IMG/VR virus record: IMGVR_UViG_3300028583_002208
Source of the DNA: a virus
Taxonomy: Duplodnaviria > Heunggongvirae > Uroviricota > Caudoviricetes
Direction: 5' to 3' (one strand)
Length of the DNA: 42,919 bases
The notes under the pieces are model-generated. The model was not told where the DNA came from. It was given only the letters and a program-made list of their open reading frames with translations, and did not search any database. Shown piece by piece: positions 1-42,919 of this stretch; position 1 is the stretch's first letter; every line of letters starts with the position of its first letter. The translations under genes and the position numbers were made by a program.

Positions 1-8
1 GTTAAGTG

Positions 9-37
9 TTGTGTTATTTGCAATGCTATGTTATAAT
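9..37 (+). promoter_or_regulatory. sigma70-like promoter upstream of the protease gene
   Basis: TTGTGT(9-14)-17 bp-TATAAT(32-37) with extended -10 TG at 29-30. Confidence 0.55.
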
Positions 38-111
38 GTAACAATAAAGGAGATAGAGTGGATTAATTCTTATTAATTACTTTGTCTCCACTAATAATAA
101 AAGGAAGAGTA

Positions 112-1569
112 ATGGCTAAAAAGAAAGCTCATCAACTCCCCCGCTTTAGTAAATCAATCCTAGAAAAACCTCAACTCATATTAGAATCTAAATTCCGAGA
201 AATATCAGAAGTTCTTGAAAACAGAGAAAACCTTAATGCATATAAAGAAGAACTTCTTTTGTCAGAGGATTTCAATGAAGGTAAAGAATATTTAAACATT
301 TCAGAAGATATTGGTATTCTTAGAGTAGAAGGTCCAACAACTTATAAACCTAATGGTTTTGAAGCTTTATGCGGCGGTTGTAGTTACACAAGTTTACTTT
401 CTCAAATGCAAGAATTTGCTGAGGAAGGTGTTAAAACTGTATTGATGAAACTAGATTCAGGAGGCGGTCAGAGCTACCGCATGATTTTTACGGCAACCCA
501 GTTACGTAAGATTGCAGATGACAATAAGATCCGATTAATAGGGTATATTGATGGCATGGCAGCATCTGCTGGTATGGGTTTAGCTGCAGCTTGTCACGAG
601 TTGATTGCCAATCCAGAAGCCGAAGCAGGTTCTATTGGTGTGGTGATTTCTCTTGCTAACAACAGTAAGCAACTTGAGAAAGAAGGTATTGAACGTACAT
701 TCATTACTGCTGGTAGCGAAAAAGTTCCATTTGAAGATGATGGTAGTTTCCGTAAAGGTTTCTTAGAAGATTTACAGGAAAGTGTAGACGACCTTTATAT
801 CAAGTTTACCAACCATGTAGCTAACATGCGTAATATTTCTGTTCAAACTGTCCGTGATACACAAGCCAGAATGTTTAAAGCAGAGAAAGCTTTACAACTA
901 GGTTTAATCGATAAAATCATGGAAGAAGATGAATTCCAAGCTTATCTGGGTGGTTATTCTATCACTCCTGAGCAACAACAAGGCACTACACAAGTAGCTG
1001 CAAAATTAACTAAGACTGATGAGGAAATCTTAATGTCGAAGAACACAGAGCAAGCTTCTAGTGTTGATGCTGAACAATTAGCTCAACTTCAAGAACTTGA
1101 AACAATCAAAACAAAATTAGCCGCTCTTGAAGCAGAGAAAGAGCAAGCTTCTACAGAATTGGCAAATTATAAAGCTAAAGAAGCACTTGCTGCAAAAGAA
1201 GCACTTGAAGCTAAATTAGATTCTAGCGTATGGGCTGCTGATTGTAAGGAGTCTTTAGTGTCAGTATTACTTTCTGATGAAGTATCTGGTACATATAAAG
1301 AACTTTTAAACACTGTTATCGCTTCTGCTGATATGGCTGTTAATGAGTTAACTGGTAAAGTTGAAGAAGCTACTTCTGCACTTACTGTAGCTCAAGAAGA
1401 ATTTGCAGCAAAAGAAGAAACACTTCAAGCTGAAATGAAAACTATTCAAGAAGAATTTGGTGCTGCTCCTCAAACTACTGAAGAAGCATTACCTCAGACA
1501 GATACTACATCATTAAGTATCGAAGAGCAATTAGCAATTAATCTTAAAAAGTTAAACGCTAACAAGTAA
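112..1569 (+). CDS. Prohead maturation protease (S49 family) fused to a C-terminal scaffold region
   Basis: S49-like motifs LDSGGG, GMAASA and AGSIGV; Ala/Glu-rich coiled-coil C-terminus; ATG 112 follows AAGGA and is preferred over the ORF-track start at 82. Confidence 0.9.
   Translation: MAKKKAHQLPRFSKSILEKPQLILESKFREISEVLENRENLNAYKEELLLSEDFNEGKEYLNISEDIGILRVEGPTTYKPNGFEALCGGCSYTSLLSQMQEFAEEGVKTVLMKLDSGGGQSYRMIFTATQLRKIADDNKIRLIGYIDGMAASAGMGLAAACHELIANPEAEAGSIGVVISLANNSKQLEKEGIERTFITAGSEKVPFEDDGSFRKGFLEDLQESVDDLYIKFTNHVANMRNISVQTVRDTQARMFKAEKALQLGLIDKIMEEDEFQAYLGGYSITPEQQQGTTQVAAKLTKTDEEILMSKNTEQASSVDAEQLAQLQELETIKTKLAALEAEKEQASTELANYKAKEALAAKEALEAKLDSSVWAADCKESLVSVLLSDEVSGTYKELLNTVIASADMAVNELTGKVEEATSALTVAQEEFAAKEETLQAEMKTIQEEFGAAPQTTEEALPQTDTTSLSIEEQLAINLKKLNANK
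1033..1569 (+). CDS. Putative nested scaffolding protein (internal in-frame start)
   Basis: GAGGA at 1021-1025 precedes an in-frame ATG at 1033, where the protease domain ends; same layout as lambda C/Nu3. Confidence 0.6.
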   Translation: MSKNTEQASSVDAEQLAQLQELETIKTKLAALEAEKEQASTELANYKAKEALAAKEALEAKLDSSVWAADCKESLVSVLLSDEVSGTYKELLNTVIASADMAVNELTGKVEEATSALTVAQEEFAAKEETLQAEMKTIQEEFGAAPQTTEEALPQTDTTSLSIEEQLAINLKKLNANK

Positions 1570-1616
1570 TCCCTGCATTAGCAGAACATAATAATTATAA
1601 ATAAAGGAAAAATATA

Positions 1617-1985
1617 ATGGCTACATTATCTCGTAACCAAGTTGTATTACGTGCTCTTCAAGGTGAAGGTACTGGCGATGCAATGATTAACACAACTCTT
1701 CAAGTTACTAAAACTGCTACTATGACTCATGGTACTTTGCTTAAAGCTGACTTCACTGAAGCTGCTGATGCTGATATCACTGCTGGTGACGTTGTCTACG
1801 TAATTGATGATTATCTAATTGACGCTGTTGCAACTGGTGACGAAGCTACTATCCGTGCAGTTGTTGAACTGGATTGGGTTATCTTCCGTGCAGAAGAATT
1901 AAAAGTTGGTAGCACACCACTTACAGAAGCACAGCTTACAGCATTCGGTAAAAAGACTCAAGCTTCTCACGAAGTATTAGTTTAA
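1617..1985 (+). CDS. Head decoration protein (putative)
   Basis: 122 aa, between protease and major capsid genes, strong RBS, highly expressed-type codon usage. Confidence 0.7.
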   Translation: MATLSRNQVVLRALQGEGTGDAMINTTLQVTKTATMTHGTLLKADFTEAADADITAGDVVYVIDDYLIDAVATGDEATIRAVVELDWVIFRAEELKVGSTPLTEAQLTAFGKKTQASHEVLV

Positions 1986-2019
1986 TCCAACAATAATAAG
2001 AATAAAAGGAAAATAAATA

Positions 2020-3060
2020 ATGGCAGATTTACGCTTAGGTGATCAAGGTTTACAGAACTTTACACCACTGATGACACTAGTTCCACGTGTTGAGAACATG
2101 CTTGAGAAAATGGGTTTATTTGATGTAGACTATTCTGAGGAGAGTGTTGTTGCATTTGAACGTATTGTTACTGGTATGGATAACATGTACTCAGTTGCTC
2201 GTGGTGCAGACCGTCAAATTGCGGGTGATGATGAGGCGCGTACAGCTTGGGTAGAAATCCCATTCTTCTCACTAGATTATATTATCAAACCAAAAGATGT
2301 ACAATCTTTACGTGAGTTTGCAACTGCTCAAGACCCTGAAACAGTTCGTTCAAAAGCTGCTCGTGTTATTGCACGTATCCAAAAATCTCACGCTAAGACT
2401 ATCCAAAAGTGTATGTATCAAGCGCTTAAAGGCTCTACTTATGCAGTAGATGCTGATGGTAATCCTCGTCCAAACTTACAACGTTCATTCCAGTCGATGT
2501 TTGAAATCGCTGATGCGGACATGTATAATGGTGCAGCAGGTGGTGCGGCATCTTATGACCTTACTGACCAAGCTATCAACCCAGCAGATGAATTTGAAAA
2601 AGTTCGTAAACATGTGTTTAACAAAGCGGGTGACTTAGGTGATGATTACGAGATCGTAGCTATCCTTGGTACAGATGCTTTCACAGCACTTAAAAACCAC
2701 ACTGACTACGTTGAAGCATTCGCTAACTACGCATCACAAGAAGAGCCTTTACGTCAACGTTTAGGTGGCCTTTCTACAGGTCGTGTACTTCGCTGGCAGG
2801 GTATCACTTACCTTGAAGACGTAAGTGGTCAAGTAGAGTCTAATAAAGGTTACGTATTCCCACGTGGTGTTGATGATATGTTTAAGACTATCTACGGTCA
2901 TTCAGACACTATCGCTGGTGCAAACCGTGAAGAAGAAATTTCTGAAGGTTACCTGTTCATCATGAGTGACTTACGTAAAGAGATTGTATCTAGTGATCTC
3001 GCCGTGGTTTGTTGTAACAGTCGTCCTGACCTTATCGCAAGCTACACGTTCACTGTTTAA
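2020..3060 (+). CDS. Major capsid protein (lambda E-like, HK97 fold)
   Basis: 346 aa; resembles Felix O1-type capsid proteins (EIPFF..I.P.DVQ.LR; C-terminal C.SRPDL); position; followed by a terminator. Confidence 0.92.
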   Translation: MADLRLGDQGLQNFTPLMTLVPRVENMLEKMGLFDVDYSEESVVAFERIVTGMDNMYSVARGADRQIAGDDEARTAWVEIPFFSLDYIIKPKDVQSLREFATAQDPETVRSKAARVIARIQKSHAKTIQKCMYQALKGSTYAVDADGNPRPNLQRSFQSMFEIADADMYNGAAGGAASYDLTDQAINPADEFEKVRKHVFNKAGDLGDDYEIVAILGTDAFTALKNHTDYVEAFANYASQEEPLRQRLGGLSTGRVLRWQGITYLEDVSGQVESNKGYVFPRGVDDMFKTIYGHSDTIAGANREEEISEGYLFIMSDLRKEIVSSDLAVVCCNSRPDLIASYTFTV

Positions 3061-3083
3061 TTTATAGTTGAACAATTTAAAGA

Positions 3084-3107
3084 GAGAAGCCTTGTGCTTC
3101 TCCTTTT
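3084..3107 (+). terminator. Intrinsic terminator after the capsid gene
   Basis: GAGAAGC-cttgt-GCTTCTC followed by CTTTT. Confidence 0.7.
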
Positions 3108-3204
3108 AATAAAACATTCTAATATAGAGTAGTTTATTAAAAGGAGACTTCTCCAAAAGTCATTACATGGAATGTGACTTACAATTATCCCAGAGAGGAA
3201 ACGA

Positions 3205-3693
3205 ATGAAAGAACAATACAAACTTTTTAAAACTAAGAAACAATTCTACCAATGGTTACAATTCTTCATCGAAGATTTAGATTTCAACAAGAGTATCACT
3301 AGCTCACGATTTTCATTCTTCGTAGGAAAAGATTTCTACCATTGCCCTAATATGCGAATCATGTGTGAGAAGTTGAATAACTTCCTACCAGAAGAAGCAC
3401 AACTTGATGAAGTAGCTTCTCGTATCAAAGGCCAAGTTGCAATCATGTTATTCTTCAAGAATGCTGTTGCTGAAAAGGAAACTACTGTAGAAGAAGCTCC
3501 TGTTGAAGAAGATAAGCCAGAAGAAGAAGAGTTAATCACTTTAGAAGTGGATAAGCCTGATTGGGACAAAGTTGATGCAATGGAAGATAAAGATGAATTA
3601 GCAGATTATGCTGAATCTTTCAAAGTAACATTAGCTAAAAATGCTAAACTTGAGAACATGAAGAAAAAGTTTAAAAATGAATACTCAGCTTAA
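3205..3693 (+). CDS. Hypothetical protein with a small helical C-terminal domain
   Basis: GAGG RBS; acidic linker, then KDELADYAESF.V.L...KLENMKK resembling a HeH/Rho-N-like module. Confidence 0.8.
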   Translation: MKEQYKLFKTKKQFYQWLQFFIEDLDFNKSITSSRFSFFVGKDFYHCPNMRIMCEKLNNFLPEEAQLDEVASRIKGQVAIMLFFKNAVAEKETTVEEAPVEEDKPEEEELITLEVDKPDWDKVDAMEDKDELADYAESFKVTLAKNAKLENMKKKFKNEYSA

Positions 3694-3715
3694 TATAATT
3701 AAAAGTTAAGAGTTT

Positions 3716-3755
3716 AAAGACCGCCAAGGGACATTCTCTCTTAGGCGGTCTTTTT
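3716..3755 (+). terminator. Intrinsic terminator, probably bidirectional
   Basis: AAAGACCGCC...GGCGGTCTTTTT between convergent genes. Confidence 0.85.
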
Positions 3756-3771
3756 GCGTAAAGGGGTAAAG

Positions 3772-4116
3772 TTAATCTAAATAATCCAATAGGTCAACAC
3801 CACACGCCTCACAATAACCTAACAAATAGCTGAATGTGATAATACCGTTAGCAAGATTTCTTTGTAAGCAAGTGATCCCTTTCTTAATGGTGTTATATTC
3901 CCAATCAGAAGTCATTTCCCAACTATACCCCTTCTCAGAATATCCTTTCCCAGAAAGTAGTTCCTTCTTAGAAGGTATCTTGTTCTTAACATGACACACT
4001 ATGTAACAATAGTTATCCAATTTTAACAAAGTAAGATAAGGAAAAGTTGTATTCCCTTTAGCCACTTGGATTGTTTTGTCAAAAGTCAAGACACTCTCAT
4101 TAACATCAAAATTCAT
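3772..4116 (-). CDS. Hypothetical protein inserted antisense in the head module
   Basis: AAGGA RBS before ATG 4116 (MNFDV...); own promoter upstream. Confidence 0.7.
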   Translation of the reverse strand: MNFDVNESVLTFDKTIQVAKGNTTFPYLTLLKLDNYCYIVCHVKNKIPSKKELLSGKGYSEKGYSWEMTSDWEYNTIKKGITCLQRNLANGIITFSYLLGYCEACGVDLLDYLD

Positions 4117-4142
4117 AAATAGTTTCCTTGTTTTAAAGGGAC

Positions 4143-4170
4143 ATTTTAACATTATAAAATCTTATGTCAA
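4143..4170 (-). promoter_or_regulatory. sigma70-like promoter
   Basis: TTGACA-16 bp-TAAAAT with extended -10 TG. Confidence 0.65.
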
Positions 4171-4187
4171 GTAAGTAAGGAGTTTCT

Positions 4188-5003
4188 ATGACACCTGTTG
4201 ATATAACCGTCACAGGAGAAGATTTCGTTTCTATTAATCAAGAGGCAGATATACCTGTAGGGACAGAGTTACAACTACAAACTAAAAGTAATCACCCTAT
4301 AGTGATTCAAAGATCAGATTTAAAACCTTCCCCTGATAATAGTAACGGTAGAATTATGAAGGGGGTAGGAAATAAGTCTTCTGTTTATACGATAAGTACT
4401 GGGTCAGAAGAGGTGTGGTTGCGTCTACTCTCTGATAACACATTAAACAGAGGCGTAGTTACTGCTGGGTTCTTTTCGGAAACAACCCCTGTAGAGGTAG
4501 AGTATGCAGCGAGGTTGGACGGTTTGAGTCAATATTGGCAAACATCCTCTCCAGTAACAGCTTCTACTCTAAGTTTCACTTTTATAAAAGACGGCGTAAC
4601 TGGTGATCCAGAAGATAATGCTATGGGAGTATTAGCACTTAATAATAGTACCACTTATTTAACATTACTACCTACAGGTATTATTGAAGTAAATTCAGCT
4701 ATTAGTTCTTTAACTTTCAATGAGGATGTTATTTCTGATGGTGATGACATTACTTCATACTTAGATGGCAGAAAATTATCGGTTGTAGTTAATTTCTCCT
4801 CTCCCACACAGTTCAATATACTAGGAAGAGGACGTTATGTTATACAATTCTTAGAGGGTATTCTGTACAACATTAATGTGGATAATGGACTTCTTATATT
4901 ACCAATGGATGACCCAGAACAAGGTGATACCCAAAACCCTACCACAGGAACTACTACTATAAGAATGTTAAATTATAGTGGTGATGTGTGGGAGGAGGTT
5001 TAA
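4188..5003 (+). CDS. Putative accessory virion protein
   Basis: AAGGAG RBS; beta-rich; N-terminal ~95 aa paralogous to 5295-5582. Confidence 0.75.
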   Translation: MTPVDITVTGEDFVSINQEADIPVGTELQLQTKSNHPIVIQRSDLKPSPDNSNGRIMKGVGNKSSVYTISTGSEEVWLRLLSDNTLNRGVVTAGFFSETTPVEVEYAARLDGLSQYWQTSSPVTASTLSFTFIKDGVTGDPEDNAMGVLALNNSTTYLTLLPTGIIEVNSAISSLTFNEDVISDGDDITSYLDGRKLSVVVNFSSPTQFNILGRGRYVIQFLEGILYNINVDNGLLILPMDDPEQGDTQNPTTGTTTIRMLNYSGDVWEEV

Positions 5004-5004
5004 A

Positions 5005-5295
5005 ATGCCTATAGTTAACCAGACATACGCTTTTGTAACAAACCAAGGCTGGGAGAATTCCCTTTATGAAGTGTGGCCTTTTGCCCCTTTATATGGTGAT
5101 TATAGGTTGCTTGTTTTTGCAGGTAAAGAACTACCTTCTATAGAAAAAGAGTACTCTTCTGCCACTTTTAAATATTTATCCGTAGAGGATACTATAAAGG
5201 CTATGAAATCAAAACAAATAGGTCCGTTTATTTGTAACATCCAACAAGCAAGAGAAGTTACACCACATTTTGAAATACAAAAGGAAATAGAATAA
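5005..5295 (+). CDS. Hypothetical protein
   Basis: ATG 5005 follows GGAGG and directly follows the upstream stop; coupled to the next gene. Confidence 0.75.
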   Translation: MPIVNQTYAFVTNQGWENSLYEVWPFAPLYGDYRLLVFAGKELPSIEKEYSSATFKYLSVEDTIKAMKSKQIGPFICNIQQAREVTPHFEIQKEIE

Positions 5296-5582
5296 TGGCT
5301 ACATTAAATGATATAATTGCTACAAGTGATCAGTTTCAAGCATTAAGTGTTTTAACTGGGGTTGCCGTTGGTACAGCAATAGAACTACAAGTAAAAGGTA
5401 TTTACCCTGTACTTTTAAAAAGTCAAGATACACAACCCACCAACGATGATACTAACGGAAGAGTGTTATACGATATGCGTACAGAATCAGGGATAGTTTC
5501 TATTACAGAGGGATCAGATGAGGTATGGTTACGCTGTTTGAAAGATGGATCTCAATCTAAGATATCTGTAGAAGTAGTTTAG
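5295..5582 (+). CDS. Putative virion protein, paralog of the 4188 N-terminal domain
   Basis: Shared GT.L.LQ.K, NGR and GS.EVWLR motifs. Confidence 0.8.
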   Translation: MATLNDIIATSDQFQALSVLTGVAVGTAIELQVKGIYPVLLKSQDTQPTNDDTNGRVLYDMRTESGIVSITEGSDEVWLRCLKDGSQSKISVEVV

Positions 5583-5583
5583 T

Positions 5584-6984
5584 ATGGGTATTTTATTTAA
5601 GAATGGAGGTACTGTTGCAGGGTTGAACCAATTTATCCTAGGCAGACAACAGAACGTATTCGGTGATGAAACAGAACGAGACAATTACGCAACAGCTAAC
5701 CCCGATTGGCTACAAAGCTATGATGATAACCCTCTCACCACTATTAAAGTAGGGGATACCTTTTATAACAGGGTGGATGGTGCTTGGAATGACCTCACGT
5801 TCCTCATAGGGGTCGCTGGTGATAGTGAAATACTTTCTAATGTATCTGCTTGGAATTATCCTGTTAAACAGCCTGACGGTACGTTTGCAGATGGAGAATT
5901 GACTCTTAATCCAACAACATTAGAAGTTTCTACACCATCAACTTTTAGAACAGGTGTGTCACTTGGTATCAAACTTAAAGATACCCATGCAATAAGCAGT
6001 GTTGGTGAAAATATTTCCTTTTCAAACTTAGTTTCAAACATACCTTTCACTATTGGTGCATGGAGCGATGGAACTTATGGAGAAGATTGGAGACCCACTG
6101 CTAGGTTAGGGTTGGACACTTTTGACGAAGCTGTACTGCAACCAGAGTTTGATACAATTATAACCAACCCAGATTATAGTACTCCTGCATCAGGTGACCG
6201 TAGGACTTATGGTTTCTATTACAAAGGTGTAGCTCCTCAGCAGAAAGTTAAGATAGAGATATTTGAAAACGGTAAAGAGATTTTTGAGTCTAAACTATTT
6301 GATATTGTAACAGGAGATGGATACGTCTCATTCGAAGTTGCAGAAGGTGGGAGTGGTTTTGTAGACTTGTTAGACGGAGTTAATTACCAAATAGTATTTT
6401 CTTCTGTTCTAGGTGATGTACAATTACTTGGTAACGATCAAGGTGTCCCTTATTTAGCGTTGAAGTATCAACTTTGGGAAACTAGAGAGATTTGTTACAA
6501 AGAAGAGTTAGACAACCCTCCGAGGTTTTCAGGTTCATTAAGTGGTGCAACATTTAACCTTAGCACAACAGAGCAAACATTAACTTTTGACCAAACCAAC
6601 TTTTCAAACAATATCACTCTTAATAATGGAACATTCACTGTTGTAGAAAGTGGTTTTTATGAAGGACAGATAACACTTAATGTTAATGTAACAGGTTTTT
6701 CTGCACCAACACTTTTAGTGTGGATTGAACGTTTTATAGGTGGTGTGTGGTCAGTTGTTCCACAGTCTTTAGCCTCTACACGAACATTCTTAGATACAAC
6801 AGCTATTGTGCAGTTATCAACAGGGATTAATTTAGAAGCAGGACAAGCTTTCCGCATAAAGACTCAACAAGTTGGAGGAGGAGTGTTATCTCTTGTGTCG
6901 AATACAGTTATTGTTGCAGCAGGAACTCTAATCCAACCAGTGGCATCTATTGCTTTCAAGCGAACAGGTAAGAAATTTAATTAG
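5584..6984 (+). CDS. Putative virion fibre/adhesin with a C1q/BclA-like C-terminal domain
   Basis: 466 aa, beta-rich; LTFDQTNFSNNITLNNGTFTVVESGFY resembles the C1q-like fold. Confidence 0.65.
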   Translation: MGILFKNGGTVAGLNQFILGRQQNVFGDETERDNYATANPDWLQSYDDNPLTTIKVGDTFYNRVDGAWNDLTFLIGVAGDSEILSNVSAWNYPVKQPDGTFADGELTLNPTTLEVSTPSTFRTGVSLGIKLKDTHAISSVGENISFSNLVSNIPFTIGAWSDGTYGEDWRPTARLGLDTFDEAVLQPEFDTIITNPDYSTPASGDRRTYGFYYKGVAPQQKVKIEIFENGKEIFESKLFDIVTGDGYVSFEVAEGGSGFVDLLDGVNYQIVFSSVLGDVQLLGNDQGVPYLALKYQLWETREICYKEELDNPPRFSGSLSGATFNLSTTEQTLTFDQTNFSNNITLNNGTFTVVESGFYEGQITLNVNVTGFSAPTLLVWIERFIGGVWSVVPQSLASTRTFLDTTAIVQLSTGINLEAGQAFRIKTQQVGGGVLSLVSNTVIVAAGTLIQPVASIAFKRTGKKFN

Positions 6985-6990
6985 GAATTC

Positions 6991-8208
6991 TTACTTCCAC
7001 CACTCGTTTATATAATCTTTACAAAAGGAACAAACCTCTTCATAATGTTTGTTCTTAACTAACTCACTACTTCCGTAAGTATTTTCTGGTCGGTCAGAAT
7101 CATAAATACCGTCACCAAAACCTATGAGCAACTGTTCTAAGTTAAATATGGTTATGTGATCTGCTTGTAAGGTGAGGGTTTGTGTAAAAGTGAATTTATC
7201 TTTTCCGTAGAAATTATCTAACCTACCCTGATTTTCTTTCAACCTCCTATTTAGGTCAAAAGTTCTCCCAACTTTAAAATAAGGTAGGCCAGATATAAGT
7301 AGGTACAGATTATCAGGGTAATGTTCTTTCCCTTTAAAGTATCCAAAGTTACTTACAGCACAAGACCTGCATCTTTGACCTGAGATATATCTACTTGCAG
7401 ATGTGAGGCAAGGGTGATTGTTATTACAAACCCAATGAAATTTACTATTAACATCTTCATATGGTTTATCCCATTTTAAGAAAGTTGATTTTTCAGATGA
7501 CAATATTTTATTTATTTTGAAATTTATGATATTATAAGGGTATCTATAACTATTGCTGCATCTGCAAGGTAAGGAACCTTTCCGTAAGCCAGAGGCAGTT
7601 GATGAGAATACCCCAGAACACAAACCCTCTTCTACGTATTCATCATAAGAGCAAGAAGGGCAAGTGTAGGTCCACCTAGCAGTATTCTCACTGTCTCTAT
7701 AAAATTTAGTACCTTCTTTAAATTTACCTGATTCCCAGAAAGATTTTATATTATCTTTATCACTCTTAAACATACGTTTCGACGAAGCCAAACGCCGTAC
7801 CTCAGGATCTCTTTTACCATTGTTTATAAAATTGTTTATATTGCAGCTACTCCAAGTATTATCTGTAACGGGATTGTGTAATATAAGTTTAGTATCCACC
7901 CCTAACCATTCACCATCAAACCCTAAAAATGTATATCCTAGGTCAAGACATTTACGTTGTATCTTAACAACCCACTGGTACTCTTTCCATTTAGTAGACT
8001 TGGAACAACCGCAAGGAACTCTACCCTTTAAAAGGTGGCTCTTAGATATTAAAAAATCCTCGCTGAAAAGTTCTTTATCCTGACTACAGATAGAACATTC
8101 AACTTTATACTTGACTTTCCAGTTATTAACTTCTTTCCCCGTTACCGTCAAAACACCACCCCCGTAAGTAGTGAAAGTTTCTCCGATAAAATTATCAACT
8201 TTTTTCAT
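6991..8208 (-). CDS. Free-standing homing endonuclease (Cys/Zn-ribbon repeats plus T5orf172 GIY-YIG domain)
   Basis: Repeated CxxC...CxCS modules; C-terminal LYLL...FKVGRT...RRLKE...LEQ. Confidence 0.85.
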   Translation of the reverse strand: MKKVDNFIGETFTTYGGGVLTVTGKEVNNWKVKYKVECSICSQDKELFSEDFLISKSHLLKGRVPCGCSKSTKWKEYQWVVKIQRKCLDLGYTFLGFDGEWLGVDTKLILHNPVTDNTWSSCNINNFINNGKRDPEVRRLASSKRMFKSDKDNIKSFWESGKFKEGTKFYRDSENTARWTYTCPSCSYDEYVEEGLCSGVFSSTASGLRKGSLPCRCSNSYRYPYNIINFKINKILSSEKSTFLKWDKPYEDVNSKFHWVCNNNHPCLTSASRYISGQRCRSCAVSNFGYFKGKEHYPDNLYLLISGLPYFKVGRTFDLNRRLKENQGRLDNFYGKDKFTFTQTLTLQADHITIFNLEQLLIGFGDGIYDSDRPENTYGSSELVKNKHYEEVCSFCKDYINEWWK

Positions 8209-8344
8209 ACTTACTTTTATCCTTTTCTGTTTTCATTTTCACCCTGCAATTAACACTGCAAGTTTTGGCACCTTCTCGGGCATAAAAATATTCTCCGCAA
8301 AAATCACAAGTTTTAGGTTCTGGTGGGGTCTTTTTATCTTTCAT
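8195..8344 (-). CDS. Small Zn-finger protein (49 aa), absent from the ORF track
   Basis: MKDKKTPPEPKTCDFCGEYFYAREGAKTCSVNCRVKMKTEKDKSKYEKS; AAGGAAAAGT RBS; overlaps the endonuclease start. Confidence 0.7.
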   Translation of the reverse strand: MKDKKTPPEPKTCDFCGEYFYAREGAKTCSVNCRVKMKTEKDKSKYEKS

Positions 8345-8374
8345 ACTTTTCCTTATATTAACACTTATCTGTTA

Positions 8375-8403
8375 TTGATAATTACATTATAACAGTTTAT
8401 AAT
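8375..8403 (+). promoter_or_regulatory. sigma70-like promoter
   Basis: TTGATA-17 bp-TATAAT. Confidence 0.7.
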
Positions 8404-8437
8404 AGATTAATCAACTCAATTTACAAAAGGTTCAAAA

Positions 8438-8992
8438 ATGGATTTCACAAATAAGAATGTGGAGGAGATAGAAGAATACTTAAGGTTCTGGTTTGGGGAT
8501 CTTACCGAATCTCAAATATCTTCTGAAAACATGCAAAAGATTATACAGTTAGTGATTGACAGAAACCCCGAATACACAGGGTGTCAGGTAGTCTATTATT
8601 CAGCTGTAGAAGTTCTTCAATGGTTAATAAGACAACAATCAAAAGGACAAGCAGGGAGTCTTGGTGCAGGATTAAGTAAAAAAACTGAAAAGGTGGGTGA
8701 TGTAAGCATATCACAGGAATACGCCTTTAACGATTCTTCGGTAACATCAGGTTGGGATAGGGTACTAGAGGATCTTGAAGAAGACCCCTCGTCCATAGGC
8801 TGTATAGTTTTTACTGATAGTAAAGAAGATATGGGCTTAGTTCTTCTCGGTGGTGTTTCTCAGAAAGAATACCACAGAGTAAAAGATAACCCTGATTCGC
8901 GTAACGGATATGATGTTGAAACAGAGTACAGGAAATCACCTTATAGTTGTTTCTCTAATAGGCGAAAGAATAAACGTTACTACGATATTTAA
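8438..8992 (+). CDS. Head-tail adaptor/connector (putative)
   Basis: First neck-cluster gene; TEKVGDVSISQEY resembles adaptor proteins. Confidence 0.65.
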   Translation: MDFTNKNVEEIEEYLRFWFGDLTESQISSENMQKIIQLVIDRNPEYTGCQVVYYSAVEVLQWLIRQQSKGQAGSLGAGLSKKTEKVGDVSISQEYAFNDSSVTSGWDRVLEDLEEDPSSIGCIVFTDSKEDMGLVLLGGVSQKEYHRVKDNPDSRNGYDVETEYRKSPYSCFSNRRKNKRYYDI

Positions 8993-9016
8993 TCCTCTTA
9001 TCACAAAATAGGTAAT

Positions 9017-9045
9017 TTGACAAATAGTTGGATTACCTATATAAT
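9017..9045 (+). promoter_or_regulatory. Consensus sigma70 promoter
   Basis: TTGACA(9017-9022)-17 bp-TATAAT(9040-9045). Confidence 0.85.
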
Positions 9046-9070
9046 TACTATAATAGAAAGGAGAACATTA

Positions 9071-9235
9071 ATGGCAACTGTTAAAGTTACAAAAGTGTTT
9101 CCAGATGGGACAAAAGAAGAAATTATTCTTCCTGAAAAAGCTACACGGAGGAAATCTCGTGCAAGCAAAAATAATAAGAAAAAACAAGAACAACAAAGTG
9201 TGGGAGAAACTGAAAAAGAAGATTCAGGATCTTGA
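9071..9235 (+). CDS. Small basic protein (54 aa) partly overprinted on the neck gene
   Basis: AAGGAG RBS and ATG 9071 just downstream of the consensus promoter. Confidence 0.65.
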   Translation: MATVKVTKVFPDGTKEEIILPEKATRRKSRASKNNKKKQEQQSVGETEKEDSGS

Positions 9236-9656
9236 CAACAAAACTGTTGATGTGGGTTTTCCTGCAAACGCTTCAGGTTTTGGCGAGTGGGACAATAGAA
9301 ACAATATGACCTTCGCCAATCTCGCCTTTATCCACGCAAACGCTGATGTTTTCAAAGTAGACTTCCCTAAACGTGATGTTATCGCTCCAATTAAACCTAT
9401 CGTAGGGGGCGCTTTAAACCAAACCAAATTCTTCAAAGGGATATTCAAAAAGTATCTTGATGTTTCTACCACTTATAGTATGAACAATGCGCTCAATGAT
9501 ATTGGTAGAAAGTATATGCAAGATGGAAAAGGAATATTCGGAAACTCAGCTTACCTAGTTGTAACAAAGAACCCTACACCCTTAATTGATGAGGGTGAGC
9601 TAATGGATCACTTTGGTTACAAAACATCATTAGCAATGGAGATAAAATACTTATGA
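9159..9656 (+). CDS. Neck/head-tail protein (putative)
   Basis: GTG 9159 after GGAGG (9147-9151); VDVGF, LAFIH and PLIDEGEL motifs typical of myophage neck proteins. Confidence 0.75.
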   Translation: MQAKIIRKNKNNKVWEKLKKKIQDLDNKTVDVGFPANASGFGEWDNRNNMTFANLAFIHANADVFKVDFPKRDVIAPIKPIVGGALNQTKFFKGIFKKYLDVSTTYSMNNALNDIGRKYMQDGKGIFGNSAYLVVTKNPTPLIDEGELMDHFGYKTSLAMEIKYL

Positions 9657-10033
9657 GCGAAATATCTCTATTTAACCGAGTGGAAACTCTCAGTAGAAAT
9701 GATGGAGGTACACAGTATATTGATTTCGAAGTGGTTCCAGCAGAAGATTATCTAGTTGAGATAGAATGTAATATTCAACCTTATCGTGATGGTAAAAACA
9801 CTTTAAAACTCCCAGACGGATTCAGAAGTGTTTATGCTATTGAAATAAGGTCTCCCTCTGAGCTACGAGCCAATGATGAATTAGAAGATTGGATGGCAGA
9901 TGAAATAGTTTACGAAGGTCGTACTTTCTACTGCTTGGATGTTGCCAATTGGACAGGACATTCTACTGGTGGAATTAGTTTAATACCTAATCATTATCTT
10001 GGCCTGTTTTATAGGAGAGATAAAGTTGATTGA
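9653..10033 (+). CDS. Head closure protein (putative)
   Basis: ATGA overlap; CNIQP and ADEIVYEGRTF motifs. Confidence 0.65.
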   Translation: MSEISLFNRVETLSRNDGGTQYIDFEVVPAEDYLVEIECNIQPYRDGKNTLKLPDGFRSVYAIEIRSPSELRANDELEDWMADEIVYEGRTFYCLDVANWTGHSTGGISLIPNHYLGLFYRRDKVD

Positions 10034-10727
10034 TATTGACAAATTAGAAAAAGCTGTTGCAAGAGTTATCACCTTATCAGTAGGAGATCAACTGGCTACA
10101 CTAGAAGGGAGCATTTCTGGTAGCAGTGGAGGAACAGTACCTGCTGTAGTATTAGAAAGAAACTTTGAAAAAGACGGAACGCATCGTAAACCTAATATCC
10201 CAGATTACCCTTACTGCAGTGTCACCCATAATCGAATAGTAGATGATGGCGCGGAGATAACAAACGTTTTCCTAAGAGGAGATGATTTTGTTTATCAAAC
10301 ACCAAAGATTGTTTCTGTGAATATTAAATTTTACGGTAATAGGAAAAACTCTGCTGACAGTATTGCAAATAGAATGCACATGAGTTGGGAAGTTGAACAA
10401 TTTAGAAACCTTTTAGAAGTGTTTTATGGTGAGGATGTTGGACTTAGAAGTAAGTCGGATGTTGTACCTGCTAATATAGTTTATCAAGATACCTACATTG
10501 AAATGCGTTCATTTGACATATTCTTATCGGTAGTAGATGAGTATTCAATTTCCACAGACGAGATTGGTTACTTTGACCAGATAGATGTAGATTCTGATTT
10601 AAACATTTTACCTCCCGTTCCACCTGATAGTGGATTACCTTCTCAAGAAGCCTCCGAAGGCGGAGAATTGGATCATTATGAAGATGACCCTGCTCCTATG
10701 GCTGTAACCTTTAGTACAATAAAATAA
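10026..10727 (+). CDS. Tail terminator/completion protein (putative)
   Basis: Immediately upstream of the sheath gene; TTG 10026 after GGAGA; P.YPYCSV motif. Confidence 0.65.
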   Translation: MIDIDKLEKAVARVITLSVGDQLATLEGSISGSSGGTVPAVVLERNFEKDGTHRKPNIPDYPYCSVTHNRIVDDGAEITNVFLRGDDFVYQTPKIVSVNIKFYGNRKNSADSIANRMHMSWEVEQFRNLLEVFYGEDVGLRSKSDVVPANIVYQDTYIEMRSFDIFLSVVDEYSISTDEIGYFDQIDVDSDLNILPPVPPDSGLPSQEASEGGELDHYEDDPAPMAVTFSTIK

Positions 10728-10752
10728 TAACTAACCAATTAAGGATTAATCA

Positions 10753-12129
10753 ATGAGTGTACAATTAGCCATTGCTAACATCTCTTTGGAAACGGCAACA
10801 GTAGGTCGTCAAGGTTTCCAAGGTATTATGTTTGCGGCAAAACACAATTTATGGCCTGAACGTATTCGTACATACACTGATGCTGATGCTTTGTTAGAAG
10901 ATGGTTTCTCATCTACTGACCCTGCTTACAAAGCATTGCGTGGAGGCTTTTCACAAACACCACATCCAACATCTATTAAAGTAGGTCGTATTAACGCTTC
11001 TACAGACATTACCCTCGATGGTGATATCGTTACAGGTTTGGAATACAATATCACACTAGGTGCTCAAGATGCAACGTCTACTTCAACTGTTACAATTACA
11101 GCAGAAGCAGGTGATACACAGGAAATCATCTTAGGTAAAATTGTAACAGCTATTGAAACAGCACCTGAATTGGATGCTAAAATTTCAGCAAGTGTTGCAG
11201 GTACTGGTGTTGATGCAGTGTTATCACTTGATCACAAAGTAGGTGACGATTGGTTCACAGTGACATCTCCTCTTAACTTAAATGTTGTTGCGGGTGCAGT
11301 GGATGAGTCTGCGGCAGAAATGTTAGCAGCTATTGCATTAGAAGATGATTCATGGTACTATATAACAAGTGAAGAAAAATCAGTAGAGTTCATTGAAGAC
11401 TTGGCTGCAGAAGCAGAAGCTCGTTTCAAACTTTACCGTTACACCACTGCGGAAGAAGGTTCATATGCGGCTACTCTAGCTGGTTCATTGAAGACTGTCC
11501 AAGACAATCAATACTTCCGTACAATGGGCGAGTATCATCACCTAGCAGAAGATACTTATCCAGAAGTTTCAGCTTTAGCAGAGATTGCTACTTTTGTAAC
11601 AGGTAGAGTTACATACCACGCACGTATTGTTTCTGGTGTCCCAGCAGCATTAAATGCAGAAGGTAAAAACCTAACTGGTACGCAAGTGGAAAACATGAAG
11701 AATAACAACGTAAACTTCTACGACAAAGTTCAAATTAGTGGTGCTTCATTTGCTTCAAATCCTTCTATCACTTATGGTGGTAAGGTTGCAAGTGGTGAAC
11801 TTACTATGAACATCGTAGCTCGTGATAACCTTCAAGTTGATTTAGAAGCTACCTGTACAGAACTACTTATTCGTCAAAAGAATGGTCGTCTTGCGTTTGA
11901 TGAGACAAGTTTGAATAAGGTTAGAGGTGCTGTACGTACTGTACTTAACCAATATGAGTCAGAAGATTTCCATAATTTCCTTCAACCAAATACTATTATC
12001 ACAATACCTCGTGTATCTGAGATCAATGCTGCTGATAAGGCTGCAAACGTATTTAAACAAGTAACTTTCAATGGTACACTTCGCGGTGCTATCCACATGA
12101 TTGAAATTACTGGTACACTAGGTAACTAA
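10753..12129 (+). CDS. Contractile tail sheath protein (DUF3383-like)
   Basis: 458 aa; C-terminal F..TLRGAIH.IEITGTL; position. Confidence 0.9.
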   Translation: MSVQLAIANISLETATVGRQGFQGIMFAAKHNLWPERIRTYTDADALLEDGFSSTDPAYKALRGGFSQTPHPTSIKVGRINASTDITLDGDIVTGLEYNITLGAQDATSTSTVTITAEAGDTQEIILGKIVTAIETAPELDAKISASVAGTGVDAVLSLDHKVGDDWFTVTSPLNLNVVAGAVDESAAEMLAAIALEDDSWYYITSEEKSVEFIEDLAAEAEARFKLYRYTTAEEGSYAATLAGSLKTVQDNQYFRTMGEYHHLAEDTYPEVSALAEIATFVTGRVTYHARIVSGVPAALNAEGKNLTGTQVENMKNNNVNFYDKVQISGASFASNPSITYGGKVASGELTMNIVARDNLQVDLEATCTELLIRQKNGRLAFDETSLNKVRGAVRTVLNQYESEDFHNFLQPNTIITIPRVSEINAADKAANVFKQVTFNGTLRGAIHMIEITGTLGN

Positions 12130-12140
12130 GGAATATTACA

Positions 12141-12653
12141 ATGGCTAAAACTTATAGTCCAAAGGACGTTAAAATAGTAGTTGCTGGTTTCCAAGATGTA
12201 TCAGGTTGGACTTCAATTACAGTAGACCGTAATTCAGATAACTCAAGTACAATTATTTCAGCAGATGGAGTTCCAGCACACACTGTTATTGCAGATAGTA
12301 CGGGTACTTTTGAGATTGAATTACAGCAACACAATTCTGAATTTAATATGTGTATAGCAGCGTTAGATTTACAAACTAAAACCACTAATGACCTTTTGTT
12401 CTTTGATATCACTATCACAGACCGTTCAGGAAGTGCTTTAGTTAATCTTAAAGATGTACACTTACGTAAAATGGCACCACAAGCATTGGCAGCAGAAGCG
12501 GGTACTCGTACTCACATGTTCCATGTTGATGATGTCCAATATCTACCTGTTCCAGAAGGTTTCCAAGAAAGTGCATCGGATGTACTTAATGCTGGCAACT
12601 TTGTAGATTTTATTTCAGAGCAAGCACAAAACCTTAAAGATTTAGTCTCTTAA
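12141..12653 (+). CDS. Tail tube protein (DUF3277-like)
   Basis: MAKTYSPKDV.IVV...G.FEIELQQ; follows the sheath gene. Confidence 0.88.
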   Translation: MAKTYSPKDVKIVVAGFQDVSGWTSITVDRNSDNSSTIISADGVPAHTVIADSTGTFEIELQQHNSEFNMCIAALDLQTKTTNDLLFFDITITDRSGSALVNLKDVHLRKMAPQALAAEAGTRTHMFHVDDVQYLPVPEGFQESASDVLNAGNFVDFISEQAQNLKDLVS

Positions 12654-12668
12654 AGGTTAATTGATATT

Positions 12669-12707
12669 AAAAGCACTTACCTACATGGGTAGGTGCTTTT
12701 TCTTTTT
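12669..12707 (+). terminator. Intrinsic terminator
   Basis: AAAAGCACTTACC-tacatg-GGTAGGTGCTTTT plus T-tract. Confidence 0.85.
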
Positions 12708-12738
12708 GTAAAACAGAAAATACGAGGATAAAGAGAGA

Positions 12739-13194
12739 ATGTTACCAACAAGAAAGAAAACTATCGGTGGAAAGACTTACACAATCAACCTACTTACCAC
12801 ATGGGAATGTTTTAAAGGTAGTCGTACATTGTTAAAAACCATTGCACCAGTGATGGGTGAAGTTTTGGATAGCAAAAATGTGGATGAAGATTACTCAGCT
12901 TTCAACAAAGTTAATACTTTTAAGGAAGTGATGGGTCTTATCGCAGATGATTTAGATAAGCCTGAAATTGATAAGCTTATTGCAAAGATGTTAATCGGCG
13001 CTTCAAATGATGAGGGTGTACAATTTAACAACTTTGAAGATTTGGATAAAGATTTCCGAGGCAAGCCAGAATTATTTATGGAATTTGTATTCTTTCTGTT
13101 CGAGGAGAATTTTAAAGGTTTTTTTACAGAAAACGTTATAACACGGTCATGGAAAGGGGTGCTGTCGAAGGTGATGCAACCTACAGAGGAATAG
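12739..13194 (+). CDS. Tail assembly chaperone (G-like)
   Basis: Between tube and tape measure; MLPTRKKTIGGKTY; slippery site near the 3' end. Confidence 0.8.
   Translation: MLPTRKKTIGGKTYTINLLTTWECFKGSRTLLKTIAPVMGEVLDSKNVDEDYSAFNKVNTFKEVMGLIADDLDKPEIDKLIAKMLIGASNDEGVQFNNFEDLDKDFRGKPELFMEFVFFLFEENFKGFFTENVITRSWKGVLSKVMQPTEE
13119..13125 (+). promoter_or_regulatory. Putative -1 ribosomal frameshift site T TTT TTT
   Basis: GGT TTT TTT in frame; the -1 frame is open from 13116 to 13406. Confidence 0.75.
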
Positions 13195-13406
13195 TTGATA
13201 AACACGTAGAAAAGTATTCTACTATTTCTCCTGATCGTTTATATCAAAACATGGTTGCAAAGTATACATGGAAAAATTATGGAATTAGTTATCAACAATT
13301 GATGCACGAGTCACACATTGATGAATACCTTGATTGGGAAGAGGAAATGTTGATGAATCAGGATTATGAAATTGCACAATATGAAGATACAAAACCAAAA
13401 GATTAA
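13125..13406 (+). CDS. Tail chaperone T-like extension, expressed as a G-T fusion of ~222 aa
   Basis: -1 frame relative to 12739; overlaps the end of G. Confidence 0.7.
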   Translation, partial: YRKRYNTVMERGAVEGDATYRGIVDKHVEKYSTISPDRLYQNMVAKYTWKNYGISYQQLMHESHIDEYLDWEEEMLMNQDYEIAQYEDTKPKD

Positions 13407-13469
13407 TCATGGCAACAAAGAGAGGTATTTCTTGCAAGTGCTCTCTTATAATATAAGGTATAGATATGA

Positions 13470-14628
13470 ATGTCTAATATAATTGAAGAATTTGTAATAA
13501 AGTTTCTCACTGATTCTAAGGAAGCTAAGAAGGGTGCTCAAGAGATTGATAAACTTCTTGACAGTGTAGGTAAAAAACAAGTTAAACGTGCTACAACCAA
13601 TGCAAAGGTTGAAAATAAAGCACACAAAACAATGTTAGCAAAGAAACTAAAGGACGAAGCTACTTACGGAAGGGATAGTCGTATTCAAGCTGATAAGGCT
13701 CGTAAGGCATGGGAACGTAGGGAAAAGATTAAATCCATCATGCCAAATAACCAACTTGCTAATAAAAGTGCTCAAAGTAGTGCTAGTGTTTTCGAAAAAA
13801 GTTTCAAAGAAGAAGCTGTACAATCAGCAAAACTTTCTGAAATGGAAAGGAAGCGGTGGGTTGATAAGCAAAAACGTAGAGCTGCTAATAGAAGGCAAAG
13901 GGAAGATGATCGGAGGCAAGAAGAGGATTCTTATAGAAAGTCTCTTAATAATCGCCTAAAAGCTTTCAAGGCTTCTAAACAAAAAGAACGAAAACTTACA
14001 GAAGATATAGACAAGCAAGCTGCAATGATCCGTAGAACGGCGGGGTTCAAACTTGCGGGACGTATGGGCGAAAGTGGTAAATATGACAGCGAGATACAAC
14101 GTTTAGTAGATAAGAAAGACCTTGCGGGACTGAGAAACCTTCGCTACGAGATGTCTGATGTTCGTGAAAATATGACTCGTTATCGTAAGAGTTTAAGGAA
14201 AACTAACATTGCTCAAAAAGGACTTACCGATTCTACAAGGAATATGATCCGTAGTTATGCAAGTTTATATGCTATTTTTGAAGGAACCACTGCAATTAAG
14301 CGGGTAGGGCAAGACTTTCAGGGGATGGAGGCATCTATGTTGGCTGCAAGTGGTAGTACTGAAGCTGCTGCAAAGGATATGATGTTTATAAATGGAATTG
14401 TTGATGAAATGGGTCTTAGTTTAAAAGATACTACAGACGCTTTTGTTAAGTTTAAATTTGCATCAAAAGGAAAAATTTCCCAAACGGAACAAGAGGACTT
14501 ATTCACAGGATTGAGTATGTTCGGGACAGCATTGAAGGTAGATGATGAAAGCATGAAGCGAAGTCAGAAAGCCTTGATCCAGATGATGTCCAAGGGAAAA
14601 ATTATGGCAGAAGAATTAAAAAACCAGT
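13470..14628 (+). CDS. Tape measure protein, exon 1
   Basis: Tape-measure motif QMMSKGKIMAEELKNQ ends at the 5' splice site. Confidence 0.9.
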
Positions 14629-15755
14629 TAAAACAAAGACTTAGCTGCCTAGTATAGAAATGTACTAGTGAAAAACTCCTTTAATTGTCTGGGAAGCCGT
14701 AAAACTTTACTTTTATAAAATATAATGTTAATATAGTATTTTATAGAGTAGAGATATATTGGTAATCAGCAGCGAAGACCACTTATATCTCCTGAAACAG
14801 GAGAGTGAAATGATAAAAGATATACCTAATTTTTCAGGGTATTTTGCAGATGTAGATGGTAATATCTACTCTAGCAAAAAGGGTAATATAATTAAGAAAT
14901 TAACACCGCAGTATCAAAAACAGTGGGGTTATTATTCTTTGAGGCTTATAGCAGATTGCGGTAATAAGAAGCACATGACAGTTCACAGACTAATGGCTCT
15001 AACTTACCTGCCAAACCCTGATAACCTACCAGAAGTAAACCATAAGAACGGAGTGAAAACCGATAACAGGTTATCAAACCTAGAATGGATGTCTAAGAGT
15101 GATAATATTAAACACGCTTACCAGATAGGTATGAACTGTGTAAAAGGTGTTCTCAACGGAAGGTCAACTTTAGAAGAACAAGAAGTTTTAGAGATTTATA
15201 ACAAACTTTACCAAGGTGTTAGTACAAATAGCTTAATGCAAGAGTACAATACAAGTAGGAGCATTATCAGTAATATAAAAAGAAGAGAAGCTTGGTCACA
15301 TTTAACCAAAGACCTTCCTGATATTACTATAAAAGTTAAATCTAAGACTCTTCCTGAAAATATTGTCAGGTTTATATGTGAGAACCTAGAAAGGGGTTTA
15401 TCTCCTACAAAAATACTAACCTTGTGTTTGGAAACTTTTGGAGAAGGTTCAGTACGAATCGATAATATCTATGATATAAAGAGACGTAGAGGTTTTAAAA
15501 ATATCTTATCAGATTATAAATGGTAACGTTCAACGATCATTGAAAGCTAACTGTAAAACAGTGCGAGTAAAGTACAGCCTAAGTTTATGAGGTAGATGTG
15601 GTGAGTAATAATCATGTAATCCATCTTTAAATGGAAATGGGGAGAACCTAAACAAGTTAAGTTGTAGGTTAAGATATGATCTAGTCTTGCATGAAAGTGC
15701 AAGCTGATACAAGGATGTTACGGGAGAGGTGTTACGAGCCTCTTCGAATACAACG
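14629..15755 (+). mobile_element. Group I self-splicing intron (1127 nt, IA2-like) with an HNH ORF in L6
   Basis: Exon ends in U and intron ends in G; P1 CAGU|UAA with UUAGCUG (14641-14647); P10 UAGGU with ACUUA; P 14683-14695, Q 14764-14773, R 15528-15540, S 15671-15682; splicing restores QLGDSLPGAVQ. Confidence 0.93.
14810..15526 (+). CDS. Intron-encoded HNH homing endonuclease (NUMOD4 + HNH + HTH-like repeats)
   Basis: IPNFSGYFADVDGNIYS; VHRLMA..YLPNP...VNHKNGVKTDNRLSNLEW; CAGGAG RBS before ATG 14810. Confidence 0.92.
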   Translation: MIKDIPNFSGYFADVDGNIYSSKKGNIIKKLTPQYQKQWGYYSLRLIADCGNKKHMTVHRLMALTYLPNPDNLPEVNHKNGVKTDNRLSNLEWMSKSDNIKHAYQIGMNCVKGVLNGRSTLEEQEVLEIYNKLYQGVSTNSLMQEYNTSRSIISNIKRREAWSHLTKDLPDITIKVKSKTLPENIVRFICENLERGLSPTKILTLCLETFGEGSVRIDNIYDIKRRRGFKNILSDYKW

Positions 15756-16687
15756 TAGGTGATAGTTTGCCAGGGGCAGTGCAAATATTTACAAGGGCTT
15801 TAGGAGTCACTGAAGCTGAACTATTCAAAATGATGGAACAAGGTCAACTCCTTTCAGCAGAAGTATTACCAAAAGTAGCAGCCGAGTTTAAAAAATCAGC
15901 AAAAGAAGGTGGGGCATACACACTAGCCTTACAAGGACTACGTGTTAAAGAAGGTCAATTTATGACTGGAATGCAACGTGCAGGGAAAACCATATTCAAC
16001 TCAGGTTTTGAAAAAGGGTTAGCAAACCTTTATGGCACACTGTCAACCATGTTCGAAAACTCAGAACCCCAACTTAAAAAATTAGGTAAAATATTTGGTG
16101 ATGTATTCAATGGAATATCCATTGCCATAAAAGTATTAGAACCTATTATGAAAATTGCCATAGATAACTTTTACACACTTGTAGGGGCAAAGGCAATCTT
16201 TATGGTAAGGGGTTTTGTTGGTGCATTAAATGCACAAAGTTACATTGCAGCAAGAGCATGGGCTAGAATGTTTGCCCCTGTAGCAGCAGCGTTAGTTTTA
16301 GTAGATGAATTAGCTTCTCTAATGGACGATTCCCGTTTAGGTTTACTTGAGAAGAGTATTGGTAAACAGGTGAACGTTAAAACAGGAAGTATTAGCGAAT
16401 TTACTGAGAAGAATGGTAAGTTTTATGCGAAAGAGGGAAGCAGTAGCAAAGTGTCAGGACTTTCAATGGGGTTCAGTGCAGTGTCTAATGCTGTCCAGAA
16501 TATGAATCCATTCCACTCAGTTTATAATGCTGCTACGTCAGCTTCGGATTTATTCCAATCAGGTATGACTTCTGGAAGTGCAGTGTATAACCATTATCAA
16601 AATACATTCAACAATACTCAAGCTGATGATGTTAAACGTGCAGTGGGTGCAGGTGTATCTGCAGCACAACAACCAAGAGGAAAATAA
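15756..16687 (+). CDS. Tape measure protein, exon 2 (spliced product 696 aa)
   Basis: 1159+932=2091 nt, an intact frame; continues LPGAVQIF.RALG. Confidence 0.9.
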
Positions 16688-16690
16688 TAA

Positions 16691-17305
16691 ATGGCAAAGC
16701 AGAGCGTGTTTTACTTTATAGCTCCAGCGGTAGAAGACAAGGAATCTGCTTTGTACCGCTTGGCAGCTACCACAGATATAAGACTTTCCCGTTCTGCTAG
16801 AGCTACCCGATCAAGGGTAGAGTCTGGCAAAAGTTTAACAGATAATTACCATCTGGATAATTGGGATGTCTCTTTCGATGGGGTTATAACTAATGTAGGT
16901 ATATACAAGGAAGGAGATACATCTCTAGAAACGTCTGATTGGATAAGTCAGGTTAATAGTTTAAGAGAAGAAACCCCTATACGACCTTTAACTGTTGTAG
17001 CTGATAATATAGTTATTGAAAACTGTATAATCACCAATTTTACCGTAAGTAAAAGTAAGGCAGAAGGTTTAGGTGGGTGGCGAGTATCCTTAGCCTTCCA
17101 AGATATAACCTTTGTTTCAAAAGCCTCTCTGGTACTGGTACAGACTCCTGCAGAAGCAACCAAAGATGATGTGGCAAGCAAAACCTCGGGTAATAATCAA
17201 ACTACCAAAGAGTTAACCACTAACGCTACAGCCGATATATTTTCTGGTGCAGTGGATAGAGTGAATGAAACTTTAGGACTAATAACGGATGATGGAGAAG
17301 AATAA
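16691..17305 (+). CDS. Baseplate/tail-initiator protein (putative)
   Basis: Follows tape measure; VESG..LTDNYHL motif typical of myophage baseplate genes. Confidence 0.65.
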   Translation: MAKQSVFYFIAPAVEDKESALYRLAATTDIRLSRSARATRSRVESGKSLTDNYHLDNWDVSFDGVITNVGIYKEGDTSLETSDWISQVNSLREETPIRPLTVVADNIVIENCIITNFTVSKSKAEGLGGWRVSLAFQDITFVSKASLVLVQTPAEATKDDVASKTSGNNQTTKELTTNATADIFSGAVDRVNETLGLITDDGEE

Positions 17306-17659
17306 ATGTTTCAAATAAAAATCACAGAATCCGCTTACCAAGAAAAAACTTTCACCGCAAATAAAACTACTTTTTATATAAGAGCTACATTCAACACGAG
17401 TGATGACTATTGGTACATTGACCTTGCTGATAAAGATAACAATGACATTATAAACGGTATTAAAATCTTGCCAGATCAATTTCTGACTAGGAAATACTTA
17501 GATTTGGAGGAAGCTTTTGGAGGAGGTGCATTGCGGTGTTATAACAATGAAAGTAGTGATGACATTATTGGAAGGGATAACTTTGGTACAGATAAACAAT
17601 ATCAATTAATATACTGGACTGCAACAGAGGTGGAAGCTTATGACGAAGCTACTGGATAG
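17306..17659 (+). CDS. Baseplate-associated protein
   Basis: Abuts the previous gene; FN...DYWYIDL...IINGIKI motif. Confidence 0.7.
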   Translation: MFQIKITESAYQEKTFTANKTTFYIRATFNTSDDYWYIDLADKDNNDIINGIKILPDQFLTRKYLDLEEAFGGGALRCYNNESSDDIIGRDNFGTDKQYQLIYWTATEVEAYDEATG

Positions 17660-18659
17660 ACAATACCGTCTTGTAATAGGGCTACCTCCTAAAATTGTAG
17701 ATATCGATCCTTCAACCGAAGTGGTGTCTAATATATTCAAGCAGAATGTAGTTGTCGGAAGTTTGGATACTTCTTTAACAAACGACTTCAGAACAGAAAC
17801 CACCCTCCGTGCCAAAGAGTTCAGAGAACTCCGACTTATAGCAGATGTAACTTCTTCCTCTAAAGCAGGTGGTGCAAAAGGTGGTAACACTACTATCCAA
17901 TTATATAACTTGTCAGAAGAAAGTTTAGCAATAGTTGAACAAGAAAATGCACAAGTTATCCTTGAAGCAGGATATTACTCCGATTTTGAAGATGAGGATA
18001 GAACACTCCCACTCCTATTCACAGGTCAAACCCGACAAGTTAAAACTATTCAATCTGGTGAAGATAAGATCACTGTTATAGAATGTACCGCTGCACAAGC
18101 TGTTAATGACTCTGTAAAGGTGAGTAAATACTTCGAAGAAGGTAACACTTTAGGTAATGTTCTTGAATATTTGATAGATATTTATGGACAAAATGGAGTC
18201 CCCCTTGGTCAATATGTAGGTAGAGCTTCTACAGAAGATAGAGTAGACTATGTGCAATTACTTTCTCCTGATGACGTTCCTTTAACAAACGGGTACAGTG
18301 TTACAGGTTTCCTCCACCAAGCTTTGGATAAAGCCACTGCACAATGTGGGTACATTTGGTATATTGCGAACGGTAGGTTATTCGTTCATCCTAGAGGATA
18401 CACCAAGTCTGTAGAACAATTCACTTTAGATAATGATCTAATAAAATCTATCGAAGGTGTTATTGATAATAAGAAAGATAAGATAACTGGTGTCACAATC
18501 TCAACCTTCTTAGACGCACGTATGTCCATTGATAAAAGGATTGAGGTCACTGACGGCAAGTTTGAAGGGGTTTATAAAATTGTACAAGCCACTCACAACT
18601 TAGATAATGAACTTGGTGCATGGGATACTGTCCTTACCTGTCAATCACTTGTTCAATAA
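17640..18659 (+). CDS. Baseplate hub protein
   Basis: IQLYNLS...VILEAGY...LLFTG; W.IANG.L; YKI....H.LD motifs. Confidence 0.8.
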   Translation: MTKLLDRQYRLVIGLPPKIVDIDPSTEVVSNIFKQNVVVGSLDTSLTNDFRTETTLRAKEFRELRLIADVTSSSKAGGAKGGNTTIQLYNLSEESLAIVEQENAQVILEAGYYSDFEDEDRTLPLLFTGQTRQVKTIQSGEDKITVIECTAAQAVNDSVKVSKYFEEGNTLGNVLEYLIDIYGQNGVPLGQYVGRASTEDRVDYVQLLSPDDVPLTNGYSVTGFLHQALDKATAQCGYIWYIANGRLFVHPRGYTKSVEQFTLDNDLIKSIEGVIDNKKDKITGVTISTFLDARMSIDKRIEVTDGKFEGVYKIVQATHNLDNELGAWDTVLTCQSLVQ

Positions 18660-18666
18660 CTACCTC

Positions 18667-18695
18667 TTGATAAATAATGATAATAAGGTTATAAT
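18667..18695 (+). promoter_or_regulatory. sigma70-like promoter
   Basis: TTGATA-17 bp-TATAAT; the -10 lies only 2 bp from ATG 18698, so the mRNA would be leaderless or the element is not used for this gene. Confidence 0.5.
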
Positions 18696-18697
18696 AT

Positions 18698-19423
18698 ATG
18701 AATACGGATATAGATAGTTTTAATGAAGCTATCGTATCTCACATTGACAACTATGAAGCTCAAATGTACTCAGCTCTCCCTGCAACAGTGGTGAGTTATG
18801 ATGCTACAACACAAAGAGTCCTATGTCAACCAGTGATGTACGAAGCTTACACATCAGGGGAGTCGCAAGAACATTCTTATATTCAATGTCCTCTTATCCA
18901 AACAGGGAGCGGAGGGGGTGTGTTAACCTTTCCAGTGAATGTAGGTGATGAAGTTCTTTTGGTTATGTCATCTAGAAACTTTGACACATGGTGGAGCACT
19001 TCACAAGCCCCCTCACTAAGTTCTACGGTACGTTTTAATGACTATTCAGATGCAATAGCTATCCTAGGTTTAAAAAGTAAAAACAATAGCGTCAACGCCT
19101 CCACAGAGAACGTAGAGTTACAATTCCGTGACCAACAAGGTGTCCCTTTATCAAGTATTATACAACGTCCTGATAAAAGCGTGGATATTACTTCTGAAAG
19201 TGGAAGTAGTGTGAAATTACTACCTGATGGTAACATAGAGATCACTACTGCTGCAACTATTAAAATTCAGAATAGCGGTGAAGAGTTGGTCAATTTGTTC
19301 AGTGAGTGTCTAGAAGAAATATCTAAAATAACCACTAACACTATCTACGGGTCAAACACCCCAATAAACAACCTTCCCGCTTTTGTAGCGTTGAAATCAA
19401 GACTAGACACTTTAAAAGGATAA
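18698..19423 (+). CDS. Baseplate central spike (Gp138/gpV-like)
   Basis: ALPATVVSYD...Q.V.CQP; G.LTFPV.VGDEVLLV.S.R.FD.W; DAIAILG. Confidence 0.85.
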   Translation: MNTDIDSFNEAIVSHIDNYEAQMYSALPATVVSYDATTQRVLCQPVMYEAYTSGESQEHSYIQCPLIQTGSGGGVLTFPVNVGDEVLLVMSSRNFDTWWSTSQAPSLSSTVRFNDYSDAIAILGLKSKNNSVNASTENVELQFRDQQGVPLSSIIQRPDKSVDITSESGSSVKLLPDGNIEITTAATIKIQNSGEELVNLFSECLEEISKITTNTIYGSNTPINNLPAFVALKSRLDTLKG

Positions 19424-19428
19424 CCTTT

Positions 19429-19620
19429 ATGCCAATGGTTACAGAGAATGTCGTGTTAGCAGCTAAAGCAGCCCTTTCACAAATAGATTACACTGGTGGT
19501 GAAACAGATAACACAGAAGCATTAGAAGCCTTAATTGGTGCGATAATAGATGAAATTATCACTAATGCGGAAGTAACTGTCACGGGTGGAAGTAGTGCTG
19601 GTGTTTATAAAATAACGTAA
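19429..19620 (+). CDS. Small baseplate-region protein
   Basis: AAGGA RBS; 63 aa; follows the spike gene. Confidence 0.7.
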   Translation: MPMVTENVVLAAKAALSQIDYTGGETDNTEALEALIGAIIDEIITNAEVTVTGGSSAGVYKIT

Positions 19621-19634
19621 CACAGAAGGTTCAC

Positions 19635-19991
19635 ATGGCAGATATAAAATTAAATTCTTCACATGATTTACTCATTGAAGGAAAAGACATCTCTATGTTT
19701 GAAACAATAGAAGATGGAACTGTTCAAGCAGTTAAAATTAGATTACAGAATTATCAAGGAAATTGGTTTTTAGATTTAAACAATGGTATCCCTTATTATC
19801 AAGAAATATTCGGGTACAATAATACTAAAGAACTAGCCGATACCTATATAAAAACAACAATAAAGAATACAGATAATATCACAAGTATTACAAGTTACAC
19901 AAGCACAATTGAAGATACTAAATTAAAAGTAGTATTTTCTGCTAAAACTTTAGTGGGTGCTGATTTAACAAATGTGACATTATTTGTGTAA
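19635..19991 (+). CDS. Baseplate wedge/sheath initiator (gp25/DUF2634-like)
   Basis: QAVKIRL....G.WFLD...GIPY motif. Confidence 0.8.
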   Translation: MADIKLNSSHDLLIEGKDISMFETIEDGTVQAVKIRLQNYQGNWFLDLNNGIPYYQEIFGYNNTKELADTYIKTTIKNTDNITSITSYTSTIEDTKLKVVFSAKTLVGADLTNVTLFV

Positions 19992-20012
19992 TCCATTATT
20001 TAGGAGTACAGT

Positions 20013-21449
20013 ATGGCTTTTGGAGTAACCGATGCAGGTTTCAAAGCGAAGAAGTTTGACGATATAAAAACTGAGGTTGCTGCAAGCCTTAAAACTGAAT
20101 TGGGTATTGATATTACATCACTCCCCGACAGTGTTGCAGAAGTTATTACCAATATTTACATCCTACCTCTAGCACAATCGTGGTCAAATACTCAAAGTTT
20201 ACAATCGATGTTTGATATAGATAAAGCTACTGGGGTATGGTTGGATAACCTTGTTGCGCTAAGGGGTGTTCAACGTTCTAAAGGTACTTACCCTTTCGGT
20301 AATATTTATGTAACTGCTTCTGCCCCTGTTAATATTGTAACTGGTAGTAGTTGGTCAGATTCGGATGGAAACACTTTCACCAATGAATCTAATGTAAATA
20401 TTACAACTGAACTTGCTACTAAGGTGTTGTATGATGTAGAAAATACCGCCTCTGCAGATTATGTCCTAGTTATCGATGGAAATACTTATTCTGTTAATAA
20501 AGTGTCTGGTGATGATCTAGAAGAAATCTTAATAGAGTTAAAAACTCAGATAGAAACGGATCGACCAGATTTATTAGTAACACCTACCGCTAACACTATT
20601 CAAGTAGAAAGCGTAGACCCTTTAACGCAATTTTCTATAACCTCTGGGGAAAGGATCACTCTAACAGAATTAACAGGGTACGGTCAAATATCTTCGGATA
20701 TACTATCAACACAAATTTACCCAGAAAACACTGTTGTAAATGCACCCCCTTACACTGCTATAATCTCTGCAACAAATCCTCTTCCTATTCAAAATGGTTC
20801 TGGTAGAGAAGACGATGACACTCTTCGTGCAAGGTATAAAGCTACAGAACGTTCAGGTAAAGGTACTGTCGAGGCAATCCGCTCAGCATTGTTAAGTATC
20901 TCAGGTGTGACAAACGCAATTGTCCTTGAGAATGATCAAAGTGGATATGATTATGAAAATGATATATCACCTAACGCATTCAAATGTGTTGTTAAAGGAG
21001 GTAATGCTCAGGCAATAGTAGATACCATATGGGCAACTAAACCCGCTGGGATAGCTTCTAACGGCGATTCTAAGGGCATTATCACTGACAGTCAAGGTAT
21101 CCAACATTCGATAGCGTACTCAAGAGTAAAAGATAAATATGTTTTTGCTAATATTATCTACACTAAATATGATGAAGAATCTTTCCCTGAAGATGGAGAA
21201 CAAGCCATCGCAGAAGCTGTATTCAATTATGGGGATAGTTTAGATGTTGGTGAGGATGTTATACAGCAGCGTATAATGAGTAATATTTACCAGAATGTAA
21301 CAGGTATTCAAGAGATCTTAATCTTTATAGGTGCAACAGATAATTTGAATGAAGGTACTCCATTATTAAGATCAAGCCCTCCTATCCCGATAAGTATTTT
21401 GGAAGAGGCATCCTTCTCTTTAGACAGGATAACCGTAACGGAGCGTTAG
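20013..21449 (+). CDS. Baseplate J-like wedge protein
   Basis: ATGVWLD.L....G..R; G...EDDDTLRARY; GTVEAIRSAL. Confidence 0.88.
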   Translation: MAFGVTDAGFKAKKFDDIKTEVAASLKTELGIDITSLPDSVAEVITNIYILPLAQSWSNTQSLQSMFDIDKATGVWLDNLVALRGVQRSKGTYPFGNIYVTASAPVNIVTGSSWSDSDGNTFTNESNVNITTELATKVLYDVENTASADYVLVIDGNTYSVNKVSGDDLEEILIELKTQIETDRPDLLVTPTANTIQVESVDPLTQFSITSGERITLTELTGYGQISSDILSTQIYPENTVVNAPPYTAIISATNPLPIQNGSGREDDDTLRARYKATERSGKGTVEAIRSALLSISGVTNAIVLENDQSGYDYENDISPNAFKCVVKGGNAQAIVDTIWATKPAGIASNGDSKGIITDSQGIQHSIAYSRVKDKYVFANIIYTKYDEESFPEDGEQAIAEAVFNYGDSLDVGEDVIQQRIMSNIYQNVTGIQEILIFIGATDNLNEGTPLLRSSPPIPISILEEASFSLDRITVTER

Positions 21450-21450
21450 T

Positions 21451-22365
21451 ATGGCAGTAATCAAAGATAGAGATTATGAAGAATATGTGTCGTTGCTCCC
21501 TATTCAATACAATGATAGTAGTAATTTAAAAGAATTTCTAAGAATTTATCTAGAAGCTACGCAATCCTTGAATGAAGCTCAGTTAGAATTATCAGAAATA
21601 AACACTGATTTTAAAACAGCAACAGGGTATCAACTGGATTTGATTGGTAAACTTGTAGGAGCTGAACGTAAAGGAAGGACAGATTCTGATTATAGAAATT
21701 ATATACTTTTTAAAATAAGTGTGAATATTGGTAGTGGTACTCCCGAAGATGTTATCAACTACTTTTCAATAGCCACTGATGCGACCAGAATACGATATTT
21801 CGAACACTATCCAGCTTGTACAGTATTAGAAACCAACGGCACAACAATACCTTCTGCAATACCTTCTACTTTAGATAATGTAACTCCTGCGGGGGTTCGT
21901 ACTGGTGGTATTATGGTGTTAATCGATGATTATGGATTTCGTCCAGTAGAATTATCTACAGCTTATGATAATGAATACACTTATGTGCCAAATGCAAATA
22001 TAGAGGATATAGATATTGGTGCGGAGGATTCAGAGTGCGGAGGTTCTTTTATAGAATGTGCATCTTCTGCGGTTTTCGGAGGAGTGTCATTAGGCCAACC
22101 CAAGTCAGAACTAGGTACAATGGAGCTAACATCCTTTATAGGAGAAAGGGTTTTTGCATTGGTAGGGACAGAATTTCTATTGGGACAAGGTATTTACCCA
22201 GAGCTATCCGATGTTTATGATACAGGATATTCTTTAGCAGGGGATGAGAAAATGCTTTCAGGAGATGAAGAAGCCTTGGCAGCAGGGTTATTTGTTAAAG
22301 AAGGTGCTGGTAATCGGGGTAAAAGGGCTGAACTTCTTACAGACAGAAATCAATCTTCTTTTTAG
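21451..22365 (+). CDS. Baseplate wedge protein (DUF2612-like)
   Basis: ATGYQLD.IGKLVG..R....DSDYR.YI.FKI..N...GT. Confidence 0.8.
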   Translation: MAVIKDRDYEEYVSLLPIQYNDSSNLKEFLRIYLEATQSLNEAQLELSEINTDFKTATGYQLDLIGKLVGAERKGRTDSDYRNYILFKISVNIGSGTPEDVINYFSIATDATRIRYFEHYPACTVLETNGTTIPSAIPSTLDNVTPAGVRTGGIMVLIDDYGFRPVELSTAYDNEYTYVPNANIEDIDIGAEDSECGGSFIECASSAVFGGVSLGQPKSELGTMELTSFIGERVFALVGTEFLLGQGIYPELSDVYDTGYSLAGDEKMLSGDEEALAAGLFVKEGAGNRGKRAELLTDRNQSSF

Positions 22366-22422
22366 GATAATCCTTCCAACAAAGAATAATAACAATTAGA
22401 AAAGAATTAAGGAAGTACAAAG

Positions 22423-24648
22423 ATGGCTATTGTAGCAAGTAATTTATATTCTGGGAGGGTGATCACTGGTGATGCAGGGTATCCTTTAGGAAAGGCACAG
22501 GACATTGTGAATGGGGAGAAGGGGACGGGGACACCACTTAGGGCAAGTTGGGTAAATGACCAATGGGGTTTTATGCAAGCTTTATTAGCTGCTGCTAATA
22601 TTACTCCTTCTGGTACACCAGATCAAGTTGGGCAAAGTGATTATTTGGATGCGATTATTGCATTAACAAAAAATGCCAGTAAGGTAATCACTAGTGATGG
22701 ATCTAGCGTACAGGAAAGGCTTGATGGTTTAGGCTATCAGTTTGAAAATGTTGATGATGCTATAAACTATCACTTTATAGAGGATATTCTTGGGTCAACA
22801 ATAGCAACAAAAGAGTATAGCGCTGGTAGTGGCGTGGGAGGGGCTAAGTATGAGGTACAGCTAACCGCTAACAATCCACAGCTAGACAATATAGGTAATG
22901 GGTTTGTAAGTTCTGCAAACCCAACATACTGTTTAGTAAATAAATCTGTAAATATAATGGTAACTCATTATGGCGCTAGGCCAGATGATATAACAATAAA
23001 CTCATCACCATCTATACAGGCAGCCATAAACGAATCCAAAAGACTTACTGACTTATATTCAAGTTTTATGGATGGAGCAGGGCAGGTAAATAGGCCAACT
23101 GTTAGTGTTATATTTGAATATGGTGTCGGCTATAGGATTTCAGAGCAGGTTGTCATTGATGAAATAAGAAGCTTTGCAATGGTTGGTTATGGTAGAGTTT
23201 TATTGAAATCAGATGACACCATAGAATACCCATTCTCAGTTACTGGTGTTGCTTTCGCACATAAAATATCTGGATTTACATTTGAGTGCAACAGGAGAGG
23301 TTTTTTTGACTTTGATTGTACAAACGTATCAGGATCACTAGTTGAGTTTGATGATTGTAGATTTACAGATGATCCTTACGGATATCACACAGGAATAGCC
23401 ATTAGGTACAGAAACAGAAGCTCAGAACTAAGGGTTAGTAACACATACTTCAACAGGGTCAAGCACCCAGTTCATAATAGAGAATGTGATTTTGTAACGT
23501 TCAATGATAACTGCTGGTTTGGCTTCCCTTTCAATTCTGTATTTGGTGATAGGGATGGGTACATAAGGAACGATAACGGCTTTATGCGTATAGATAACTG
23601 CCTCTTTGCAGGCGGACCTTCTGACACCCCTGTAGGTACTGGCGCTGAGAATGGCGAGGAAATAGCGTATGTTAGGTGTGGGACTGAAACGGTTAGCCCA
23701 GACATAACAGAGGTACATGGGAGAATATCAATAACAAACACTCGAATAGGTTATGAGCAAGGAGCTGGTGCTCTAGTTAACTATTTTACTCCATATGAGA
23801 CTACAGGAACCGTATTTAGAAGTGGTATATACATCAGCAATATACAAACAAACCCTAGAGAGGATAAGCTTAAAAACTTTGAAGGTACAGATGTAGGGCA
23901 TCTAATAAGATTGTTTACAGCCCCTTCCCAGCTAATACTTGAAAATATATATATAAACCCTGCTAACGTGGCTCTTGTTTCAAATGGCTCAACAACCAGC
24001 TTAGAAGGCATTAGAGACCAGCTTAATAATTCCGTTAACTACAGTGATGACTTTGCAGATCAAGGTGATGATAAAAGAGCGTTTTGGCAGTATGACGCTA
24101 AAAATATTTGCGGTGAAAACGTGTTTATAGTCGCATCACAAACCGCACCAAGCAAGGGAGAAAACAACAAGTGGCTTGAGTTGTTTGGTAGGTTTAACTA
24201 TTTCTTCGAGTCTGATTTTCCAACACCAACATCGTCAGGCAATTCACCAACCATAAAAGTAGAAACATTCTTTGATGATTTCTCATCACAAGGAGGGTCA
24301 ATATTTAAAGTTTATGGTGATTGCTACCCAGCCGTGGCTGGAGGAAATATAAACAGAAGGAATATATCAGGGACAATAAGTATACTTAATAACGAGGCTA
24401 GCAACTCAATTACAGGTGTATTTCATGATAACTCAGGAATATCTGCAAGCATGGCAATAACAGTTTTGTTTGATGTTTCAGGCACTGAAAAATCGAGCAT
24501 CACGCTTGCTGAGGCTGCTAACGCTAGAATGATTGTTAAGTTAACAAACGCCGCTGTTGATGGGGCGAATATAAGGTGTAGAGGGTTAGTAGTAAAACCT
24601 GTATCAGCTGATTTTGATGATATGCAAAATGGTTTTTATCAAGCGTAA
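22423..24648 (+). CDS. Tailspike 1, putative beta-helix depolymerase
   Basis: N-terminal anchor (W.NDQWGF.QALL), DGSSVQERLD linker, VTHYGARPD...SIQAAIN pectate-lyase-fold start. Confidence 0.85.
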   Translation: MAIVASNLYSGRVITGDAGYPLGKAQDIVNGEKGTGTPLRASWVNDQWGFMQALLAAANITPSGTPDQVGQSDYLDAIIALTKNASKVITSDGSSVQERLDGLGYQFENVDDAINYHFIEDILGSTIATKEYSAGSGVGGAKYEVQLTANNPQLDNIGNGFVSSANPTYCLVNKSVNIMVTHYGARPDDITINSSPSIQAAINESKRLTDLYSSFMDGAGQVNRPTVSVIFEYGVGYRISEQVVIDEIRSFAMVGYGRVLLKSDDTIEYPFSVTGVAFAHKISGFTFECNRRGFFDFDCTNVSGSLVEFDDCRFTDDPYGYHTGIAIRYRNRSSELRVSNTYFNRVKHPVHNRECDFVTFNDNCWFGFPFNSVFGDRDGYIRNDNGFMRIDNCLFAGGPSDTPVGTGAENGEEIAYVRCGTETVSPDITEVHGRISITNTRIGYEQGAGALVNYFTPYETTGTVFRSGIYISNIQTNPREDKLKNFEGTDVGHLIRLFTAPSQLILENIYINPANVALVSNGSTTSLEGIRDQLNNSVNYSDDFADQGDDKRAFWQYDAKNICGENVFIVASQTAPSKGENNKWLELFGRFNYFFESDFPTPTSSGNSPTIKVETFFDDFSSQGGSIFKVYGDCYPAVAGGNINRRNISGTISILNNEASNSITGVFHDNSGISASMAITVLFDVSGTEKSSITLAEAANARMIVKLTNAAVDGANIRCRGLVVKPVSADFDDMQNGFYQA

Positions 24649-24654
24649 ATTAAA

Positions 24655-24678
24655 ACCCCTTTGCGGGGCTATTTTCCT
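24655..24678 (+). terminator. Weak terminator-like hairpin
   Basis: CCCC-tttgc-GGGG followed by a T-rich tract. Confidence 0.4.
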
Positions 24679-24831
24679 TTCTTAACATTGTAAAAATTAA
24701 CACCGAAGCTAGCAGATGCTGTCATACAAGATGACCAATTAAACCGAATGCAGTTGACACTGGTGTAAATGTATTTGTTAGCTTTGTTGTTACGTTCCCA
24801 AATAACAGAATTTTAATAAAAGGAGCCTTCA

Positions 24832-26661
24832 ATGGCAATAGATTATAAACAAAGGTATCCTGATCAGACGGATACAGATTCAAATTACCCGCAAGGGAAG
24901 GCTCGCAATAAAAGCACTCCCGCAGCAACAGACGGATTTCCTTTCGAAGAAGATTATATAAACGACCAACTGGGGTTTTTCCAAGCACTCTTAAAGGAAA
25001 GTGGAATCACTCCTTCTGGAAGTGCAGATAATGCTAATAATAGTGATTACCTCGAGGCATTGAAAACTTTAACCAACTCTAACCTAGCTCTGAAAATATT
25101 CCAATCCCCTTCTGAAGAAGGTCTAGTTGAGATCCAAACTCGCACCGCCACAACAGGTTCAGTATTCGAAGTACGTAAAACTTCTGACGATACTGTAGCT
25201 AACATTTATAGAGATGCTGAGGGTACAGTTCTAATATCTCAAGATGGAACGAGTAACGTATCAGATAGATTCGGAGTAGTCGAATTCTTTATAGGGTACG
25301 GAAGTTATTACATTAAAGTCAATTCTAGTGTAAACAATTTTACCGTGTCTAACAGCCGTATAAATTTTAAGGATAAGTCGGAGGTAGTATCTTCCGATTT
25401 AGCGGTCGGTTCTGAAATCCATTGGATGTTGGAATATGGAGGGGATGTCGTTAATAAGAATGGAGGTACGGGAATAGTTGTTGATTATGACCCCTCTAAT
25501 TCAGGATTCCAGCTTGACAATGGTAATTATGTATACAGAACAGATTACTATGGTCCTGTAAGAATACTAACGCCTCAAGAAGCACCAGAAGATCACCTTT
25601 TATTCAAAACTAAATCCTCTGCAGGTCCTACTAGGTTACACATAGAACCTGCTGGTAATATAGAAGGAACAACCGCTAAACTTGATTGGATGTTTGACCC
25701 TTATGATGAAACACCTGTTCCTTCAGGAAGACAACGGGATTATAGAATATTTAACATCTATAATAAGACAGGCGATGTAAGCGGACTTAACGGTGAGAAC
25801 GGTGCCGCAGTGATGAATGTCAAATCAGTAGGAGATTTCTGGGGTGTGTGGCCTTCTATGCACTTCTCGGTATCGGACGATGCTTCTACAGCGATGAAGA
25901 TGTACTACTTCGACATGTCGGAAGACAACGAGTGGTTTACTCCTATGAAAGGTAGGTGGCGTGAGAATGCGGAGTTTAGTGTAGGAGATTATGTAACTTG
26001 TGACAACAAAGTGTATCAATGTCAGACGGAAGGTACATCAGGTGTTGATAGGTTGACGCATGAATCAGGTACTGTCAGTGATGGTAACCTTGATTGGTTG
26101 TGGATAAGAAGCCCTTTAAACTCTATTGAAAACATAAAGCCAACTATGTTATTCGGTGATGTACAAGACATGCCTGTATTTGGCTACCCTGAAGCAAGAG
26201 CACAACTATCAAGAGATCTACTGGTACAACAAAGTGCTTCTGTTAAATTCATAGAAGGGGATGATTCTTATATAGGTAAGTTTCAGGCAAAAGCTACTGA
26301 GGGTATTCTTGAGTATGAAACATCTACAGAAAATCGTGTTCAGTTAGGACAAGACTTTTTCAAATTAGAGGGTATAACACAAAGGTATGATAGATTAGAG
26401 AGATCAGCAGACACTGGTTCTATAGATTTCTCAGGTACATCTACCGTAGCAATATCGGCATCCTCTTCTGTTAATGTTACGGATTTTTTAAATATAGTTC
26501 CAGATTCTATACTGAAGATAATACCTCGGGACGATAACGTAACCCTTGTTTTTAATAGTAATAAGATAAGATTGACAGGAGGTGTTAACCTAGCACTGTC
26601 CTCAAATAACTTTTATACTTTTTACGTTGATTCTAGCGGTGTAGTTAGGCAGCAGGGTTAA
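24832..26661 (+). CDS. Tailspike/tail fibre 2 with a putative carbohydrate-binding module
   Basis: Anchor paralogous to 22423; W...AEFSVGDYVT.DNKVYQC.T.GTSG...H..G...DG...W motif. Confidence 0.8.
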   Translation: MAIDYKQRYPDQTDTDSNYPQGKARNKSTPAATDGFPFEEDYINDQLGFFQALLKESGITPSGSADNANNSDYLEALKTLTNSNLALKIFQSPSEEGLVEIQTRTATTGSVFEVRKTSDDTVANIYRDAEGTVLISQDGTSNVSDRFGVVEFFIGYGSYYIKVNSSVNNFTVSNSRINFKDKSEVVSSDLAVGSEIHWMLEYGGDVVNKNGGTGIVVDYDPSNSGFQLDNGNYVYRTDYYGPVRILTPQEAPEDHLLFKTKSSAGPTRLHIEPAGNIEGTTAKLDWMFDPYDETPVPSGRQRDYRIFNIYNKTGDVSGLNGENGAAVMNVKSVGDFWGVWPSMHFSVSDDASTAMKMYYFDMSEDNEWFTPMKGRWRENAEFSVGDYVTCDNKVYQCQTEGTSGVDRLTHESGTVSDGNLDWLWIRSPLNSIENIKPTMLFGDVQDMPVFGYPEARAQLSRDLLVQQSASVKFIEGDDSYIGKFQAKATEGILEYETSTENRVQLGQDFFKLEGITQRYDRLERSADTGSIDFSGTSTVAISASSSVNVTDFLNIVPDSILKIIPRDDNVTLVFNSNKIRLTGGVNLALSSNNFYTFYVDSSGVVRQQG

Positions 26662-26700
26662 CTTAACACCTATGAGGGTAACACTTTACCTTACAAATAA

Positions 26701-26740
26701 AAAGCCCCAAGAGACAATTAAGTTTCTTGGGGCTTTCTTG
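26701..26740 (+). terminator. Strong terminator ending the virion module
   Basis: AAAGCCCCAAGAGAC-aattaa-GTTTCTTGGGGCTTT. Confidence 0.88.
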
Positions 26741-26747
26741 TGTGTGT

Positions 26748-26775
26748 AACAAAATAAGGACTAAGATAGTCCTTA
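26748..26775 (-). terminator. Terminator after the SSB gene
   Basis: Perfect 9-bp stem TAAGGACTA/TAGTCCTTA followed by TTTTG on the - strand. Confidence 0.7.
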
Positions 26776-26791
26776 GACTAAAGTATCACTT

Positions 26792-27970
26792 CTAAAAGGG
26801 GATTTGATCTTCATCGAAGTCGAAGTTATCTTCCGCAGGAGTAAAACTTTCCTCAACAGGTTCTTCTACAATTTTATCCTTTTGCTGAACAACACTTTGT
26901 TCCACCACTTCCGTACCAGCAACAGGAACCTTGTCACCATTCTTATCCACCTTCGGAACACGATCACCTAAAGCCTTGCAAAGGTCACTATCTTTCCAAT
27001 TACAACCTAACCAGAAGTCAGGATTCTTTGTTGCATTTGGTTGGAACGCTTTTGCACGAGGTAACACTGCCATCAACTCTTTCTTGTGTGCAACCATATC
27101 CAACACTTCATCAGAATAATTACCACCGTTAAGGGTCACACCTACAAAAGGTACATCACTTACTGGAATTTGTTGTTCCACTGTAATAGTGTTATCACCT
27201 GCTTCAATTTCCGTGATTTCAGAATAGTTCTTGATTTCTGCATCATAGTAAGATTTACCATTATAAACATTCTTTGTGATGTACACATCGAAGAAACAAT
27301 GACCACCTGCCAATTTACCAAAATCATAATTACTACTTTCGAACTCATCCGCAACATTCATCGCAGTGGCAATCTTGTAGATAGGGTTATTTGGACTAAC
27401 TTTACCAGTTCGGAAATTAGGTGCAAATCGCAACTGCTTTGCAAAACCTTCTAACCCCATAGCACTATTCTTAAAGTAACCATTATAACCTACACGTAAA
27501 GGCTTCTGACCAAGACTATGTAACGCTTCAATAGGATGTTTAGTCCAATCTACCATAATCTTAGGAAAGTCAAAGTAGAATGCAAACTCTTGAGTAGGAC
27601 GCTCAGGTTTAAATTGCATACGCTTACCATCAACTGTTTTGAAATAGTTATCAGGATACTTCTCAACATGGGCTTTTTCCTCTGCACTCAAGGTATCTCC
27701 ATTACCAGCTTCACCTTTCCACTCATAAGAAGAATCAGGTTGAGGCTGTAGACCACAATCTACCAACATTGCAAGTTTTCCTACAAGTTTCTTCTTCTTA
27801 TAAAACCGACCTTCTACAATATCACCTTGCTTATTCTTATGAGGTTGTTCCTTGCCATCAAGTAAGCTGTAGTAATAATCGTTCCATTCTTTCCATTGAT
27901 CATCCGATACTGCAGAACCGCCACCTGTTGAACCAGAAGAAGCCGTTTCAGGGGTAAATGAAAATGTCAT
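26792..27970 (-). CDS. Single-stranded DNA-binding protein (putative)
   Basis: 392 aa; acidic tail DNFDFDEDQIPF; highly expressed-type codons; replication arm. Confidence 0.75.
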   Translation of the reverse strand: MTFSFTPETASSGSTGGGSAVSDDQWKEWNDYYYSLLDGKEQPHKNKQGDIVEGRFYKKKKLVGKLAMLVDCGLQPQPDSSYEWKGEAGNGDTLSAEEKAHVEKYPDNYFKTVDGKRMQFKPERPTQEFAFYFDFPKIMVDWTKHPIEALHSLGQKPLRVGYNGYFKNSAMGLEGFAKQLRFAPNFRTGKVSPNNPIYKIATAMNVADEFESSNYDFGKLAGGHCFFDVYITKNVYNGKSYYDAEIKNYSEITEIEAGDNTITVEQQIPVSDVPFVGVTLNGGNYSDEVLDMVAHKKELMAVLPRAKAFQPNATKNPDFWLGCNWKDSDLCKALGDRVPKVDKNGDKVPVAGTEVVEQSVVQQKDKIVEEPVEESFTPAEDNFDFDEDQIPF

Positions 27971-28125
27971 AAATATTTATTCCTTATTAAAAATGTCCAA
28001 TTGGACTAAATGTTTTATTAATTGGCGAAAATGCCGTTTGATTTTTAGGTTCTCTCCTTGCCACTCTCGTAGCTTTTTGGGAACATTGCATTCCGTTAAG
28101 GTGCTTGTTTATTCTATATTGTTAC

Positions 28126-28153
28126 ATTGTAACATAATTGAGGTTGTTGTCAA
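28126..28153 (-). promoter_or_regulatory. sigma70-like promoter for the SSB gene
   Basis: TTGACA-16 bp-TACAAT with extended -10 TG. Confidence 0.7.
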
Positions 28154-28156
28154 ATG

Positions 28157-28594
28157 TTATTTACTTTTCTCCAATTGTTCTAAACGTTTCTTCAAAGAAT
28201 TAATTTCCTCCAAGTCACCACTTTTGTGATTCATTTTCAAACCTTTAGTCAAGTCGAGGATAAATCGTGGAAGGTATAATAGTGCTAAGATTGTTCCTGC
28301 TATGATGGCAACTATTAATCCTGCTTTGATTATAACCAAAGTCACCATAAAGCCAACCCAACCTTCTAATATAATGAACTTCCCAAGCCAGCAAGATGGA
28401 TCAGACTCTGCCCAATCCTTTTTATCTTCTCGCCACTTAAACGATTGGTAACGAGATGCCAAACCTAGATTAACTTTACCTCTACTCCAAAAGAATACAA
28501 GTCCTGTCGTGATACCTAGTATAAAAGGAAGTATTATATTCACACCCCACAATAAGAATCCAACTGCTGCTACAATGTCTAAATTTTCCATCAT
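28157..28594 (-). CDS. Membrane protein with a C-terminal coiled coil
   Basis: Several hydrophobic segments; RBS. Confidence 0.8.
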   Translation of the reverse strand: MMENLDIVAAVGFLLWGVNIILPFILGITTGLVFFWSRGKVNLGLASRYQSFKWREDKKDWAESDPSCWLGKFIILEGWVGFMVTLVIIKAGLIVAIIAGTILALLYLPRFILDLTKGLKMNHKSGDLEEINSLKKRLEQLEKSK

Positions 28595-28851
28595 TATTCC
28601 CCTTCTTCTGTTTTAGTCCAAGGGTAAAACTTATTCTTAGTTTCCATATAATGGGAAGATACTATACATCCATTTTCGAAATCATCTTCTGAATAAGGAG
28701 GTTGATATACAAAACCATTTTTATAATCCTCAAATCCTCTATCCCATGCATAACTATCTCGCATTTTGTTCAACCTTTTGTAAGGATTATCCTTCTCCAA
28801 ACCTGATTTAGAATTTGAATAACCTTGTCTATAAGCATTAGTAACACTCAT
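28594..28851 (-). CDS. Hypothetical protein
   Basis: AY..GY...NPY...W..G motif; translationally coupled. Confidence 0.8.
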   Translation of the reverse strand: MSVTNAYRQGYSNSKSGLEKDNPYKRLNKMRDSYAWDRGFEDYKNGFVYQPPYSEDDFENGCIVSSHYMETKNKFYPWTKTEEGE

Positions 28852-28863
28852 ACCATTTCTCCT

Positions 28864-29052
28864 CTAATTAAAGATTCCACCAATAACACTTTTAAAATAA
28901 TCAATACCTTTGTTGATATATTCCCTTAGCGAAAAGAACATTGCCCCAAGGAGTAATAACACTCCAATAATAGCAATACCTTTCACAAAGGTCAACACCA
29001 CAAGTACGCCAATTAAAACAAAAATCCACTTCAACAAGAATCCCATTTTCAT
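28864..29052 (-). CDS. Small membrane protein
   Basis: Two hydrophobic helices; 62 aa. Confidence 0.75.
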   Translation of the reverse strand: MKMGFLLKWIFVLIGVLVVLTFVKGIAIIGVLLLLGAMFFSLREYINKGIDYFKSVIGGIFN

Positions 29053-29061
29053 AATAATCCT

Positions 29062-29379
29062 CTATCGTACAAAGTGTTTATAAGCGTCTGTGACAACACC
29101 AATCTTTTCAGCAAAGGTAAGTGTCACCTGCAACTCTTTGGCAAGCTCTAACACTTCCTCCATACGCTTATCCTTCTCCGCAGAGGCAATACCTTTACAT
29201 AAAGTTTCCAATTCTAAGATAGTGTCCTCTTTTGTGGCTTGTTCTTTCCAATTCATAACATTGTTTCCTTCTTCCAAAGTTTCTACAATTACATTGTAGG
29301 GTTTGATTAATTCATCAGAATTGGTGTAATTTTTGATACATGATTTACACTTCTGCTGACATTGATCCTTTTTGCACAT
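29062..29379 (-). CDS. Hypothetical protein with a Cys-rich N-terminus
   Basis: AGGAG RBS before ATG 29379 (MCKKDQC...). Confidence 0.75.
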   Translation of the reverse strand: MCKKDQCQQKCKSCIKNYTNSDELIKPYNVIVETLEEGNNVMNWKEQATKEDTILELETLCKGIASAEKDKRMEEVLELAKELQVTLTFAEKIGVVTDAYKHFVR

Positions 29380-29380
29380 G

Positions 29381-29776
29381 TTATTCTCCTTCATCGTTAA
29401 TTTCAGTTTTGAACACAACAGGCATACATACACCTTTAGTTTGTGCATAAGCAATTGCGTATAATCGGGTCGCTCCATCTTCAATACGAGCTTCATCACA
29501 GTTTATCACAATTGGTTTCTTAGGCCAAGAGGTTTTTGCACCAGAAGTTGAATATTGATGGGCAAGAATACTTGCAGAACGAGCCTTTTCTAAAGGAGGG
29601 ACTTCATGTTCACAATTGTGTAGCAACCAGTGTGCAAGTCCTCTATTTATGGCAAACACTTCATGACCAGTGGTGCTATCAATCGAATGAAAGTGTCCAT
29701 CTGCAATAGCTAACAAACTTGTGCGAGATGCTTGTGGTAAGTTGGTAAATTTGCCAAAGTGTTGTGAAATATTCAT
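29381..29776 (-). CDS. ParB/Srx-like domain protein
   Basis: PIVIN.D...IEDGATRLYAIA resembles the ParB DGxHR motif. Confidence 0.5.
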   Translation of the reverse strand: MNISQHFGKFTNLPQASRTSLLAIADGHFHSIDSTTGHEVFAINRGLAHWLLHNCEHEVPPLEKARSASILAHQYSTSGAKTSWPKKPIVINCDEARIEDGATRLYAIAYAQTKGVCMPVVFKTEINDEGE

Positions 29777-29791
29777 AAGGTTTCCTTTTAT

Positions 29792-29992
29792 TTAACGTAC
29801 ACGTATTGTAGGGTTGAAGTGTTGTAAACTTCTTAAAATTTTATTTATATCAGAATCTTCTAACTCCAATTCTACATCACCCTTTTTCAAATATAGTGTC
29901 GTATTAGTGTTACCATTTCCTATGTGATTATACCCTCCATTGTAAGAAGGGTTTTTTAATGTTTGATAAGTAAAAACTTCTAAGTCGTTCAT
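29792..29992 (-). CDS. Hypothetical protein
   Basis: AAGGA RBS; first gene after the 30038-30065 promoter. Confidence 0.75.
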   Translation of the reverse strand: MNDLEVFTYQTLKNPSYNGGYNHIGNGNTNTTLYLKKGDVELELEDSDINKILRSLQHFNPTIRVR

Positions 29993-30037
29993 AATAAGGT
30001 TTCCTTTTTAAATTATATTCCCCGTTGGAATAAGGTA

Positions 30038-30065
30038 ATATTAGCACAACGGGAAACAGTGTCAA
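30038..30065 (-). promoter_or_regulatory. sigma70-like promoter
   Basis: TTGACA-16 bp-TAATAT with extended -10 TG. Confidence 0.7.
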
Positions 30066-30080
30066 CAAAAGTTTTAATAT

Positions 30081-30713
30081 TTATTTGGAAGGGTGATTAC
30101 GGTTCTCCTCACGTTCAACCATTTCCCAATTGTAATCTAATTTGTGGTTGTGTGCGTTACCTTTTAGATTGTATTTCTCATTGCTAAAACTAATCTTCAC
30201 AAATGTTCTCAACCCTTTGCACTCAACAGGATTAACTCTGTGGATAGAGGATTGATCCATCCTAAGAAGGTGCTTACAATCATACGTGGTGAATGAACAC
30301 TTTTCATCAATAAGAGTATTCATTTCTTCCATAGATTTATGATGGCAATGGGATAATTTCATTTCCAAAGGGAAGAACTCTGTTGGATGAGAGTCATACC
30401 ATATGTAATTTATATCATCTGTGCCAAAACCATCACAATGACAACCAGAGCGGTTACCACTTCCGTAAACACGTTTTATAGTGAGGTAAACATATCTCCA
30501 AATATTACCTTTATATAAAGCCTCTTCTATTGAAGCTTTAGTGATTAGGTTTGAGCACCATTGTAAATTGTCTGGTAAAACGTGAGATACTTTTTGCATA
30601 GGCAATCTTACTGGAAGATATTGAACAAAACACATTTCAGCATCAGATACATCTATGTCAACAAGTCCTAAATCTTCTGGCAAGTCTCCGTACACTTCTA
30701 GGAAGTTATCCAT
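30081..30713 (-). CDS. Putative 2OG-Fe(II) dioxygenase-fold protein
   Basis: HCD...H(RV)...R(TFVKIS) arrangement in a beta-rich protein; AGGAG RBS before ATG 30713. Confidence 0.6.
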   Translation of the reverse strand: MDNFLEVYGDLPEDLGLVDIDVSDAEMCFVQYLPVRLPMQKVSHVLPDNLQWCSNLITKASIEEALYKGNIWRYVYLTIKRVYGSGNRSGCHCDGFGTDDINYIWYDSHPTEFFPLEMKLSHCHHKSMEEMNTLIDEKCSFTTYDCKHLLRMDQSSIHRVNPVECKGLRTFVKISFSNEKYNLKGNAHNHKLDYNWEMVEREENRNHPSK

Positions 30714-31053
30714 CTTTATTCTCCTGAACCTTTTTCCAATCGAAATCATTTACCACAGGGATTGATTTCTTCGGAGTGTAAGATTTCTTTTCAAATACAT
30801 AGAGCATAAGTTCCATTTGAACAAAGATGGCACCACATCCAAGGTAAATATATTCTGAGATGTTGTCTGGCATTTCTCCTCCTGTTTTGAACAAAGAGAA
30901 CTCTCTATCCACAAGGGGTGCTTCTGTATCAACAATAGCCCACATCCACAAAGCACCATCTAATCCATCGATACGGATAATGGTTGCACCTTCTGGCATA
31001 GAGACTACAGAATGTTCCATAAAAGGTAATCTGTATTTGTAAATAGATTTCAT
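30706..31053 (-). CDS. Conserved phage hypothetical protein
   Basis: MKSIYKY.L...MP.GA.I...W..VD pattern common in phages; GGAGG RBS. Confidence 0.8.
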   Translation of the reverse strand: MKSIYKYRLPFMEHSVVSMPEGATIIRIDGLDGALWMWAIVDTEAPLVDREFSLFKTGGEMPDNISEYIYLGCGAIFVQMELMLYVFEKKSYTPKKSIPVVNDFDWKKVQENKDG

Positions 31054-31055
31054 AA

Positions 31056-31283
31056 TTATTCCTCCACTTCCTCAAAACATCCCCATATATAAGGGATATC
31101 ACTTTTAAACATATTAGGATTACCTCCTAATCGGATAAACTCTTCTCCCAATACGAGAATCCCTTTCTTATTAGGACATTGGTATACCCCTTCTACAGGA
31201 GTGTTCCATTGGAAAGATTCTTTATCAATTGCGGAATATGTACCTGCATCTGTAGAAGGTGGTGGTGTTAATTTGAATTTCAT
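31056..31283 (-). CDS. Hypothetical protein
   Basis: RBS; tight coupling. Confidence 0.75.
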   Translation of the reverse strand: MKFKLTPPPSTDAGTYSAIDKESFQWNTPVEGVYQCPNKKGILVLGEEFIRLGGNPNMFKSDIPYIWGCFEEVEE

Positions 31284-31295
31284 AATTTATTTTCC

Positions 31296-31505
31296 TTAAC
31301 TAAGTTTTATAATTAAAAATACTGTAGAAGATAACCACATCCAATCTATAAACATGCCTAGCGTACTCTGCGAATAAGTAGCTCTTTTAAAGGTTTTTGC
31401 AAATAAAAATAGCAAGTAGTTCTTTACACTGAACGGAGTAATAGCTACCGTGATGCAAAAGATAATAAGCAGGTACATTTCTAAATTCTTCAATTGGTCT
31501 ATCAT
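31296..31505 (-). CDS. Small membrane protein
   Basis: Two hydrophobic segments; GGAG RBS. Confidence 0.75.
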   Translation of the reverse strand: MIDQLKNLEMYLLIIFCITVAITPFSVKNYLLFLFAKTFKRATYSQSTLGMFIDWMWLSSTVFLIIKLS

Positions 31506-31508
31506 AAT

Positions 31509-31721
31509 TTATTCTCCTTCACAAGTGAATTCAATACCATCTGGTGCAGAGTAATCCATTTCCATCATACCACCGCCACCTTCTGTCCAAGTTTTAGTTT
31601 TGTGTTTAAGGTGAGTAATCTTAGAAAATTGTTTGTGCTTGTTCAACATGTAATATTCAATTGCTGAAATTAATTCTTCTTCTGTCAATGACATTGTGTA
31701 AGTGGGTTTTGACATTTTCAT
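31509..31721 (-). CDS. Hypothetical protein
   Basis: GGAG RBS; tight coupling. Confidence 0.75.
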   Translation of the reverse strand: MKMSKPTYTMSLTEEELISAIEYYMLNKHKQFSKITHLKHKTKTWTEGGGGMMEMDYSAPDGIEFTCEGE

Positions 31722-31797
31722 AATTTATTCTCCAATAATTAATTTTAAAAGTTGTTTATTTGTTTACAAGGTTATCTTAGCAAAATGGAATACTTTG

Positions 31798-32031
31798 TCA
31801 AGAGGGATTTTGGATTAAATTATTCTCCTTTAATTCAATGTTCATTGTACGGGGCGAAATCCATTCATGAAAGTGGTCTCCTTTTCCTCCAGTGGATTGA
31901 ACTTTTAGCACACCATTGGGCATCATTGCTATAAAGGATACCCACCTTTTACCAGAGTATTTCCAGTTGTGATAAGTTATCACCTTTTGTGCTAAGGGTG
32001 TGTTCCTTTTGAGGAGGAATAGTGTTTTCAT
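31798..32031 (-). CDS. Hypothetical protein
   Basis: ATGA overlap with the upstream gene at 32028-32031. Confidence 0.65.
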   Translation of the reverse strand: MKTLFLLKRNTPLAQKVITYHNWKYSGKRWVSFIAMMPNGVLKVQSTGGKGDHFHEWISPRTMNIELKENNLIQNPS

Positions 32032-32351
32032 GTTAAGTACTCTTCTGAGCAAGTAAAAATAAAATCGGCCTTATTCATCCAACAACATTTACCGATATAA
32101 CGATCCTTAATGATAAGGTACTTTTCAGTTTGATAATCATATACAGCGATTAAGTCTGAAATTTTAGCTAAATGATGATTCACAGGAGGATTACGCCAGC
32201 TTTCGTTAATTGATTGGTAAATAGGGGATTCATAATCCTCAGATGAAAGTTTATCACACAGATCATAGAAATTCTCTGGTTCGATAGAACGAAGAAGGTC
32301 TTGGTAAGCTTGTGATGCGTAAACTTGTATAGGTATAATAATACAGTTCAT
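32028..32351 (-). CDS. Hypothetical protein
   Basis: GGGAG RBS before ATG 32351. Confidence 0.7.
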   Translation of the reverse strand: MNCIIIPIQVYASQAYQDLLRSIEPENFYDLCDKLSSEDYESPIYQSINESWRNPPVNHHLAKISDLIAVYDYQTEKYLIIKDRYIGKCCWMNKADFIFTCSEEYLT

Positions 32352-32353
32352 AA

Positions 32354-32707
32354 TTATTTCTCCCATTCCCATTTAACAAGGTCATTAGCACTTTCCAATT
32401 TGCTTTGAATTTCTTGGAAAGCTTCCATTACATCATCAGCTTTTTCTTTGACAATACGTTCAGCTTCAGCTTTAACCTTACGGTTGAATTCTGCAACACC
32501 AGTTTTCTCTTGGCATTGTTCCCACATGTTCTGCAACACTTTCTCTAACACTTCGACAGGAACGTCTATACCATTCATAGTAAGCTTTGCTTCAATAGTT
32601 TCCTTTTCTTTCCACAAAGGTGTTTCAGCAATAGTAGAAGCGATATCATGTGGTGCAGATAGTACAACATGTTCCATAATAGTTTTTCTGTCAAGGGTAA
32701 ATTCCAT
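32354..32707 (-). CDS. Hypothetical helical protein
   Basis: AGGAG RBS; first gene after the 32761-32789 promoter. Confidence 0.8.
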   Translation of the reverse strand: MEFTLDRKTIMEHVVLSAPHDIASTIAETPLWKEKETIEAKLTMNGIDVPVEVLEKVLQNMWEQCQEKTGVAEFNRKVKAEAERIVKEKADDVMEAFQEIQSKLESANDLVKWEWEK

Positions 32708-32760
32708 AAGTATTCTCCTAAAAAGGTTAATTGTGAAGCAACATTGCTTCGATAGGAGAT

Positions 32761-32789
32761 ATATTAAGGGAAAGGTAAGGTGGTGTCAA
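32761..32789 (-). promoter_or_regulatory. sigma70-like early promoter
   Basis: TTGACA-17 bp-TAATAT. Confidence 0.75.
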
Positions 32790-32833
32790 GGGGAAATTTG
32801 AAATAAAAGGGAAGGTTGTTGCGTGTCAGGAGA

Positions 32834-32855
32834 GGGAGGGATTTGGGGGAAGGGT
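32834..32855 (+). other. Putative G-quadruplex motif
   Basis: GGG-A-GGGG-ATTT-GGGGG-AA-GGG. Confidence 0.6.
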
Positions 32856-32856
32856 G

Positions 32857-32877
32857 CCCTCGTTGGAGGGCTTTTTG
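32857..32877 (+). terminator. Terminator-like hairpin oriented against local transcription
   Basis: GCCCTC-gttg-GAGGGC-TTTTT on the + strand. Confidence 0.6.
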
Positions 32878-32884
32878 GTTGGGA

Positions 32885-34108
32885 TTATTTTAGGTTGAAG
32901 GTGGAGAGGATTTCTGGGTGATTGAGTATTTCTTTGGTGAAACATTCAGTAAATCCTCCAAAGGGTGTAGAAGGTATATAGGAATATTCTGATAATACCT
33001 TATGAGTAGCTTTTTCTTTATAGAAAATATTACTATGAATATCTTTATATGTAGCTATGCATTCAGTCTTATAATAGGTATTTATATCCTTTACTCTAGT
33101 ACTAACATTAAAACTTCGGCCTACTTTATAAAAATCTTCGGTATCAGATAGTAATCGGAATAAGTAAAGGTTATCTTCATCCTCTAACCTATCCTTGTAT
33201 AAACCCCAATAACTTCTATCCTTACTGCACTTAGGACATCTGTTGCCTCCTGACAATACATTATAATATAAAGGACTCCATTCTGTTTTACAAGCTTTGC
33301 AACTAAGATTAACCCTTTCCGAAGACTCAGAATCCCAGCTACTAAAGAATATAGGATCGTTTTCTAAACACCTACTAAGATTAAATTCTTTTTGTGGTAA
33401 GCTCCAACGATAACCTACAGAACATCTACAAGATTTAGCACCTGCTTTCAAACTTCCTATGAATATTTGGAATACCCCAGAACACAAACCTCTTTTCACA
33501 TATTCATCATTAGAACATTTAGGACATGTATATTCAAAGTAATTTCTAGCATTACCAGTGGTTACTCTGTCACTTCTCCAGAAGACTGTACCCTCTAAGA
33601 AACCATAATTAGTTTCTAAGTCTTTTATAATTTCGTCAGTTTTACTATCTACAATAGATTTAAGTTTCTCAGATTTACATAATTTGCAACCACCCCCATC
33701 ATAATCTTTCTTAGCAACAGCTCTTGCTTCGGTGGTGTCCCATACATAAGAATGTAAGTCACACTTAAGTTTAACATGTGTAGTAGTACCTTTATAGATA
33801 TCATCTTTGAAACCTATGAAGGTTACAGGAAAACTTTCTAAATTAGTTTTAATCTTCTTTAATATCTTCTTTTCACTCTTATCTTTAGCACTTTCTAAAC
33901 TACAATTACCACAAGGACATCCTTCTCTCATGACGTGCTTTTCTATGGAAGTTGTCTCCCAGTACCTGCAACTGGTCTTACAGTACAACTTACATTTTGA
34001 CCTTCCGTTAATATTATCACCTACAAAACCTAAAAATATTTGTCCTTTCTTTCTAGAAACTTCTGCACACTCATCATACCTTACTTCTAAAGGTATCCTT
34101 TTACCCAT
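32885..34108 (-). CDS. Free-standing homing endonuclease (Zn-ribbon repeats plus T5orf172 GIY-YIG domain)
   Basis: YTCPKCSNDEYV..GLCSGVF shared with 6991-8208; LYLFRL...YKVGRS...R...E. Confidence 0.85.
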   Translation of the reverse strand: MGKRIPLEVRYDECAEVSRKKGQIFLGFVGDNINGRSKCKLYCKTSCRYWETTSIEKHVMREGCPCGNCSLESAKDKSEKKILKKIKTNLESFPVTFIGFKDDIYKGTTTHVKLKCDLHSYVWDTTEARAVAKKDYDGGGCKLCKSEKLKSIVDSKTDEIIKDLETNYGFLEGTVFWRSDRVTTGNARNYFEYTCPKCSNDEYVKRGLCSGVFQIFIGSLKAGAKSCRCSVGYRWSLPQKEFNLSRCLENDPIFFSSWDSESSERVNLSCKACKTEWSPLYYNVLSGGNRCPKCSKDRSYWGLYKDRLEDEDNLYLFRLLSDTEDFYKVGRSFNVSTRVKDINTYYKTECIATYKDIHSNIFYKEKATHKVLSEYSYIPSTPFGGFTECFTKEILNHPEILSTFNLK

Positions 34109-34125
34109 AGTATTATTCCTTACAA

Positions 34126-34150
34126 TAAAAATAAGGGCATAACTGCCCTT
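34126..34150 (-). terminator. Terminator after the DNA polymerase gene
   Basis: AAGGGCA-gtta-TGCCCTT-ATTTTT on the - strand. Confidence 0.75.
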
Positions 34151-34177
34151 AATTTATATATATATATATATAAATTA
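34150..34177. repeat. Perfect 28-bp palindrome containing (AT)8
   Basis: TAATTT(AT)8AAATTA. Confidence 0.95.
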
Positions 34178-36715
34178 GTGAATCTCGTAATAGTTATCAC
34201 CTACACTACTACCTGATTGAAGTTGTATATGGAAAGAAGGTAGATCACTTCCTACAAACCACTTGCTATTTTTCTTGTGCCACTCCCACATTGCAATAGA
34301 AGCTTCTTCATAAGACTTATACATAAGTTGTTTTACATCTTCCACGACATCTTCATCACATTCTACAGTGTACTCATCATGGTAGCTGAGTATACGGTTT
34401 GCAGGTAAATCTAATCGTTTGCTTTCTCTATCAAAATATAGCTCTGCCCACTTCTGACAAGCTGATTCAGTTCCTTGGTCTAGGTAGTTAAATCTGGCAT
34501 GTGGTGAAGAGCAATAGGCATAATATCCGAAAGGTAGTTCTATGTAACCCCCTCTGCCTCGTTTATTCTTCTCGCACATCTTCTCCAGAATAGCCATAGG
34601 TCTGTCTAAACCTATCTTCTCTAGGAACATATTCTTACGCTGGTTACCTTCTCTTTCATCAATACCCAACATTAGTGCAAGTTTTTTACCACTACAGCCG
34701 AATATCACCCCGAATGTAGCCCCTTTACTTTTCTTTCTCCGAAGTCCTATACTCTTTATCATAGCTTCGTCTTGAGTGATAATAGCTTTTTCTACTTCTG
34801 TAGGAGAAACCAGCCCAAACGCTTGCATATTTGTGCAGTGGCCTGATTCGGCTATGTACCAAGGTTTTCCTGTATCGGGATGTAGTATATCATTACCTTT
34901 CTCATCTAGTTTAGTCTCCTGCCCGAAGCATACACTCTGAAAGTAATCATAATTATTCGCATAGTATGCGGCTATCGATAGCTGAGCACTATTCATATCA
35001 TGAGATACTAATTTCTTACCTTTATCAGCTATAATACACTTACGAATTTCTTCCCCAAATATAGCACTCTCTGAGGGTGCATTTACCCAGAGACGATGTG
35101 AACTTCTTAAAGTTCCAGTGGAAGAATTATTAACTCCGCAAGGAATACGTCCATCTTCTCTAACCCCTGATAATATCCCTTTGTTTTCAGGGTCTTTAGG
35201 GTTAGATAAGAATCTACGCCTGTGTACTAACGTATTATAAAGCCCTACCTTTTTACCATCCTCTGTTTCTAATTGGTCGTACTCTTTTTCCCCAAACTTA
35301 GGGGAGGTTACGATAGCTTCACCTTTCTTAATGGGAAATACCATTTGGTGGTCAGGGTGTGCTTTAGCAGGATATCTTACCTCTGTATCAAATTCCGCTT
35401 TTACTACTTGACCTTCTCCATCCTTCTTAAGATTCCATTCCTCAGCATACCGAATACCTTCTTTTATTAACATCCCCTTCACTACTTCATGTTGTGTTAG
35501 TTTACTATCTACAAATTTTATTTTAGTATGAGCACCTACCACAATATCTGTATCTTCTGGTTGTAGTTCGAAATAATCACAAGTATTCTTGTTAAGGAGT
35601 TTAGTCTCTTCTACTACCTTATCAATATCCCAATCTTTAGTTTTAGTATCAGGGTGATTGTCTTTAATCCAATCGGTTAATTGTTTCTTTTTAGTAAACG
35701 AAGGGGATGCTCCGTGACTGATATTGAAACCTGAATACACATTAACCTTCTTAGTAGTATGAAAATTTATAGTAGGCTTATAATACGGTTTTACAGGCTG
35801 ACGTACCATTTCCCCCTCCTTCTTAACTTCTTCATACTCTTCTCTTACTTTAGAAGAATCCATTCCAAACAGTTCTGTTATTTCCTTACGGGATACTTTA
35901 CCCCCTGTCACTTTAACAGTCTTAGGTAAACGAGGTTCTATAAAAGATGCCAACTCTTCTGTAGTCTTATCCAAGTACTCTATACTTTTTAGAACATGTT
36001 CTACATCTATTTTAGCACCATAAACTTCTTGTGCGTGGCATGTCTGAGTGTAAGCATCTTCCATCTTAATACACTCTGTCATATCTATACCTAGATTAAG
36101 AAGGTGTTGCTTTTCTTTGTGTAAATACAATGAAGTTTTTCTTTGGATCTTACAGTCTTCGATGACCCTATGGAGTTTGTATTTATCCATAGTTACCCAT
36201 TCAGTTATGTCAGGTTTCTTAACACCATTCTTAATACCATAAGCCTTGAGTCCGTGAGGAGATTTAGCTCCCTTAACTGCAGGTCGGTCAAACCATTGTA
36301 ATTTACTTTGATTAAAAGTATCTACCCATTTATCGTCAGGTATTTTGCACTTTGGTATTACCTTTTCTACGATAGGTTGGTCGTAACCTTTTGAATTATG
36401 GACATAAAGTTTACCTTCCTTCGATTGTCCTATCTTATACCAATAACGGAAACCTTCTAATAAAGTACCTACTCTTTCAGTTATAGTATATTCTTTTTTA
36501 TCCACATCATCCCATACCTTAGCATTATCAAATTCAGGATTATCATGGAACAATAAAACTACTTCCTCTTCAGTTTCAGGGTCTAACACTATACTACATA
36601 GACAATGAATATTCTCTAAACTTTCTACTTGATCCCATAAACCTTGCGCTTCTATATCGGCATGGTTAGCCAGATTTGCATAAACATCTAACTTACTTCT
36701 TAACTCTTCTTGCAT
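34175..36715 (-). CDS. DNA polymerase, family A (T7-like) with 3'-5' exonuclease
   Basis: ExoI DIEAQG, ExoII HNSKGYD, motif A SHDMNSAQL, motif B RKKSKGATFGVIFG, motif C YHDE. Confidence 0.93.
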   Translation of the reverse strand: MQEELRSKLDVYANLANHADIEAQGLWDQVESLENIHCLCSIVLDPETEEEVVLLFHDNPEFDNAKVWDDVDKKEYTITERVGTLLEGFRYWYKIGQSKEGKLYVHNSKGYDQPIVEKVIPKCKIPDDKWVDTFNQSKLQWFDRPAVKGAKSPHGLKAYGIKNGVKKPDITEWVTMDKYKLHRVIEDCKIQRKTSLYLHKEKQHLLNLGIDMTECIKMEDAYTQTCHAQEVYGAKIDVEHVLKSIEYLDKTTEELASFIEPRLPKTVKVTGGKVSRKEITELFGMDSSKVREEYEEVKKEGEMVRQPVKPYYKPTINFHTTKKVNVYSGFNISHGASPSFTKKKQLTDWIKDNHPDTKTKDWDIDKVVEETKLLNKNTCDYFELQPEDTDIVVGAHTKIKFVDSKLTQHEVVKGMLIKEGIRYAEEWNLKKDGEGQVVKAEFDTEVRYPAKAHPDHQMVFPIKKGEAIVTSPKFGEKEYDQLETEDGKKVGLYNTLVHRRRFLSNPKDPENKGILSGVREDGRIPCGVNNSSTGTLRSSHRLWVNAPSESAIFGEEIRKCIIADKGKKLVSHDMNSAQLSIAAYYANNYDYFQSVCFGQETKLDEKGNDILHPDTGKPWYIAESGHCTNMQAFGLVSPTEVEKAIITQDEAMIKSIGLRRKKSKGATFGVIFGCSGKKLALMLGIDEREGNQRKNMFLEKIGLDRPMAILEKMCEKNKRGRGGYIELPFGYYAYCSSPHARFNYLDQGTESACQKWAELYFDRESKRLDLPANRILSYHDEYTVECDEDVVEDVKQLMYKSYEEASIAMWEWHKKNSKWFVGSDLPSFHIQLQSGSSVGDNYYEIH

Positions 36716-36746
36716 AAGCTTCTCCTTAATTCATTTGAGCTAAATA

Positions 36747-36774
36747 ACAAAAGGCGGGATTAAAAAATCCCACC
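36747..36774 (-). terminator. Terminator overlapping the primase-helicase stop
   Basis: GGTGGGATT-tttt-AATCCCGCC-TTTT on the - strand. Confidence 0.6.
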
Positions 36775-38730
36775 ACCATTTTCTTCTACATTAATATTAA
36801 AAGTATCCTCAGGCACATTAGTCTTACTTTTGTAACCAGATTTCTTCTCAGGCTTTGCATGAGGATCGTTTATATCCACATGAGGAGGTAACTTTTCTGG
36901 ATGTTTAGTAAAATATGTCTTAAAATCGTGGATAGTATGGGTTTCGATATCATAATACCAACTACCGCAATAGCCCGTATGTCCTGTCCACCTTATCTTA
37001 GAGGCTACTGCTTTAGTAACATTCTTCATTATACCATCTTCTTCATACTTATCCCTCATAAATAGAAGATTAGCTGCCCCAGATTTAAATATACTACTAC
37101 TACCTTGGAAATCCTCTTCCACTAAATCCTTTCCTGCACTGTTCGCCTTATCCCCATTACCTGACTTACGGACATGATTAATATTGACGAAAGTTACTCC
37201 TTTCTTTACCGTAGCTTTCTGCCAACGCATAAATACTGCTTGGTCTTCATTAGTAGCTCCGTCCAGTATATCTTGGATAGGATCTAAAATAATTAACTTA
37301 CACCCGTACTTATGTATTAATCGTTCGCATTGGTTTTGTAATTGTTTGATACTTCCATCTCTCTCATCTAAAAGGGCGAACCTATCTTTACCGTACTCAT
37401 CTTTCCATAGAGTACGTCTGTGTTCTTTATACTCAGGGGTGTCAAGTAACGCTACCGCATCTTTAGGGTTTTCTATCAACTGCAACTTTTTACCTGCGTG
37501 CCTAGAGAGCATAGCTAAACCATACTGTCCTTTGCTTAATTCTAGACTAACAACACCTACCATGTGAGGACTGTTAAATAACCAGTAGTATATCATCTCA
37601 TTAATAAACGATGTCTTCCCTGAGCCACTTGCTGCACCAAGGTTCAGGATAACTCCAAGAGGGACACCTCCCGCCATAAGCTTTTGTAGTTCGCTCATAA
37701 ATGGGGGTAATGGTATCTTCTCTAAAAGTAGTTCTTCGAAAACAGCATCATCTAAATCCCCGCTAAGGATAATACCCGAGGATTCAACAGGTTTAGCTGA
37801 ATAAAAATCATTAATGAATTGCTTCTCTTTTCCGTCAATAAGCATTTGGTTAGGATCTTTACCACTTGTTGACATTATTTTTACTTTATGCTTAGGTAAT
37901 ACTTCCGCAACCGCTTCTGCAGCTTCTCTTCCTTTATCATCGTTATCAAAACATATTATTATATTCTCAAACCTGTTCAAGAAGTCATACTGCATCTGTG
38001 CTTGTTTAAAAGCACTCCCTTCTCCCGTGGTAGGGGATACTACAGCAGTAGGTAGATATGTTTGGTCTGTCCCTCGACTTTTATGATGTTCATCCAACAT
38101 TTGAAATGCCGCTGCAAGGTCGTTTTCTCCACCTACAAGAACCACATCCCGCTGATTAAAGTAATCTTTGAATTTAATCTGCCCTGCAAAGTCACTTCCT
38201 AGTCCTGTTTGACCATAACCCCCTTTGGTAAAATCTTTGGGACAAACTCTTCGCTTATACCCTACTGGTACAGGGTTCATATCCCTTGTTTCAGGATATA
38301 ATTGTTCTAATACTTTACCATCTTCCGACATGACATGCAACTGTCCGAAAAACTTTCGGTACTGGTTTTTAACTCCTCGGTAATTATTACATTCGTAAGT
38401 ATATTCTTTATTTAATTTAACCACCTCTTCGCGAGTTAAAGGTTTCTTTTTAGATGCCCTAATAAAAGGTTTTCTTTCAACCACTTCACCTTCTTTTACC
38501 CCTAAACTAACGGCTACTGATGACTTGTGTAACTGGTCTTTACTAAAAACTTGGTTACAACTGTAACAATAAGAGTCGTACCAAACATCTCCATTGTCTC
38601 CATCATGCTCGTATACAGCCATTGCATCGGAAGAACCGCACTTCTTTTTACCTTCTACCTCTTCTGCTATACAATGAAAATGCCCTATAACACTCCCACT
38701 ATCTAAAACCACATCATCACCCAAAACCAC
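36760..38730 (-). CDS. Primase-helicase (T7 gp4-like)
   Basis: Zn-binding C/CGSSD/CYSC, Toprim GGEND and FDNDDKG, Walker A GAASGSGKT, Walker B IILDP, HVRK; GTG start after GAGGAG. Confidence 0.93.
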   Translation of the reverse strand: MVLGDDVVLDSGSVIGHFHCIAEEVEGKKKCGSSDAMAVYEHDGDNGDVWYDSYCYSCNQVFSKDQLHKSSVAVSLGVKEGEVVERKPFIRASKKKPLTREEVVKLNKEYTYECNNYRGVKNQYRKFFGQLHVMSEDGKVLEQLYPETRDMNPVPVGYKRRVCPKDFTKGGYGQTGLGSDFAGQIKFKDYFNQRDVVLVGGENDLAAAFQMLDEHHKSRGTDQTYLPTAVVSPTTGEGSAFKQAQMQYDFLNRFENIIICFDNDDKGREAAEAVAEVLPKHKVKIMSTSGKDPNQMLIDGKEKQFINDFYSAKPVESSGIILSGDLDDAVFEELLLEKIPLPPFMSELQKLMAGGVPLGVILNLGAASGSGKTSFINEMIYYWLFNSPHMVGVVSLELSKGQYGLAMLSRHAGKKLQLIENPKDAVALLDTPEYKEHRRTLWKDEYGKDRFALLDERDGSIKQLQNQCERLIHKYGCKLIILDPIQDILDGATNEDQAVFMRWQKATVKKGVTFVNINHVRKSGNGDKANSAGKDLVEEDFQGSSSIFKSGAANLLFMRDKYEEDGIMKNVTKAVASKIRWTGHTGYCGSWYYDIETHTIHDFKTYFTKHPEKLPPHVDINDPHAKPEKKSGYKSKTNVPEDTFNINVEENGGGIF

Positions 38731-38772
38731 TTCTCCTCAAATTTAATCACTCTTCCGCAAATGTCACTCTTT

Positions 38773-39045
38773 TCAAAGGGATACTTCCTCCAAAACAATA
38801 CCCAACCTTTCACACAAAGTGAGTAAATCTCCCAAAGTAAATCCCTCATACAAATAATATGAATGCTCTGCTAAGTGGTGATAATCTTCTCCGCTTTCTT
38901 CCGCTTTGTGTGCAACGATCGCATCTACATAAAGATTCCATAAGCTAGAAGCACTACCATTCTGCGACCACCCTTGTGCATTATAACATTCGCAAGGAAG
39001 GTCTCCATCCCACCATGAATCATCTGTGTAATTGTACACCTTCAT
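38773..39045 (-). CDS. Hypothetical protein
   Basis: GAGG RBS before ATG 39045. Confidence 0.7.
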   Translation of the reverse strand: MKVYNYTDDSWWDGDLPCECYNAQGWSQNGSASSLWNLYVDAIVAHKAEESGEDYHHLAEHSYYLYEGFTLGDLLTLCERLGIVLEEVSL

Positions 39046-39046
39046 A

Positions 39047-39229
39047 TTAATCCTCGCAGATAAATTCAATACCTAAATAAAACAATCGATCAGCTTTTGC
39101 CACATCCATAGCCTCTTCCATACTATTGAAAGATATTGCCCTTGTGTAATGACTTTTCCAAACAGGAATTCTCTTATTTGAACAACACTTCCCTGCATAA
39201 TATTCTGTTCCATTGGTTATGTAATACAT
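39047..39229 (-). CDS. Hypothetical protein
   Basis: GGAG RBS; coupled. Confidence 0.7.
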   Translation of the reverse strand: MYYITNGTEYYAGKCCSNKRIPVWKSHYTRAISFNSMEEAMDVAKADRLFYLGIEFICED

Positions 39230-39287
39230 TAACTTCTCTCCAAATAAACTCCCAGTTCACAAATGATACCACCTCTTCCACGAAGTG

Positions 39288-39470
39288 TCAAACCCCGTCT
39301 GGCAAAAGTATCCCTTCCTCAATTAGAATCTTGTTCAAACGGTCAATCTCTTTCAAGGCAGCGTCCCATTCCTCTAAGGCATCCTTGACAAAATGTTCAA
39401 TACTACTTTGTGGAAATTCATCAAATGTTGTCTCATGTAATATTCTTAAATTGTTGTGTCCTTTGCTCAT
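39288..39470 (-). CDS. Hypothetical protein
   Basis: GAGGAGG RBS before ATG 39470. Confidence 0.7.
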   Translation of the reverse strand: MSKGHNNLRILHETTFDEFPQSSIEHFVKDALEEWDAALKEIDRLNKILIEEGILLPDGV

Positions 39471-39489
39471 GTTCAAAAACCTCCTCCTC

Positions 39490-39756
39490 TTAAAATAAAT
39501 CACCTTTCTTGTACCACTCACCCTTAAAAGGTTTTTCTAAACCTAAGTATACTGTCACTGATCGGTAATCCTCACAACACAAAAGGTTATTTAATGTTTC
39601 CTCTCTTTTACATTCATCTCTGTAATCAGGAACTATCACCACTGTGTAAACTTTATTAGTATATTTTAACATATTCTTATACCAGCTATCAAACACTAAA
39701 GTACCTTCCTCATCAACCAAGACTATCACTTCCTGTTTACTAAGATTCTCCATCAA
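39490..39756 (-). CDS. Hypothetical protein
   Basis: GGAG RBS; the start may be 39753. Confidence 0.7.
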   Translation of the reverse strand: MMENLSKQEVIVLVDEEGTLVFDSWYKNMLKYTNKVYTVVIVPDYRDECKREETLNNLLCCEDYRSVTVYLGLEKPFKGEWYKKGDLF

Positions 39757-39765
39757 AATACTCTC

Positions 39766-39897
39766 CTAATCCAACGCCACTAAGAACGCAATAACACTTC
39801 CAAAGAATGCCCACCCTGAGTCATATGTAAACCCAAATGATACAAGTGTAATACATAACACTGCCGCAATCAATCTAACAAACATCTGTCCACTCAT
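39766..39897 (-). CDS. Small membrane protein (43 aa), absent from the ORF track
   Basis: MSGQMFVRLIAAVLCITLVSFGFTYDSGWAFFGSVIAFLVALD; TGATG overlap with the upstream gene. Confidence 0.7.
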   Translation of the reverse strand: MSGQMFVRLIAAVLCITLVSFGFTYDSGWAFFGSVIAFLVALD

Positions 39898-40283
39898 CAC
39901 CAATCATCTCCCGTTCTTTCTGCATCAAGCGCATCTTGCAAACTATCCAACTCATCTTCCAACTCATCAACCCTTTTCTGCAAGTCATCCCTTGCTTCTG
40001 TTAATTCTTCCACTTCATCTTTAAGTGTTTCCACTTGCTGATCAGCAGCTTTACGCATATCTTCATTATGAGAACGTGTGTTCTCGAATATATTCTCTGC
40101 GTCAGAGTAAAGTTCATCAGCAAATTCTCTCACTTTTGTACTAAAGTCCGCTTCTGAAATGTCAATATCATATTCATCAACAATCTCTTCCAAAAAACAT
40201 TTACATGTTTCAAAAGAAGCCTCCTTGAAAGAAGATATATCATTGTCGATGTAATCACATGTCCAACTGTAATCAAAACTCAT
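39897..40283 (-). CDS. Acidic coiled-coil protein
   Basis: Heptad-like C-terminus. Confidence 0.8.
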   Translation of the reverse strand: MSFDYSWTCDYIDNDISSFKEASFETCKCFLEEIVDEYDIDISEADFSTKVREFADELYSDAENIFENTRSHNEDMRKAADQQVETLKDEVEELTEARDDLQKRVDELEDELDSLQDALDAERTGDDW

Positions 40284-40285
40284 AA

Positions 40286-40666
40286 TCAGTCCTCTACTTT
40301 TAAAAGATGTCCTTCATTTTTACGTAAGAGTTGTTCCACATCTGACCAAAACCCACTTCCATCGAAATACTCTTTCAATAAATGATTAACTTTTGCCAAG
40401 GTAACCTCATTATTAGGAAGTTTCTCTCCTTCTGAGAGTAGTATTTCAATTTCACCAAATAAATCCTTTTGATGATAACTCACTATTCCGTGGAACATAT
40501 GTTCTATTTGATGACCATAGATTGCTTCTTGTTCTTCCAATACTTCGTAAACATCTTTATCCCACTGTAATATCAAATTATTCTTATCATCTTCTGAAGA
40601 TACAGCTACCATAGGACAATGGTTTTCATAACCCCAGTTAAACACTTGTGTTAATAATTTCTTCAT
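40286..40666 (-). CDS. Hypothetical protein
   Basis: ATGA overlap; GAGG RBS. Confidence 0.8.
   Translation of the reverse strand: MKKLLTQVFNWGYENHCPMVAVSSEDDKNNLILQWDKDVYEVLEEQEAIYGHQIEHMFHGIVSYHQKDLFGEIEILLSEGEKLPNNEVTLAKVNHLLKEYFDGSGFWSDVEQLLRKNEGHLLKVED
40418..40473. repeat. 56-bp exact direct repeat, copy 1
   Basis: Identical to 42624-42679. Confidence 0.95.
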
Positions 40667-40929
40667 AGCTTGTCCTCATACACTCGTTGACGCAATTCCA
40701 AATCTTTATAATTACTCAAGTCAGACAAGTAATCTCCATTCTCACAAGTTACAGAAGCCTCTCCTGTCCACCACCCGTTTATATTCTTCAAACTAGATCC
40801 TCTTAATTCCTCGCAGTACTTCTCTGCATAGTAAATATCTACAGAGCTTACACTTTGGAACAAGCACCCAGTCAAAGAAGATAACATTACACAAAGGATA
40901 ACACCTTTTAAAATTTTATTCACAATCAA
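40663..40929 (-). CDS. Putative lipoprotein
   Basis: Basic N-terminus, hydrophobic core, lipobox LTGC at residues 19-22. Confidence 0.7.
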   Translation of the reverse strand: MIVNKILKGVILCVMLSSLTGCLFQSVSSVDIYYAEKYCEELRGSSLKNINGWWTGEASVTCENGDYLSDLSNYKDLELRQRVYEDKL

Positions 40930-41099
40930 TCCCCCGCCTGATCACCAAAAGTACTCGCTTGCACAAGACGTTCCATCTCCAAAAGTATATCCTTCTCCTC
41001 TTGTCGTACTCTTGCCAAACAATCACCTAAATGTGCAATACGTGCTTTCATTGCCTGAACTTCATCGCCCTTTTGTGGCTTGTTGTACAAATCTACCAT
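40926..41099 (-). CDS. Small hypothetical protein (57 aa), absent from the ORF track
   Basis: MVDLYNKPQKGDEVQAMK...QAGD; GAGGG RBS; overlaps the next start. Confidence 0.7.
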   Translation of the reverse strand: MVDLYNKPQKGDEVQAMKARIAHLGDCLARVRQEEKDILLEMERLVQASTFGDQAGD

Positions 41100-41103
41100 A
41101 ATA

Positions 41104-41250
41104 TTATCCCTCGCTTAGTTTAAGTTTTTCTAATTCACTTTCAGCAGTTTCTATATGCATCATAACTTCTTTAGCCCCTTCGTACAAACTGTCATATTCT
41201 TGGTAAAGGTCTTCTAACTCTTCTTCCAAATCTTTTATTTTCTGGTTCAT
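41104..41250 (-). CDS. Small acidic coiled-coil protein (48 aa), absent from the ORF track
   Basis: MNQKIKDLEEELEDLYQ...SEG; GGAG RBS. Confidence 0.7.
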   Translation of the reverse strand: MNQKIKDLEEELEDLYQEYDSLYEGAKEVMMHIETAESELEKLKLSEG

Positions 41251-41252
41251 AA

Positions 41253-41894
41253 TTATTCTCCTGCTTCGATTGACTTCTGTAAAATGTTCATTTCTTCTTG
41301 TAAAGCTTCCATCTTCTGTTGAAGTGCTTCTAATTTAAGTTGCGATTGTGTTTTCTCAGGAGGACGTTTCCAGATAGATTTTAAGCCATATCCCAATTCC
41401 AGATTTGTTTTCAATGTGTAACTCCCCTCATCGGTCAATACTTCTACTATATCAGTATCATCTCCTTCACCGTGACCAAATAATAAATCTTCGGTAAAAC
41501 TATCCAGCGGGCAAAAACCTTCACTTCTATGTAAGTTCCCTGCTAACACTAAACGGTATTCCCCATCTGCGAATTTAACAAACATACCATCAACCAAATC
41601 ACTTTTACTGAAAGTTTTATTAAAAACAGTCTTATCCACAACTTTCTCCTCTTCTACTATCATACCAATCCTACGCTTGAATTCTTCTTTTGTTAAAATC
41701 GTCATGAGTGCTTCATAAAAATTGTTCGCAATGTAGAAATCATTATCTTCGGAAGAATAACCTAAATAAGGTTCAAAAGTCTTCCATCCGTTAGTCTCTT
41801 TATCAACCTCATAATTCTCCTCAATAAAGTCCAGCATTTCCTGATCATAATCTTCTGTATAAAAAGCTTCACCCCAATTTCTCAAATTCTGCAT
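41253..41894 (-). CDS. Hypothetical protein with a C-terminal coiled coil
   Basis: GAGGAG RBS; 213 aa. Confidence 0.8.
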   Translation of the reverse strand: MQNLRNWGEAFYTEDYDQEMLDFIEENYEVDKETNGWKTFEPYLGYSSEDNDFYIANNFYEALMTILTKEEFKRRIGMIVEEEKVVDKTVFNKTFSKSDLVDGMFVKFADGEYRLVLAGNLHRSEGFCPLDSFTEDLLFGHGEGDDTDIVEVLTDEGSYTLKTNLELGYGLKSIWKRPPEKTQSQLKLEALQQKMEALQEEMNILQKSIEAGE

Positions 41895-41915
41895 ACCCTT
41901 CTCCTCAAATTAAAA

Positions 41916-42245
41916 TTAATCCCCAAACACACCCTTTCGTAGCTTCGCTACAAGAGTACAATGCTTCTCCAAAAGACTATCCCCTTCCTCAGAAGAGTTC
42001 CCTTCTCCAACGTCCTCTTTGACACTGTATTCCTTATCCCCAAGCACCTTCACCAAATGGTTGACATCGTTCTCCTCTTGCCACCCTTTCATACATTCAT
42101 CCACATCATCTAAAATTCCCATATCTTTTAAAATGTTTCTCATTTGGAAAACTTCCCTCTCCCATTTAGAACGTAATGCTGATTCTATACAAAAGGCTGT
42201 CTGTAAGTCAAGTAGTTTTTGTTCAATTGTGGTTTCTTGTGCCAT
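41916..42245 (-). CDS. Hypothetical protein
   Basis: 109 aa; RBS. Confidence 0.75.
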   Translation of the reverse strand: MAQETTIEQKLLDLQTAFCIESALRSKWEREVFQMRNILKDMGILDDVDECMKGWQEENDVNHLVKVLGDKEYSVKEDVGEGNSSEEGDSLLEKHCTLVAKLRKGVFGD

Positions 42246-42249
42246 AGCG

Positions 42250-42453
42250 TTACCCTTCTAGAAATTCGAAATGTTCTTCTTGCTGGTCTAATAAGTGTGA
42301 ACATTCATAACACCAGATTACACTACCCAGTTTATAGAAATCAGGACACACTTGTTGGACAGGAATCTTTTCTTCACAGCAGGAGACCTTTTTATCACCT
42401 ACATTGCAACAATGTATCTTGTCATCTTTACCTAACACCACTAGTTTGTACAT
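42250..42453 (-). CDS. Small Cys-rich protein
   Basis: CC, CC and CxxC motifs; GAGG RBS. Confidence 0.7.
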   Translation of the reverse strand: MYKLVVLGKDDKIHCCNVGDKKVSCCEEKIPVQQVCPDFYKLGSVIWCYECSHLLDQQEEHFEFLEG

Positions 42454-42683
42454 TATTTCTTACCTCTTTTAAAAGTTTTATTCTGCTGATTAGTCACCCA
42501 CAATGGTGTAATTGGTTCAGGTTGTTTACTGCATTCCCTCCTCCGAAGTGCTTGTTCCAATTCTAGAATATCACCTTTTGTACACGGTTCTCCTTGTCGC
42601 AGTTCTATTTCAAACCCTTCTAAAAGTTTCTCTCCTTCTGAGAGTAGTATTTCAATTTCACCAAATAAATCCTTTTGATACAC
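42453..42683 (-). CDS. Hypothetical protein, N-terminus probably chimeric
   Basis: The first ~20 codons duplicate an internal part of 40286-40666. Confidence 0.4.
42624..42679. repeat. 56-bp exact direct repeat, copy 2
   Basis: Identical to 40418-40473. Confidence 0.95.
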
Positions 42684-42790
42684 AATCCCCTTTTATTACT
42701 TCAGGAATACGAATTGGCACGCCAGCCATTACTACAAGGGGAATCAAAGAAGATACAATTGCTATTATTGTTGATTTGATTGATGATGTA
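42671..42790 (+). pseudogene. glyA: Fragment of serine hydroxymethyltransferase
   Basis: Translates [40 protein letters not shown], the conserved SHMT C-terminal motif; no start codon. Confidence 0.85.
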
Positions 42791-42919
42791 AACGATTGCT
42801 ATCAATACATGTCATCCTGGTTCAATAGTCCTCACCAGTCACTGAATTTAGATTCACAAAACCGCTGGTATGGCTCATTTATTTTCTTTGAATATGTGAA
42901 CACCCATTTAAGCATAGAT
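42782..42919 (+). other. Fragment of another, probably non-phage, protein
   Basis: [43 protein letters not shown] recalls secreted bacterial metalloprotease-like proteins; runs off the window end. Confidence 0.4.

Follow-up and report, generated by a model that had tools for sequence, protein, structure and literature searches.

A probable group I intron with an HNH endonuclease gene in the tape measure gene of an uncultured marine myovirus

How can a single tail tape measure protein (TMP) be made from a gene whose most conserved motif is broken by more than a thousand nucleotides of foreign sequence? The question is raised by a 42,919-nt stretch of phage DNA from a seawater metagenome, which we call the window. 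The phage is an uncultured marine myovirus, kin of Pseudoalteromonas phages (Qingdaovirus, Shandongvirus) and of ICP1-like phages, and its TMP gene lies inside the myovirus structural module, between a tail assembly chaperone gene (12739-13194) upstream and a baseplate hub gene (17640-18659) downstream. The window also codes for CapR/T5orf172 nucleases of the kind known from ICP1. The host is probably a Pseudoalteromonas. According to the original prediction, the TMP gene is interrupted by a group I intron at 14629-15755; all elements named in that prediction were found at the positions given, and we consider it very likely that the insert is a group I intron carrying a homing endonuclease gene, composed as follows:

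13470..14628, plus strand: TMP exon 1, 386 codons plus 1 nt, the last nt being U
14629..15755, plus strand: putative group I intron, 1127 nt, of phage IA-type architecture (P1-P9.2 with a P7.1/P7.2-type insert)
14788..14804, plus strand: predicted hairpin of 7 bp sequestering the endonuclease Shine-Dalgarno sequence AGGAGA
14810..15526, plus strand: HNH homing endonuclease gene, 717 nt, 238 aa, I-HmuI-like, in the P6a loop
15756..16687, plus strand: TMP exon 2, 2 nt plus 309 codons and the stop

Exon 1 ends in ..AACCAGT at 14628 and exon 2 starts with TAGGTGAT at 15756. The dinucleotide TA is present at both boundaries of the insert, creating a 2-nt ambiguity with three possible cut positions; we set the cut at 14628/15756 because this is the sole choice in which the 5' exon ends in U and the intron in G (U14628 and G15755, as originally proposed). 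With 14628 joined to 15756, the coding sequence measures 2088 nt (696 codons) and contains no stop; in it the TMP frame resumes at 15756 as (L)GDSLPGAVQIFT and reads ..ELKNQLGDSLPGAVQIFT.. across the junction, bearing out the predicted 696-aa protein. Profile matches run through the junction in the same manner: the Pfam family TMP_3 (PF20155; 50.3 bits, cutoff 41) aligns at profile positions 5-116 in exon 1 and 118-164 in exon 2, and phrog_7817 at positions 268-426 in exon 1 and then 425-736 in exon 2. PHROG tail length tape measure families match exon 1, and several other PHROG TMP families likewise continue from exon 1 to exon 2. Judged from these profiles and alignments, the two TMP halves are one gene, and the intron site is its most conserved motif. 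The spliced TMP is predicted to contain the junction-spanning peptide NQLGDSLPGAVQIFTR. Read without splicing, the frame runs through ..MAEELKNQ into nine codons of foreign sequence and stops at TAG (14655-14657), so that ORF 13470-14657 is the unspliced reading of exon 1 and matches the 395-aa truncation foreseen for unspliced mRNA.

Intronless relatives, a search for which had been suggested at the outset, were found at a distance. The motif is uninterrupted in the TMPs of Alteromonas phage PT11-V22 (645 aa), MF988720 (718 aa) and contigs L013, L021 and L023, to which the junction ..ELKNQ-L-GDSLPGAVQ.. aligns free of gaps (for example, ..EELRLQLAESLPGAIQIF..). In addition, one metagenome contig continues from ..CAGTTA into GGCGATTCCCTTCCAGG, the intronless QLGDSLPG junction in DNA. 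Exact-pattern scans of viral and metagenome contigs returned no near-identical intronless allele, and a degenerate pattern scan returned only more distant alleles, continuous across the junction part of the motif.

We checked the helices of the insert base by base, by inspection and by script, using the intron subgroup label informally. The elements are listed in order, all on the plus strand:

14625-14631 with 14641-14647, plus strand: P1, 7 bp, CAGU-UAA with UUAGCUG, the best helix found by script
14639-14647, plus strand: guide sequence, as read from the sequence
exon 2 UAGGU with 14639-14643, plus strand: P10, a possible pairing
14649-14654 with 14663-14668, plus strand: P2, CUAGUA/UACUAG, RNAalifold columns 34-51, with compensatory changes
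14676-14681 (CUCCUU) with 15639-15644 (GGGGAG), plus strand: P3, from the helix table
between the 5' strands of P3 and P4, plus strand: J3/4, UAAU, typical
14686-14692 with 14766-14771, plus strand: P4, with one bulged U (U14688), RNAalifold columns 70-77/179-185
within 14696-14763, plus strand: P5 and an A/U-rich extension, from the Rfam alignment and RNAalifold
14772-14787 with 15515-15529, plus strand: P6/P6a, whose loop holds the ORF
14778-14787 with 15515-15524, plus strand: P6a, 9 of 10 pairs, one C.A mismatch
15535-15539 with 15677-15681, plus strand: P7, the guanosine-binding helix
15540-15638, plus strand: P7.1/7.2-type insert, 99 nt, between P7 and P3'
15645-15650 with 15665-15670, plus strand: P8, from the Rfam alignment, helix table and RNAalifold
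15671-15676, plus strand: J8/7, AAGAUA, typical
15686-15703, plus strand: P9, RNAalifold, with compensatory pairs
within 15686-15744, plus strand: P9.1, RNAalifold
15724-15730 with 15738-15744, plus strand: P9.2, RNAalifold, with compensatory pairs
15755, plus strand: terminal G, the omega G of the intron

The features of a group I core (P3, P4, P5, P6, P7, P8, J3/4 UAAU and J8/7 AAGAUA) could thus be located. Inside P1 lies the splice-site wobble U14628.G14644, where the Rfam alignment also puts the conserved U and G of the model. Each pairing put forward in the original prediction can form, namely P1 with its U.G pair, P10 with exon 2 UAGGU, P2, P7, P8 and, apart from its one C.A mismatch, P6a enclosing the ORF; P3, P4, P9 and P9.2 extend that list. 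The P7.1/7.2-type insert measures ~99 nt in the window versus ~35 nt in the closest relatives, and phage IA introns typically have inserts of this type along with additional P9 helices.

The phages closest to the window are Pseudoalteromonas phages HM1 and J2-1 (82-86% DNA identity in the exons), followed by H101 and PH357, and in all four the TMP gene is interrupted in the same short stretch. Across H101, J2-1, HM1, PH357 and ICP1, which have one to five introns each, seven sites fall within ~65 nt. They are given here in window exon coordinates, with L numbers designating further related sequences and ICP1-M4 the ICP1 isolate 1992_Ind_M4, whose TMP introns map to the same conserved motif:

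after 14584: site A, in HM1, J2-1, H101, L005 and L006
after 14609: site B, in HM1, J2-1, H101, L005, PH357 and ICP1-M4
after 14617: site B', in H101, L006, L009 and ICP1-M4
after 14628: site C, in the window, L008 and H101
after 15760: site C', in ICP1-M4
after 15772: site D, in HM1 and L006
after 15775: site E, in J2-1 and H101

An eighth site (site Z), with an approximate boundary, lies farther upstream in L012, and the map leaves out Vibrio phage 1.084.O (L019), whose TMP holds at least two HNH-bearing inserts. When the exon pieces of ten TMP loci were joined, the same motif was restored in every case (10/10), and the 5' exon ends in T and the intron in G for 22/22 introns in 10 TMP loci. 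At site C the introns of L008 and H101 split the Leu codon at exactly the point where that of the window does, and the L008 TMP is only ~45% identical to the window TMP. H101, a phage that infects Pseudoalteromonas marina, apparently has five introns, parted by exons of 25, 8, 11 and 20 nt; among the relatives, exons in the motif region measure 8-39 nt. The GenBank entries of J2-1 and H101 list the gene as a 'tape measure protein' and a 'hypothetical protein', which is the kind of split that automated annotation had been expected to produce.

Covariance-model scanning, another check put forward with the original prediction, matched each half of the intron below the gathering score and the whole only weakly. 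At the gathering threshold of Rfam (50 bits for the group I model RF00028) the whole window gave no match, and with the ORF in place RF00028 yielded only a 16.1-bit local match, because the 717-nt ORF in P6a splits the ribozyme and blocks a single alignment. Scanned separately, the 5' half scored 20.9 bits (E 0.0014; 14619-14795, model positions 1-123) and the 3' half 28.0 bits (E 1.7e-5; 15571-15703, covering P3', P8, J8/7, P7' and P9). Introns that lack an ORF, taken from the corresponding part of the gene in the relatives, reached 50.8-87.6 bits, above the gathering score: 64.2 bits in HM1, 64.2 and 50.8 bits in J2-1, 80.3, 66.4 and 54.5 bits in H101, 70 bits in L005, 52.1 bits in L006 and 87.6 bits in L012. 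Weak Rfam matches to Mu-gpT-DE, snoRNAs and His_leader were rejected as due to chance or to the small hairpin over the Shine-Dalgarno sequence.

We then compared the window intron with five related ones (L008, H101 site C, J2-1 site E, H101 site E and L009). The U.G pair at the splice site is present in P1 of all six, and the guide sequence of each tracks its own exon. P3 differs in 6/6 introns and is always complementary (CUCCUU/GGGGAG, UUUCCC/GGGAAA, CCAUAU/AUAUGG, UCUAUC/GGUAGA, CCUAUC/GGUAGG and UUCCUU/GGGGAA), and two-sided changes are also seen in P7, P8, P9 and P9.2, with compensatory changes in P1 as well. RNAalifold, run separately on the 5' and 3' halves, recovered P2, P4, P5, P8, P9, P9.1 and P9.2, with double changes at 18 of the 34 predicted pairs in the 5' halves and 13/35 in the 3' halves; in P4 of the window, it identified one G-C to U-A compensatory pair. 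This covariation indicates that the RNA fold of the insert is under selection.

Both intron junctions are bridged, with few changes, by contigs of four other studies (sediment, sand, mollusc and food), showing that the interrupted arrangement is not an assembly artefact. P9.2 stays paired in natural variants, both where 15730 T>G accompanies 15738 G>C (U.G to G-C) and where 15724 G>A converts G.U to A-U. The four variants listed for the endonuclease ORF in metagenome contigs are all synonymous (4/4), as is a metagenome variant at 15760 when read in the spliced TMP frame. Other loose contig ends correspond to site-A and site-B' introns in related populations. A contig joint from 14692 to 15673 (run X5, one contig) was set aside, as it most likely reflects conserved core segments of a different intron. 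The sequencing runs listed for the window include no RNA run.

Other explanations of the interrupted gene fit these observations less well. The TMP might be made as two polypeptides from a split gene whose halves flank a free-standing HNH gene, with no role for RNA structure: an ORF caller gives a frame from TTG (15767-16687), separate translation of the second TMP half is formally possible because a Shine-Dalgarno-like AGGUGA (15757-15762) lies four nt before that TTG, and essential genes split around homing endonucleases are known (PMC10448857). We regard such an arrangement as very unlikely, since the covariation reflects selection on the RNA fold, the 8-39 nt exons of the relatives are not translatable alone, the variant at 15760 lies upstream of the TTG and is synonymous in the spliced frame, and the stop of exon 1, nine codons into the intron, forms an end that is not conserved. 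An intein or a group II intron would explain that a conserved gene is interrupted, and nothing more. The intein is excluded by the stop that the exon frame meets nine codons into the insert, Rfam and Pfam scans found no group II family and no reverse transcriptase, and the group I model matches both halves, making either identity exceedingly improbable.

An insert of group I descent might also have lost its splicing or splice poorly, which would leave the TMP gene broken in this genome, or the phage reliant on a helper or on rare splicing. The sub-threshold Rfam result would fit this reading, as would the bulged U in P4 and the C.A mismatch in P6a; together with the ~99-nt P7.1/7.2-type insert, these two irregularities may, with a small chance, impair catalysis. 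Nevertheless, every core helix is intact, as are J3/4 and J8/7, the U.G pair and the terminal G; the change in P4 comprises a compensatory U-A pair, and the 717-nt ORF in P6a accounts for the low Rfam score. The element moreover recurs in contigs of four other studies, where P9.2 varies in a compensatory manner and the listed ORF variants are synonymous, and we consider lost or poor splicing very unlikely.

The insert is, in all likelihood, a mobile phage IA-type group I intron, which we infer to splice and to home. The product of its ORF, which is read in another frame than exon 1, matches Pfam HNH_3 (37 bits, cutoff 24.8) and phrog_59 (E 2.6e-42), confirming the HNH endonuclease of the original prediction, and aligns with I-HmuI (PDB 1U3E; E 2e-8) over its N-terminal 105 residues, a region spanning the His/Asn motif ..NHKNG..DN..NLEW... 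Its best database relative is an HNH protein in the TMP region of Vibrio phage 1.084.O (42.7%), followed by the nuclease of TMP intron 3 of ICP1 1992_Ind_M4 (39.5%) and the L008 intron nuclease (38%). Ahead of the gene, the predicted hairpin (centroid -9.3 kcal/mol, z -2.7) has equivalents in the relatives (RNAalifold columns 200-222); since it covers the Shine-Dalgarno sequence, it probably restrains translation of the endonuclease by limiting access to the ribosome-binding site.

In the mechanism that we propose, the intron would fold within the late transcript, with P1 presenting U14628 in its U.G wobble pair. Free guanosine would attack at U14628, and the freed exon 1 would then attack after G15755, with P10 aligning exon 2 for ligation. 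The product would be a single mRNA, ..AACCAGT/TAGGTGAT.., encoding the 696-aa TMP, while unspliced RNA would yield only the 395-aa fragment; tail assembly would depend on splicing, as suggested earlier. The HNH endonuclease in the P6a loop would be translated independently and, by analogy with I-HmuI, would nick or cut the intronless TMP motif of co-infecting phages, and repair of the cut would copy the intron in, completing homing.

The window intron looks like a mosaic in these sequence comparisons: it matches the site-E intron of H101 and J2-1 over its final 120 nt (78-85%) and the H101 site-C intron in its P7.1/7.2 region (80%). This make-up, along with the mixed kinship of the nuclease, suggests that co-resident introns recombine and are retargeted by changes of the guide sequence. 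In this broader reading, to which we give about an even chance, the window intron is among the competitors in an exceptionally dense cluster of intron sites, seven within ~65 nt of the TMP gene across marine phages.

The background to the original prediction, in which phage group I introns lie mostly in nucleotide-metabolism, polymerase, terminase or lysin genes, with a few structural cases, is outdated. RNA-seq and RT-PCR have shown that the ICP1 TMP transcript consists of 4 exons and 3 introns (Barth, Dunham & Seed 2023, PMC10448857). As in the window, these introns are of group I type, interrupt the same TMP motif, follow an exon-terminal U, end in G and are associated with HNH_3 endonucleases. 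They occupy three sites (B, B' and C') rather than one (C, 5 nt upstream of the third ICP1 intron), and differ largely in sequence from the window intron; splicing has been demonstrated in ICP1 and is predicted for the window's phage. In prophages of the Bacillus cereus group, the IA1/IA2 introns TMP-IVS1, IVS2 and IVS3 occupy three TMP sites, their cores have been retargeted via P1, different introns are found at one site, and at least TMP-IVS3b and a tail-tube intron are without a complete endonuclease gene (Tourasse & Kolsto 2008, PMC2504315). Retargeting via P1 and the sharing of one site by different introns recur in the window and its relatives, whereas the Bacillus elements reside in siphovirus prophages of Gram-positive hosts, in an unrelated TMP of >1200 aa and at sites spread along the gene rather than within ~65 nt. 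Given that TMP group I introns have already been published for both groups, the window case is less unusual than originally implied.

The DNA polymerase intron of Bacillus phage SPO1, which encodes I-HmuI (1U3E), is likewise a phage group I intron with an endonuclease of the same HNH family, but it differs in its host gene (DNA polymerase rather than TMP) and in ribozyme sequence. Both the nicking activity and the target of I-HmuI are known. The td, nrdB and nrdD introns of T4 and those of Staphylococcus phage Twort orf142 are of the phage IA type, with the ORF looped from a peripheral helix; T4 intron endonuclease synthesis is under translational control. Host genes and endonuclease families in these phages differ from those in the window, the T4 td enzyme being a GIY-YIG endonuclease. 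Three introns within the single gene orf142 were reportedly described by Landthaler and Shub in 1999, fewer than the apparent five in the H101 TMP.

For annotation, the 395-aa ORF, the 306-aa ORF and the HNH gene of the window should be merged into one 696-aa TMP gene with an intron, and the same correction is due for the GenBank records of J2-1, H101 and PH357. By itself the window intron raises no new question; the multi-intron cluster in its relatives, above all in H101, is the more interesting lead. If all five H101 introns splice, they would exceed the three-intron cases known to us (Twort orf142 and the ICP1 TMP) and one would have to ask how exons so short can accommodate P1 and P10. 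As a case from an uncultured marine phage, the window adds to the growing evidence that homing endonucleases carried by introns favour the conserved TMP motif as a target, and that TMP intron elements move between distantly related phages.

One motif of the tape measure protein (TMP) gene contains seven distinct group I insertion sites inside approximately 65 nt of coding sequence, of which individual phages occupy between one and three (L001, L002, L005, L006, L015, L018 and L020, comprising the Pseudoalteromonas phages HM1, J2-1 and PH357, Vibrio phage ICP1 isolate 1992_Ind_M4 and IMG/VR contigs). The intron-borne ORFs vary among phages at a common site; the intron at site A, for example, carries an ORF in HM1 and none in J2-1. 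The TMP gene of Pseudoalteromonas phage H101 (NC_029094, 1511-4000) contains five apparent group I introns, with lengths of 285, 327, 362, 405 and 1047 nt; the exons between them measure only 25, 8, 11 and 20 nt. Three of the five reach the Rfam gathering score, and the remaining two have the full helix set, the U.G pair and the terminal G. In the GenBank annotation, this region is split into separate genes.

A 142-kb IMG/VR contig (L012) has a second group I intron (626-914; 89.9 bits) about 4 kb upstream of its TMP intron, within another tail-module gene. The TMP region of Vibrio phage 1.084.O (MG592459, 1947-4350) holds at least two, possibly three, inserts and two HNH genes, one of which encodes the closest database relative (42.7%) of the window's intron-encoded nuclease.

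Immediately 5' of the AUG of the window's endonuclease gene, a hairpin (within 14788-14812) sequesters the Shine-Dalgarno sequence and accounts for a weak Rfam match to Mu-gpT-DE (19.9 bits); the introns of J2-1 and H101 have comparable hairpins ahead of their HNH genes. Within the intron itself, RNAalifold proposed a long-range pairing, GUUCA/UGAAU, that would join the J6/7 region (15528-15532) to the 3' tail (15745-15749), overlapping the P6 assignment. The proposed pairing is conserved in all five aligned introns, among which true covariation at these positions was absent; the window has an A.C at one position, which a variant seen in metagenomes (15745 C>T) converts back to A-U.

Upstream of the window's TMP gene, two overlapping ORFs were identified:

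12739-13194, tail assembly chaperone ORF
13149-13406, 85-aa downstream ORF, in another frame and overlapping the chaperone ORF

An overlap of this kind ahead of a tape measure gene is typical of programmed frameshifting (G/GT-type).

Further putative nuclease genes were detected elsewhere in the window, as two ORFs of about 405 aa:

6991-8208, minus strand, CapR homology domain, match to phrog_681 'endonuclease'
32885-34108, minus strand, CapR homology domain, match to phrog_681 'endonuclease'

One of the two also gave a weak T5orf172 match. One is located inside the structural module but runs opposite to it, and the second adjoins the DNA polymerase gene; both look like free-standing homing endonuclease genes of the ICP1 type.
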